A DNA stretch of 27,864 bases from Candidatus Methylomirabilia bacterium (lineage in GTDB: Bacteria; Methylomirabilota; Methylomirabilia; Rokubacteriales; CSP1-6), in assembly GCA_041493815.1 (NCBI GenBank), contig JBGPZN010000001.1, positions 1 through 27,864 of the forward strand, written 5' to 3'. The position numbers and the translations under genes are program-made. The notes beneath the pieces were generated by a model. That model ran no database searches. It worked only from the letters and a program-made list of their open reading frames with translations, and was not told the DNA's origin. This document shows, one piece after another, positions 1 to 27,864 of the stretch (position 1 is its first letter; the number at the start of each line of letters is the position of its first letter).

Positions 1-206
1 AAGACGCCGTCGGTGAACCGGGCGTGGGCGCGGATGTTGACGGCCACGCGGGCGCGGCCGATGCGCTTGATCAGCTCGGCCTCGTCGTCGGCGCCGCGGG
101 CCGTGACCACGTGCGTCGCGCCGATCTTCTTGGCGCGCTCGTGGGCGGCCGAGTTCTCGAAGACGCTCGGGAAATCGTCGGGGACGGAGACGAGCGCGTC
201 CGGCAT
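1..206 (-). CDS. D-2-hydroxyacid dehydrogenase family protein (SerA/HprA-like), N-terminal part; runs off window start
   Basis: Manual translation from ATG at 206: MPDALVSVPDDFPSVFENSAAHERAKKIGATHVVTARGADDEAELIKRIGRARVAVNIRAHARFTDGV, resembling the substrate-binding N-domain of this family. ATG abuts the aminotransferase stop (TAGATG). Not in the ORF track. Confidence 0.65.
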   Translation of the reverse strand, partial: MPDALVSVPDDFPSVFENSAAHERAKKIGATHVVTARGADDEAELIKRIGRARVAVNIRAHARFTDGV

Positions 207-1427
207 CTACGCCGCGCTCGCGAAGGCGGCCTGGGCGGCGGCGACGCCGGCGCCGGGCTCGGCCTTGTAGCCGAGGTCGCGCAGGGCGAGCTCCAGCGCG
301 GAGAGCGCCGGCAGCACGTAGAGCGGACTGGCCGTGATGCCCATGGTCCCGATGCGCAGGGTCGTCGCGCGGATCTTGTCGAGCCCGGTGCCGATCAGGA
401 TGCCGTAGCGGTCGCGCATCGTGGTGACGACGGCGTCGGTGTCGATGCCCTTCGGCGCCTTGATCGACGACACCGTGTTCGACACGATCGAGGCGTCGGG
501 GAACATCTCGAGCCCCATCGCGGCGGCGCCGGCCCGCAGCGCGCCGGCCGCCACCGCGTGACGGCGGAAGCGGTGCGGGAGTCCCTCCTCCAGGATGAGC
601 CGCACGGCGACGCGCATGGCCGCGGTGAGGTGGGTGGGGATCGAGACCGGTTGCCGCCGCGGCGTGCCGTCCGGCACCTTGCCGCCGCGCGAGACCGGCA
701 TCCACTGATCGCGCCAGCGCAGCAGGTCGTAGGCGTAGGAGCGCGCCGGGGTCTTCCGCCGGTCCATCGCCTCCCACGCGCGGGGGCTCACCGAGACCAG
801 CGACAGCCCGAGCGGCGCCGCCAGGCACTTCTGGGAGCCTGTCATGTTGAGATCGACGCCCCACTCGTCGGTGCGCACGTCGATGCCGGCGATCGAGGAC
901 ACGGTGTCGAGCAGGAACAGGCTCCCGGTGGCGCGGGCGATCCGGCCGACCTCGGCCGCCGGATAGGTGGTGCCGGTCGACGTCTCGTTGTGCACGAGCG
1001 TGATGGCTTTGGGCTGGAGCCGCTCGGCCTCACGCGCCAGCCGGTCGAGGTCGAGCCGGCCACCCCACTCGACGGGGAACTCCGTCATCTCGGCGCCGAC
1101 CCGGCCCATGATCTCGCGCATGAGGACGCCGAAGACGCCGGCGCCGACCACGAGCACACGATCACCCGGCTCGATGACCGACAGCGCGCCGGCCTCCAGC
1201 GCGGTGCGACCGGAGCCCGGCATGAGGATGACCTCGCCCGTCGTCTGGAACACCTCGCGCAGCGCCAGCGTGGTCGGCTCCAGCACGCCCTCGTCGAAGC
1301 CGCGATCGTACTGGATGGAGGGCGGCTGGTTCATCGCCTGGATCACCGGCCACGGTAGCTCGGTGGGGCCGGGGATCATCAGGATGGGGCGCGTCTGCAC
1401 CTGAGCCCAGTTCAGCGTCGAGGCCAC
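207..1427 (-). CDS. Class V PLP-dependent aminotransferase (alanine/serine-glyoxylate aminotransferase family)
   Basis: LMIPGPT N-terminal motif, VHNETSTG, DTVSS, TGSQKCL (PLP lysine), LRIGTMG; SD-like AGGAGAG upstream of GTG. Confidence 0.92.
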   Translation of the reverse strand: MASTLNWAQVQTRPILMIPGPTELPWPVIQAMNQPPSIQYDRGFDEGVLEPTTLALREVFQTTGEVILMPGSGRTALEAGALSVIEPGDRVLVVGAGVFGVLMREIMGRVGAEMTEFPVEWGGRLDLDRLAREAERLQPKAITLVHNETSTGTTYPAAEVGRIARATGSLFLLDTVSSIAGIDVRTDEWGVDLNMTGSQKCLAAPLGLSLVSVSPRAWEAMDRRKTPARSYAYDLLRWRDQWMPVSRGGKVPDGTPRRQPVSIPTHLTAAMRVAVRLILEEGLPHRFRRHAVAAGALRAGAAAMGLEMFPDASIVSNTVSSIKAPKGIDTDAVVTTMRDRYGILIGTGLDKIRATTLRIGTMGITASPLYVLPALSALELALRDLGYKAEPGAGVAAAQAAFASAA

Positions 1428-1457
1428 GTCGTCTCTCCTGTGGGGAAAAGTGTCGCC

Positions 1458-1466
1458 ATTCTATCA
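1458..1466 (-). promoter_or_regulatory. Putative extended -10 promoter (TGATAGAAT) for the aminotransferase operon
   Basis: Minus strand reads TG-A-TAGAAT; the TGA is also the stop codon of the upstream gene. Confidence 0.5.
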
Positions 1467-1748
1467 CCCGGATTGCTTGGCCAGCGGACCCGGCGCGCGC
1501 CGGATGAAGTAGAGGTTGCGAGCGTACACCAACAGGCCGGCGCCCTGGCCGAGGATGAACACGGGATCCTGCCGGTAGATCGCGTAGGCCAGCAGCATGA
1601 GGCCGCCGCCGACCGAGAAGTACCAGAAATGCACCGGCACCACGCTCTGCTTGCGGCGCTCCGAGGCGATCCACTGGACGAGGAAGCGGGCCGAGAAGCA
1701 CGCCTGTCCGAGCAGGCCGAAGCCGAGCCACACGTGTTCCGTCATCAT
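1464..1748 (-). CDS. Lipid-A-disaccharide synthase N-terminal domain (LAB_N) small membrane protein
   Basis: GLLGQACFSARFLVQWIASERRKQSVVPVHFWYFS...DPVFILGQ...YARNL is the typical LAB_N signature; 3 hydrophobic segments. Confidence 0.9.
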   Translation of the reverse strand: MMTEHVWLGFGLLGQACFSARFLVQWIASERRKQSVVPVHFWYFSVGGGLMLLAYAIYRQDPVFILGQGAGLLVYARNLYFIRRAPGPLAKQSG

Positions 1749-1805
1749 CGTGGGGACACCTCACAGAGAAGTAGGGACACGGGGCGGCGCGGGGCCGCCC
1801 GCCAG

Positions 1806-2162
1806 CTACGACGCGCGCCCGAACATCGCTTGTAAGACTCTGTACGCCTTGCGGAGATCCTCGGGTCGGCGGCGGCCGGAGACGAGCGCGAAGATCTTCT
1901 CGGCCTCCTCGGTGGGCACGCTGGCCGGCTTGTCAGCGCGGACATCGGTGAGATCGCGCAGCGGGATGTCGAGGGCGACCGAGACGTGGTAGAGGCTGTC
2001 GATCGAGATCGACTTCTCGCCGCGCTCCACCTCGCCGATGAACTTGCCGCTCAGTCCAGCCCGTTCGCCCAGGCGCTCTTGGCTCAACCCATGCTGCTTG
2101 CGGAGGGCGCGCAGGCGCTGCCCCAGAAACTTCCGAACGTGCTTGACGGCTCTCTCTCCCAC
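1806..2162 (-). CDS. XRE/Cro-family helix-turn-helix transcriptional regulator
   Basis: LGQRLRALRKQHGLSQERLGERAGLSGKFIGEVERGEKSISIDSL HTH_3 pattern; GAGGGG upstream of GTG. Confidence 0.9.
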   Translation of the reverse strand: MGERAVKHVRKFLGQRLRALRKQHGLSQERLGERAGLSGKFIGEVERGEKSISIDSLYHVSVALDIPLRDLTDVRADKPASVPTEEAEKIFALVSGRRRPEDLRKAYRVLQAMFGRAS

Positions 2163-2218
2163 GACAACCCCTCAGGTCGCTATAAATTTCGTGCCGGGGA
2201 CCGGCGTTCAGGAACTTC

Positions 2219-2246
2219 AGCCTACCAGCCGCAGCGTTTTCGGCAA
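2219..2246 (-). promoter_or_regulatory. Putative sigma70-type promoter for the XRE gene
   Basis: Minus strand TTGCCG-16 nt-TAGGCT with TG in the extended -10 position. Confidence 0.35.
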
Positions 2247-2298
2247 CCCCCCGGAGGTGGCCTCGCCGCCGCGCCTTTGAACTATTGAGCACGACCAC

Positions 2299-2607
2299 TC
2301 ACGGCAGGTCGACCTCGACGACGCCGCCGGTGAGGCGGGCGGCGTACACGGGCACCGCGAGATCCGGGTCCACGTTGCAGCGGCCCGTGGCCAGGTCGAA
2401 GTCGAAGCCGTGCCACGGACACACGACGGCGCCGCCCTCGAGCCATCCCTCGCTGAGCGGGCCGTCCTCGTGAGGACAGGTGGGCCCGGTGGCATAGAAG
2501 CGGCCGTCGCCGGCGTTGAACACCGCCAGCGGCAGGCCGTCGCGCTCGACGAAGGCGCCGTGGCCGACCGGGATCTCGTCCGCGCGCCCCACCGGCACGA
2601 ACGCCAT
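2299..2607 (-). CDS. Rieske [2Fe-2S] ferredoxin (102 aa)
   Basis: CPHEDGPL...CPWHG (CxH/CxxH) ligands; ATG overlaps upstream stop (TGATG). C-terminal part of track ORF 2299..3303. Confidence 0.92.
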   Translation of the reverse strand: MAFVPVGRADEIPVGHGAFVERDGLPLAVFNAGDGRFYATGPTCPHEDGPLSEGWLEGGAVVCPWHGFDFDLATGRCNVDPDLAVPVYAARLTGGVVEVDLP

Positions 2608-3242
2608 CAGCGGGCCGCGAGCGCGTCGTCGATGACGCCGCGGAAGTTCTCGACCGGATGGGCGCCGACCAGCGGCCGGCCGTTGATGAGGAACGTCGGC
2701 GTGGAGCGCACGCCGAGCGCGCGCGCCTGCGCCACGTCGGCCTCCACCGCCGAGGCGAAGCGCCGCTCGTCCACGCACCGCGTGAACGCCTCGCGGTCGA
2801 GCCCGACCTCGACCGCGTAGCGGATCAGGTCGTCGCGCTCGAAGGCGGGCTGGGCGGCGAACAGCCGGTCGTGGTACGGCCAGTAGCGGCCGAGCGCGCC
2901 GGCGCAGCGGGCCGCCTCGTGGGCGGGGCGGGCCAGCGCGTGCGAGGGCAGGGGCAGATCCTTGAAGACGAGACGCACGCGGCCCTCGTATTCCTTCAGG
3001 ATCTGCTCCAGCGACCGCTGGACGCGCGCGCAGTACGGTCACTGATAGTCGGAGAACTCCACGATGGTGACCGGGGCCCTGGCCGGACCCTTGATCATGC
3101 TCGGGTCGGCGCCCGACTCCGGCGGCGCCTGTGCGTCGGCGACGCCGACCAGGACGGCCAGCAGCGCCACGAGCCACGAGGTCCGAATGGTGTAGACTCG
3201 CGACCGGCGGACGGACGAGAGGCGAACGCGGTTCACCACCAC
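2607..3242 (-). CDS. DsbA/DsbG-like thioredoxin-fold protein, selenoprotein (UPYC; TGA at 3039-3041)
   Basis: Track ORFs 3039..3242 and 2607..2978 are in one frame: ...VTIVEFSDYQ-TGA-PYCARVQ...FKDLPL...GVRSTPTFLING. TGA sits at the first Cys of CxxC; signal peptide-like N-terminus ending ADA; SECIS-like hairpin follows. Start is one of three GTGs (3242/3239/3236). Confidence 0.88.
3003..3033 (-). promoter_or_regulatory. Putative bacterial SECIS element of DsbA-like gene
   Basis: mRNA after UGA: lower stem CUGC/GCAG, upper stem UCCAGC/GCUGGA, apical loop GGUC starting 22 nt after UGA. Confidence 0.7.
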
Positions 3243-3246
3243 GCGG

Positions 3247-3255
3247 AGAATACCA
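3247..3255 (-). promoter_or_regulatory. Putative extended -10 (TGGTATTCT) for a leaderless dsbA-like transcript, overlapping the doxX RBS/start
   Basis: TATTCT at 3247-3252 (minus) lies 7 nt from GTG 3239; TG at 3254-3255. Confidence 0.4.
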
Positions 3256-3710
3256 TGGACAACGCGCTGGATCTCCTGCTCGGGACGTATCCGTCATGGT
3301 CACGCCTGGTGGTCAGGCTGGCGCTCGGCATCGTGTTCTTCGCGCACGGCGCCCAGAAGGTCTTCGGCTGGTTCGGCGGCCACGGCCTCAAGGCGACCAT
3401 GCAGGTCTTCCACCAGTACCTGAAGATCCCGCCGGCGGCGACGGTGCTGGCCGCGTTCATCGAGTGCTTCGGCGGCCTGGCGCTGATCGTCGGCTTCCTG
3501 GCCCGGCCGTCCGCGCTGGGGCTCATCGTCGTCATGCTGGTGGCCATCGCGAAGGTGCACTGGAAGAACGGCTTCTTCCTGGCGACCCAGCCCGGGCAGT
3601 CCAACGGCTGGGAGTACAACTTCGCGCTCATCGCCATGGCGCTGGCCGTCTTGATCGGCGGCGCCGGCGCGCTGTCCGTCGACTTCCTGATCCGGCCGCA
3701 CGGCGAGTAG
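3255..3710 (+). CDS. DoxX family membrane protein
   Basis: RLALGIVFFAHGAQKVFGWFGG...ECFGG...HWKNGFF...GWEYNFALIAMALAVLIGGAGALSVD; GGAG SD before ATG 3255. Confidence 0.92.
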   Translation: MDNALDLLLGTYPSWSRLVVRLALGIVFFAHGAQKVFGWFGGHGLKATMQVFHQYLKIPPAATVLAAFIECFGGLALIVGFLARPSALGLIVVMLVAIAKVHWKNGFFLATQPGQSNGWEYNFALIAMALAVLIGGAGALSVDFLIRPHGE

Positions 3711-3717
3711 GCGTGCG

Positions 3718-4080
3718 GTGGGCTTCATCGTCCGCGTGCTGGTCAACGCCGCCACCATCGCGCTGGCGGCGGCGCTCATCCCCGGCATCCACCTGGAGGG
3801 CGCGACGCCGGCGCTGCTGGCCGGCGTGGTCCTCGGCCTCATCAACGCGCTCGTCCGCCCGGTGCTGATCGTCCTCACGTTCCCGCTCACGCTGCTGACC
3901 CTCGGGCTGTTCCTGCTCGTGCTCAACGGCGTCTGCCTGGCCGCGACGGCCTGGCTGGTGCCCGGCTTCGACATCGACAGCTTCCTGTCGGCCGTCCTGG
4001 GCGCGCTGCTCGTCTCGGTGGTGAGCTGGGGGCTGACCGCGTTCGTGAGCGACCGGGGGCGGCTGGAACGGATGCGGTAG
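3718..4080 (+). CDS. Phage holin superfamily IV / YvlD-like 4-TM membrane protein
   Basis: ALLAGVVLGLINALVRPVLIVLTFPLTLLTLGLFLLVLNG signature. Confidence 0.88.
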   Translation: MGFIVRVLVNAATIALAAALIPGIHLEGATPALLAGVVLGLINALVRPVLIVLTFPLTLLTLGLFLLVLNGVCLAATAWLVPGFDIDSFLSAVLGALLVSVVSWGLTAFVSDRGRLERMR

Positions 4081-4085
4081 CGGCC

Positions 4086-6149
4086 ATGCTCCGGGTCGTC
4101 GGCCTGCAGATCGGCCTCATCTCCTTCGCGGTGCTGTTCCAGGAGTTGCTCCTCATCCGGTGGCTGGGCCAACACGTGCGGGCCCTCGCCTACTTCCCCA
4201 ATCTGATCCTGATCGCCTCGTTTCTGGGCCTCGGGATCGGCAGCATCGCGGAGGGACGTCGCTGGATCGGTGCGCTGTGGGGACCGGGGTTCCTGGCGGT
4301 GGTCGGGGCGGGACTCCTCCTGGGCCGGTTCGTGATCACGCAGGAGTCGGCCTCCGAGCATCTGTGGCTGCTCTACTACGACCTGCCCCCGACCGCCCCG
4401 GTGATCCGCGGATTGCGCCTCCCGCTCCTTGCCATGTTCCTGCTGACCGCGGTGTCGTTCGTCCCGCTGGGGCGGGCGCTGGCCGAGCGGCTGCAGGTCT
4501 TTCGCGAGGCCGGTCAGCCCCTGAACGGCTACCTGTGGGACATCGGCGGCTCCGCCCTCGGCGCGCTGGCCTTCGCGCTGGTCTCGTTCCTCGGCACTCG
4601 GCCCCTCGTGTGGTTCCTGGTGCTGGCGGTGGCGGTCGTCATCGGGCATTGGCGGCAATCACGGGCGATCGTGGGCGTGGGCGCCGTGGTCTGCGTCGTC
4701 CTCAGCGGTCTGTACGATCGCGCCGACGTCTACAGCCCCTACTATGCGCTGACGGCCGAGCGGAGGCCCGACAGCCCCGCCGTGGCCGTGCTCGCGAACG
4801 GCTCGCTCCACCAGTACGCGATGCCGGTGCAGCGGGGCGCCGACGTGGGCACGAGCTTCACGCGCCTTGCTCGCGACGGGTATCACGCGCCGTATCGGTG
4901 GCTGGCGCGGCCGCCGCGCAGCGTGCTCGTCGTCGGTGCCGGCACCGGTAACGACGTCGCGGTCGCTCTGGACGAGGGCGCCGAGCGCGTCGACGCGGTC
5001 GAGATCGATCCGCGGATCCTCGGCCTGGGTGCCGCGCTGCATCCCGACCGGCCGTACGACTCGCCGCGCGTGCGGCGCGTCGTCGCCGACGCCCGCTCGT
5101 ACCTGCAGCAGACCACGGAGGCGTACGACCTGATCGTCTTCGGGACCCTCGACTCGATGACCCGGCTGTCCGCGCTCTCCACCGTCCGGCTCGACAACTT
5201 CGTCTACACGGTGGAGGCGTTCCAGGCGGCGCGGCGGCGGCTGGCGCCCGGCGGGGGCCTGGTGCTCTACTTCATGGTGGGCCAGCCGTATCTCGTCGAG
5301 CGGCTGGGCGGGATGCTCGGCGAGGCCTTCGACGAGGCGCCGCTGGCCGTCATCGAGCACCACAACGTGTTCAACACGATGCTGATGGTTGGTCCCGCCT
5401 TCGCCGCCCACGACGCCGCCGCGCGGCGGGCGATGGCTCGCGCCGCCAACGACGACGCGGAGCGGCGCGTCGAGTCGTCGCGCGACGACTGGCCGTTCTT
5501 CTACCTGGAGCGCCGCGGCATCAGCGGCTTCTACCTCAGCCTGATGGGCGGCATCGCCCTGATCGCCGCCGGCGCCCTGCTCGGGGTCTCACCACGCTTT
5601 CGCGCCAGCGCCCGACGCTTGCGCACGGTCGACGGGGAGATGCTGCTCTTCGGCATGGCCTTCCTGCTGCTCGAGACCCGGGCCGTGACCGCGCTCAACC
5701 TGCTGTGGGGTGCGACGTGGTTCACCAACGCGGTCGTGCTGGAGTCGGTCTTCGTCGTGATCTTCCTGGGCACCCTGCTCAGCGCCCGCCGGCGGGTGCC
5801 GTTCGGGATCTGCCTGGCCGGCCTGCTGGTCTCGCTGGCGGTGGTCTACGCGTTTCCGCTGAACGCCGTTCTCGGCACGCCGGTCTGGCTCAAGGGCGCC
5901 GCCTCGCTCCTGGCGGCCGGCGCCCCGATCTTCTTCGCGTCCCTGTGCTTCGCCCAGCGGTTCGCGACGCGCGAGGACGCGGCGGCGGCATTCGGGTGGA
6001 ACATGCTGGGCGCGGTGCTCGGCGGCCTCGCCGAGTTCTCGTCCATGGTCGTCGGCCTCCGCCACCTCGTGGGCATCGCCGCGCTGCTCTACCTCGCCGC
6101 GGCCTGGCTCGAGGTTCGCCGCCGGGCCGTGTCGGCGCGACCGGCCTAG
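4086..6149 (+). CDS. Multi-pass membrane protein with central spermidine-synthase-like class I SAM-binding domain
   Basis: Hydrophobic N- and C-terminal blocks flank VLVVGAGTGND, VDAVEIDP, VADARSYL, YDLIVFG, ENFV-like DNFVYTVEAF and DDWPFFY motifs. Confidence 0.8.
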   Translation: MLRVVGLQIGLISFAVLFQELLLIRWLGQHVRALAYFPNLILIASFLGLGIGSIAEGRRWIGALWGPGFLAVVGAGLLLGRFVITQESASEHLWLLYYDLPPTAPVIRGLRLPLLAMFLLTAVSFVPLGRALAERLQVFREAGQPLNGYLWDIGGSALGALAFALVSFLGTRPLVWFLVLAVAVVIGHWRQSRAIVGVGAVVCVVLSGLYDRADVYSPYYALTAERRPDSPAVAVLANGSLHQYAMPVQRGADVGTSFTRLARDGYHAPYRWLARPPRSVLVVGAGTGNDVAVALDEGAERVDAVEIDPRILGLGAALHPDRPYDSPRVRRVVADARSYLQQTTEAYDLIVFGTLDSMTRLSALSTVRLDNFVYTVEAFQAARRRLAPGGGLVLYFMVGQPYLVERLGGMLGEAFDEAPLAVIEHHNVFNTMLMVGPAFAAHDAAARRAMARAANDDAERRVESSRDDWPFFYLERRGISGFYLSLMGGIALIAAGALLGVSPRFRASARRLRTVDGEMLLFGMAFLLLETRAVTALNLLWGATWFTNAVVLESVFVVIFLGTLLSARRRVPFGICLAGLLVSLAVVYAFPLNAVLGTPVWLKGAASLLAAGAPIFFASLCFAQRFATREDAAAAFGWNMLGAVLGGLAEFSSMVVGLRHLVGIAALLYLAAAWLEVRRRAVSARPA

Positions 6150-6913
6150 GCCGCGCGCCCGCCCTCTTCGGTCAGCGACGTGATGATGTAGGTGCCGCTC
6201 TTCTCGTCGCGCTCCAGCGTGACGATCTTCTGCTTGGCGGCCTCCTCGAGCAGCTTGCTGAACGTCGAGTAGCCGTAGTAGGACTCGTTGAAGGCCGGGT
6301 TCTTGCGGATCATCGTCTGCTTCACCATCGAGCCCCACAGCGTCTCCTTGTTCTCGCGCTCCAGGGCCTGGATGGCGTCGATGAGCTGGGCCATCGCCTC
6401 GGCCTTCTTCTCGGGCATCCCGCTGAGCAGCCGCGTCTTCTTGGTGTCGCGGATGAGGTCCTCGTAGAAGATGAACTCGTCGCAGTTGGCCACGAGCAGA
6501 TCCGACGAGGACGACTTGACGCCGAGCCCGATCACGTAGCGGTCGTTCTCGCGCAGCTTGGACACCAGCGGCGAGAAGTCCGAGTCGCCCGAGACCAGCA
6601 CGAAGGAGTCGATGTGGGTCTTGCCGTAGGCGAGGTCGAGGGCGTCGACGACCATGCGGATGTCGGCCGAGTTCTTGCCGCTGTAGCGTGACTGGGGGAC
6701 GTCGATCAGCTCGATGGCCCACTCGTGGAAGGGACGCTTGTACTCGGTGAAGCGGTTCCAGTCGGCGTAGGCCCGGCGCACGATGATCTTGCCCTTCTCC
6801 AGCAACCGCTCCAGCACCAGCTTGAGCTCGAACTGCTTGTACTGCGCTTCCTTGACCCCGCGGGCGATGTTCTCGAAATCCATGAACATCGCCAGCTTGC
6901 GTTCTCCGTTCAC
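6146..6913 (-). CDS. NYN (LabA/DUF88, PIN-like) domain protein with C-terminal OST-HTH/LOTUS domain
   Basis: AMFMDFEN, RAYADW, KNSADIRMVVDA, LVSGDSDFSPL, CDEFIFY; C-terminal FNESYYGYSTFSKLLE. GGAGGA SD 7 nt before GTG 6913. Confidence 0.9.
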   Translation of the reverse strand: MNGERKLAMFMDFENIARGVKEAQYKQFELKLVLERLLEKGKIIVRRAYADWNRFTEYKRPFHEWAIELIDVPQSRYSGKNSADIRMVVDALDLAYGKTHIDSFVLVSGDSDFSPLVSKLRENDRYVIGLGVKSSSSDLLVANCDEFIFYEDLIRDTKKTRLLSGMPEKKAEAMAQLIDAIQALERENKETLWGSMVKQTMIRKNPAFNESYYGYSTFSKLLEEAAKQKIVTLERDEKSGTYIITSLTEEGGRAA

Positions 6914-6961
6914 ATTGCGTTCCTCCCTGGCGCCGCACCCTCCGGTTGCGCGCGCGTGTCT

Positions 6962-6967
6962 ATTATA
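6962..6967 (-). promoter_or_regulatory. Putative -10 element (TATAAT) for the NYN gene
   Basis: Perfect TATAAT on minus strand in an AT-rich patch about 48 nt upstream of the start. Confidence 0.55.
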
Positions 6968-6997
6968 TGTCCGCGGCTCGACCCGTTCGTGAAGGTT

Positions 6998-7003
6998 TAT
7001 AGT
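6998..7003 (+). promoter_or_regulatory. Putative -10 element (TATAGT) for a leaderless oxidoreductase transcript
   Basis: TATAGT 7 nt before ATG 7011; no SD. Confidence 0.5.
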
Positions 7004-7010
7004 GAGCGAC

Positions 7011-7655
7011 ATGGCGAACGAGATCGATCCGGCCCTGGCCGCGCGGGTGCCGCCCGGGCAGCAGGTGACCACGAAGTGGCCGGTGCTCACCTATGGCCGG
7101 ACGCCACGCTTCGATCCCGCGCGGTGGACGTTCCGCTGCGTCGGGCTGGTGGAGCGCGAGACGTCGTGGACGTGGGAGGAGTTCCAGCGCTTGCCGCGCG
7201 TGACCCTCACCTCCGACGTCCATTGCGTCACCCGGTGGTCACGACTCGACAACACGTGGGAGGGCGTGCACGTGCGCACGATCGTCGAGGCCTGCCGGCC
7301 CCGGCCGGCGGCCAGGTTCGTCCTGCAGCACGCCGACCCCGACTACACGACCAACACGGCGATCGAGGATCTCGTCGACGACGACGTGCTGCTGGCCCTC
7401 AAGCACAACGGCCGCGACCTCGAGCCCGACCACGGCGGTCCCATGCGGCTGGTGCTGCCCAAGCTCTATCTGTGGAAGTCGAGCAAGTGGCTGCGCGCCT
7501 TCGAGTTCCTCGACGTCAACCCGCCGGGCTTCTGGGAGCAGAACGGCTACCACATGCACGCCGACCCGTGGCCCCAGGAGCGCTACTCCGACCAGGAGAC
7601 GCGCGCGATGCAGCAGATGCGCGCCGAGGCCGCGCGCAAGCTCCGCGACCGCTGA
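7011..7655 (+). CDS. Sulfite oxidase-like molybdopterin-binding oxidoreductase (MsrP/YuiH-like, no signal peptide)
   Basis: RVPPGQ...KWPVL, DVHCVTRWS (Mo-ligating Cys), HGGPMRLVLPKLYLWKSSKW, GFWEQNGYH..DPW. Confidence 0.92.
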   Translation: MANEIDPALAARVPPGQQVTTKWPVLTYGRTPRFDPARWTFRCVGLVERETSWTWEEFQRLPRVTLTSDVHCVTRWSRLDNTWEGVHVRTIVEACRPRPAARFVLQHADPDYTTNTAIEDLVDDDVLLALKHNGRDLEPDHGGPMRLVLPKLYLWKSSKWLRAFEFLDVNPPGFWEQNGYHMHADPWPQERYSDQETRAMQQMRAEAARKLRDR

Positions 7656-8302
7656 GCCGCCTGGTTCTCGCGATCGCGCTCGCGGCCGCCGGGTGCACCA
7701 CGCTGCTGGCCGGCGGCGAAGGGCAACTGGAGCGGACGTGGCAGGCCGCCCGGGTGTGGGTGCCGGGCGCGGCGCTGCCCACGCCACAGCCGGCGCCGCT
7801 CACCGGTCGCCTGGACGCGCTGACCGCCCGTCTCGACCGCCTGCCCGCGACCATCAGCGTGCCCGTCGTCGTCTACGCGCACGACTGCGCCGGCCTCGGC
7901 CCCGAGGCGGCCGTCTGGGCCGATCGCCTCGCCCGCCACGGGTACGCGGTGATCGCGCCCGACGGCTTCGCGCGATCCGGCCGCGCCCCGACGTGCGCGC
8001 CCGGTGACGCCGGCGCCCTGCTGACGCGCGAGGCGGAGATCCGGTACGCGCTCCGCCAGGTGCGCACCCAGTCGTGGGTGCGCCAGCGCGCGGTGTTCCT
8101 GCTCGGCGTCGGCCAGGGCGCGACCATCGCGGCCCGGGGCGCCGTCGGCGCGGTGATGGGCACCGTCATCATCGGCGGCGCCGGCGAGCCTCCACGGCGC
8201 TCGCCCGCGCTCGTGCGCGAGGGCGGGGGGCCGGCGGCGGCGCCGAGCGAGGACGATCAGCGCGCGGTCATCGACTTCCTGCAGCGGCTCACGCCGCGCT
8301 GA
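7652..8302 (+). CDS. Dienelactone-hydrolase-like alpha/beta-fold lipoprotein, probably CTG-initiated and catalytically degenerate
   Basis: LVLAIALAAAG-C lipobox, VVVYAHDCAG, GYAVIAPD, EIRYALRQV, FLLGVGQGA; only candidate start before the lipobox is CTG overlapping the upstream TGA. Confidence 0.65.
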   Translation: MSRLVLAIALAAAGCTTLLAGGEGQLERTWQAARVWVPGAALPTPQPAPLTGRLDALTARLDRLPATISVPVVVYAHDCAGLGPEAAVWADRLARHGYAVIAPDGFARSGRAPTCAPGDAGALLTREAEIRYALRQVRTQSWVRQRAVFLLGVGQGATIAARGAVGAVMGTVIIGGAGEPPRRSPALVREGGGPAAAPSEDDQRAVIDFLQRLTPR

Positions 8303-9425
8303 CCGCACGCGTTCGCCGTCTCGCCAGCGCCAGGCCGGCGCCGGCCATCGCGACGCCGGCGGCGGCCAGGAACGTGGCCACGAATCCCCACCGCGCGACC
8401 GCCAGCCCCGAGGACATCGCGCCGATCGCGATCCCCAGCTCGAGAGCGGTGAAGAACGTGCCCATGGCGCGCCCGCGATCGGCGGCGGCGACCACGTCCA
8501 CGCACCAGGCCATCAGCGCCGGCTGCGCGATGCCGCCGGCGAGGCCGTAGAGGGCGCCGCTCAGCGCCAGCCCCAGCGCGCCCTTGCCGAGCGCCAGCAC
8601 GACGAGCGCCAGCGCGGCCAGCCCGAGGCCGCTCGCGGCGACCGGGCGGCGGCCGAAGCGATCGGACAGGCGGCCGGCTGGCCCGCGCGCCACGGTGAGC
8701 ACGAGCGCGTAGACGAGGAAGAAGATGCCCGGGTTCACGCCGAGGCGCTCGGCGTACAGCGGCAGGAACGTGACCTGGGCGCCGTAGGTGAGCATCAGAC
8801 AGAGAATGACCAGCGAGGGGCCGAGCGCCGGCCGGCTGATCGTGGTGGCCAGCCTGAACGGGGCGTGGCTGGCCACGGGCAGCGTTTCGCGGATCGTGAG
8901 GGTCAGCAGCAGCGCCACCAGTGCGCTCGCCGCCGACGCCCCGAAGAGGCCGGTGAAGCCGAAGCGCGCCATGAGGGCGACGCCGGTGATGGGACCCAGC
9001 GCCATCGCGATGCTGCCGGCCGCTCCGAAGAAGCCGAGGAACTCGCCCCGGCGGGCCGGGGGCGCCACGTCCGCGAGCAGCGCGCTCGCCGCGGTCGGAT
9101 AGAGCGCCATGCCGGAGCCATGCAGCATCCGCACCGTCACCAGCGCGAGCACACCCCCGCTGACGCCGTAGCCGAGCGGCGCCAGGACGAACACCGTCGC
9201 GCCCGCCAGCATGAACGGCCGCCGTCCCCACCGGTCGATGGCCCAGCCCGTCCACGGCCGTAGCAGCATCGAGGTGATCGCGAAGGAGCCCATGATCACG
9301 CCGATGGCGCCGTCGGAGGCGCCCAGCCGGCGCAGGAACAGGGGCAGCGTGGACAGGAGCAGGAAGAACGAGAAGAAGAGCGTGAAGCTCGCGAGCCACA
9401 GCACGACGAGGCGGCGTGTGCTCAC
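8289..9425 (-). CDS. MFS transporter
   Basis: About 12 TM; motif A-like GWAIDRWGRR and GRLSDRFGRR; RGRAMG. Confidence 0.92.
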   Translation of the reverse strand: MSTRRLVVLWLASFTLFFSFFLLLSTLPLFLRRLGASDGAIGVIMGSFAITSMLLRPWTGWAIDRWGRRPFMLAGATVFVLAPLGYGVSGGVLALVTVRMLHGSGMALYPTAASALLADVAPPARRGEFLGFFGAAGSIAMALGPITGVALMARFGFTGLFGASAASALVALLLTLTIRETLPVASHAPFRLATTISRPALGPSLVILCLMLTYGAQVTFLPLYAERLGVNPGIFFLVYALVLTVARGPAGRLSDRFGRRPVAASGLGLAALALVVLALGKGALGLALSGALYGLAGGIAQPALMAWCVDVVAAADRGRAMGTFFTALELGIAIGAMSSGLAVARWGFVATFLAAAGVAMAGAGLALARRRTRAVSAA

Positions 9426-9438
9426 TCCGCCGCGCGGT

Positions 9439-10266
9439 TCATGACATCAGGAACTCACGCAGCAGCGACTGGAAGGCCGCCGGCTGATCGCCGGGCACGG
9501 TGTGGCCGGCGCCGGGCACGACCACCAGCCGCGCCGCCGGCAGCTCGTCCACCATGCGCTTGGCCGTCTCGTCGGAGAGGATGTCGGACAGCGCGCCGCG
9601 CACGAGCAGCGTGGGGCAGGCGATCGCCCGCCACTGCGGCCACAGGTCGGCGGGCACGCGCATCCGACCCTGGCGGATCGCCTCTCGCAGCGCGCGATCG
9701 TACTTCCAGGTGAACCCGCCACCCGGCAGCGGCCGCACGGCGTGCTGGGCCCGATGGTGGAGCATCGCCTCGGTGTACAGCGGGGCGTTGGCGCGCATGT
9801 GGGTGACGACGTCCTCGACCGACTCGAAGCGCTCGGGCGCCCCCGCCATGAGGGCGCCGACCCGGGCCCGGCCGACCGGGGCGATCTCGGGGCCGATGTC
9901 CACGATCACCAGGCGCTCGACGCGCCCGGGATGGGTGCCGGCGAAGTTGATCGCCACCCGCCCGCCGAGCGACAGGGCGACGAGCGTGCAGCGCCCCACG
10001 CCGAGGGCATCGGTGAAGGCCACGAGGTCGCCGAGCAGCGCGTCGTCGGAATAGTCGCCGTCGGGGGCGGGATCGGTGTCGCCGTGACCGCGCTGGTCCA
10101 GCACGAGGACGCGGTAGCGGTCGGCCAGCAGCCGCGCCTCGTCGTCCCAGGTGCGTGCGTGCCCGGTGATGCCGTGCAGGAAGACGACCGCCGGGGCCGC
10201 CGCCGGCCCCCATTCGACGTAGTGAAAGCGCTGGTCGCGCAGGGTGATCGTCCGATCCGTGTGCAT
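9439..10266 (-). CDS. Alpha/beta hydrolase (abhydrolase_1/6)
   Basis: FLHGITG, DQRGHGDT, ALSLGG nucleophile elbow, CPTLLVRG, GAGHTV; start ATG 10266. Confidence 0.9.
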   Translation of the reverse strand: MHTDRTITLRDQRFHYVEWGPAAAPAVVFLHGITGHARTWDDEARLLADRYRVLVLDQRGHGDTDPAPDGDYSDDALLGDLVAFTDALGVGRCTLVALSLGGRVAINFAGTHPGRVERLVIVDIGPEIAPVGRARVGALMAGAPERFESVEDVVTHMRANAPLYTEAMLHHRAQHAVRPLPGGGFTWKYDRALREAIRQGRMRVPADLWPQWRAIACPTLLVRGALSDILSDETAKRMVDELPAARLVVVPGAGHTVPGDQPAAFQSLLREFLMS

Positions 10267-10272
10267 GGTTCG

Positions 10273-10290
10273 ATTGTAACCTGCTACGAT
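10273..10290. promoter_or_regulatory. Back-to-back divergent -10 elements in a 31-bp intergenic gap
   Basis: Minus TACAAT (10273-10278) 6 nt from ATG 10266; plus TG-C-TACGAT (10282-10290) 7 nt from ATG 10298; no SD for either gene. Confidence 0.55.
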
Positions 10291-10297
10291 CCGGCTG

Positions 10298-11212
10298 ATG
10301 GCGACGCCCGCGCGACACGCGCACGAGCGCGCGACCGCCGCCGCGCGGTCGCGTCCGGTGCTGGCGCTGACGCTGGCGCTCACGTGCGCATTCCTGATCG
10401 TCGAGCTGATCGCGGGTTTCTGGACCGGCAGCCTCGCCCTGCTCGCCGACGCCGGCCACATGCTCACCGACGCCGCCGCGCTGGCGCTGGCCCTGTTCGC
10501 GACGTGGATCGCCGCCCGCCCCCCGACGCCGGCCAAGACCTACGGCTACTACCGCGCGGAGATCCTCGCCGCGCTCGTCAACGCGCTCATCCTGTTGATC
10601 GTCGCCGGCGCGATCCTCACCGAGGCCTGGCGGCGGTGGGAGACGCCGTCCGCGGTGCTGGCCGGCCCGATGGCGGTGGTGGCGGCGGCCGGGCTGGGCG
10701 TGAACCTGATCGGCGCGTGGCTGTTGCACCCCGGCGCGTCCGCCAGCCTGAACGTGCGGGCGGCCTACCTCGAGGTGATGAGCGACGCGCTCAGCTCGCT
10801 GGCCACGCTCATCGCGGCCGGCGTGATGCTGGCGACCGGCTGGACGGGCGCCGATCCCGTCGCCAGCGCGGCGATCGCGCTCCTGATCGTGCCACGCACG
10901 TGGTCGCTGATGAAACAGGCGGTCAACGTGCTGCTGGAGGGCACGCCGCCCCACCTGGAGCTGGGCGAGATCGAGGCCGCGATGTGCGCGGTGCCCGGCG
11001 TGCGACGCGTCCACGACCTGCACGTGTGGACGCTGACCTCCGGTCGCGAGGCGATGAGCGCCCACGCGGTGGTGGCGGACGTGCGTGAGAGCGAGCGGCT
11101 GCTGGAGGCGCTGCACGCGCTGCTGCACACGCGCTTCGGCATCGACCACACCACCGTGCAGATCGAGAGCGAGCCGCCGGCGGTGCTGCGCATCAAGAGC
11201 CCGTCCGGCTAG
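10298..11212 (+). CDS. czcD: Cation diffusion facilitator (CzcD/ZitB-like Zn/Co/Cd exporter)
   Basis: SLALLADAGHMLTD, TYGYYRAEILAAL, LNVRAAYLEVMSD, VLLEGTP, VHDLHVWTL, HTTVQIE. Confidence 0.9.
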   Translation: MATPARHAHERATAAARSRPVLALTLALTCAFLIVELIAGFWTGSLALLADAGHMLTDAAALALALFATWIAARPPTPAKTYGYYRAEILAALVNALILLIVAGAILTEAWRRWETPSAVLAGPMAVVAAAGLGVNLIGAWLLHPGASASLNVRAAYLEVMSDALSSLATLIAAGVMLATGWTGADPVASAAIALLIVPRTWSLMKQAVNVLLEGTPPHLELGEIEAAMCAVPGVRRVHDLHVWTLTSGREAMSAHAVVADVRESERLLEALHALLHTRFGIDHTTVQIESEPPAVLRIKSPSG

Positions 11213-11225
11213 CGAGGCTCAGCCG

Positions 11226-11582
11226 CTACCGCACCAGCACCAGCACGAGAGCGATCGCGCCGGGGAGGGCCTGGACCAAGAGGATCCGGCGATTCGCCGT
11301 CGACCCGCCGAAGAGTCCGGCGACGACGACGCAGCCGAGGAAGAAGATCTTGATCGCGTGGCCGGCCGGCCCCAGGCTGAGCCCCCAGAGGAGCCCCGCG
11401 GCCAGGAAGCCGTTGTAGAGGCCCTGGTTCGCCGCCAGCGCCCTCGAGGCCTTCGCGAACTCGGGCGTGAGGCCGAAGGTCCGCAGCCCCAGCGGCCGCT
11501 CCCAGCAGAACACTTCCAGGATCAGGAAATAGAGGTGCAATAGCGCCACCAGAGCCACCGCGACGTTGCCAGCGGTCGTCAT
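11226..11582 (-). CDS. DUF1304 family membrane protein
   Basis: LVALLHLYFLILE...W...FG...ALAANQGLYNGFLAAGL signature; GGAGG SD. Confidence 0.88.
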   Translation of the reverse strand: MTTAGNVAVALVALLHLYFLILEVFCWERPLGLRTFGLTPEFAKASRALAANQGLYNGFLAAGLLWGLSLGPAGHAIKIFFLGCVVVAGLFGGSTANRRILLVQALPGAIALVLVLVR

Positions 11583-11661
11583 CGATCAGCCTCCGCCATG
11601 GAGCACCGGCATGGCCGAGGATAGCGTGTCGATCGACGGCGACGCAAGAATAGGCATTCGG

Positions 11662-11667
11662 TATAGT
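11662..11667 (+). promoter_or_regulatory. Putative -10 element (TATAGT) for the UxaA-family gene
   Basis: TATAGT about 31 nt before ATG 11699, followed by AGGAGG SD. Confidence 0.45.
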
Positions 11668-11698
11668 GGAGCCTCCATCGCGAGCCAGGAGGGCAGGC

Positions 11699-13246
11699 AT
11701 GGCCACGTTTCCGCTGACCGACCGCGCGATCCTTCTCCGCCCCGACGACGACGTCGCCATCGCCAAGAAGGAGCTGGCCGCCGGCACCGTGCTGGAGGAC
11801 GGCGCGGCGCGCATCGAGATGCGCGCGGACGTCAAGCCCGGCCACAAGGTCGCGCGGCACGCCGTTCAGCGTGGCGACCCCGTGCGCCGCTACGGCCAGG
11901 TGATCGGCTTCGCCACCCAGGACATCGCGATCGGCGACCACGTGCACAGCCACAACCTCGACATCGGCGAGCTCTCGACCGACCGCTACGAGGTCGGCGT
12001 GGACGTCACGCCGGTCGACTTCTACCCGCCCGATCAGATGCGCTACTTCGACGGCTACAAGAGGGAAGACGGCAGAGTAGGAACTCGAAACTACGTCGCC
12101 ATCGTCTCGGGCGTCAATTGCTCGGCCAGCGTCAGCCAGTTCGTGAAGGACAAGTTCCGCGATGTCCAGCGCGACTTTCCCAACGTCGACGGCGTGCTGG
12201 CGATCACCCACAAGTCCGGCTGCGGCACCAAGCTCTTCGGCGAGGACCACATGGCGCTGCAGCGGGTGCTGGCCGGCTACGCCAAGCATCCGAACGTGGC
12301 TGCCTACATCGTGATCGGGCTGGGCTGCGAGGTGAACCAGGCGGCGGTCATGATCGATCGGCAGAAGATGTCGGTGCCGGGCCACGCCGAGCGCAAGCCG
12401 TTCCTGGTCAACATCCAGGAGGCGGGCGGCATCAGGAAGACCGTCGATCGGGCGGCGGCCGAGGTGGCCAAGCTGCTGCCGTTCGCCAACGAGGCGCGGC
12501 GCACGAAGCAGCCGGTGTCGGAGCTGACGCTGGCGACGAACTGCGGGGGCTCCGACGGCAACTCCGGCATCACCGCCAACCCCGCGCTCGGCTGGGCGGT
12601 CGACGAGCTGGTGCGCTACGGCGGCACCGGTGTGCTGGCCGAGACGCCGGAGATCTACGGCGCCGAGCACCTGCTGATCCGCCGCGCCATCAACGAGGGC
12701 GTCGCCAAGAAGCTCGTCGATCGCTACAAATGGTGGGAGTGGTACTGCCGCGGCATCGAAGCGATGGACAACAATCCCGCCCCGGGGAACAAGGCCGGCG
12801 GTCTCACCACCGTCTTCGAAAAATCCCTGGGCGGTGTCTCCAAGGGCGGTACCACGCCGATGATGGACGTCTTCCAGTACGGCGAGCCGATCACCACGCG
12901 AGGCTTCGTGTTCATGGACACGCCCGGCCACGATCCGGTGTCGATCACGGGATTGGTCGCGGGCGGCTGCAACGTCATCTGCTTCACGACGGGGCGCGGC
13001 TCGGTGTTCGGCTGCAAACCGGTGCCGTCGATCAAGCTGGCGACGAACTCGCTGATGTACCGCCACATGCAGGAGGACATGGACATCAACTGCGGCGTGA
13101 TCCTCGAGGGCACACCGCTGCCGACGGTCGGGCGTCAGATCTTCGAGGAGATCGTCGCGGTGGCCTCCGGCAAGCGCAGCAAGAGCGAGCTCTCCGGCGT
13201 CGGCGAGGAGGAGTTCGCGCCCTGGATCATCGGGCCGGTGATGTGA
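11699..13246 (+). CDS. UxaA/GarD-family dehydratase (N-terminal SAF domain plus catalytic domain)
   Basis: DDVAIA, GHKVA, RYGQVIG, HVHSHN; DGRVGTRNY, GCG, GLGCE, NCGGSD, ETPEIYGAE, NPAPGNKAGG, FTTGRG. Substrate (altronate, galactarate, sulfolactate) not determinable. Confidence 0.9.
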   Translation: MATFPLTDRAILLRPDDDVAIAKKELAAGTVLEDGAARIEMRADVKPGHKVARHAVQRGDPVRRYGQVIGFATQDIAIGDHVHSHNLDIGELSTDRYEVGVDVTPVDFYPPDQMRYFDGYKREDGRVGTRNYVAIVSGVNCSASVSQFVKDKFRDVQRDFPNVDGVLAITHKSGCGTKLFGEDHMALQRVLAGYAKHPNVAAYIVIGLGCEVNQAAVMIDRQKMSVPGHAERKPFLVNIQEAGGIRKTVDRAAAEVAKLLPFANEARRTKQPVSELTLATNCGGSDGNSGITANPALGWAVDELVRYGGTGVLAETPEIYGAEHLLIRRAINEGVAKKLVDRYKWWEWYCRGIEAMDNNPAPGNKAGGLTTVFEKSLGGVSKGGTTPMMDVFQYGEPITTRGFVFMDTPGHDPVSITGLVAGGCNVICFTTGRGSVFGCKPVPSIKLATNSLMYRHMQEDMDINCGVILEGTPLPTVGRQIFEEIVAVASGKRSKSELSGVGEEEFAPWIIGPVM

Positions 13247-14354
13247 GGGCGGCGTCGGCGACCGGCGCCGGCGGGCGCGGCTGCAGCGCGTCGGCCAGCC
13301 GCCGCGCCAGGACGGCACCGGCGAGCGAGGCCAGCACGGTGATCGCGAGCGCCGCCGCCGTTTCCGTCGCCGACGGCACGAGCGGCGCGAACGCGGGGCT
13401 GTGGCTCGTCGACCAGCCGTAGAGGGCCAGCAGCGTCACACCGTAGGCGACGCACGCCGAGGCCGGACGCCGGCGCGGGTCGACCGCGGCCATGACGGCG
13501 GCGGCCAGCACCGGGAGCAGGAGCCGCACGGCCATCGGAATTCCGGCGCCGCGGCTCTTCGCGCGGATCGCCGCGGCCAGCGCGATCGGTGACGTGGGGT
13601 CCTTCTGGATCTCGTCGCCGATCACCGACTCCGGCTGCACGATCGCGAACCCCACGCGCGTGATGTGCTCGCCCACGAACGAAATCCCCAGCGCGACGAC
13701 GATGACGGCCACCGGCGTCCACCGCCAGTCGATCAACCGGGCGACCGGCACCAGGGCCAGCGGGAGCATGAGCGAGCCGAGGATCGCGAAGGTGTGGAAG
13801 GCAACACCCCCGCGCGTGTAGGCGGTGAGCCACGACGGTTCCAGCACGACGCGGATGCCTCCATACAGCAGGCCGCCGCCGAGGAGCAGCGCCGCCAGGC
13901 GCGCGCGGCTGCGCGCCGGGTAGGCCTCGGTCGCGAGCACGAGCGTGCCGATCGTGTTGATCGCCGAGCCCAGCAATCCCAGCAAGTGCGGCGGGCTCCA
14001 CAGCGTGACGTCGAGACCGAAGAGGCGGTGCCAGAGGTCGTCGATCGGCGCGGCCAGGATCACGAGCGCCACGCCCCACGCGGCCAGGTGGATACCGCGC
14101 GTGGAGGTCAGCCCCAGGATGGTGATCGCGCCGCGCGGCCGCGTGCCGCGCTGGGCGCCGTAGCTGTCGAGCGCCAGGACGGCGAAGGCAACCAGCAGGC
14201 CGGCGGTGACGCCGCCGTACATCATCACGTGCGGCGGGATCCAGAAGGTGTCGCGGCCGATCAGCAGGTGCCACTGGATGTCCCAGGTGAGGCCCCAGGC
14301 CCCGAGCAGCTTGCCGGCGAGCATGACCCAGAGCGCGAGGTGATGGCGCGTCAC
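13227..14354 (-). CDS. Multi-pass membrane protein (375 aa) with two PmoC/AmoC-like D-x3-H-x12/13-H motifs
   Basis: GTG 14354 overlaps clpS stop (GTGA). WDIQWHLLIGRDTFWIPPH (D25/H29/H42) and DDLWHRLFGLDVTLWSPPH (D105/H109/H123); many hydrophobic segments. Confidence 0.75.
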   Translation of the reverse strand: MTRHHLALWVMLAGKLLGAWGLTWDIQWHLLIGRDTFWIPPHVMMYGGVTAGLLVAFAVLALDSYGAQRGTRPRGAITILGLTSTRGIHLAAWGVALVILAAPIDDLWHRLFGLDVTLWSPPHLLGLLGSAINTIGTLVLATEAYPARSRARLAALLLGGGLLYGGIRVVLEPSWLTAYTRGGVAFHTFAILGSLMLPLALVPVARLIDWRWTPVAVIVVALGISFVGEHITRVGFAIVQPESVIGDEIQKDPTSPIALAAAIRAKSRGAGIPMAVRLLLPVLAAAVMAAVDPRRRPASACVAYGVTLLALYGWSTSHSPAFAPLVPSATETAAALAITVLASLAGAVLARRLADALQPRPPAPVADAALTSPAR

Positions 14355-14644
14355 GACTGCACCACCGTGACGACGAGGCCGATGGACGCCAGGATGTTGC
14401 CCACGCGGACGCACTCGCCCTCGGACCCGACCTTCACGACGGCCTTGCCGGAGTTGTGGACCTGCCAGGCAATCTCCCAGCCCTCCGCCTCGCTACAGGC
14501 GATCGCCTTCTGCAGCTGCTTCACCACCTGCTCGAAGGTGTGGCAGTCGCAGTTGTGCAGGACGGTCATCCAGGGGGGCGCGACCGCGGTCGCGGTCCCG
14601 GTGATCTCCTCGACGTCGGGGGTCGGCAGGACCCGCTCGGCCAT
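14351..14644 (-). CDS. clpS: ATP-dependent Clp protease adaptor ClpS family protein
   Basis: PPW.TVLHN.D.HTFEQVV..L......AW.VH..GKAVV pattern of ClpS; NCDCH replaces NDDxH/T. Confidence 0.82.
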   Translation of the reverse strand: MAERVLPTPDVEEITGTATAVAPPWMTVLHNCDCHTFEQVVKQLQKAIACSEAEGWEIAWQVHNSGKAVVKVGSEGECVRVGNILASIGLVVTVVQS

Positions 14645-14651
14645 GTCCCCG

Positions 14652-14657
14652 ATTCTA
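14652..14657 (-). promoter_or_regulatory. Putative -10 element (TAGAAT) for a leaderless clpS operon transcript
   Basis: TAGAAT 7 nt before ATG 14644; no SD. Confidence 0.5.
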
Positions 14658-14666
14658 CCGCGCCGC

Positions 14667-15683
14667 TCACTTCAGCCCTTTTACCTTCGGGATCCGGGCC
14701 GGGATCCGCGCGATGGTGTGGCGCTGCACGTCGGCCGCCCACTGCGCGTCCACGGCCGGGAAGCCGAAGAGCCTCAGGTCGAGCGACAGGTTCGTGATGT
14801 AGATGTGGTGTCCGTGACGCACGAGGCTGGCCGGGAACAGCAAGCCGATCGGCTCGCCGTGACGATTGATGCCGTCGAAGTCGCCGAGCTTGGCGACGAC
14901 CCGGCCCGACGCGTTCAGGACGACGATCTCGTCGGCCTGGTTGGCGGCGATCCAGAGGTTGTCGTCGTCGTCGATGATCAGGCCGTCGCAGCCATTGATG
15001 CTGTAGGCGAACGCCGTCGGGGCGCTGGCGTTGCCGCCGGCGACCGGAATGCGGACGACGCTGTCGCTGCCGGTGTTGCACACGAACAGCGCGTCACCGG
15101 CGTTGTTGAACGCCAGGCCGTTGGCACCGAACGGCGGCACCCCGGCGGTCGTCAGCAGGGGATCGGTCACCCACGCGGTCGGTGCGCCGCCGCCAGGCCC
15201 CGTCCGCCAGATCGTGCCCTGGAACGAGTCGGAGATGTACACGTTGCCGGCGTGGTCGAACGTGAGCACGTTGGGGCCGGCGTTGGCGCCGCCGGGAATC
15301 GTGGTGAAGACGCTGGAGGCGCCGGTGAAGGGATTGACCGCGAGGACCTGCTTGCCGCCGAAGTCGATCACGAGCAGGGTGCCGGTGTGCGGGTGGAACG
15401 CGAGGTCGAGGAGCAGGTTGCTGGAGTTGGCGACCTTCACGTGGTGAAGCAAGTGTCCCCGGGGACCGAAGACGAGCAGGTCCCCCGGGCCGCCCGCCTT
15501 GGTGACGTCGAACGTGGTGACGTAGATGTGCCCGTGGCGGTCGGCGGTGATGCCCTCGGGGTTGTGGGTGCCGGCCGGCAGCGTCGCGAACGTCTCGACG
15601 TGGCCGCGTTCCCAGGCCTGGGCGGGGGTGCCCGGCGCGACCAGGAGCAGTACCACGGCGGCGATAGTTTTCGGCAGCGTCAT
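14667..15683 (-). CDS. Secreted SMP-30/gluconolactonase/LRE family beta-propeller protein
   Basis: Signal peptide (AQA-W), NPEGITAD, GPNVLTFD.GNVYISDS, GANGLAF, GCDGLIID; GGAGG SD. Confidence 0.85.
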   Translation of the reverse strand: MTLPKTIAAVVLLLVAPGTPAQAWERGHVETFATLPAGTHNPEGITADRHGHIYVTTFDVTKAGGPGDLLVFGPRGHLLHHVKVANSSNLLLDLAFHPHTGTLLVIDFGGKQVLAVNPFTGASSVFTTIPGGANAGPNVLTFDHAGNVYISDSFQGTIWRTGPGGGAPTAWVTDPLLTTAGVPPFGANGLAFNNAGDALFVCNTGSDSVVRIPVAGGNASAPTAFAYSINGCDGLIIDDDDNLWIAANQADEIVVLNASGRVVAKLGDFDGINRHGEPIGLLFPASLVRHGHHIYITNLSLDLRLFGFPAVDAQWAADVQRHTIARIPARIPKVKGLK

Positions 15684-16900
15684 GGCGAACCTCCCTGAAC
15701 ATCGTCGGTCGGGGAGCCGCCCAGCGCGCCCGATGCGCGCAGGGCGGTGATGCGGGCCGGATCATACTGCAGGAGCCGTCGCAAGATCTCGTCCGTGTGC
15801 TGACCCAGGCGCGGGGCCGGCGCCGGCGCGCCGGTCGGGCCGGCGGTCCGCACCGGCGAGGCCACCTCGCGCAGCACGCCGAGCTCCGGATGCTCGACCT
15901 CGACGATCATGCCCCGCGCGCGCACCTGCTCGTCCGCGAGGGCCTGGGCGATCGTGTTGACGGGCGCGCAGGGGACGCGGCCGCGCAGGCGCGCGAGCCA
16001 CTGGGCCGTCGTGCGCTCGGCGAAGCGCGCCTTGAGGATCGGCATCAGCGCGTCCCGGTGGGCGAGGCGGGCGGTGAAGGTGGCGAAGCGCGGATCACGA
16101 CCGACCTCGGGCAGCTCCATCGCGTCCGCGAGGCTCTGCCAGAACTTCTCCTTGTTGCAGAAGACGACGAGCCAGCCGTCGCGGGTGGGGAAGTTCTGGG
16201 CCGGCACCAGCGACTGGTGGCCGGAGTCGGCCACGCGATCGGCCTGCCAGTCGCGGTTCAGCGCCCAGATCGCGAAGTAGGACAGCATGCTCACCGCGGT
16301 GTCGAGCAGCGAGATGTCGATGTCGCGCCCGACGCCGGTGCGCTGGGCGTCCCACAGCCCGGCCAGCAGCGCGGCCATCGAGGCGTAGCCGCCGGCGAAG
16401 TCCACGACCGACACGCCGCACTTGCCCGGCGGCCCGTCGGGCTCGCCGGTGACCGACATCCAGCCCGCGTAGCCCTGGATCAGGTAGTCGAAGGCGGGCT
16501 CGGCCGCCCGGGGGCCGGTGGCGCCGAAGCCGGACAGCGAGCAGCAGACGACGGCGGGATTGACGTCGCGCAGCGCCGCGTAGGTGAGGCCGAGCTTGGC
16601 CGGCAGATCGCCGCGCAGGTTGTTGTACACGGCGTGGGAAACACGGACCAGGTCGTGCAGGATGGCCTGGCCGTCGGGATGCTTGAGATCGAGCGTGAGC
16701 GACTTCTTGCCGCGATTGAACGACTGGAAGTAGAGCGAGTCGCCGTCGGCCGCGTACGGCCCCACGTAGCGAGCGACGTCGCCGCCGACGGCCGGATCCT
16801 CGACCTTGATGACCTCGGCGCCCAGATCGGCCAGCAGCTGGGTGCCGAAGGGCCCGGCCCCGAACTGCGAGACGGTGACGATCCGCAGCCCGTCCAGCAT
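15680..16900 (-). CDS. Family III CoA-transferase (CaiB/BaiF)
   Basis: LDGLRIV...AGPFGTQLLADLGAEVIKVEDP.GD, FNRGKKSL, SLSGFG.GP, VVDFAGG (catalytic Asp), APRLGQHT; stop overlaps next ATG. Confidence 0.93.
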   Translation of the reverse strand: MLDGLRIVTVSQFGAGPFGTQLLADLGAEVIKVEDPAVGGDVARYVGPYAADGDSLYFQSFNRGKKSLTLDLKHPDGQAILHDLVRVSHAVYNNLRGDLPAKLGLTYAALRDVNPAVVCCSLSGFGATGPRAAEPAFDYLIQGYAGWMSVTGEPDGPPGKCGVSVVDFAGGYASMAALLAGLWDAQRTGVGRDIDISLLDTAVSMLSYFAIWALNRDWQADRVADSGHQSLVPAQNFPTRDGWLVVFCNKEKFWQSLADAMELPEVGRDPRFATFTARLAHRDALMPILKARFAERTTAQWLARLRGRVPCAPVNTIAQALADEQVRARGMIVEVEHPELGVLREVASPVRTAGPTGAPAPAPRLGQHTDEILRRLLQYDPARITALRASGALGGSPTDDVQGGSP

Positions 16901-16976
16901 CGCTGCTGGAGCGGGTGCCGCGAGGCCGGCGCGTGACGTGGGTGGCCTGCTCGAGGAGCGCGAGGCTGCGTTGGCC

Positions 16977-17465
16977 TTACCGATCTTTTTCAAGGGCCTG
17001 CTCGCCGAGCGTGGCGTGGTTCTTCTTGGGGATGAGCGCGGTCCGCGTGAACGTCATCACGCGCTCGCGGCGCTGGTTGCTCACGCGCGTCTCCACGCTC
17101 ACCGTCCCCCGGTCGCCCTGCCGGGACTCGCGCGTGGCCAGGACTGTCGACTCCGAGTAGAGCGTGTCGCCGATGAACGTCGGGGCCAGGTGGACGATCT
17201 TCTCGATCTCGAGGTTGGCGATCGCCTTGCCGGAGACGTCGGCCACCGTCATGCCGATGCCGATCGAGAACACCAGCGGGCCCAGCACCAGCCGCTGGCC
17301 GTGCTGGGTGTGGGTGGCCGCGTAGTGGGCGTCGCTGTGCACCGGGTGCTGGTTCATCGTCAGCAGCGCGAACCACGTGCAGTCCGCCTCGCTGATCGTC
17401 CGTCCCGGCCAGTGCTTCATCACCTGGCCGACCGCGAACTCCTCGAAGTACCGTCCGTACGCCAT
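16977..17465 (-). CDS. MaoC-like (hotdog fold) dehydratase/hydratase
   Basis: GRYFEEFAVGQ...GRTISEAD..WF..LTMNQHPVHSD...HLAPTFIGDTL; ATG 17465. Confidence 0.9.
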   Translation of the reverse strand: MAYGRYFEEFAVGQVMKHWPGRTISEADCTWFALLTMNQHPVHSDAHYAATHTQHGQRLVLGPLVFSIGIGMTVADVSGKAIANLEIEKIVHLAPTFIGDTLYSESTVLATRESRQGDRGTVSVETRVSNQRRERVMTFTRTALIPKKNHATLGEQALEKDR

Positions 17466-17596
17466 CAGCGTGGACCGAGCGCGTAGAGGAAGGCGAGGAG
17501 GCCGGCGCCGCCCAGGATCGTGCGCGTCACGTAGAGCGCCCACGACGCGAACATGATGGCGCGGATCAGCGCCGCGGTGGGGAACACGCCCGTCAC
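17465..17596 (-). CDS. Small hydrophobic protein (43 aa), unannotated
   Basis: MTGVFPTAALIRAIMFASWALYVTRTILGGAGLLAFLYALGPR; GTG overlaps ACAD stop (GTGA) and its TGA overlaps the MaoC ATG (TGATG); GC3-rich codons. Confidence 0.7.
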   Translation of the reverse strand: MTGVFPTAALIRAIMFASWALYVTRTILGGAGLLAFLYALGPR

Positions 17597-19785
17597 GTGG
17601 TGGCCACCGCGCGCGCGGCCACGTCCCGGCGCAGCGAGTCGTCGTCGAGCGGAACGAAGGCGAGCCGCGCGGCGTCGCGGTAGAAGCGCTCGACGGGGAA
17701 CTCGCTGACGTAGCCGTAGCCGCCGTGGATGCGCATCGACTCCAGCGTGGCGTCGGCGGCGACCTTCGCCGCCGCCAGCCGCGCCATCGCCCCGGCCGCC
17801 GGGTCGAGCGGCTGGCCCTCCCCGGCGTGATAGGTGAGCAGGCGGGCGGCGGTGATCCCCGTGGCCATGTCGGCGAGCTTGAGCTGCACGGCCTGGTGCT
17901 GGCAGAGCGGCTGCCCGAACGTGCTGCGTTGCTGCGAGTAGCGCAGCGCCGCCTCGAAGGCGGCCTGGGCCAGTCCCACCGCGACCGCCGCCGTGGCCAC
18001 GCAGGCGGCGCCGAGGACCTGCGCCGCCGCGTCGCCCCCGAGGACCAGCGCGGGCCGGACGCCGTGCAGGCGTAGCACGCAGGGGTCGAGGCCACGGGCG
18101 CCGATCGTCGCCTCGGGCTCACCGGGATCGAGACCCGGCGTCCCGCGCTCGACGAGCGCCAGCAGCGGACCCTCACCCTCGGCGACCGCGCGCAGGAGGA
18201 CGACATCCGCGCGCGGCGCGTTGTCGGCGAGCGCGGTCGCGCCGTGCAGCGTCCACGCGCCCGCGTCGCGACGGGCCGTGACGTCGCCGCCGAGCACGGT
18301 CGTGGCCATCCGCTCGCCGCGGGCCAGGGCGGGCAGGCGGGCCTCGCGCTGGGCCGGGGCCGCGAAGCGCTCGAGCGCCCAGGTGGCGATCAGATGGCCG
18401 GCGGCGGCCGCCCCGACGGTGGTCCAGCCCCGCGCGACTTCCTCCAGCAGCATCGCGGTGGCGCCGAGGTCGAGGCCGAGGCCGCCGCGCGCCGGATCGA
18501 CGACGGCACCCAGCAATCCCAGCTCGGCGAGCTCGTGGACGATCGCGGCCGGGTAGCGACCGGCCGCCTCGTGCTCGGCCACCACCGGGACGAGCGACGT
18601 GTCCACGAACTGGCGCACCGCCAGCACGATCTGCCGCCGCTCCTGGGACTCGCCCTCGCGCGAGGTGAGCGCGCCCAGCCGCTCGCCGTAGCGCTCGACG
18701 AGCTGGCGGGCGATGAGCGTGCGCTGGATCTCGTTGGTGCCCTCCCCGATGATCATCAAGGGCGCGTCGCGGTAGTGGCGCTCGACGGTGTGACGCTTCA
18801 GCGTGCCCGTCTCGCCGTACACGCGCATGGCGGTGACGGCCATCGCATACGCGGTCTCGGAGGCGTAGAGCTTGGCCATGCCGGCCTCGAGGTCGCACCG
18901 CTCGCGCCGGTCCTTCATGCCGGCGGCCCAGTAGGTGATGAGCCGCGCGGCCTGCACGCCGGTGGCCAGATCGGCCAGCGCCGGCGGCGGCGCGTCGCTG
19001 GCCCGCGCGCGATCGAGCGCGTCCTCGTAGGCGGCCTGGGCCACGCCGACGCAGCGGGCGGCGATGTTGATGCGGCCCGTCTCCAGCCCGCTCATCACCT
19101 GGCCGAAGCCGCGGCCCTCGAGCCCGCCGACCAGGTTGGCGGCGGGCACCGCGCAGTCCTCGAAGAGCAGCTCCACGGTGTCCACGCCCTTGTAGCCGAG
19201 CTTGGCCAGCGATTTCCCCACGCGGAAGCCCGGGTGGCCCTTCTCGACGATGAAGCAGGACATGCCCCGGTGGCGTGGCTGCGCGCGCGGATCGGTCACC
19301 GCCAGCAGCGCGAAGGCGTGGCCCTCGCGCCCGTTGGTGATGAACATCTTGCTGCCGTTGAGCACGTAGTGGTCGCCGTCGCGGCGGGCGGTGGTGCGGA
19401 TGGCCTGCACGTCGGAGCCCGCGTGCGGCTCGGTCAGGCAGAGGCCGCCGCGCGCCTGCCCGGCGGCGAAGCGCGGCAGGAGGCGGCGCCGCTGCTCCTC
19501 GGTGCCGTGGTGCAGGACGATGAGCGTGGCCATCGTGTGGCTGTTGATCACGCCGGCCAGCGACATCCAGCCGCGGCACAGCTCCTCGATGAGGCGCGCG
19601 TAGGTGCTCACGGCGAGCCCGAGGCCCCCGTACTCGGCGGGGACCAGCGCACCGAACAGGCCGAGCGCGCGCATGCGCGCGACCAGCGCGTGCGGGTATT
19701 CGTCGGCGTGCTCGAGCGCGGCGGCCACCGGCCGCACCTCGTCCTCGACGAAGCGGCGGACGGCGGCCACGATCGGCGGGGCCAT
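17593..19785 (-). CDS. Tandem (fused double-domain) acyl-CoA dehydrogenase, 730 aa
   Basis: Domain 1: LTEPHAGSD, GSKMFITNG, IGEGTNEIQR; domain 2: RQFV..., RSTFGQPL, HGGYGY..ERFYRDA. Start ATG 19785. Confidence 0.9.
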   Translation of the reverse strand: MAPPIVAAVRRFVEDEVRPVAAALEHADEYPHALVARMRALGLFGALVPAEYGGLGLAVSTYARLIEELCRGWMSLAGVINSHTMATLIVLHHGTEEQRRRLLPRFAAGQARGGLCLTEPHAGSDVQAIRTTARRDGDHYVLNGSKMFITNGREGHAFALLAVTDPRAQPRHRGMSCFIVEKGHPGFRVGKSLAKLGYKGVDTVELLFEDCAVPAANLVGGLEGRGFGQVMSGLETGRINIAARCVGVAQAAYEDALDRARASDAPPPALADLATGVQAARLITYWAAGMKDRRERCDLEAGMAKLYASETAYAMAVTAMRVYGETGTLKRHTVERHYRDAPLMIIGEGTNEIQRTLIARQLVERYGERLGALTSREGESQERRQIVLAVRQFVDTSLVPVVAEHEAAGRYPAAIVHELAELGLLGAVVDPARGGLGLDLGATAMLLEEVARGWTTVGAAAAGHLIATWALERFAAPAQREARLPALARGERMATTVLGGDVTARRDAGAWTLHGATALADNAPRADVVLLRAVAEGEGPLLALVERGTPGLDPGEPEATIGARGLDPCVLRLHGVRPALVLGGDAAAQVLGAACVATAAVAVGLAQAAFEAALRYSQQRSTFGQPLCQHQAVQLKLADMATGITAARLLTYHAGEGQPLDPAAGAMARLAAAKVAADATLESMRIHGGYGYVSEFPVERFYRDAARLAFVPLDDDSLRRDVAARAVATT

Positions 19786-19794
19786 GGCGAGGGG

Positions 19795-19804
19795 ATAGTA
19801 CAAT
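19795..19804. promoter_or_regulatory. Overlapping divergent -10 elements (TACTAT minus, TACAAT plus)
   Basis: ATAGTACAAT in a 29-bp gap between ATG 19785 (minus) and ATG 19815 (plus); no SD for either. Confidence 0.45.
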
Positions 19805-19814
19805 GAAAGCGAGC

Positions 19815-21440
19815 ATGTCCCCGGACGACCTCGTCCTCTTCCTGCAGCGCGGGCTCGACCGGCTCGTGCGCCGTCTCCGTCTCGGCCGCGCTCCCGTCCC
19901 CGGGCGCTGCCGGCTCCTCGTCGTGCAGATCGACGGGCTCTCGCACGCGGTGCTGGAGCGCGCCCTGGCCGAGGGCCGCATGCCGTTTCTCCGGCGGCTG
20001 CTCCAGCGCGGGGGCTGCCAGCTGCATCCGATGTCGGTGGGCCTGCCGACCTCCACGCCGGCATTTCAGATGGCGGCCATGTACGGCGTGTCGCCCGACA
20101 TTCCCGGCTTCCACTACCACGACAAGCGCCGGCGGGCCGACGTCTACTTCCCACGCGCGGGCGACGCCGCCCACGTCGAGGCCACCCAGGCCGCCGGCCG
20201 CCGCGGCATCGTCACCGGCGGCAGCACCTATGGCTGCGTCTTCACGGGCGGCGCCGACAACAACTTGATGACCTTCGCGATGCTCAAGCGCCCGTCGGGC
20301 GCCGGCCTGCTCTGCGCGCTGTCGGCCGTGGTGGTGTTGACGTGGGTCGCCATCAAGAGCCTGGCGATCTCGGCGCTGGCGATCGGGCGCGCGCTGCTCG
20401 CGCTCGTCGCCGATCCGCTCGGCGCGCCGCGGGGCTGGAAGCTGCTGGCGCTGAAGGTCGGCGTGTCGGTGTGGATCCGCGAGCTGTTCACGCTGTCGGC
20501 CGCGCGCGACATCTACGCGGGCGCCCCGGCCATCTACGTCAACTACCTCGACTACGACATCTTCGCCCACGCCTGGGGACCGCGGCACCGCCGGGCCCTG
20601 CGCTCGCTGCAGCCGGTGGACGCCTCGCTCCGGCAACTGTGGCGGGTGGCCCGGCGCGTGCCCGAGCACCGCTACGACATCTACCTGCTGGCCGATCACG
20701 GCCAGGCGCACTGCACGCCGTATGACAAGCTCAACGGCGGCCGCCGCATCGAGCGCCTGCTCTTCGAGGATTTCCTCACGCCGGCCGGGGCCCACGAGGT
20801 GGCGCCGGGCCGGCCGGGCAGCCACCGGCTGGCCAGCGGCATCAAGGCGATCCGTAGCGGGCGCGAGCCGGGTGTCGTGCAGCGGTTCATCAACTACCTC
20901 GAGCAGGATTTTCCGTGGCTGCTGGGCGAGGTGAAGGAGGCGCACGAGCAGGGCGGCGTGCGCGTCATCGCGGCCGGCCCCAACGCGTTCGTCTACTTCC
21001 TGGACGACCCGCTGCCGCTGAGCCTGGAGCGGATCGACGAGCGTTTTCCAGGCCTGGTCGACGACATCGCGCGCAGTCGCGGCATGGGCTTCGTGCTGGT
21101 CCGCTCGGCGCCCGGGCCCCTCTGCGTGTGGCGCGGCAAACGCTATCGCGTGGACGAGCTCGGCGAAGGCCCGTTCGCCGGACGCGTCGACCTCGAGCTG
21201 GTCAAGGCGGGGATCCGCGACCTGATGGCGATGCCGAGCGCCGGCGATCTGGTCCTCTACGGCCTCGAGGCGCCGAACGGCCACGTGACGTTCGTCGGCG
21301 AGGTCGGCGCCCACGCCGGCCCGACCGAGGACGAGATGCGCACGTTCGTCGTGACGCCGCCCGGCGTGACGCTGCCGGGGCCGATCACCCATCCGCTGCA
21401 GCTCTATCCCCACTTCGCGCGATACCAGGACGCCGCGTGA
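19815..21440 (+). CDS. Alkaline phosphatase superfamily protein (type I phosphodiesterase/NPP-like) with internal hydrophobic segment
   Basis: QIDGLS, PTSTPAFQ (Thr nucleophile), DYDIFAH, ADHGQ, HAG metal-ligand motifs. Alternative ATG at 19803. Confidence 0.85.
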   Translation: MSPDDLVLFLQRGLDRLVRRLRLGRAPVPGRCRLLVVQIDGLSHAVLERALAEGRMPFLRRLLQRGGCQLHPMSVGLPTSTPAFQMAAMYGVSPDIPGFHYHDKRRRADVYFPRAGDAAHVEATQAAGRRGIVTGGSTYGCVFTGGADNNLMTFAMLKRPSGAGLLCALSAVVVLTWVAIKSLAISALAIGRALLALVADPLGAPRGWKLLALKVGVSVWIRELFTLSAARDIYAGAPAIYVNYLDYDIFAHAWGPRHRRALRSLQPVDASLRQLWRVARRVPEHRYDIYLLADHGQAHCTPYDKLNGGRRIERLLFEDFLTPAGAHEVAPGRPGSHRLASGIKAIRSGREPGVVQRFINYLEQDFPWLLGEVKEAHEQGGVRVIAAGPNAFVYFLDDPLPLSLERIDERFPGLVDDIARSRGMGFVLVRSAPGPLCVWRGKRYRVDELGEGPFAGRVDLELVKAGIRDLMAMPSAGDLVLYGLEAPNGHVTFVGEVGAHAGPTEDEMRTFVVTPPGVTLPGPITHPLQLYPHFARYQDAA

Positions 21441-22192
21441 CGCCGCTGGTCGCGGCCAGCTACAACATCCACCGTGGTGTCGGGCTGGACCGGCGGCGCG
21501 ACCTCGACCGCATCGCCCGGGTCATCCAGGAGATCGGTCCCGACGTCATCGGCCTGCAAGAGGTCGTGCGGGAGAACGGCGTCGCCCACGCCGACCAGGC
21601 CAGCTACCTGGCGGCCGCCCTCGGCATGAGCGTGGTGATGGGTGCGACGCGTGCCTTCGGCGACGGGACGTACGGCAACGCCGTGCTCACGCGGCTGCCG
21701 GTCCTCTCGTCGCTGCGCTGCGACCTCTCCTTCGACGGGCGCGAGCCGCGCGGCTGCCTGCGCGTGGACCTGGGCGTGGACGACACCGCGCTGCACGTGT
21801 TCAACTGCCACTTCGGTCTGGCCTTCCGCGAGCGCCGCGCGCAGGTCGAGCTGCTGCACGCGTTCCTGCGCGCGGCCGACTGCGCGGGGCCCCGTCTGCT
21901 GCTGGGGGATTTCAACGAGTGGCACCGCGGCCCCGTCTCCCGCGGCCTGCGCCGCGAGTTCTCCTCGCCGATGCGGCAGATGCGCCGCACGCACCCCGCG
22001 GTGTTCCCGCTGTTCCGGCTCGACCGCATCTACTGGGACGTCGAGCTGCAGGGCGAGGAGTTCCACGTCCACCGAAGCCGCCTGGCTCGCGTCGCCTCCG
22101 ACCACTTGCCGGTTGTCGCCCGCGTCCGCGTGCGCCCCCGCGCCCGCCCCGCGCCCTATCTCACGGGCGACGCGCTGCCGCCGGCCGAATAG
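21437..22192 (+). CDS. Endonuclease/exonuclease/phosphatase (EEP, YbhP-like) family protein
   Basis: SYNIH, DVIGLQEV, GNAVL, LLGDFNEW, LDRIY, SDHLPV; GTG overlaps upstream stop (GTGA). Confidence 0.9.
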   Translation: MTPLVAASYNIHRGVGLDRRRDLDRIARVIQEIGPDVIGLQEVVRENGVAHADQASYLAAALGMSVVMGATRAFGDGTYGNAVLTRLPVLSSLRCDLSFDGREPRGCLRVDLGVDDTALHVFNCHFGLAFRERRAQVELLHAFLRAADCAGPRLLLGDFNEWHRGPVSRGLRREFSSPMRQMRRTHPAVFPLFRLDRIYWDVELQGEEFHVHRSRLARVASDHLPVVARVRVRPRARPAPYLTGDALPPAE

Positions 22193-22230
22193 CGGCCGCC
22201 ACGGACACCTCGCCCGTCGAGCCCCCGTCG

Positions 22231-23664
22231 TTGGCCGAGGCCAGCGCGCCGGCGGCAGCCCCCCTCCGTCGATCGCTCGGGCTCGTCGTCACGGCCGCCT
22301 CCGCACTGGTGCTGATCATCATGGTGGCGCTCCTCGTGCGCGCGCACGTGGGCGAGCCGCGGCTGGCGGGCATCGAGAATCCGGAGCGCGCGCTGGCCCT
22401 GATCGTCGGCAGCTCGATGGACGCCCAGGCGGCGCTGGCCCGCGCGCCGGCCTGGGAGCGCCGGCTGTACGCGCTCCTGCTGTCCGACGCCGGCAGCGAG
22501 ATCGGCCAGGCCATCGCGTGGTACGAGGAGCTGGCGAACGACTCGCTGGCGCCCGGCGTCGACCTGCGGCTGGCCATCCTGCTCGGCGAGGCCGGGCGAC
22601 GCGAGCGGCTGCGGCGCGTGGTGGGGCCGTGGCCGGCGCGCGACGAGCCCCTGTCGACCTACGGCAGCGTCATCGCCGCGGCGTATCTGGACGCGGGCGA
22701 GCTAGAGCCCGACGCCGTCACCGAGACGCTGGCCGAGCTGGGACCGGGCTGGTTTGCCGACGCGCTCGCCCTGCGGGTGGCCGCGAGCGTCGATGAGTCG
22801 ACGCTGGCCGACGCCGCGCGCCAGGCCCTCGCCGCGCGATCGCGACCCCTGCTCTGGCGCGTGCGGGCGATCGCCGCGCTCGACCTGCTCCTGCTCGCGC
22901 TGGGTCTCCTCGCGCTGCGCGCCATGTGGCAGGGGCGGAGGTGGCGAGGGACGGTCGCCGATGCACCGCTGCCGCCGCCGTGGTCGCTGGGCGCCGGTCT
23001 GGAGACGCTGGTGCGCGGCGGTGCCCTCGCCGCGCTGATGCTGCTGGCGCTGTGGGTCGGCAATCACTGGCTCGCCGAGCAGCCGATCCTGGCCGAGGCG
23101 CTCGATCAGCCCCTCATGTACGTGCCGCTGCTGCTGCTCGTCTGGCGCGCCCTTCTCGCCCCGGCCGGGCTCGGGTTCGTCGCGGCCTTCGGCCTGCGGC
23201 CCCGGCCGGATGGCTGGCGACCGTGGCTGGAGGCGGCGGCGATGCTGGTTGGCGCCGGCATCGTGATCGACTTCGGCCTCGGCACGCTCGGCGAGCGGCT
23301 GGGGCTGGGCTCGCACTGGTCCGAGTGGTTCGACCCCCAGCTGGCGTGGGGATCGCCGGCGGCGGTCGCGGTGACGCTGCTCGGCTCGCTCGTGTTCGCG
23401 CCCGTGTTCGAGGAGCTGATCTTCCGCGGCCTGCTCTACGGCACGCTGCGCGCGCGCCTGGCCTGGCCGGCGGCCGCGCTGGGCAGCGCGCTCGTCTTCG
23501 CGCTGGCGCATGGCTACGGCGCCGCGGGCTTCCTGAGCGTCTTCCTCTCCGGCGTGCTGTGGGCGTGGGTCTACGAGCGCACCGGCAGCCTGTTGCCCTC
23601 GATGGCCGCCCACGTGGTCAACAACGCCGCCGTCGCCCTCACGCTGACGGCGATGCTGCGCTGA
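22231..23664 (+). CDS. CPBP (CAAX/Abi) family intramembrane glutamic endopeptidase with N-terminal soluble domain
   Basis: EELIFRG, FALAH, HVVNN motifs. Start uncertain (TTG 22231 or ATG 22321). Confidence 0.82.
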   Translation: MAEASAPAAAPLRRSLGLVVTAASALVLIIMVALLVRAHVGEPRLAGIENPERALALIVGSSMDAQAALARAPAWERRLYALLLSDAGSEIGQAIAWYEELANDSLAPGVDLRLAILLGEAGRRERLRRVVGPWPARDEPLSTYGSVIAAAYLDAGELEPDAVTETLAELGPGWFADALALRVAASVDESTLADAARQALAARSRPLLWRVRAIAALDLLLLALGLLALRAMWQGRRWRGTVADAPLPPPWSLGAGLETLVRGGALAALMLLALWVGNHWLAEQPILAEALDQPLMYVPLLLLVWRALLAPAGLGFVAAFGLRPRPDGWRPWLEAAAMLVGAGIVIDFGLGTLGERLGLGSHWSEWFDPQLAWGSPAAVAVTLLGSLVFAPVFEELIFRGLLYGTLRARLAWPAAALGSALVFALAHGYGAAGFLSVFLSGVLWAWVYERTGSLLPSMAAHVVNNAAVALTLTAMLR

Positions 23665-23687
23665 CGAGAAGGTGAGAGACCTGCCGG

Positions 23688-24344
23688 CTACGGCCGTGGC
23701 GCCTCGCCGCGGCTGAGCCGCAGCAGGAACTTCGCCAGGTCGCGGGCCGCGTCGTCGAACGACTCGCGGAGATGGTCCTTGCTGTCGCCGCCGAAGAACC
23801 CGATCGAGGCGACGCGCCGATCGGCGGTGAGCATGACGACCTTGCCGGTGGAGACCTCGACGAAGCGCATCTCGAGCTGCGCGCGGGTCCGGCCGCCCCC
23901 GTACAGTCCCACGAAGGCCCGGGCGACCTGCGAGCCCTGGCCCAGGCGCGGGATGTCGCCGTCGATGCGGAGCGCGTTCGGCAGCCCGGCCGGCATCGGC
24001 GTCTCGGCGAGGTTGATGACGCGCTCGAAGAGCCCGCTCTCGCGAAGCCGGCGCACCAGCTCGGACTGCAGGAAGACCGACATCGACTGGGCCAGCCGCC
24101 GGTCGTCGTCGTCCTTGATGTTCGAATCGGTCACCGGGAACTGGTTGACCGCGATGACCCGATAGGTCTTGAGATCGAAGCCCGGGGCGACGGCCACGAG
24201 CCCGGCATCCTTGTCCTCGACGTTCGGGGTCATCCCGGACGTGCTCCGCGGCTCGTCCGGCTTGATCTGATAGGCGCCGAAGCAGCCGGCCAGGGCGAGC
24301 GACAGTCCGAGGAGCAGCCGCAGCGTGGAATCGAAGCGTCGCAT
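23688..24344 (-). CDS. DUF4410-like lipoprotein
   Basis: Lipobox LAGC; LRIDGDIPRLGQGS..ARAFVGLYGGGR pattern; GGAGG SD before ATG 24344. Confidence 0.7.
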   Translation of the reverse strand: MRRFDSTLRLLLGLSLALAGCFGAYQIKPDEPRSTSGMTPNVEDKDAGLVAVAPGFDLKTYRVIAVNQFPVTDSNIKDDDDRRLAQSMSVFLQSELVRRLRESGLFERVINLAETPMPAGLPNALRIDGDIPRLGQGSQVARAFVGLYGGGRTRAQLEMRFVEVSTGKVVMLTADRRVASIGFFGGDSKDHLRESFDDAARDLAKFLLRLSRGEAPRP

Positions 24345-24517
24345 GAGCGCCTCCGTGGTGACGAGGGTCGACTGGCCAGGTCGAGCACGGCGCCGACCAG
24401 GAGAATACCGCCTGAATCGAGGCGACACCACGCCGTTCTCGGGTCGTGTAGATTGTGGACTGTGGACGAATCAGGAGCGCGCCCGGGCGTTCCGCCACCC
24501 CTTACCCCGGAGGTCAC

Positions 24518-24952
24518 ATGCTCACGCCAGGAGCCAAGGCGCCCGACTTCGTGGGCCGCGATCACACCGGCAAGACCGTGACGTTGTCGGACTTCGCCGG
24601 CCGGCCCGTTGTCCTGTGGTTCTTCCCGAAGGCCGATACCCCAGGCTGAACGGCGGAGGGTTGCGGGTTCCGCGACCTCAAGGCCGACTACGACACGAAG
24701 GGGGCCGTCATCCTCGGCGTCTCCTTCGATACCCCCGCCGAGAACAAGGCGTTCGCCGACAAGTACAGCTTCAACTTCCCGCTGATCTGCGACACCGATC
24801 GGAAGATCGGCACGGCCTACGGCGCCAACGCCGATCCCGCCAAGGGCGCGCAGCGCGTCGGCGTGGTGATCGCCAGGGACGGCACGATCAAGGAGTGGCA
24901 CGCGAAGGTGGATGCCCGGACCTGGCCGGCGCAGGTGGTGCAAACGCTGTAG
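24518..24952 (+). CDS. bcp: BCP/PrxQ peroxiredoxin, selenoprotein (TGA at 24647-24649 = peroxidatic Sec44)
   Basis: [11 protein letters not shown]...[25 protein letters not shown]...GVSFD...[14 protein letters not shown]..., continuous frame to TAG 24950-24952; GGAGG SD; SECIS-like hairpin. Confidence 0.92.
24656..24679 (+). promoter_or_regulatory. Putative bacterial SECIS element of the peroxiredoxin gene
   Basis: GAGG(G)UUGCG[GGUUC]CGCGACCUC: about 9-10 bp stem with one bulged G and one G-U pair; loop starts 16-17 nt after UGA. Confidence 0.72.
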
Positions 24953-24956
24953 GGCT

Positions 24957-26177
24957 TCAGATCCCGGCCAGCTCGAGTGCGGCGCCGAGCAGGGTGTTGG
25001 CGCCGTACTCGATGTCGTCCATCGGCGTGAATTCCTCCTCGCAGTGGCTGCGCCCGCCGCGCGAAGGCACGAACACCATGCCCGTCGGGCCGATCGCCGC
25101 CATGTACTGGGCGTCGTGGCCGGCGCCCGAGAGGATCCGCCGGTGGCGGGCGCCGGCCGCCCCGGCGGCGCGCTCGACGGCGTCGACCACCTCGCGGTCG
25201 AACGGCGTGTAGGGCACGCGCCAGTAGTGCTCCAGCTCGTAGGTCACGCCCTCGCGCGCACACGCCTCGGCCACGACGCGATCGAGCAGCGGCCGCGCGC
25301 GGTCGAGCGTGGCGTCGCGGGGATCGCGCATGTCGATCGACAGGCTGACGCGGCCGGGGATGGCGTTGACGATGTTGGGCGCCACCGTGAGGTTGCCGAC
25401 GGTGGTGACCAGATCGCCGCCGAGCTGGCGGGCGATGCCGCGCACACCGGCGACGACCTCGGCGGCGGCGACGAGCGCGTCGTGGCGGATGCGCATCGGC
25501 GTGGGGCCGGCGTGGTCCTGCACGCCGTGGAGCGTCAGCCGCGACCACGCGATGGCCACGATGCCCTCGACGACGCCGACCGCCAGCCCCTCCTCCTCGA
25601 GCTGCGGCCCCTGCTCGATGTGCAGCTCCAGGTAGGCGCGCAGCGGGCGCGGCACGCACGGCTCGGATCCCAGGTAGCCGATGCGCTCCAGCTCGTCGAC
25701 CAGGCGCAGGCCGTCCTTGTCGCGCGCGTTGTAGGCGTCCTCCAGCGCGATCTTGCCGGCCATCACGCCGCTGGCGATCATCGCGGGCTGAAAGCGCGCA
25801 CCCTCCTCGTTGGTGAAGATCACGAGCGTCACCGGGTGGCGCGTGCGGACGCGCTGGTCGTTCAGCGTGCGGATCGCCTCCAGCGCGCAGAGCACGCCGA
25901 GCTGGCCGTCGTACTTGCCGCCGGTGGGAACGGAGTCGACGTGCGAGCCCATCATCACCGGTGGGCGGCCGGGCTCGCCGGCCCGCTCGCCGAAGATGTT
26001 GCCCATCTGGTCCACGGTGACCCGCAGGCCGGCCTCGCGCATCCAGGCCATCATGAGATCGCGGCCGCGCTTGTCCTCGTCGCTGAGGGCCAGGCGGGTG
26101 AGGCCGCCGCGCTCGGTCGCGCCCACCCGTCCGAGCTCCTCGATGGTCGCCTCCAGCCGCTTGCGGTCGATCCTCAT
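24957..26177 (-). CDS. M20 family Zn amidohydrolase (N-carbamoyl-L-amino acid/allantoate amidohydrolase type)
   Basis: GGLTRLALSDED, GSHVDSVPTGGKYDG.LGV, EEGARF, ELHIEQGP, HAGPTPM, SGAGHDA, SH...E; GGAGG SD before ATG 26177. Confidence 0.93.
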   Translation of the reverse strand: MRIDRKRLEATIEELGRVGATERGGLTRLALSDEDKRGRDLMMAWMREAGLRVTVDQMGNIFGERAGEPGRPPVMMGSHVDSVPTGGKYDGQLGVLCALEAIRTLNDQRVRTRHPVTLVIFTNEEGARFQPAMIASGVMAGKIALEDAYNARDKDGLRLVDELERIGYLGSEPCVPRPLRAYLELHIEQGPQLEEEGLAVGVVEGIVAIAWSRLTLHGVQDHAGPTPMRIRHDALVAAAEVVAGVRGIARQLGGDLVTTVGNLTVAPNIVNAIPGRVSLSIDMRDPRDATLDRARPLLDRVVAEACAREGVTYELEHYWRVPYTPFDREVVDAVERAAGAAGARHRRILSGAGHDAQYMAAIGPTGMVFVPSRGGRSHCEEEFTPMDDIEYGANTLLGAALELAGI

Positions 26178-26194
26178 GTCGCCTCCCAGCGCGA

Positions 26195-26200
26195 ATTGTA
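26195..26200 (-). promoter_or_regulatory. Putative -10 element (TACAAT) for the M20 hydrolase
   Basis: TACAAT 17 nt upstream of ATG 26177 in an AT-rich patch. Confidence 0.45.
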
Positions 26201-26216
26201 GAACCGTACAACTTAT

Positions 26217-26246
26217 TTGACCAATCCTCTCGCTCCCACCTATGCT
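26217..26246 (+). promoter_or_regulatory. Putative sigma70 promoter TTGACC-18-TATGCT
   Basis: Near-consensus -35 and -10 upstream of the Ig-repeat gene. Confidence 0.55.
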
Positions 26247-26316
26247 GGTCGAGGTGCCGCCTCGACCGCCCCCGGCAGCACCAATGACCCCAGGCGGGAC
26301 GAGCCGGAGGACCGAC

Positions 26317-27864
26317 GTGACGCTTCGCCCGATGGGGTTACTGCTGGCGCTGCTGGCCCTGGCCACGGCGGTGACCGCTGCCGCCGCCGAGGCGCCGCGC
26401 GCCGAACTACCCACGTACGGCCCCGGCGATCGCTGGGTCCGCAGCGACGGGCTCTACGAGATGGTCCGGATCGACGACGGCGTCTACGTCTTCGCCGCGT
26501 CGGGGCGCGAGTTCCGCCTGGGCCGCACGCTGGGCCTGGCCCGCATCAACCGCGGCCCCGCCGCCCACGATTTCTCGCCCCCGTTCGAGTTGAAGTGGCC
26601 GCTGAAGGTGGGGGAGCGCACGAGTCATCGCGGCGTGTGGCGCTACCCGCCGCGCCCCGGCGTGCCCGACTCGCGTGGAGGCCACTCGCCGGCGACCCTG
26701 TCCTCGAGCGTCGAGGCGTGGGAGGACGTCCAGGTGCGTGGCGGCACGGTCAAGGCGTTCCGCATCGAGTTCACCGCGCACAACGAGCGCACCAACCGGG
26801 ACCTCACGCTGCAGCTCTGGTATGCGCCCGAGACGCGCCAGTACGTGAAGGGCGCCAGCGAGATCAACCTGGGTAACTGGGAGGTCGTGGCCTTCGACCG
26901 CCCGGGGACGGCGGGGCTCGACATCATGATCGCGGAGCCACGCGATCAGGCGCGCGTCAGCGAGCCCATGCATCCGTTCGACGTGCGCGTTCGCTCGGCC
27001 AAGGGTGTGACCCGGGTGGCGCTGAGCCTCAACGGGGCGGAGATCGCCGCGCGCGACGAGCGCGGGGGCCGGCCGGAGATGGTGCTGCGCCAACCGATCC
27101 GGCTCCGCGAGGGGCGCAACGTGGTTCTCGTCACCGCCACCGAGACCGACGGTACGAGCCGCCAGGAGTCACGGGTGATCACCTACGAGCGTTCCGCGAC
27201 CGGCGCGGCGCCGCCGACCCGCTCCTTCACGCCGGGGCCGGCCGCGGCGCCGCCGCTGACCGTGGCCCTGAGCTCGCCGGCCGACCGCGCGCGGCTCGAG
27301 CAGGCCGCCATCGCGGTGGCCGGAGTGGTCTCGGGTGGGCGTGGGATCGCCCGCGTGACGGTGACGCTGAACGGCAGCGAGATCACGCGCCGCGACGAGA
27401 CACCGCCGGCGCGGGCGGTGCCGCTCAACCTGCCGGTCACGCTGCGCGAGGGGCAGAACACGCTGGTGGTCACCGCCACCGACGTGGACGGCGGCGTCCA
27501 GCAGGAGGTGCGCGCGGTGGAGTACGCGCGGCCGGCGCCGCTGACGGTGGTGGTGCGTTACCCCGAGGACCGCGCGCGCGTCGCCGAGGAGTCGAGCGTA
27601 GTCGCCGTGGTCGTCACGTCGAGCAAGGGGGTGGCGCGCGTGACCGTGAGCCTCAACGGTACCGAGGTCGCCCAGCAGGCCGAGCGCACGCCCCCGACGT
27701 CGCTCGTCGTGAGCGCGCCGGTCACGCTGCGCGCGGGCGCCAACGCGATCGTCGTCAGCGCGACGGACACCGCCGGCACCACGCGTCAGGAGGTCCGCAC
27801 GATCACCTACGATCCGCCCCGGGTCGCCGCCACGCCGCCGGCGGCGGAGGCGGCGCCGCCGCTG
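26317..27864 (+). CDS. Secreted multidomain protein with N-terminal beta-rich domain and tandem Ig-like repeats; runs off window end
   Basis: GGAGGA SD then GTG 26317; open for 516 codons to the edge (absent from track because it has no stop); signal peptide MGLLLALLALATAVTAAAA-E; three about 90-aa repeats. Confidence 0.85.
   Translation, partial: MTLRPMGLLLALLALATAVTAAAAEAPRAELPTYGPGDRWVRSDGLYEMVRIDDGVYVFAASGREFRLGRTLGLARINRGPAAHDFSPPFELKWPLKVGERTSHRGVWRYPPRPGVPDSRGGHSPATLSSSVEAWEDVQVRGGTVKAFRIEFTAHNERTNRDLTLQLWYAPETRQYVKGASEINLGNWEVVAFDRPGTAGLDIMIAEPRDQARVSEPMHPFDVRVRSAKGVTRVALSLNGAEIAARDERGGRPEMVLRQPIRLREGRNVVLVTATETDGTSRQESRVITYERSATGAAPPTRSFTPGPAAAPPLTVALSSPADRARLEQAAIAVAGVVSGGRGIARVTVTLNGSEITRRDETPPARAVPLNLPVTLREGQNTLVVTATDVDGGVQQEVRAVEYARPAPLTVVVRYPEDRARVAEESSVVAVVVTSSKGVARVTVSLNGTEVAQQAERTPPTSLVVSAPVTLRAGANAIVVSATDTAGTTRQEVRTITYDPPRVAATPPAAEAAPPL
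26917..27813 (+). repeat. Three intragenic Ig-like (Big/glucodextranase-B-like) domain repeats
   Basis: Units at about 26917-27189, 27256-27525, 27541-27813 share L.V....P.D.AR.....GV.RV..SLNG.EI......P..LREG.N...VTATD..G..QE.R.I.Y; CCGGTCACGCTGCGCG identical at 27433 and 27718. Confidence 0.85.

Follow-up and report, generated by a model that had tools for sequence, protein, structure and literature searches.

An in-frame UGA at the attacking position of a DsbA-like oxidoreductase gene in Rokubacteria: a very likely selenoprotein

DsbA-like selenoproteins in which Sec takes the first position of a UxxC motif ("form 1", PF01323) were first found in the Sargasso Sea metagenome by Zhang, Fomenko and Gladyshev in 2005, where the family was assigned to COG2761 (FrnE-like) (PMC1088965). 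DsbA-like selenoproteins have been listed for Anaeromyxobacter, Desulfovibrio and Desulfotomaculum (PMC1794560), and form 1 is also included in a 2026 catalogue (PMC13188914). The window analysed here, i.e. the whole stretch of 27,864 nucleotides, belongs to a MAG of Candidatus Methylomirabilota/Rokubacteria. It contains on its minus strand a frame (Table 1) which, when an internal TGA is read as U, gives 211 residues including EFSDYQ-U-PYC, while translation table 11 cuts it into two ORFs of 67 aa and 123 aa. We propose that the frame is a single gene whose product is a DsbA-fold thiol:disulfide oxidoreductase, either secreted or anchored in the membrane, with the Sec nucleophile of its Sec-Pro-Tyr-Cys motif encoded by a recoded UGA, and we regard this as very likely. 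An earlier note on this DNA had pointed to a TGA at the attacking Cys of SDYQ-U-PYC, to an intact coding pattern on both sides, to a retained cis-Pro loop STPTF and to a family known but under-annotated; the first three were found as described, and the last agrees with the literature (PMC1088965, PMC13188914).

The protein resembles form 1 in its DsbA-type thioredoxin fold, with Sec first in UxxC and Cys at the same position in homologues, and in a SECIS directly downstream with a G in its small apical loop. It differs in that its best match was Thioredoxin_4 (PF13462), the match to FrnE among PDB entries being weak (1.4e-8, compared with 5e-20 for Corynebacterium diphtheriae DsbA), in its predicted signal or anchor at the N-terminus, and in its location in Rokubacteria between conserved DoxX, Rieske and HTH neighbours. 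Since the Sargasso family was assigned to COG2761, these two matches indicate that the protein probably forms a separate subfamily of the same superfamily. The best NCBIfam match was NF041057 (Rcas_1661 family thioredoxin-like (seleno)lipoprotein; 3e-34, residues 45-206), which is a thioredoxin-like family with both Sec and Cys forms and is exported, as is predicted for our protein. With a score of 118.7 bits against a cut-off of 190, the protein is related to this family and not a member, and unlike these lipoproteins this copy has no lipobox Cys, its predicted signal ending in GVADA-Q. No model covers the protein, and therefore the NCBI pipeline leaves the gene unannotated.

Cys-type relatives include C. 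diphtheriae DsbA (4pwp, 4pwo), TsdA (7unn), Bacillus subtilis BdbD (3eu3) and ScsC. The best PDB matches were C. diphtheriae DsbA and TsdA (identity 30-32% to 4pwp and 7unn) and BdbD (TM 0.74/0.84). The solved relatives have the fold in common with our protein, as well as the position of the CPxC-type motif, the Thr-cisPro loop and an extracytoplasmic location, which is predicted here. In contrast, they use Cys and none is SECIS-encoded, and searches of five genomes of this lineage for partners like theirs (VKOR or BdbC/DsbB-type) were mostly negative.

Table 1. Coordinates of the DsbA-like gene, its elements and the adjacent genes in the window
Feature	Position	Strand	Description
DsbA-like frame, very likely a selenoprotein	3242..2607	minus	211 codons + TGA stop at 2609..2607
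Predicted signal peptide/membrane anchor	3132..3242	minus	Arg-rich n-region, hydrophobic WLVALLAVLVGV, A-D-A then Q
Proposed Sec codon UGA	3041..3039	minus	codon/residue 68; N-terminal attacking position of the redox motif
Active-site tetrad U68-P69-Y70-C71	3030..3041	minus	UxxC counterpart of CPYC/CPFC in Cys homologues
SECIS-type hairpin GUCCAGC-GGUC-GCUGGAG	3006..3023	minus	fold -12.4 kcal/mol
cis-Pro loop S180-T181-P182-T183-F184 (STPTF)	2691..2705	minus	thioredoxin fold
Rieske [2Fe-2S] protein, 102 aa	2299..2607	minus	Pfam Rieske 9.4e-19; downstream gene
DoxX-family membrane protein	3255..3710	plus	Pfam DoxX 1.2e-20, DoxD 3.7e-6; divergent

Fold, predicted export and gene neighbourhood

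Pfam matches to the whole frame ran across the TGA, with Thioredoxin_4 at 1.8e-34 (residues 47-206) and DSBA at 7e-24, both over the cut-offs. The AlphaFold model had a mean pLDDT of 87.9, with values over 95 at residues 50-210. Its strands lie at 58-64, 89-95, 183-186 and 189-192, five helices are inserted at 104-175, and UPYC (68-71) sits where helix 69-84 begins. Such a thioredoxin fold, interrupted by a helical domain, is that of the DsbA/Thioredoxin_4 superfamily (PF01323, PF13462), and almost all of the top 50 Foldseek hits were DsbA-, BdbD-, ScsC- or TsdA-type oxidoreductases. In the homologue alignment, 34 columns on both sides of the TGA were invariant, including C71, C113, C156 and P182; P69 and T181 were nearly invariant, and T181, T183 and F184 were at least 90% conserved. 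After export, the U68 selenolate would attack disulfides or thiols of the substrate, C71 would resolve the intermediate via a selenenylsulfide, and T181-cisP182 would line the substrate groove, with C113 and C156 possibly forming a structural disulfide. We infer the insertion of selenium, the export, the partners and whether the enzyme works as an oxidase, an isomerase or a reductase.

The N-terminal sequence suggests export and an extracytoplasmic location. A signal peptidase I site is possible after residue 37, the AxA-Q pattern was found again in orthologues, and the model has a helix of low confidence at residues 17-33. A Tat signal was rejected, because the twin arginine of the n-region was not conserved in orthologues. 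Three consecutive GTG codons (3242..3234) are candidate starts, of which 3236..3234 is the one common to all congeners in the start-region alignment. A start downstream of the conserved RVYT was rejected, since some congeners would then have no usable signal peptide. No Shine-Dalgarno sequence was evident on inspection of the start region, and the start codon lies 13-19 nt from that of the divergent DoxX gene, the ATG of which is 13 nt from the first GTG.

Downstream, the ATG of the Rieske gene (2607..2605) overlaps the DsbA stop codon by one base (TGATG), suggesting translational coupling of the two genes. In most of the 37 orthologous loci whose flanks were compared, and also in JGI/ENA contigs, the Rieske gene follows directly, and DoxX is kept adjacent to the DsbA gene in many loci. 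This DoxX is a relative of the quinone-linked DoxD, and an XRE-type regulator at the locus is highly conserved.

In thioredoxin-fold proteins, Sec gives a lower redox potential and faster exchange. The selenoprotein may be real and yet act as a reductase, isomerase or scavenger together with the Rieske and DoxX proteins, and not as a DsbA-type oxidase; we consider this possible, although somewhat doubtful. Metal or peroxide defence like that of ScsC/TsdA, or a DoxX-linked thiol-quinone module, are roles of this kind, and the structural relatives include TsdA and ScsC-type proteins beside DsbA and BdbD. The conserved arrangement of the Rieske and DoxX genes fits such a role, as does a DoxX and DsbA gene pair in the aborycin cluster (PMC6409603). 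DsbB was found in none of five genomes (the MAG and four relatives) and VKOR in only one of them. On the other hand, the Rieske protein has no evident signal peptide and may therefore occupy a different compartment, and in the flank comparison DoxX and Rieske genes were absent beside the more distant Sec orthologues L028 and L029. A role other than that of an oxidase concerns the physiology only and is compatible with the Sec-encoding gene that we propose. A more specific proposal, which we regard as unlikely, is that the Sec-DsbA of Rokubacteria is the soluble arm of a redox module free of DsbB and VKOR, in which DoxX would re-oxidise or re-reduce it and the Rieske protein and the XRE-type regulator would belong to the same unit. 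If true, it would be a new selenium-based route for thiol-disulfide exchange in the envelope.

Exchange of UGA and Cys codons among orthologues

A scan of 251 genomes of the phylum gave 129 orthologue rows for this family. Exactly one in-frame TGA was present in 99 of the 129 rows and none in 29, and one row was partial. The TGA was at the identical codon in all 74 distinct Sec forms that were fetched (78 loci), down to about 52% protein identity, and all 23 fetched forms without TGA had TGC or TGT at this codon. U68 aligned with the first Cys of CPYC/CPFC in these 23 orthologues and in about 70 more distant homologues. Among 13 congeners only one had not retained the TGA, and many other genera within the family had it as well. 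One Cys orthologue (P0002/L048) was 81% identical and had the same DoxX-DsbA-Rieske-HTH neighbourhood. On the protein tree there were at least seven changes between Sec and Cys, at least four of which were forced by well-supported branches. Outside the phylum, homologues were searched with patterns including VEFSDYQC, which has Cys at the Sec position, so that the all-Cys outcome of this search cannot show that Sec forms are absent there.

Conservation of the TGA in relatives and alternation with Cys had been named as checks in the earlier note, as had reads with TGC or TGT, and the results were on the side of recoding. Independent contigs from a 2018 freshwater-sediment metagenome span the site, and no run differed at 3039-3041. 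Contigs of an RNA library flank the UGA on both sides, and none of them bridges the UGA by 31 nt.

The hairpin after the UGA and the Sec machinery

The SECIS of Escherichia coli fdhF is a short GC-rich hairpin inside the gene soon after the UGA, and its GGUC loop exposes G-U for SelB. A similar GC-rich hairpin with a GGUC apical loop was found within the coding region of our gene, as the earlier note had described it. UCCAGC/GGUC/GCUGGA is at 3022..3007, with a core stem of 5 bp (3021..3017 with 3012..3008) and the loop at 3016..3013. It starts 17 nt after the UGA, and the spacing from the UGA to the GGUC loop is exactly 22 nt, about 4 nt longer than in fdhF. The bulged base also differs from that of fdhF, being a G below the 6-bp stem which in this copy permits two further pairs (3025..3003) and which is not conserved among orthologues. 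In the published bSECIS model, the loop has 3-9 nt and a G within its first two positions, the stem has 4-16 bp, the UGA-loop spacing is 16-37 nt and the MFE is at most -7.5 kcal/mol (PMC13188914); the loop, the 6-bp stem with its two further pairs, the spacing and the folding energy here are all within these limits.

The 26-nt hairpin was only modestly more stable than shuffled sequences (z = -2.09, with 5 of 200 shuffles equally good), and the 71-nt stretch after the UGA folded no better than shuffles (z = +0.32). Because the DNA is GC-rich, stability by itself is weak evidence, and the support for the hairpin comes from the comparison between genomes. A long stem that pairs the UGA itself, the MFE fold of the 71 nt, was rejected, as its stability was at the level of shuffles and it was not conserved in relatives.

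In the alignment, 91% of the cells in the stem were paired, compared with 10-47% when the partner was slid. Double changes were seen in 16 cells at three pairs (U-A to C-G, C-G to U-A and G-C to C-G), and this count of compensatory changes, made on sequences that are related to one another, was matched by none of 500 shuffles. As the core pairs are almost invariant, true covariation rests on the two outer pairs and one core-pair sequence. All five core pairs were present in 74 of 78 Sec forms (mean MFE -12.8) compared with only 4 of 23 Cys forms (mean -6.9). The codons of the stem were frozen: R76 was CGG in 49 of 49 and Q75 was CAG in 74 of 74, and the shares of GTC at V74 and CTG at L78 were 0.98 and 0.95, while at the other conserved positions with four- or six-fold degeneracy the share of the commonest codon was 0.39-0.82. 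When 71 Sec-form sequences were folded together by RNAalifold, the consensus lacked the hairpin and was a near-zero structure (-0.57 kcal/mol) with no covariation; the named hairpin was assessed by pair counting in its place. Loop variants in relatives were AGGU, GGAC and GGGC, and three Sec forms of one genus (L189, L193 and L196) lacked this hairpin and had a different one nearby. The SECIS-type hairpin is conserved in UGA forms and decaying in Cys forms.

According to the established bacterial pathway, the UGA would not be read as a stop. The C-terminal winged-helix domains of SelB would bind the hairpin in the mRNA, and SelB-GTP would bring Sec-tRNA(Sec) to the ribosome. A search for the Sec machinery, another check named at the outset, succeeded in part. 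The MAG itself encodes SelB, which scored 266 bits, above the cut-off, and contains the SelB-wing_2, wing_3 and beta-barrel domains. In contrast, selA, selD and tRNA-Sec were not recovered in the contigs of the MAG by Rfam, profile and protein-query searches, and were present in congeners. The MAG is 82% complete by marker genes, with 652 contigs, 3.7 Mb and only 19 assembled tRNAs, and the congener assemblies are 2.9-7.2 Mb, most of them at least 4.6 Mb. Because the assembly is fragmented and incomplete, the absence of these genes is uninformative, though still a gap. The selB contig stops inside selB, where congeners carry selA and tRNA-Sec, and contig C83 stops beside the position of selD. 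In congeners, tRNA-Sec (70 bits, anticodon TCA), selA (about 580 bits) and selB form one cluster, and selD scored 334-417 bits. SelA, SelB, SelD and tRNA-Sec were all present in three congeners and in one relative from another genus of the family.

Several weaker matches in the MAG were rejected. An Rfam tRNA-Sec match of 66 nt (31.8 bits) was below the gathering score and was an ordinary tRNA-like match, a 94-nt "tRNA-???" called by ARAGORN on contig C21 had no Rfam support, and a selD-family match on contig C238 (99 bits) was AIR-synthase-related and lacked the N-terminal Cys/Sec motif of SelD. In blastn and tblastx searches of the MAG with the sel loci of relatives, a dispersed repeat of some 70 nt dominated the matches.

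Low-level insertion of Cys or Trp at Sec codons occurs in some bacteria when selenium is absent. The incomplete recovery of the Sec machinery in the MAG would be consistent with a UGA read as Trp, Gly or Cys, by a change of the code or by near-cognate read-through independent of a SECIS, but such a reading is very improbable. TGA is the stop codon of the same gene and is absent from the interior of long genes such as selB, so that the code is unchanged. Homologues invariably have Cys at the aligned position, giving the classic Sec/Cys pair, and the SECIS-type hairpin is confined to the TGA forms. The SelB of the MAG has the SECIS-binding domains, and the tRNA-Sec of congeners has the TCA anticodon.

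The idea of a pseudogene or sequencing error, in which a TGC to TGA nonsense mutation killed a CxxC DsbA and left the two table 11 ORFs as decaying remnants, could draw on the unrecovered sel genes and on a locus of a relative that is frameshifted just after the TGA (L168 of G145), but it is refuted for practical purposes by conservation, as the 99 TGA rows come from separate species-level genomes, share the codon and are free of further stops and frameshifts, purifying selection is clear on both halves, each of which has invariant columns, an independent metagenome contig has the TGA, and the hairpin specific to the TGA forms is conserved.

Database records and a second TGA-containing gene

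The selenoprotein reading of the DsbA-like gene leaves the knowledge of selenoproteins as such unchanged, since UxxC DsbA-like selenoproteins were described as early as 2005 and Methylomirabilota have already been reported to be rich in selenoproteins. Its consequences are for annotation and for the study of SECIS elements. As had been anticipated for automated pipelines, public NCBI/ENA records hold the gene only as fragments of 124–131 aa, with C-terminal pieces of 131 aa and 124 aa. About a hundred Rokubacteria orthologues are present in public databases as truncated fragments, so that proteome studies overlook a predicted envelope redox enzyme and underestimate the use of selenium in bacteria that are abundant in soil and sediment. 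Within the family, Sec/Cys exchanges also form a dense natural series with matching gain or decay of one small SECIS, which is useful for studying how a SECIS originates inside coding DNA and could help to build a SECIS or NCBIfam model specific to this lineage.

A PrxQ peroxiredoxin gene in the same window has a TGA at the position of the peroxidatic Cys, and is likewise stored in truncated form. This TGA is retained in 10 congeners, which adds to the case for Sec decoding of the UGA in the DsbA-like gene, and the PrxQ gene would be a second selenoprotein gene within the window.

Reading frame, fold and annotation of the DsbA-like gene

The earlier note described a DsbA-like selenoprotein gene split by an in-frame TGA. 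One minus-strand frame of 211 residues was found exactly where the note had placed it when the TGA is read as selenocysteine (Sec, U), and the standard code indeed gives two ORFs, of 67 and 123 aa. The N-terminus is Arg-rich and is followed by a hydrophobic stretch closing in A-D-A/Q, the redox region reads ...TIVEFSDYQ-U-PYC..., and the C-terminal domain is complete, with a TGA stop at its end. The Pfam matches to Thioredoxin_4 (1.8e-34, residues 47-206) and DSBA (7.3e-24) both span the TGA codon without a break. In the AlphaFold model, which had 28 homologues as input, pLDDT was above 95 at residues 50-210; thioredoxin strands carry an inserted five-helix domain, and U68 opens the helix 69-84. 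The STPTF loop named in the earlier note corresponds to residues 180-184, and P182 is invariant. Foldseek matches to the model were almost exclusively DsbA-type proteins, among them C. diphtheriae DsbA and TsdA (32% identity), B. subtilis BdbD (TM 0.74/0.84), ScsC and Wolbachia DsbA, and a PDB sequence search agreed.

Features of the window discussed in the text
Feature	Position	Strand	Remark
XRE-type regulator gene	1806-2162		very conserved; downstream of DsbA-like gene
Rieske gene	2299..2607	minus	
DsbA-like selenoprotein frame	3242..2607	minus	211 residues
Internal TGA	3041..3039	minus	codon 68 of DsbA-like frame
DoxX gene	3255..3710	plus	
PrxQ/BCP peroxiredoxin gene	24518-24952	plus	AhpC-TSA 1.4e-35
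PrxQ TGA	24647-24649	plus	peroxidatic Cys position, PKADTPG-U-TAEGC

DsbA-like UxxC selenoproteins were first described in 2005 (PMC1088965), have been listed for several cultured anaerobes (PMC1794560), and appear as 'form 1' in a 2026 catalogue, which also refers to a Methylomirabilota MAG in which 63 selenoprotein genes were predicted (PMC13188914). The nearest curated model is NF041057 (Rcas_1661 family (seleno)lipoprotein); the window protein is a relative of this family and not a member, because its score of 118.7 bits falls short of the 190-bit cut-off. As anticipated in the earlier note, public gene calls consist of fragments, namely C-terminal pieces of 131 and 124 aa, also in two NCBI-deposited genomes, and a spurious 43-aa ORF on the opposite strand was called at some orthologous loci. 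The protein represents a lineage-wide subfamily that is new but belongs to a known kind; the finding is of moderate to low surprise and of clear annotation value.

Conservation of the TGA codon and the SECIS hairpin

In a six-frame search of 40 relatives, the orthologues of 12 of the 13 congeners (genomes of the same genus), and of several other genera, had exactly one in-frame TGA. Across 251 genomes of the phylum, 129 orthologue rows were recovered within one family, 99 with one TGA, 29 with none and 1 partial; every orthologue in the other families was a Cys form. Among the 101 loci fetched from that family, the TGA was at the identical codon in 78 (74 distinct sequences) and the redox codon was TGC or TGT in 23, which is the alternation at codon 68 that the earlier note had proposed to look for. 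One JGI metagenome protein, 81% identical to the product of the window gene, has Cys (TGC) at this codon and is encoded in an identical DoxX / DsbA / Rieske / HTH neighbourhood. In a maximum-likelihood tree with the redox column masked, Cys forms nest within Sec clades, and at least seven Sec/Cys changes are required, at least four of them forced by well-supported branches; the tree is unrooted and gives no direction of change. One further locus (L168, G145:C15:250819-251638) is frameshifted by a 1-nt deletion directly past the TGA, at the SECIS stem's 5' edge; either this copy is decaying or the long-read assembly has an indel error here.

The TGA might instead mark a pseudogene or a sequencing error. 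However, the site is spanned by contigs, with 10 differences from the window, that come from a separate freshwater-sediment metagenome of 2018, and no run had a variant at 3039-3041, where TGC or TGT would have spoken against Sec. Because of these contigs, together with the conservation of the TGA, this explanation is ruled out for practical purposes.

The stem CCAGC starts 17 nt past the UGA, preceded by U in most sequences, and closes with GCUGG(A); the GGUC loop starts 22 nt past the UGA, at the distance given in the earlier note. The window hairpin (-12.4 kcal/mol) continues with a bulged G and two additional pairs, and satisfies each of the four constraints that the published model sets for a bacterial SECIS (PMC13188914). 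Against shuffles, folding stability gave z = +0.32 for a 71-nt stretch and z = -2.09 for the 26-nt hairpin; stability by itself is weak evidence in DNA of 70% GC, and the argument is carried by comparative data. Over 71 distinct Sec-form sequences, 91% of the cells in the 7-pair helix were paired, compared with 10-47% with a slid partner, and three pairs had changed on both sides (U-A to C-G, 9 sequences; G-C to C-G, 6; C-G to U-A, 1). In 500 shuffles these values were never reached; they support the helix rather than prove it, since the sequences are related to one another. RNAalifold did not return the usual hairpin.

Of the 78 Sec forms (mean local MFE -12.8), 74 had a complete set of the five core pairs, compared with only 4 of the 23 Cys forms, for which the mean was -6.9, and 6 of the 10 differences between the window and the 81%-identical Cys orthologue in the surrounding 72 nt lie inside the hairpin. 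The stem codons are frozen (R76 CGG 49/49, Q75 CAG 74/74, V74 GTC 0.98, L78 CTG 0.95), compared with a commonest-codon share of 0.39-0.82 at other conserved four- or six-fold degenerate positions of the gene. Loop variants were GGUC (45), AGGU (21), GGAC, GGGC and AGGC. In three Sec forms of one genus (L189, L193 and L196) the usual hairpin is missing, and another small hairpin of the sequence GCGC-AGGAU-GCGC lies displaced by about 2 nt; the Cys forms closest to them, L151 and L153, branch within the same clade, and this may be a SECIS turnover event.

Sec machinery in the MAG and its relatives

Marker genes put the completeness of the MAG at 82% (652 contigs, only 19 tRNA genes assembled). 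In the search for the sel genes that the earlier note had suggested, SelB was found (266 bits, above the cut-off, with beta-barrel, wing_2 and wing_3 domains), its N-terminus cut off by a contig end, whereas selA, selD and tRNA-Sec were not recovered from this incomplete assembly, even with the congeners' own sequences as queries. tRNA-Sec (70 bits, anticodon TCA) is present in three congeners and in one relative from another genus of the family, as are selA (about 580 bits) and selD (334-417 bits), and the SelB of these genomes is 88-91% identical to that of the MAG. Because tRNA-Sec, selA and selB are clustered in these relatives, the missing selA and tRNA-Sec would lie just beyond the end of contig C231. 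The gene that adjoins a congener's selD has its MAG counterpart at the extreme end of contig C83.

One in-frame TGA was found in selD of three of the five genomes searched (G010:C37:15102-16055, G018:C35:113035-113976 and G020:C2:27610-28551) and none in G005 and G006, so that SelD itself alternates between Sec and Cys within the family. In the MAG, ARAGORN called a 94-nt 'tRNA-???' (C21:573-666) whose anticodon loop is odd, and up to E = 0.1 Rfam gave no match there. Adjoining a congener's tRNA-Sec locus is a repeat of about 70 nt (L034:1838-1906) that matches more than 40 MAG contigs at 76-92% identity, some copies in tandem (e.g., C406:4204-4273, C649:11699-11773, C402:5623-5854); it resembles a dispersed element of the REP or MITE type.

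Redox role, gene neighbourhood and a second selenoprotein gene

The DsbA-like selenoprotein is very probably real, and the data are best explained by a predicted-exported DsbA-fold oxidoreductase made through standard bacterial Sec decoding. SelB on the hairpin would bring Sec-tRNA(Sec) to the UGA, and the nucleophile in the mature protein would be the U68 selenolate, with C71 as resolving residue. In the MAG and four relatives (G005, G006, G010 and G018), DsbB (PF02600) was not found, VKOR (PF07884) was present in G005 only, and each genome had several DsbA-like paralogues.

The stop of the DsbA-like gene overlaps the ATG of the small Rieske protein gene (TGATG, 2609..2605), and the gene for the DoxX membrane protein is divergent, 13 nt away. 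The DoxX / DsbA / Rieske / XRE-regulator arrangement recurs in most orthologous loci, and the aborycin gene cluster also has a DoxX and DsbA pair (PMC6409603); these leave room for a possible DoxX-linked redox module.

Two DNA blocks in the first codons of the DsbA-like gene, beside the divergent DoxX start (3224-3234 and 3189-3200, minus-strand reading), are near-invariant over 12 congeners, and their third codon positions do not wobble. One block is a palindrome, GAAC-CGC-GTTC; the other is CGAGTCTACACC, with a -10-like TAGACT on the opposite strand (GGTGTAGACTCG). From their sequence they look like an operator and a promoter common to the two divergent genes, perhaps serving the conserved XRE regulator.

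Besides the DsbA-like protein, the window encodes a second selenoprotein, PrxQ/BCP. The TGA of its gene is followed by a hairpin, GGUUGCGG-GUU-CCGCGACC, and is kept in 10 of the 13 congeners.

Follow-up and report, generated by a model that had tools for sequence, protein, structure and literature searches.

Genes at the locus

The window, that is, the whole stretch of DNA analysed here (27,864 nucleotides from a Candidatus Methylomirabilia bacterium, a soil member of the Rokubacteria), contains a gene for a protein of 730 residues in which two acyl-CoA dehydrogenase (ACAD) units follow one another in a single reading frame. A divergent gene lies on one side of it and two genes on the same strand lie downstream:

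19803..21440, + strand: phosphodiesterase/alkaline-phosphatase-superfamily gene, divergent (Pfam Phosphodiest)
17593..19785, - strand: fused double ACAD gene, 730 residues, stop codon included (translation, Pfam and database match)
16977..17465, - strand: MaoC/hot-dog enoyl-CoA hydratase gene, 162 residues, Ich/Mch-like, downstream (Pfam MaoC_dehydratas and MC_hydratase)
15680..16993, - strand: family III CoA-transferase gene, downstream (Pfam CoA_transf_3, E 3e-120)

The ACAD frame runs on the minus strand from an ATG at 19785 to a stop codon at 17593-17595 (coordinates checked twice), and the database holds a 730-residue protein that is 100% identical to its product. All of the motifs quoted in the preliminary description, which had read the gene as a fused ACAD with complementary half-sites, were located in this frame when the translation and coordinates were re-checked. 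The longest open reading frame reaches 20154; the added amino-terminal stretch is rich in Arg and Gly, and the database copy has 730 residues. More than 100 relatives of the window protein, 725-776 residues long, are present in the database, and the genes of the family are now labelled only as 'acyl-CoA dehydrogenase family protein' or 'AidB-like'. The family genes could instead carry the label of single-site tandem ACADs.

Two ACAD folds in one chain

The window protein consists of two complete ACAD folds in one chain. Three Pfam domains of the ACAD superfamily fold (PF02771, PF02770 and PF00441) are each matched twice, with E values of 1e-34 to 3e-57, and the three-domain alpha-beta-alpha fold appears twice in the secondary structure predicted by AlphaFold. 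A structure prediction had been proposed in the preliminary description as a check on the fusion, and the AlphaFold2 model of the whole chain is a confident single body (pLDDT 92.3, pTM 0.93) in which the linker alone is uncertain. Foldseek matches the model to many solved ACADs with a TM score of 0.9, and the same search of the PDB found no solved chain that spans both units (best TMq 0.59). The two units are 33-37% identical to each other, and the best match for both is FadE3 of Mycolicibacterium smegmatis (PDB 4iv6), whose fold matches with a TM of 0.92 (373 columns, 51% identity). Relatives that have a single unit and are 55-64% identical are found in Dehalococcoidia, Binatia and Myxococcota. 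FadE3 and the homomeric short-chain-type ACADs are single units that keep every motif, and thus have one FAD per subunit, whereas the window protein has two units that have decayed in a complementary manner. The features of the two units, all on the minus strand, are as follows:

18688..19785, - strand: unit 1, residues 1-366, predicted catalytic unit for flavin ring and substrate (E 8e-116 to FadE3 4iv6)
19411..19434, - strand: TEPHAGSD loop of unit 1, flavin side of the site (motif and relatives)
19330-19353, - strand: SKMFITNG of unit 1 (motif in translation)
18976..19014, - strand: remnant of the RxxFG loop of unit 1, DRARASDAPPPAL, 10-residue deletion (gap relative to 4iv6)
18805..18819, - strand: YGETG of unit 1, decayed GGxG turn (motif in translation)
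18742..18744, - strand: codon of Glu348, predicted catalytic base in IGEGTNEIQR of unit 1 (aligned with GEGTNEIQR of 4iv6)
18643..18687, - strand: linker between the units, residues 367-381 (pLDDT below 50 at 367-370)
17596..18642, - strand: unit 2, residues 382-730, predicted non-catalytic partner giving ADP-side FAD contacts (E 1e-53 to 4iv6)
18265..18312, - strand: remnant of the TEP..GSD loop of unit 2, RMATTVLGGDVTARRD, 10-residue deletion (alignment to 4iv6 and relatives)
18220-18243, - strand: GATALADN of unit 2 (motif in translation)
17893..17928, - strand: RxxFG loop kept in unit 2, RSTFG..HQ, RSTFGQPLCQHQ (alignment to 4iv6)
17710..17727, - strand: HGGYGY turn of unit 2 (motif and relatives)
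17638..17658, - strand: FVPLDDD of unit 2, in the place of the catalytic-Glu motif, with Pro712 instead of Glu (alignment to 4iv6)

Complementary half-sites and unequal rates

Unit 1 retains the flavin loop and the glutamate. The loop reads CLTEPHAGSDV in 102 of 116 relatives, the remainder differing by single changes, and the IGEGTNEIQR motif is invariant or nearly so. When unit 1 is aligned with FadE3, about 10 residues are missing exactly at the '...RESFGKPIWQHQ...' loop; this RxxFG loop is deleted and variable in all one-site relatives, and intact in the two-site orthologues of 776 residues described below. Likewise, the consensus at the GGxG turn of unit 1 is hGEaGt in the one-site clade as against HGGYGY in the two-site forms. 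Unit 2 presents the opposite picture in the alignment to 4iv6: the RxxFG loop is present, and the TEP..GSD loop and the Glu are lacking. R620, F623, G624, H630 and Q631 of this unit are invariant in 66 sequences, and H687, G688, G689, Y690 and G691 of the HGGYGY turn are invariant among relatives. By homology to ChsE and CasC, Arg620, Phe623-Gly624 and Gln631 would contact the pyrophosphate and adenosine of the FAD in the partner site (PMC11153573, PMC8399759).

The glutamate and the full set of FAD contacts that an ACAD requires are thus found only in the two units combined. The preliminary description had claimed such a split, with TEPHAGSD, KMFITNG and the Glu in the first domain and RSTFG..HQ and HGGYGY in the second, and the same split recurs throughout 105 one-site relatives. 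The pattern is not due to chance: the kept motifs are near-invariant in these 105 proteins, whereas at the positions of the lost motifs the sequence is either missing or variable.

Unit 2 evolves much faster than unit 1, and its beta domain fastest of all. In the one-site clade, 207 of the 366 columns of unit 1 are at least 95% conserved. The beta domain of unit 1 has 70 of 112 columns conserved (mean identity 84%) and that of unit 2 only 7 of 95 (mean identity 50%); conserved columns in the rest of unit 2 number 57 of 143 in the carboxy-terminal helical domain and 29 of 109 in the amino-terminal one. The linker has 8 of 15 columns conserved in this clade. The two units are balanced in conservation in nine two-site forms.

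A predicted single active site per chain

The window gene very probably encodes a single-chain pseudo-heterodimeric ACAD. Unit 1 would be the working subunit, holding the FAD isoalloxazine (TEPHAGSD, KMFITNG), the acyl-CoA pocket and the base Glu348, and unit 2 would pack on it in the manner of the partner subunit in an ordinary ACAD dimer, a canonical packing that we infer from pTM and homology. The contribution of unit 2 would be limited to contacts made across the subunit boundary with the ADP portion of the same FAD (Arg620-x-x-Phe-Gly, Gln631 and HGGYGY). The mirror-image site appears to have been destroyed from both sides, through the loss of the flavin loop and Glu in unit 2 and of the RxxFG loop and GGxG turn in unit 1, so each chain should hold one FAD and one active site. 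As read from the sequence, this is the most likely stoichiometry, and a pair of chains would probably correspond to an ACAD tetramer. The single FAD and active site within one polypeptide proposed in the preliminary description is therefore retained as a prediction, on the basis of the complementary conservation, the fast evolution of unit 2, the pTM of 0.93 and the precedent of ChsE and CasC; the enlarged or unusual substrate pocket proposed along with it is not.

It is unlikely, though conceivable, that unit 2 has gained a role of its own beyond the completion of FAD binding, such as docking of the electron-transfer flavoprotein or the hydratase, or binding, in what is left of the pocket, of a CoA ligand with a regulatory function. 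Such a role would fit the conservation of the 29 amino-terminal helical columns and of G515, G562, R564 and G565 in the beta domain, which are not FAD contacts, and also the existence of a relative (P0159) that joins the carboxy-terminal part of an ACAD to a MaoC/mesaconyl-CoA-hydratase domain, and the placing of the hydratase gene behind the ACAD gene at 16 of the 22 loci. However, the conserved residues lie mostly in the carboxy-terminal helical domain, as dimer-interface and FAD contacts alone predict, and domain and family profile searches detected no new domain or motif within unit 2. Moreover, a role of this kind would supplement the one-site reading and not replace it.

Neighbouring genes and the likely substrate

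The divergent phosphodiesterase-superfamily gene is the most constant neighbour of the fused ACAD gene, adjoining it in 20 of 22 related loci; in the sister family it also lies next to the orthologue that has a single unit. The hydratase gene follows the fused ACAD gene in 16 of these loci, and the CoA-transferase gene is downstream in about half of the 22. The hydratase scores 133 bits to the NCBIfam RipB/Ich family, below its cut-off of 340, and its match to PDB 8hgn has an E value of 2.7e-26. The CoA-transferase is nearest to succinate-glutarate and succinyl-CoA:mesaconate CoA-transferases, with scores under the cut-offs of these families, and to PDB 9br6. A 43-codon open reading frame between the ACAD and hydratase genes is absent as a conserved feature in relatives and was rejected as a gene. 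A sigma-70 scan for a promoter gave no match.

The hydratase and the succinate-glutarate/mesaconate-type CoA-transferase hint at small acids and not bulky ones. Judging from these neighbours, which score below their family cut-offs, the enzyme would probably desaturate a short acyl-CoA, possibly a carboxylated or branched one; the CoA-transferase would make the acyl-CoA substrate and the hot-dog hydratase would hydrate the product.

The preliminary description had instead proposed an enlarged or unusual pocket. On this reading, the second site would have been lost to make room for a bulky substrate, in the way of the steroid enzymes ChsE4-ChsE5. The argument for this is one of analogy, in that the characterised one-site ACADs (ChsE pairs and CasC) use steroid CoA esters (PMC8399759, PMC11153573), and we consider it quite improbable here. 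The sequence of unit 1 shows 51-60% identity with ordinary short-chain-type ACADs; among the orthologues, the identity is about 70% with unit 1 of those that have two sites and about 64% with those that have a single unit. The neighbours look like enzymes from the metabolism of C4-C6 dicarboxylates. Nor does any steroid-type ACAD family exceed its cut-off in a profile search of the genome: the window protein scores 53 bits against IpdE2 (NCBIfam NF050027), far below the cut-off of 450, and the genome search gave 44.9 bits for IpdE2 at this locus.

The possibility that the fusion is a join of two adjacent genes in assembly or gene calling, or that its second half is what remains of a decaying pseudogene, can be dismissed almost entirely: the window is a 27.9-kb contig of a metagenome-assembled genome that is 82% complete in 652 contigs, unit 2 is evolving at 2-4 times the rate of unit 1, and some database entries are stand-alone proteins of the size of unit 2 (P0126, P0241 and others), but the same unbroken frame is present in the 14 relatives listed (contigs of 1.16 and 3.28 Mb among them), in 14 named genomes from different studies, the FAD-contact motifs of unit 2 are invariant and the linker is partly conserved. 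Most of the short database matches sit on contigs of 1-5 kb and are thus fragments, and a family-wide genome search with P0126 for a split version of the fusion gave only fused frames and no exact source. The preliminary description had named an assembly join as one of the things that could undo its reading; intact fused frames in many independent assemblies, including contigs of megabase size, contradict it.

Origin of the fused gene

Among the genomes searched, only those of Methylomirabilota contain the fusion. It occurs in 69 of the 93 genomes of the family, as one copy in every genome with a full-length match. Genomes of the sister family have a single unit of 383 residues beside the same divergent phosphodiesterase-superfamily gene. 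Other Methylomirabilota genera contain orthologues of 776 residues (the P0078 group; loci L110 and L111) in which all flavin, Glu, RxxFG and GGYG motifs are present in both units. These two-site orthologues are like the window gene in locus and neighbours, in being a fusion of two units and in having one copy per genome, and differ from it in that their own units are 72% identical to each other, as against 33-37% in the window protein. In addition, a transitional form (P0096, locus L112) has point substitutions, and no deletions yet, exactly at the motifs of site 2.

The relationships among these forms were examined in a careful IQ-TREE run with the units taken separately. The one-site unit 1 sequences form one clade (support 100/99) and the one-site unit 2 sequences another (100/100), each being sister to the matching unit of the transitional pair P0095/P0096 and nested within the two-site forms. 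On the stem that leads to the one-site unit 2 sequences, 0.51 substitutions per site have accumulated, as against 0.15 for unit 1. Unit 2 branches with Chloroflexota single-unit ACADs on short internodes; its identity in the two-site forms is 72% with the unit 1 that precedes it in the protein and 74% with a Chloroflexota single-unit ACAD. Unit 2 may have come from a tandem duplication or have been captured as a xenologue. A quick tree had placed it as an old paralogue, which is not upheld by the careful tree and the identity matrix.

The gene would thus have arisen within one Methylomirabilota order in two steps: a single-unit gene at the locus would have given rise to a fused gene of two units in which both sites were complete (776 residues), and one site would then have decayed once to give the 730-residue form of most genera in the family. 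We lean slightly towards the view that every stage of half-site loss after fusion survives at one locus, namely the single-unit homomer, the 776-residue two-site form, the transitional P0095/P0096 and the 730-residue one-site form with its matching 10-residue deletions in both units. If true, this series would be convergent with the steroid ACADs and would allow a direct test of why one-site pairs evolve (half-of-sites reactivity, electron-transfer-flavoprotein docking or pocket remodelling). Since two-site, transitional and one-site orthologues are all extant, they are ready natural constructs for asking what is gained by giving up half of the FAD sites.

Comparison with known one-site ACADs

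To our knowledge, the one-site ACAD pairs reported until now come from Actinobacteria and Proteobacteria and have been associated with bulky steroid substrates. The present family suggests that the same solution arose separately in an uncultured soil phylum, with reversed unit order, in an ordinary short-chain-type enzyme and among non-steroid neighbours. This apparently separate origin, together with the short-chain type and the non-steroid neighbours, weakens the idea that the design is an adaptation to steroids. FadE34/ChsE3 of M. tuberculosis, described by Ruprecht et al. in 2015, reportedly also has two ACAD domains in one polypeptide with one active site. The CasC/FadE34 type is characterised by activity towards steroid CoA esters with 5-carbon side chains.

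The one-site design is itself already known, from the ChsE heterotetramers and, in fused form, from CasC. In the alpha2beta2 ChsE ACADs, the alpha subunit provides the isoalloxazine side, the Glu and the substrate site, and the beta subunit binds the ADP-ribose part of FAD (PMC11153573); in the steroid enzymes of this type (ChsE1-ChsE2, ChsE4-ChsE5, IpdE1-IpdE2 and Tcur3481-3483) each alpha-beta pair has a single FAD and a single active site (PMC11153573). These are two polypeptides from adjacent genes in a gene context unlike that of the window locus, whereas the window protein and its relatives are encoded in one uninterrupted frame. Unit 2 matches Tcur3481 (6wy8) with an E value of 7e-22, as against 1e-53 to FadE3.

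CasC of Rhodococcus jostii RHA1 contains two fused ACAD domains, one bearing the Glu and the other serving FAD binding, with one active site (PMC8399759). The window protein is like CasC in having two ACAD domains per chain. Here unit 1 carries Glu348 and unit 2 carries Arg620, the predicted Arg for the FAD pyrophosphate, and neither residue varies, or hardly so, in the relatives. A tblastn search of plasmids returned distant ACAD pairs only and no CasC-like reference, and the two systems are compared here by description: CasC is actinobacterial and belongs to a steroid/bile-acid cluster, whereas the window gene is from Methylomirabilota and has no steroid neighbours. Indirect evidence that the fusion arose separately from CasC comes from the sister family, where this locus holds an orthologue with a single unit, and from the restriction of the fusion to Methylomirabilota in the genomes searched. 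What is new in the present family is this apparently separate origin of the fusion in one Methylomirabilota order, with surviving single-unit, 776-residue two-site and transitional orthologues, and the order of the units: in CasC the FAD-binding domain is amino-terminal and the Glu domain carboxy-terminal, whereas in the window protein the live unit comes first and the dead one follows.

Gene and motif pattern of the fused dehydrogenase

Translation at the coordinates that the preliminary description gave for a fused acyl-CoA dehydrogenase (ACAD) yields the expected 730-residue frame, and all of the motifs it listed were found in the translation and their coordinates re-verified.

17593-19785, minus strand: fused ACAD gene, ATG at 19785, stop at 17593-17595, 730 residues

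A 730-residue database protein is 100% identical to the window protein. The longest open reading frame at this gene begins upstream of the ATG, at 20154, and the extra stretch is rich in Arg and Gly. Pfam matches the ACAD amino-terminal, middle and carboxy-terminal domains twice each, and the two units (unit 1, residues 1-366; unit 2, residues 382-730) share 33% identity. The best solved relative is Mycobacterium smegmatis FadE3 (PDB 4iv6). In alignments to this structure, unit 1 (E 8e-116) retains GEGTNEIQR and lacks about ten residues precisely at the FadE3 '...RESFGKPIWQHQ...' loop; unit 2 (E 1e-53) retains HGGYGY and this loop, with gaps at the TEP..GSD loop and FVPLDDD at the position of the Glu motif.

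Predicted structure and FAD site

The full-chain AlphaFold2 model, built from an alignment of 66 sequences, has a mean pLDDT of 92.3 and a pTM of 0.93, with low confidence limited to the linker at 367-370; the mutual arrangement of the units is therefore a confident prediction. Both units match ordinary ACADs in Foldseek (4iv6, TM 0.92, rmsd 1.5 Å), and the same search found no solved chain covering both. The interface between the units in the model would be the canonical ACAD dimer interface. In the ChsE alpha2beta2 heterotetramers, the isoalloxazine, the Glu and the substrate site lie on alpha, and the ADP-ribose part of FAD lies on beta (PMC11153573); in CasC, the same roles are split between two fused domains (PMC8399759). 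By analogy, site 1 would be assembled from unit 1 (TEPHAGSD, KMFITNG and Glu348) and unit 2 (Arg620, Phe623-Gly624, Gln631 and Gly688-Gly691), and site 2 would be abolished from both sides. The proposal of a single-chain pseudo-heterodimer is supported by the complementary motifs and the confident full-chain model; its second part, that each chain carries a single FAD and a single active site, is a prediction from mapping onto ChsE and CasC, and is likely.

Conservation and unequal constraint on the units

Searching the database with the whole protein gave over 100 clusters, 725-776 residues in length and 55-93% identical, whose named sources are Methylomirabilota/Rokubacteria metagenome-assembled genomes (MAGs). 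Across 116 full-length relatives, TEPHAGSD, KMF[IV]TNG and IGEGTNEIQR of unit 1 are near-invariant, and its RxxFG region carries a 10-residue deletion and is variable in sequence. In unit 2, RYsQQRttFGkPlcQHQ and HGGYGY are invariant or near-invariant, the flavin loop is deleted and the Glu region is variable.

The preliminary description had also raised an assembly join of two genes. The window is an entire contig of an 82% complete MAG with one fused ACAD copy. The frame is unbroken in 19 of 24 sampled genomes of the same family, including contigs of 1.16 and 3.28 Mb, and, across unrelated studies, in 14 named MAGs, which excludes a join. The same-family tally and that of the 151 genomes below count two unpublished genomes (G022 and G091), and our claims are independent of both.

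Conservation was computed within the 105 sequences that show the complementary motif loss (one-site forms), counting columns conserved at 95% or more. In the beta domain of unit 1, 70 of 112 columns qualify (mean pairwise identity 84%), against 7 of 95 in that of unit 2 (50%) and 57 of 143 in the unit 2 carboxy-terminal helical domain (71%). The invariant residues of unit 2 are concentrated at 599-705. Its carboxy-terminal helical domain carries the predicted dimer interface and ADP-side FAD contacts, and the pattern is that expected if unit 2 is retained only as a structural, FAD-completing partner.

Evolutionary history

Eleven relatives of 776-777 residues retain all motifs in both units (two-site forms), except for point substitutions in two database proteins, P0095 and P0096. 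These transitional forms lack the deletions, and their substitutions fall at precisely the site-2 motifs, for example 'RPPSDHSG' in place of RxxFG in unit 1, 'GGHGS', and 'SEASGGPD', 'GSQMFVTNG' and 'GEGSTELL' in unit 2. In a sample of 151 genomes of the phylum, the fused gene occurs in 69 of the 93 belonging to one family, and full-length matches are single-copy in all the genomes that have them. Sister-family genomes (loci L123 and L124) encode a lone 383-residue unit adjoining the same divergent phosphodiesterase-like gene that flanks the fused ACAD. One genome of a third family (L122, G026:C20) has a two-site fusion whose frame changes at about 2835-2850, around residue 350 of its first unit; the cause may be a sequencing error, disruption of the gene or programmed frameshifting.

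In an IQ-TREE phylogeny of the separated units, the one-site units 1 form a single clade (100/99), as do the one-site units 2 (100/100). Each clade is sister to the matching P0095/P0096 unit and nested among the two-site forms, so that both units give the same history. The stem of the one-site clade measures 0.51 for unit 2 and 0.15 for unit 1. As sister group to the unit 1 clade, the tree recovers the single-unit orthologues of the sister family (95/92). In two-site forms, unit 2 shares 72% identity with unit 1 of the same chain and 74% with a Chloroflexota single-unit ACAD, and it groups with such ACADs, with short internodes; it may derive from tandem duplication or from capture of a xenologue. 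There was one fusion, followed by a single loss of a site, inside this Methylomirabilota order.

Six database proteins of unit 2 size (P0126, P0134, P0154, P0198, P0208 and P0241; 340-371 residues, on 10-52-kb contigs) could be genuine split, two-gene versions of the enzyme. In P0159 (477 residues), a carboxy-terminal portion of an ACAD of this family is linked to MaoC/mesaconyl-CoA-hydratase domains, by another fusion or else by read-through in a relative.

Neighbouring genes and possible substrate

Two-site, transitional and one-site forms share their neighbours: on the upstream side a phosphodiesterase-like gene in divergent orientation, on the downstream side genes for a hydratase and a CoA-transferase.

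16977-17465, minus strand: MaoC/hot-dog hydratase (Ich/Mch-like), 162 residues, directly downstream of the fused ACAD and before the CoA-transferase
19803-21440, plus strand: phosphodiesterase-like protein of the alkaline-phosphatase superfamily (Pfam Phosphodiest), 545 residues

The nearest families of the hydratase are RipB/Ich and the mesaconyl-CoA/beta-methylmalyl-CoA hydratases, every score being under the cut-off. Its PDB matches include Rv0216, which adjoins fadE3 in M. tuberculosis. The family III CoA-transferase that follows is nearest to succinate-glutarate, succinate-hydroxymethylglutarate and succinyl-CoA:mesaconate transferases, and an SMP-30/gluconolactonase-like gene comes next. 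Of 22 loci, 16 have the hydratase after the fused ACAD, and about half have the CoA-transferase there. These conserved neighbours lead us to propose, tentatively, a three-step module, in which CoA transfer would activate an acid, the fused ACAD would desaturate it and the hydratase would hydrate the product; the substrate would be a short, possibly carboxylated acid. Family profile searches found no steroid-like genes in the locus or in the window genome.

The hydratase is masked in a plain ORF list by a longer 409-residue frame (16977-18206), and at its end it runs into the TTG start codon of the CoA-transferase. A hydrophobic 43-codon ORF at 17465-17596 (minus strand) overlaps the ACAD stop with its GTG (GTGA) and the hydratase ATG with its TGA (TGATG); it is probably not a gene, since it was not found in related loci, where the spacer is about 20 to 490 bp. 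An extra single-unit ACAD that shares about 35% identity with unit 1, and that the window lacks, lies downstream of the fused ACAD in three related loci (L024, 12493-13500; L025, 11507-12505; L028, 12636-13634), in two of them after the CoA-transferase. A galactarate-dehydratase/altronate-hydrolase-family gene at 11666-13246 (plus strand; TIGR03248, 341 bits against a cut-off of 731) is 81-94% identical over the eight related loci checked, far above its neighbours.

No neighbour is more constant than the phosphodiesterase-like gene, which adjoins the ACAD in 20 of 22 loci and the single-unit orthologue in the sister family as well. Only 17 bp (19786-19802) separate its ATG (19803) from that of the ACAD (19785), and a TACTAT sequence 9 nt ahead of the ACAD ATG suggests that the divergent transcripts are leaderless or near-leaderless and share one AT-rich element. 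A consensus sigma-70 promoter scan gave no match.

Comparison with known systems

FadE34/ChsE3 has the same one-chain design of a live and a dead ACAD unit. The window protein also resembles CasC, in which one chain holds a live and a dead unit with one shared FAD site (PMC8399759), and the design itself is therefore already known; the order of the units, however, is reversed relative to CasC. Since fusion and site loss took place within the order, the fusion appears, on indirect grounds, to be separate from the actinobacterial CasC lineage. What is specific to this case is the opposite unit order, the apparently separate Methylomirabilota origin, the non-steroid neighbours and the surviving series of orthologues.
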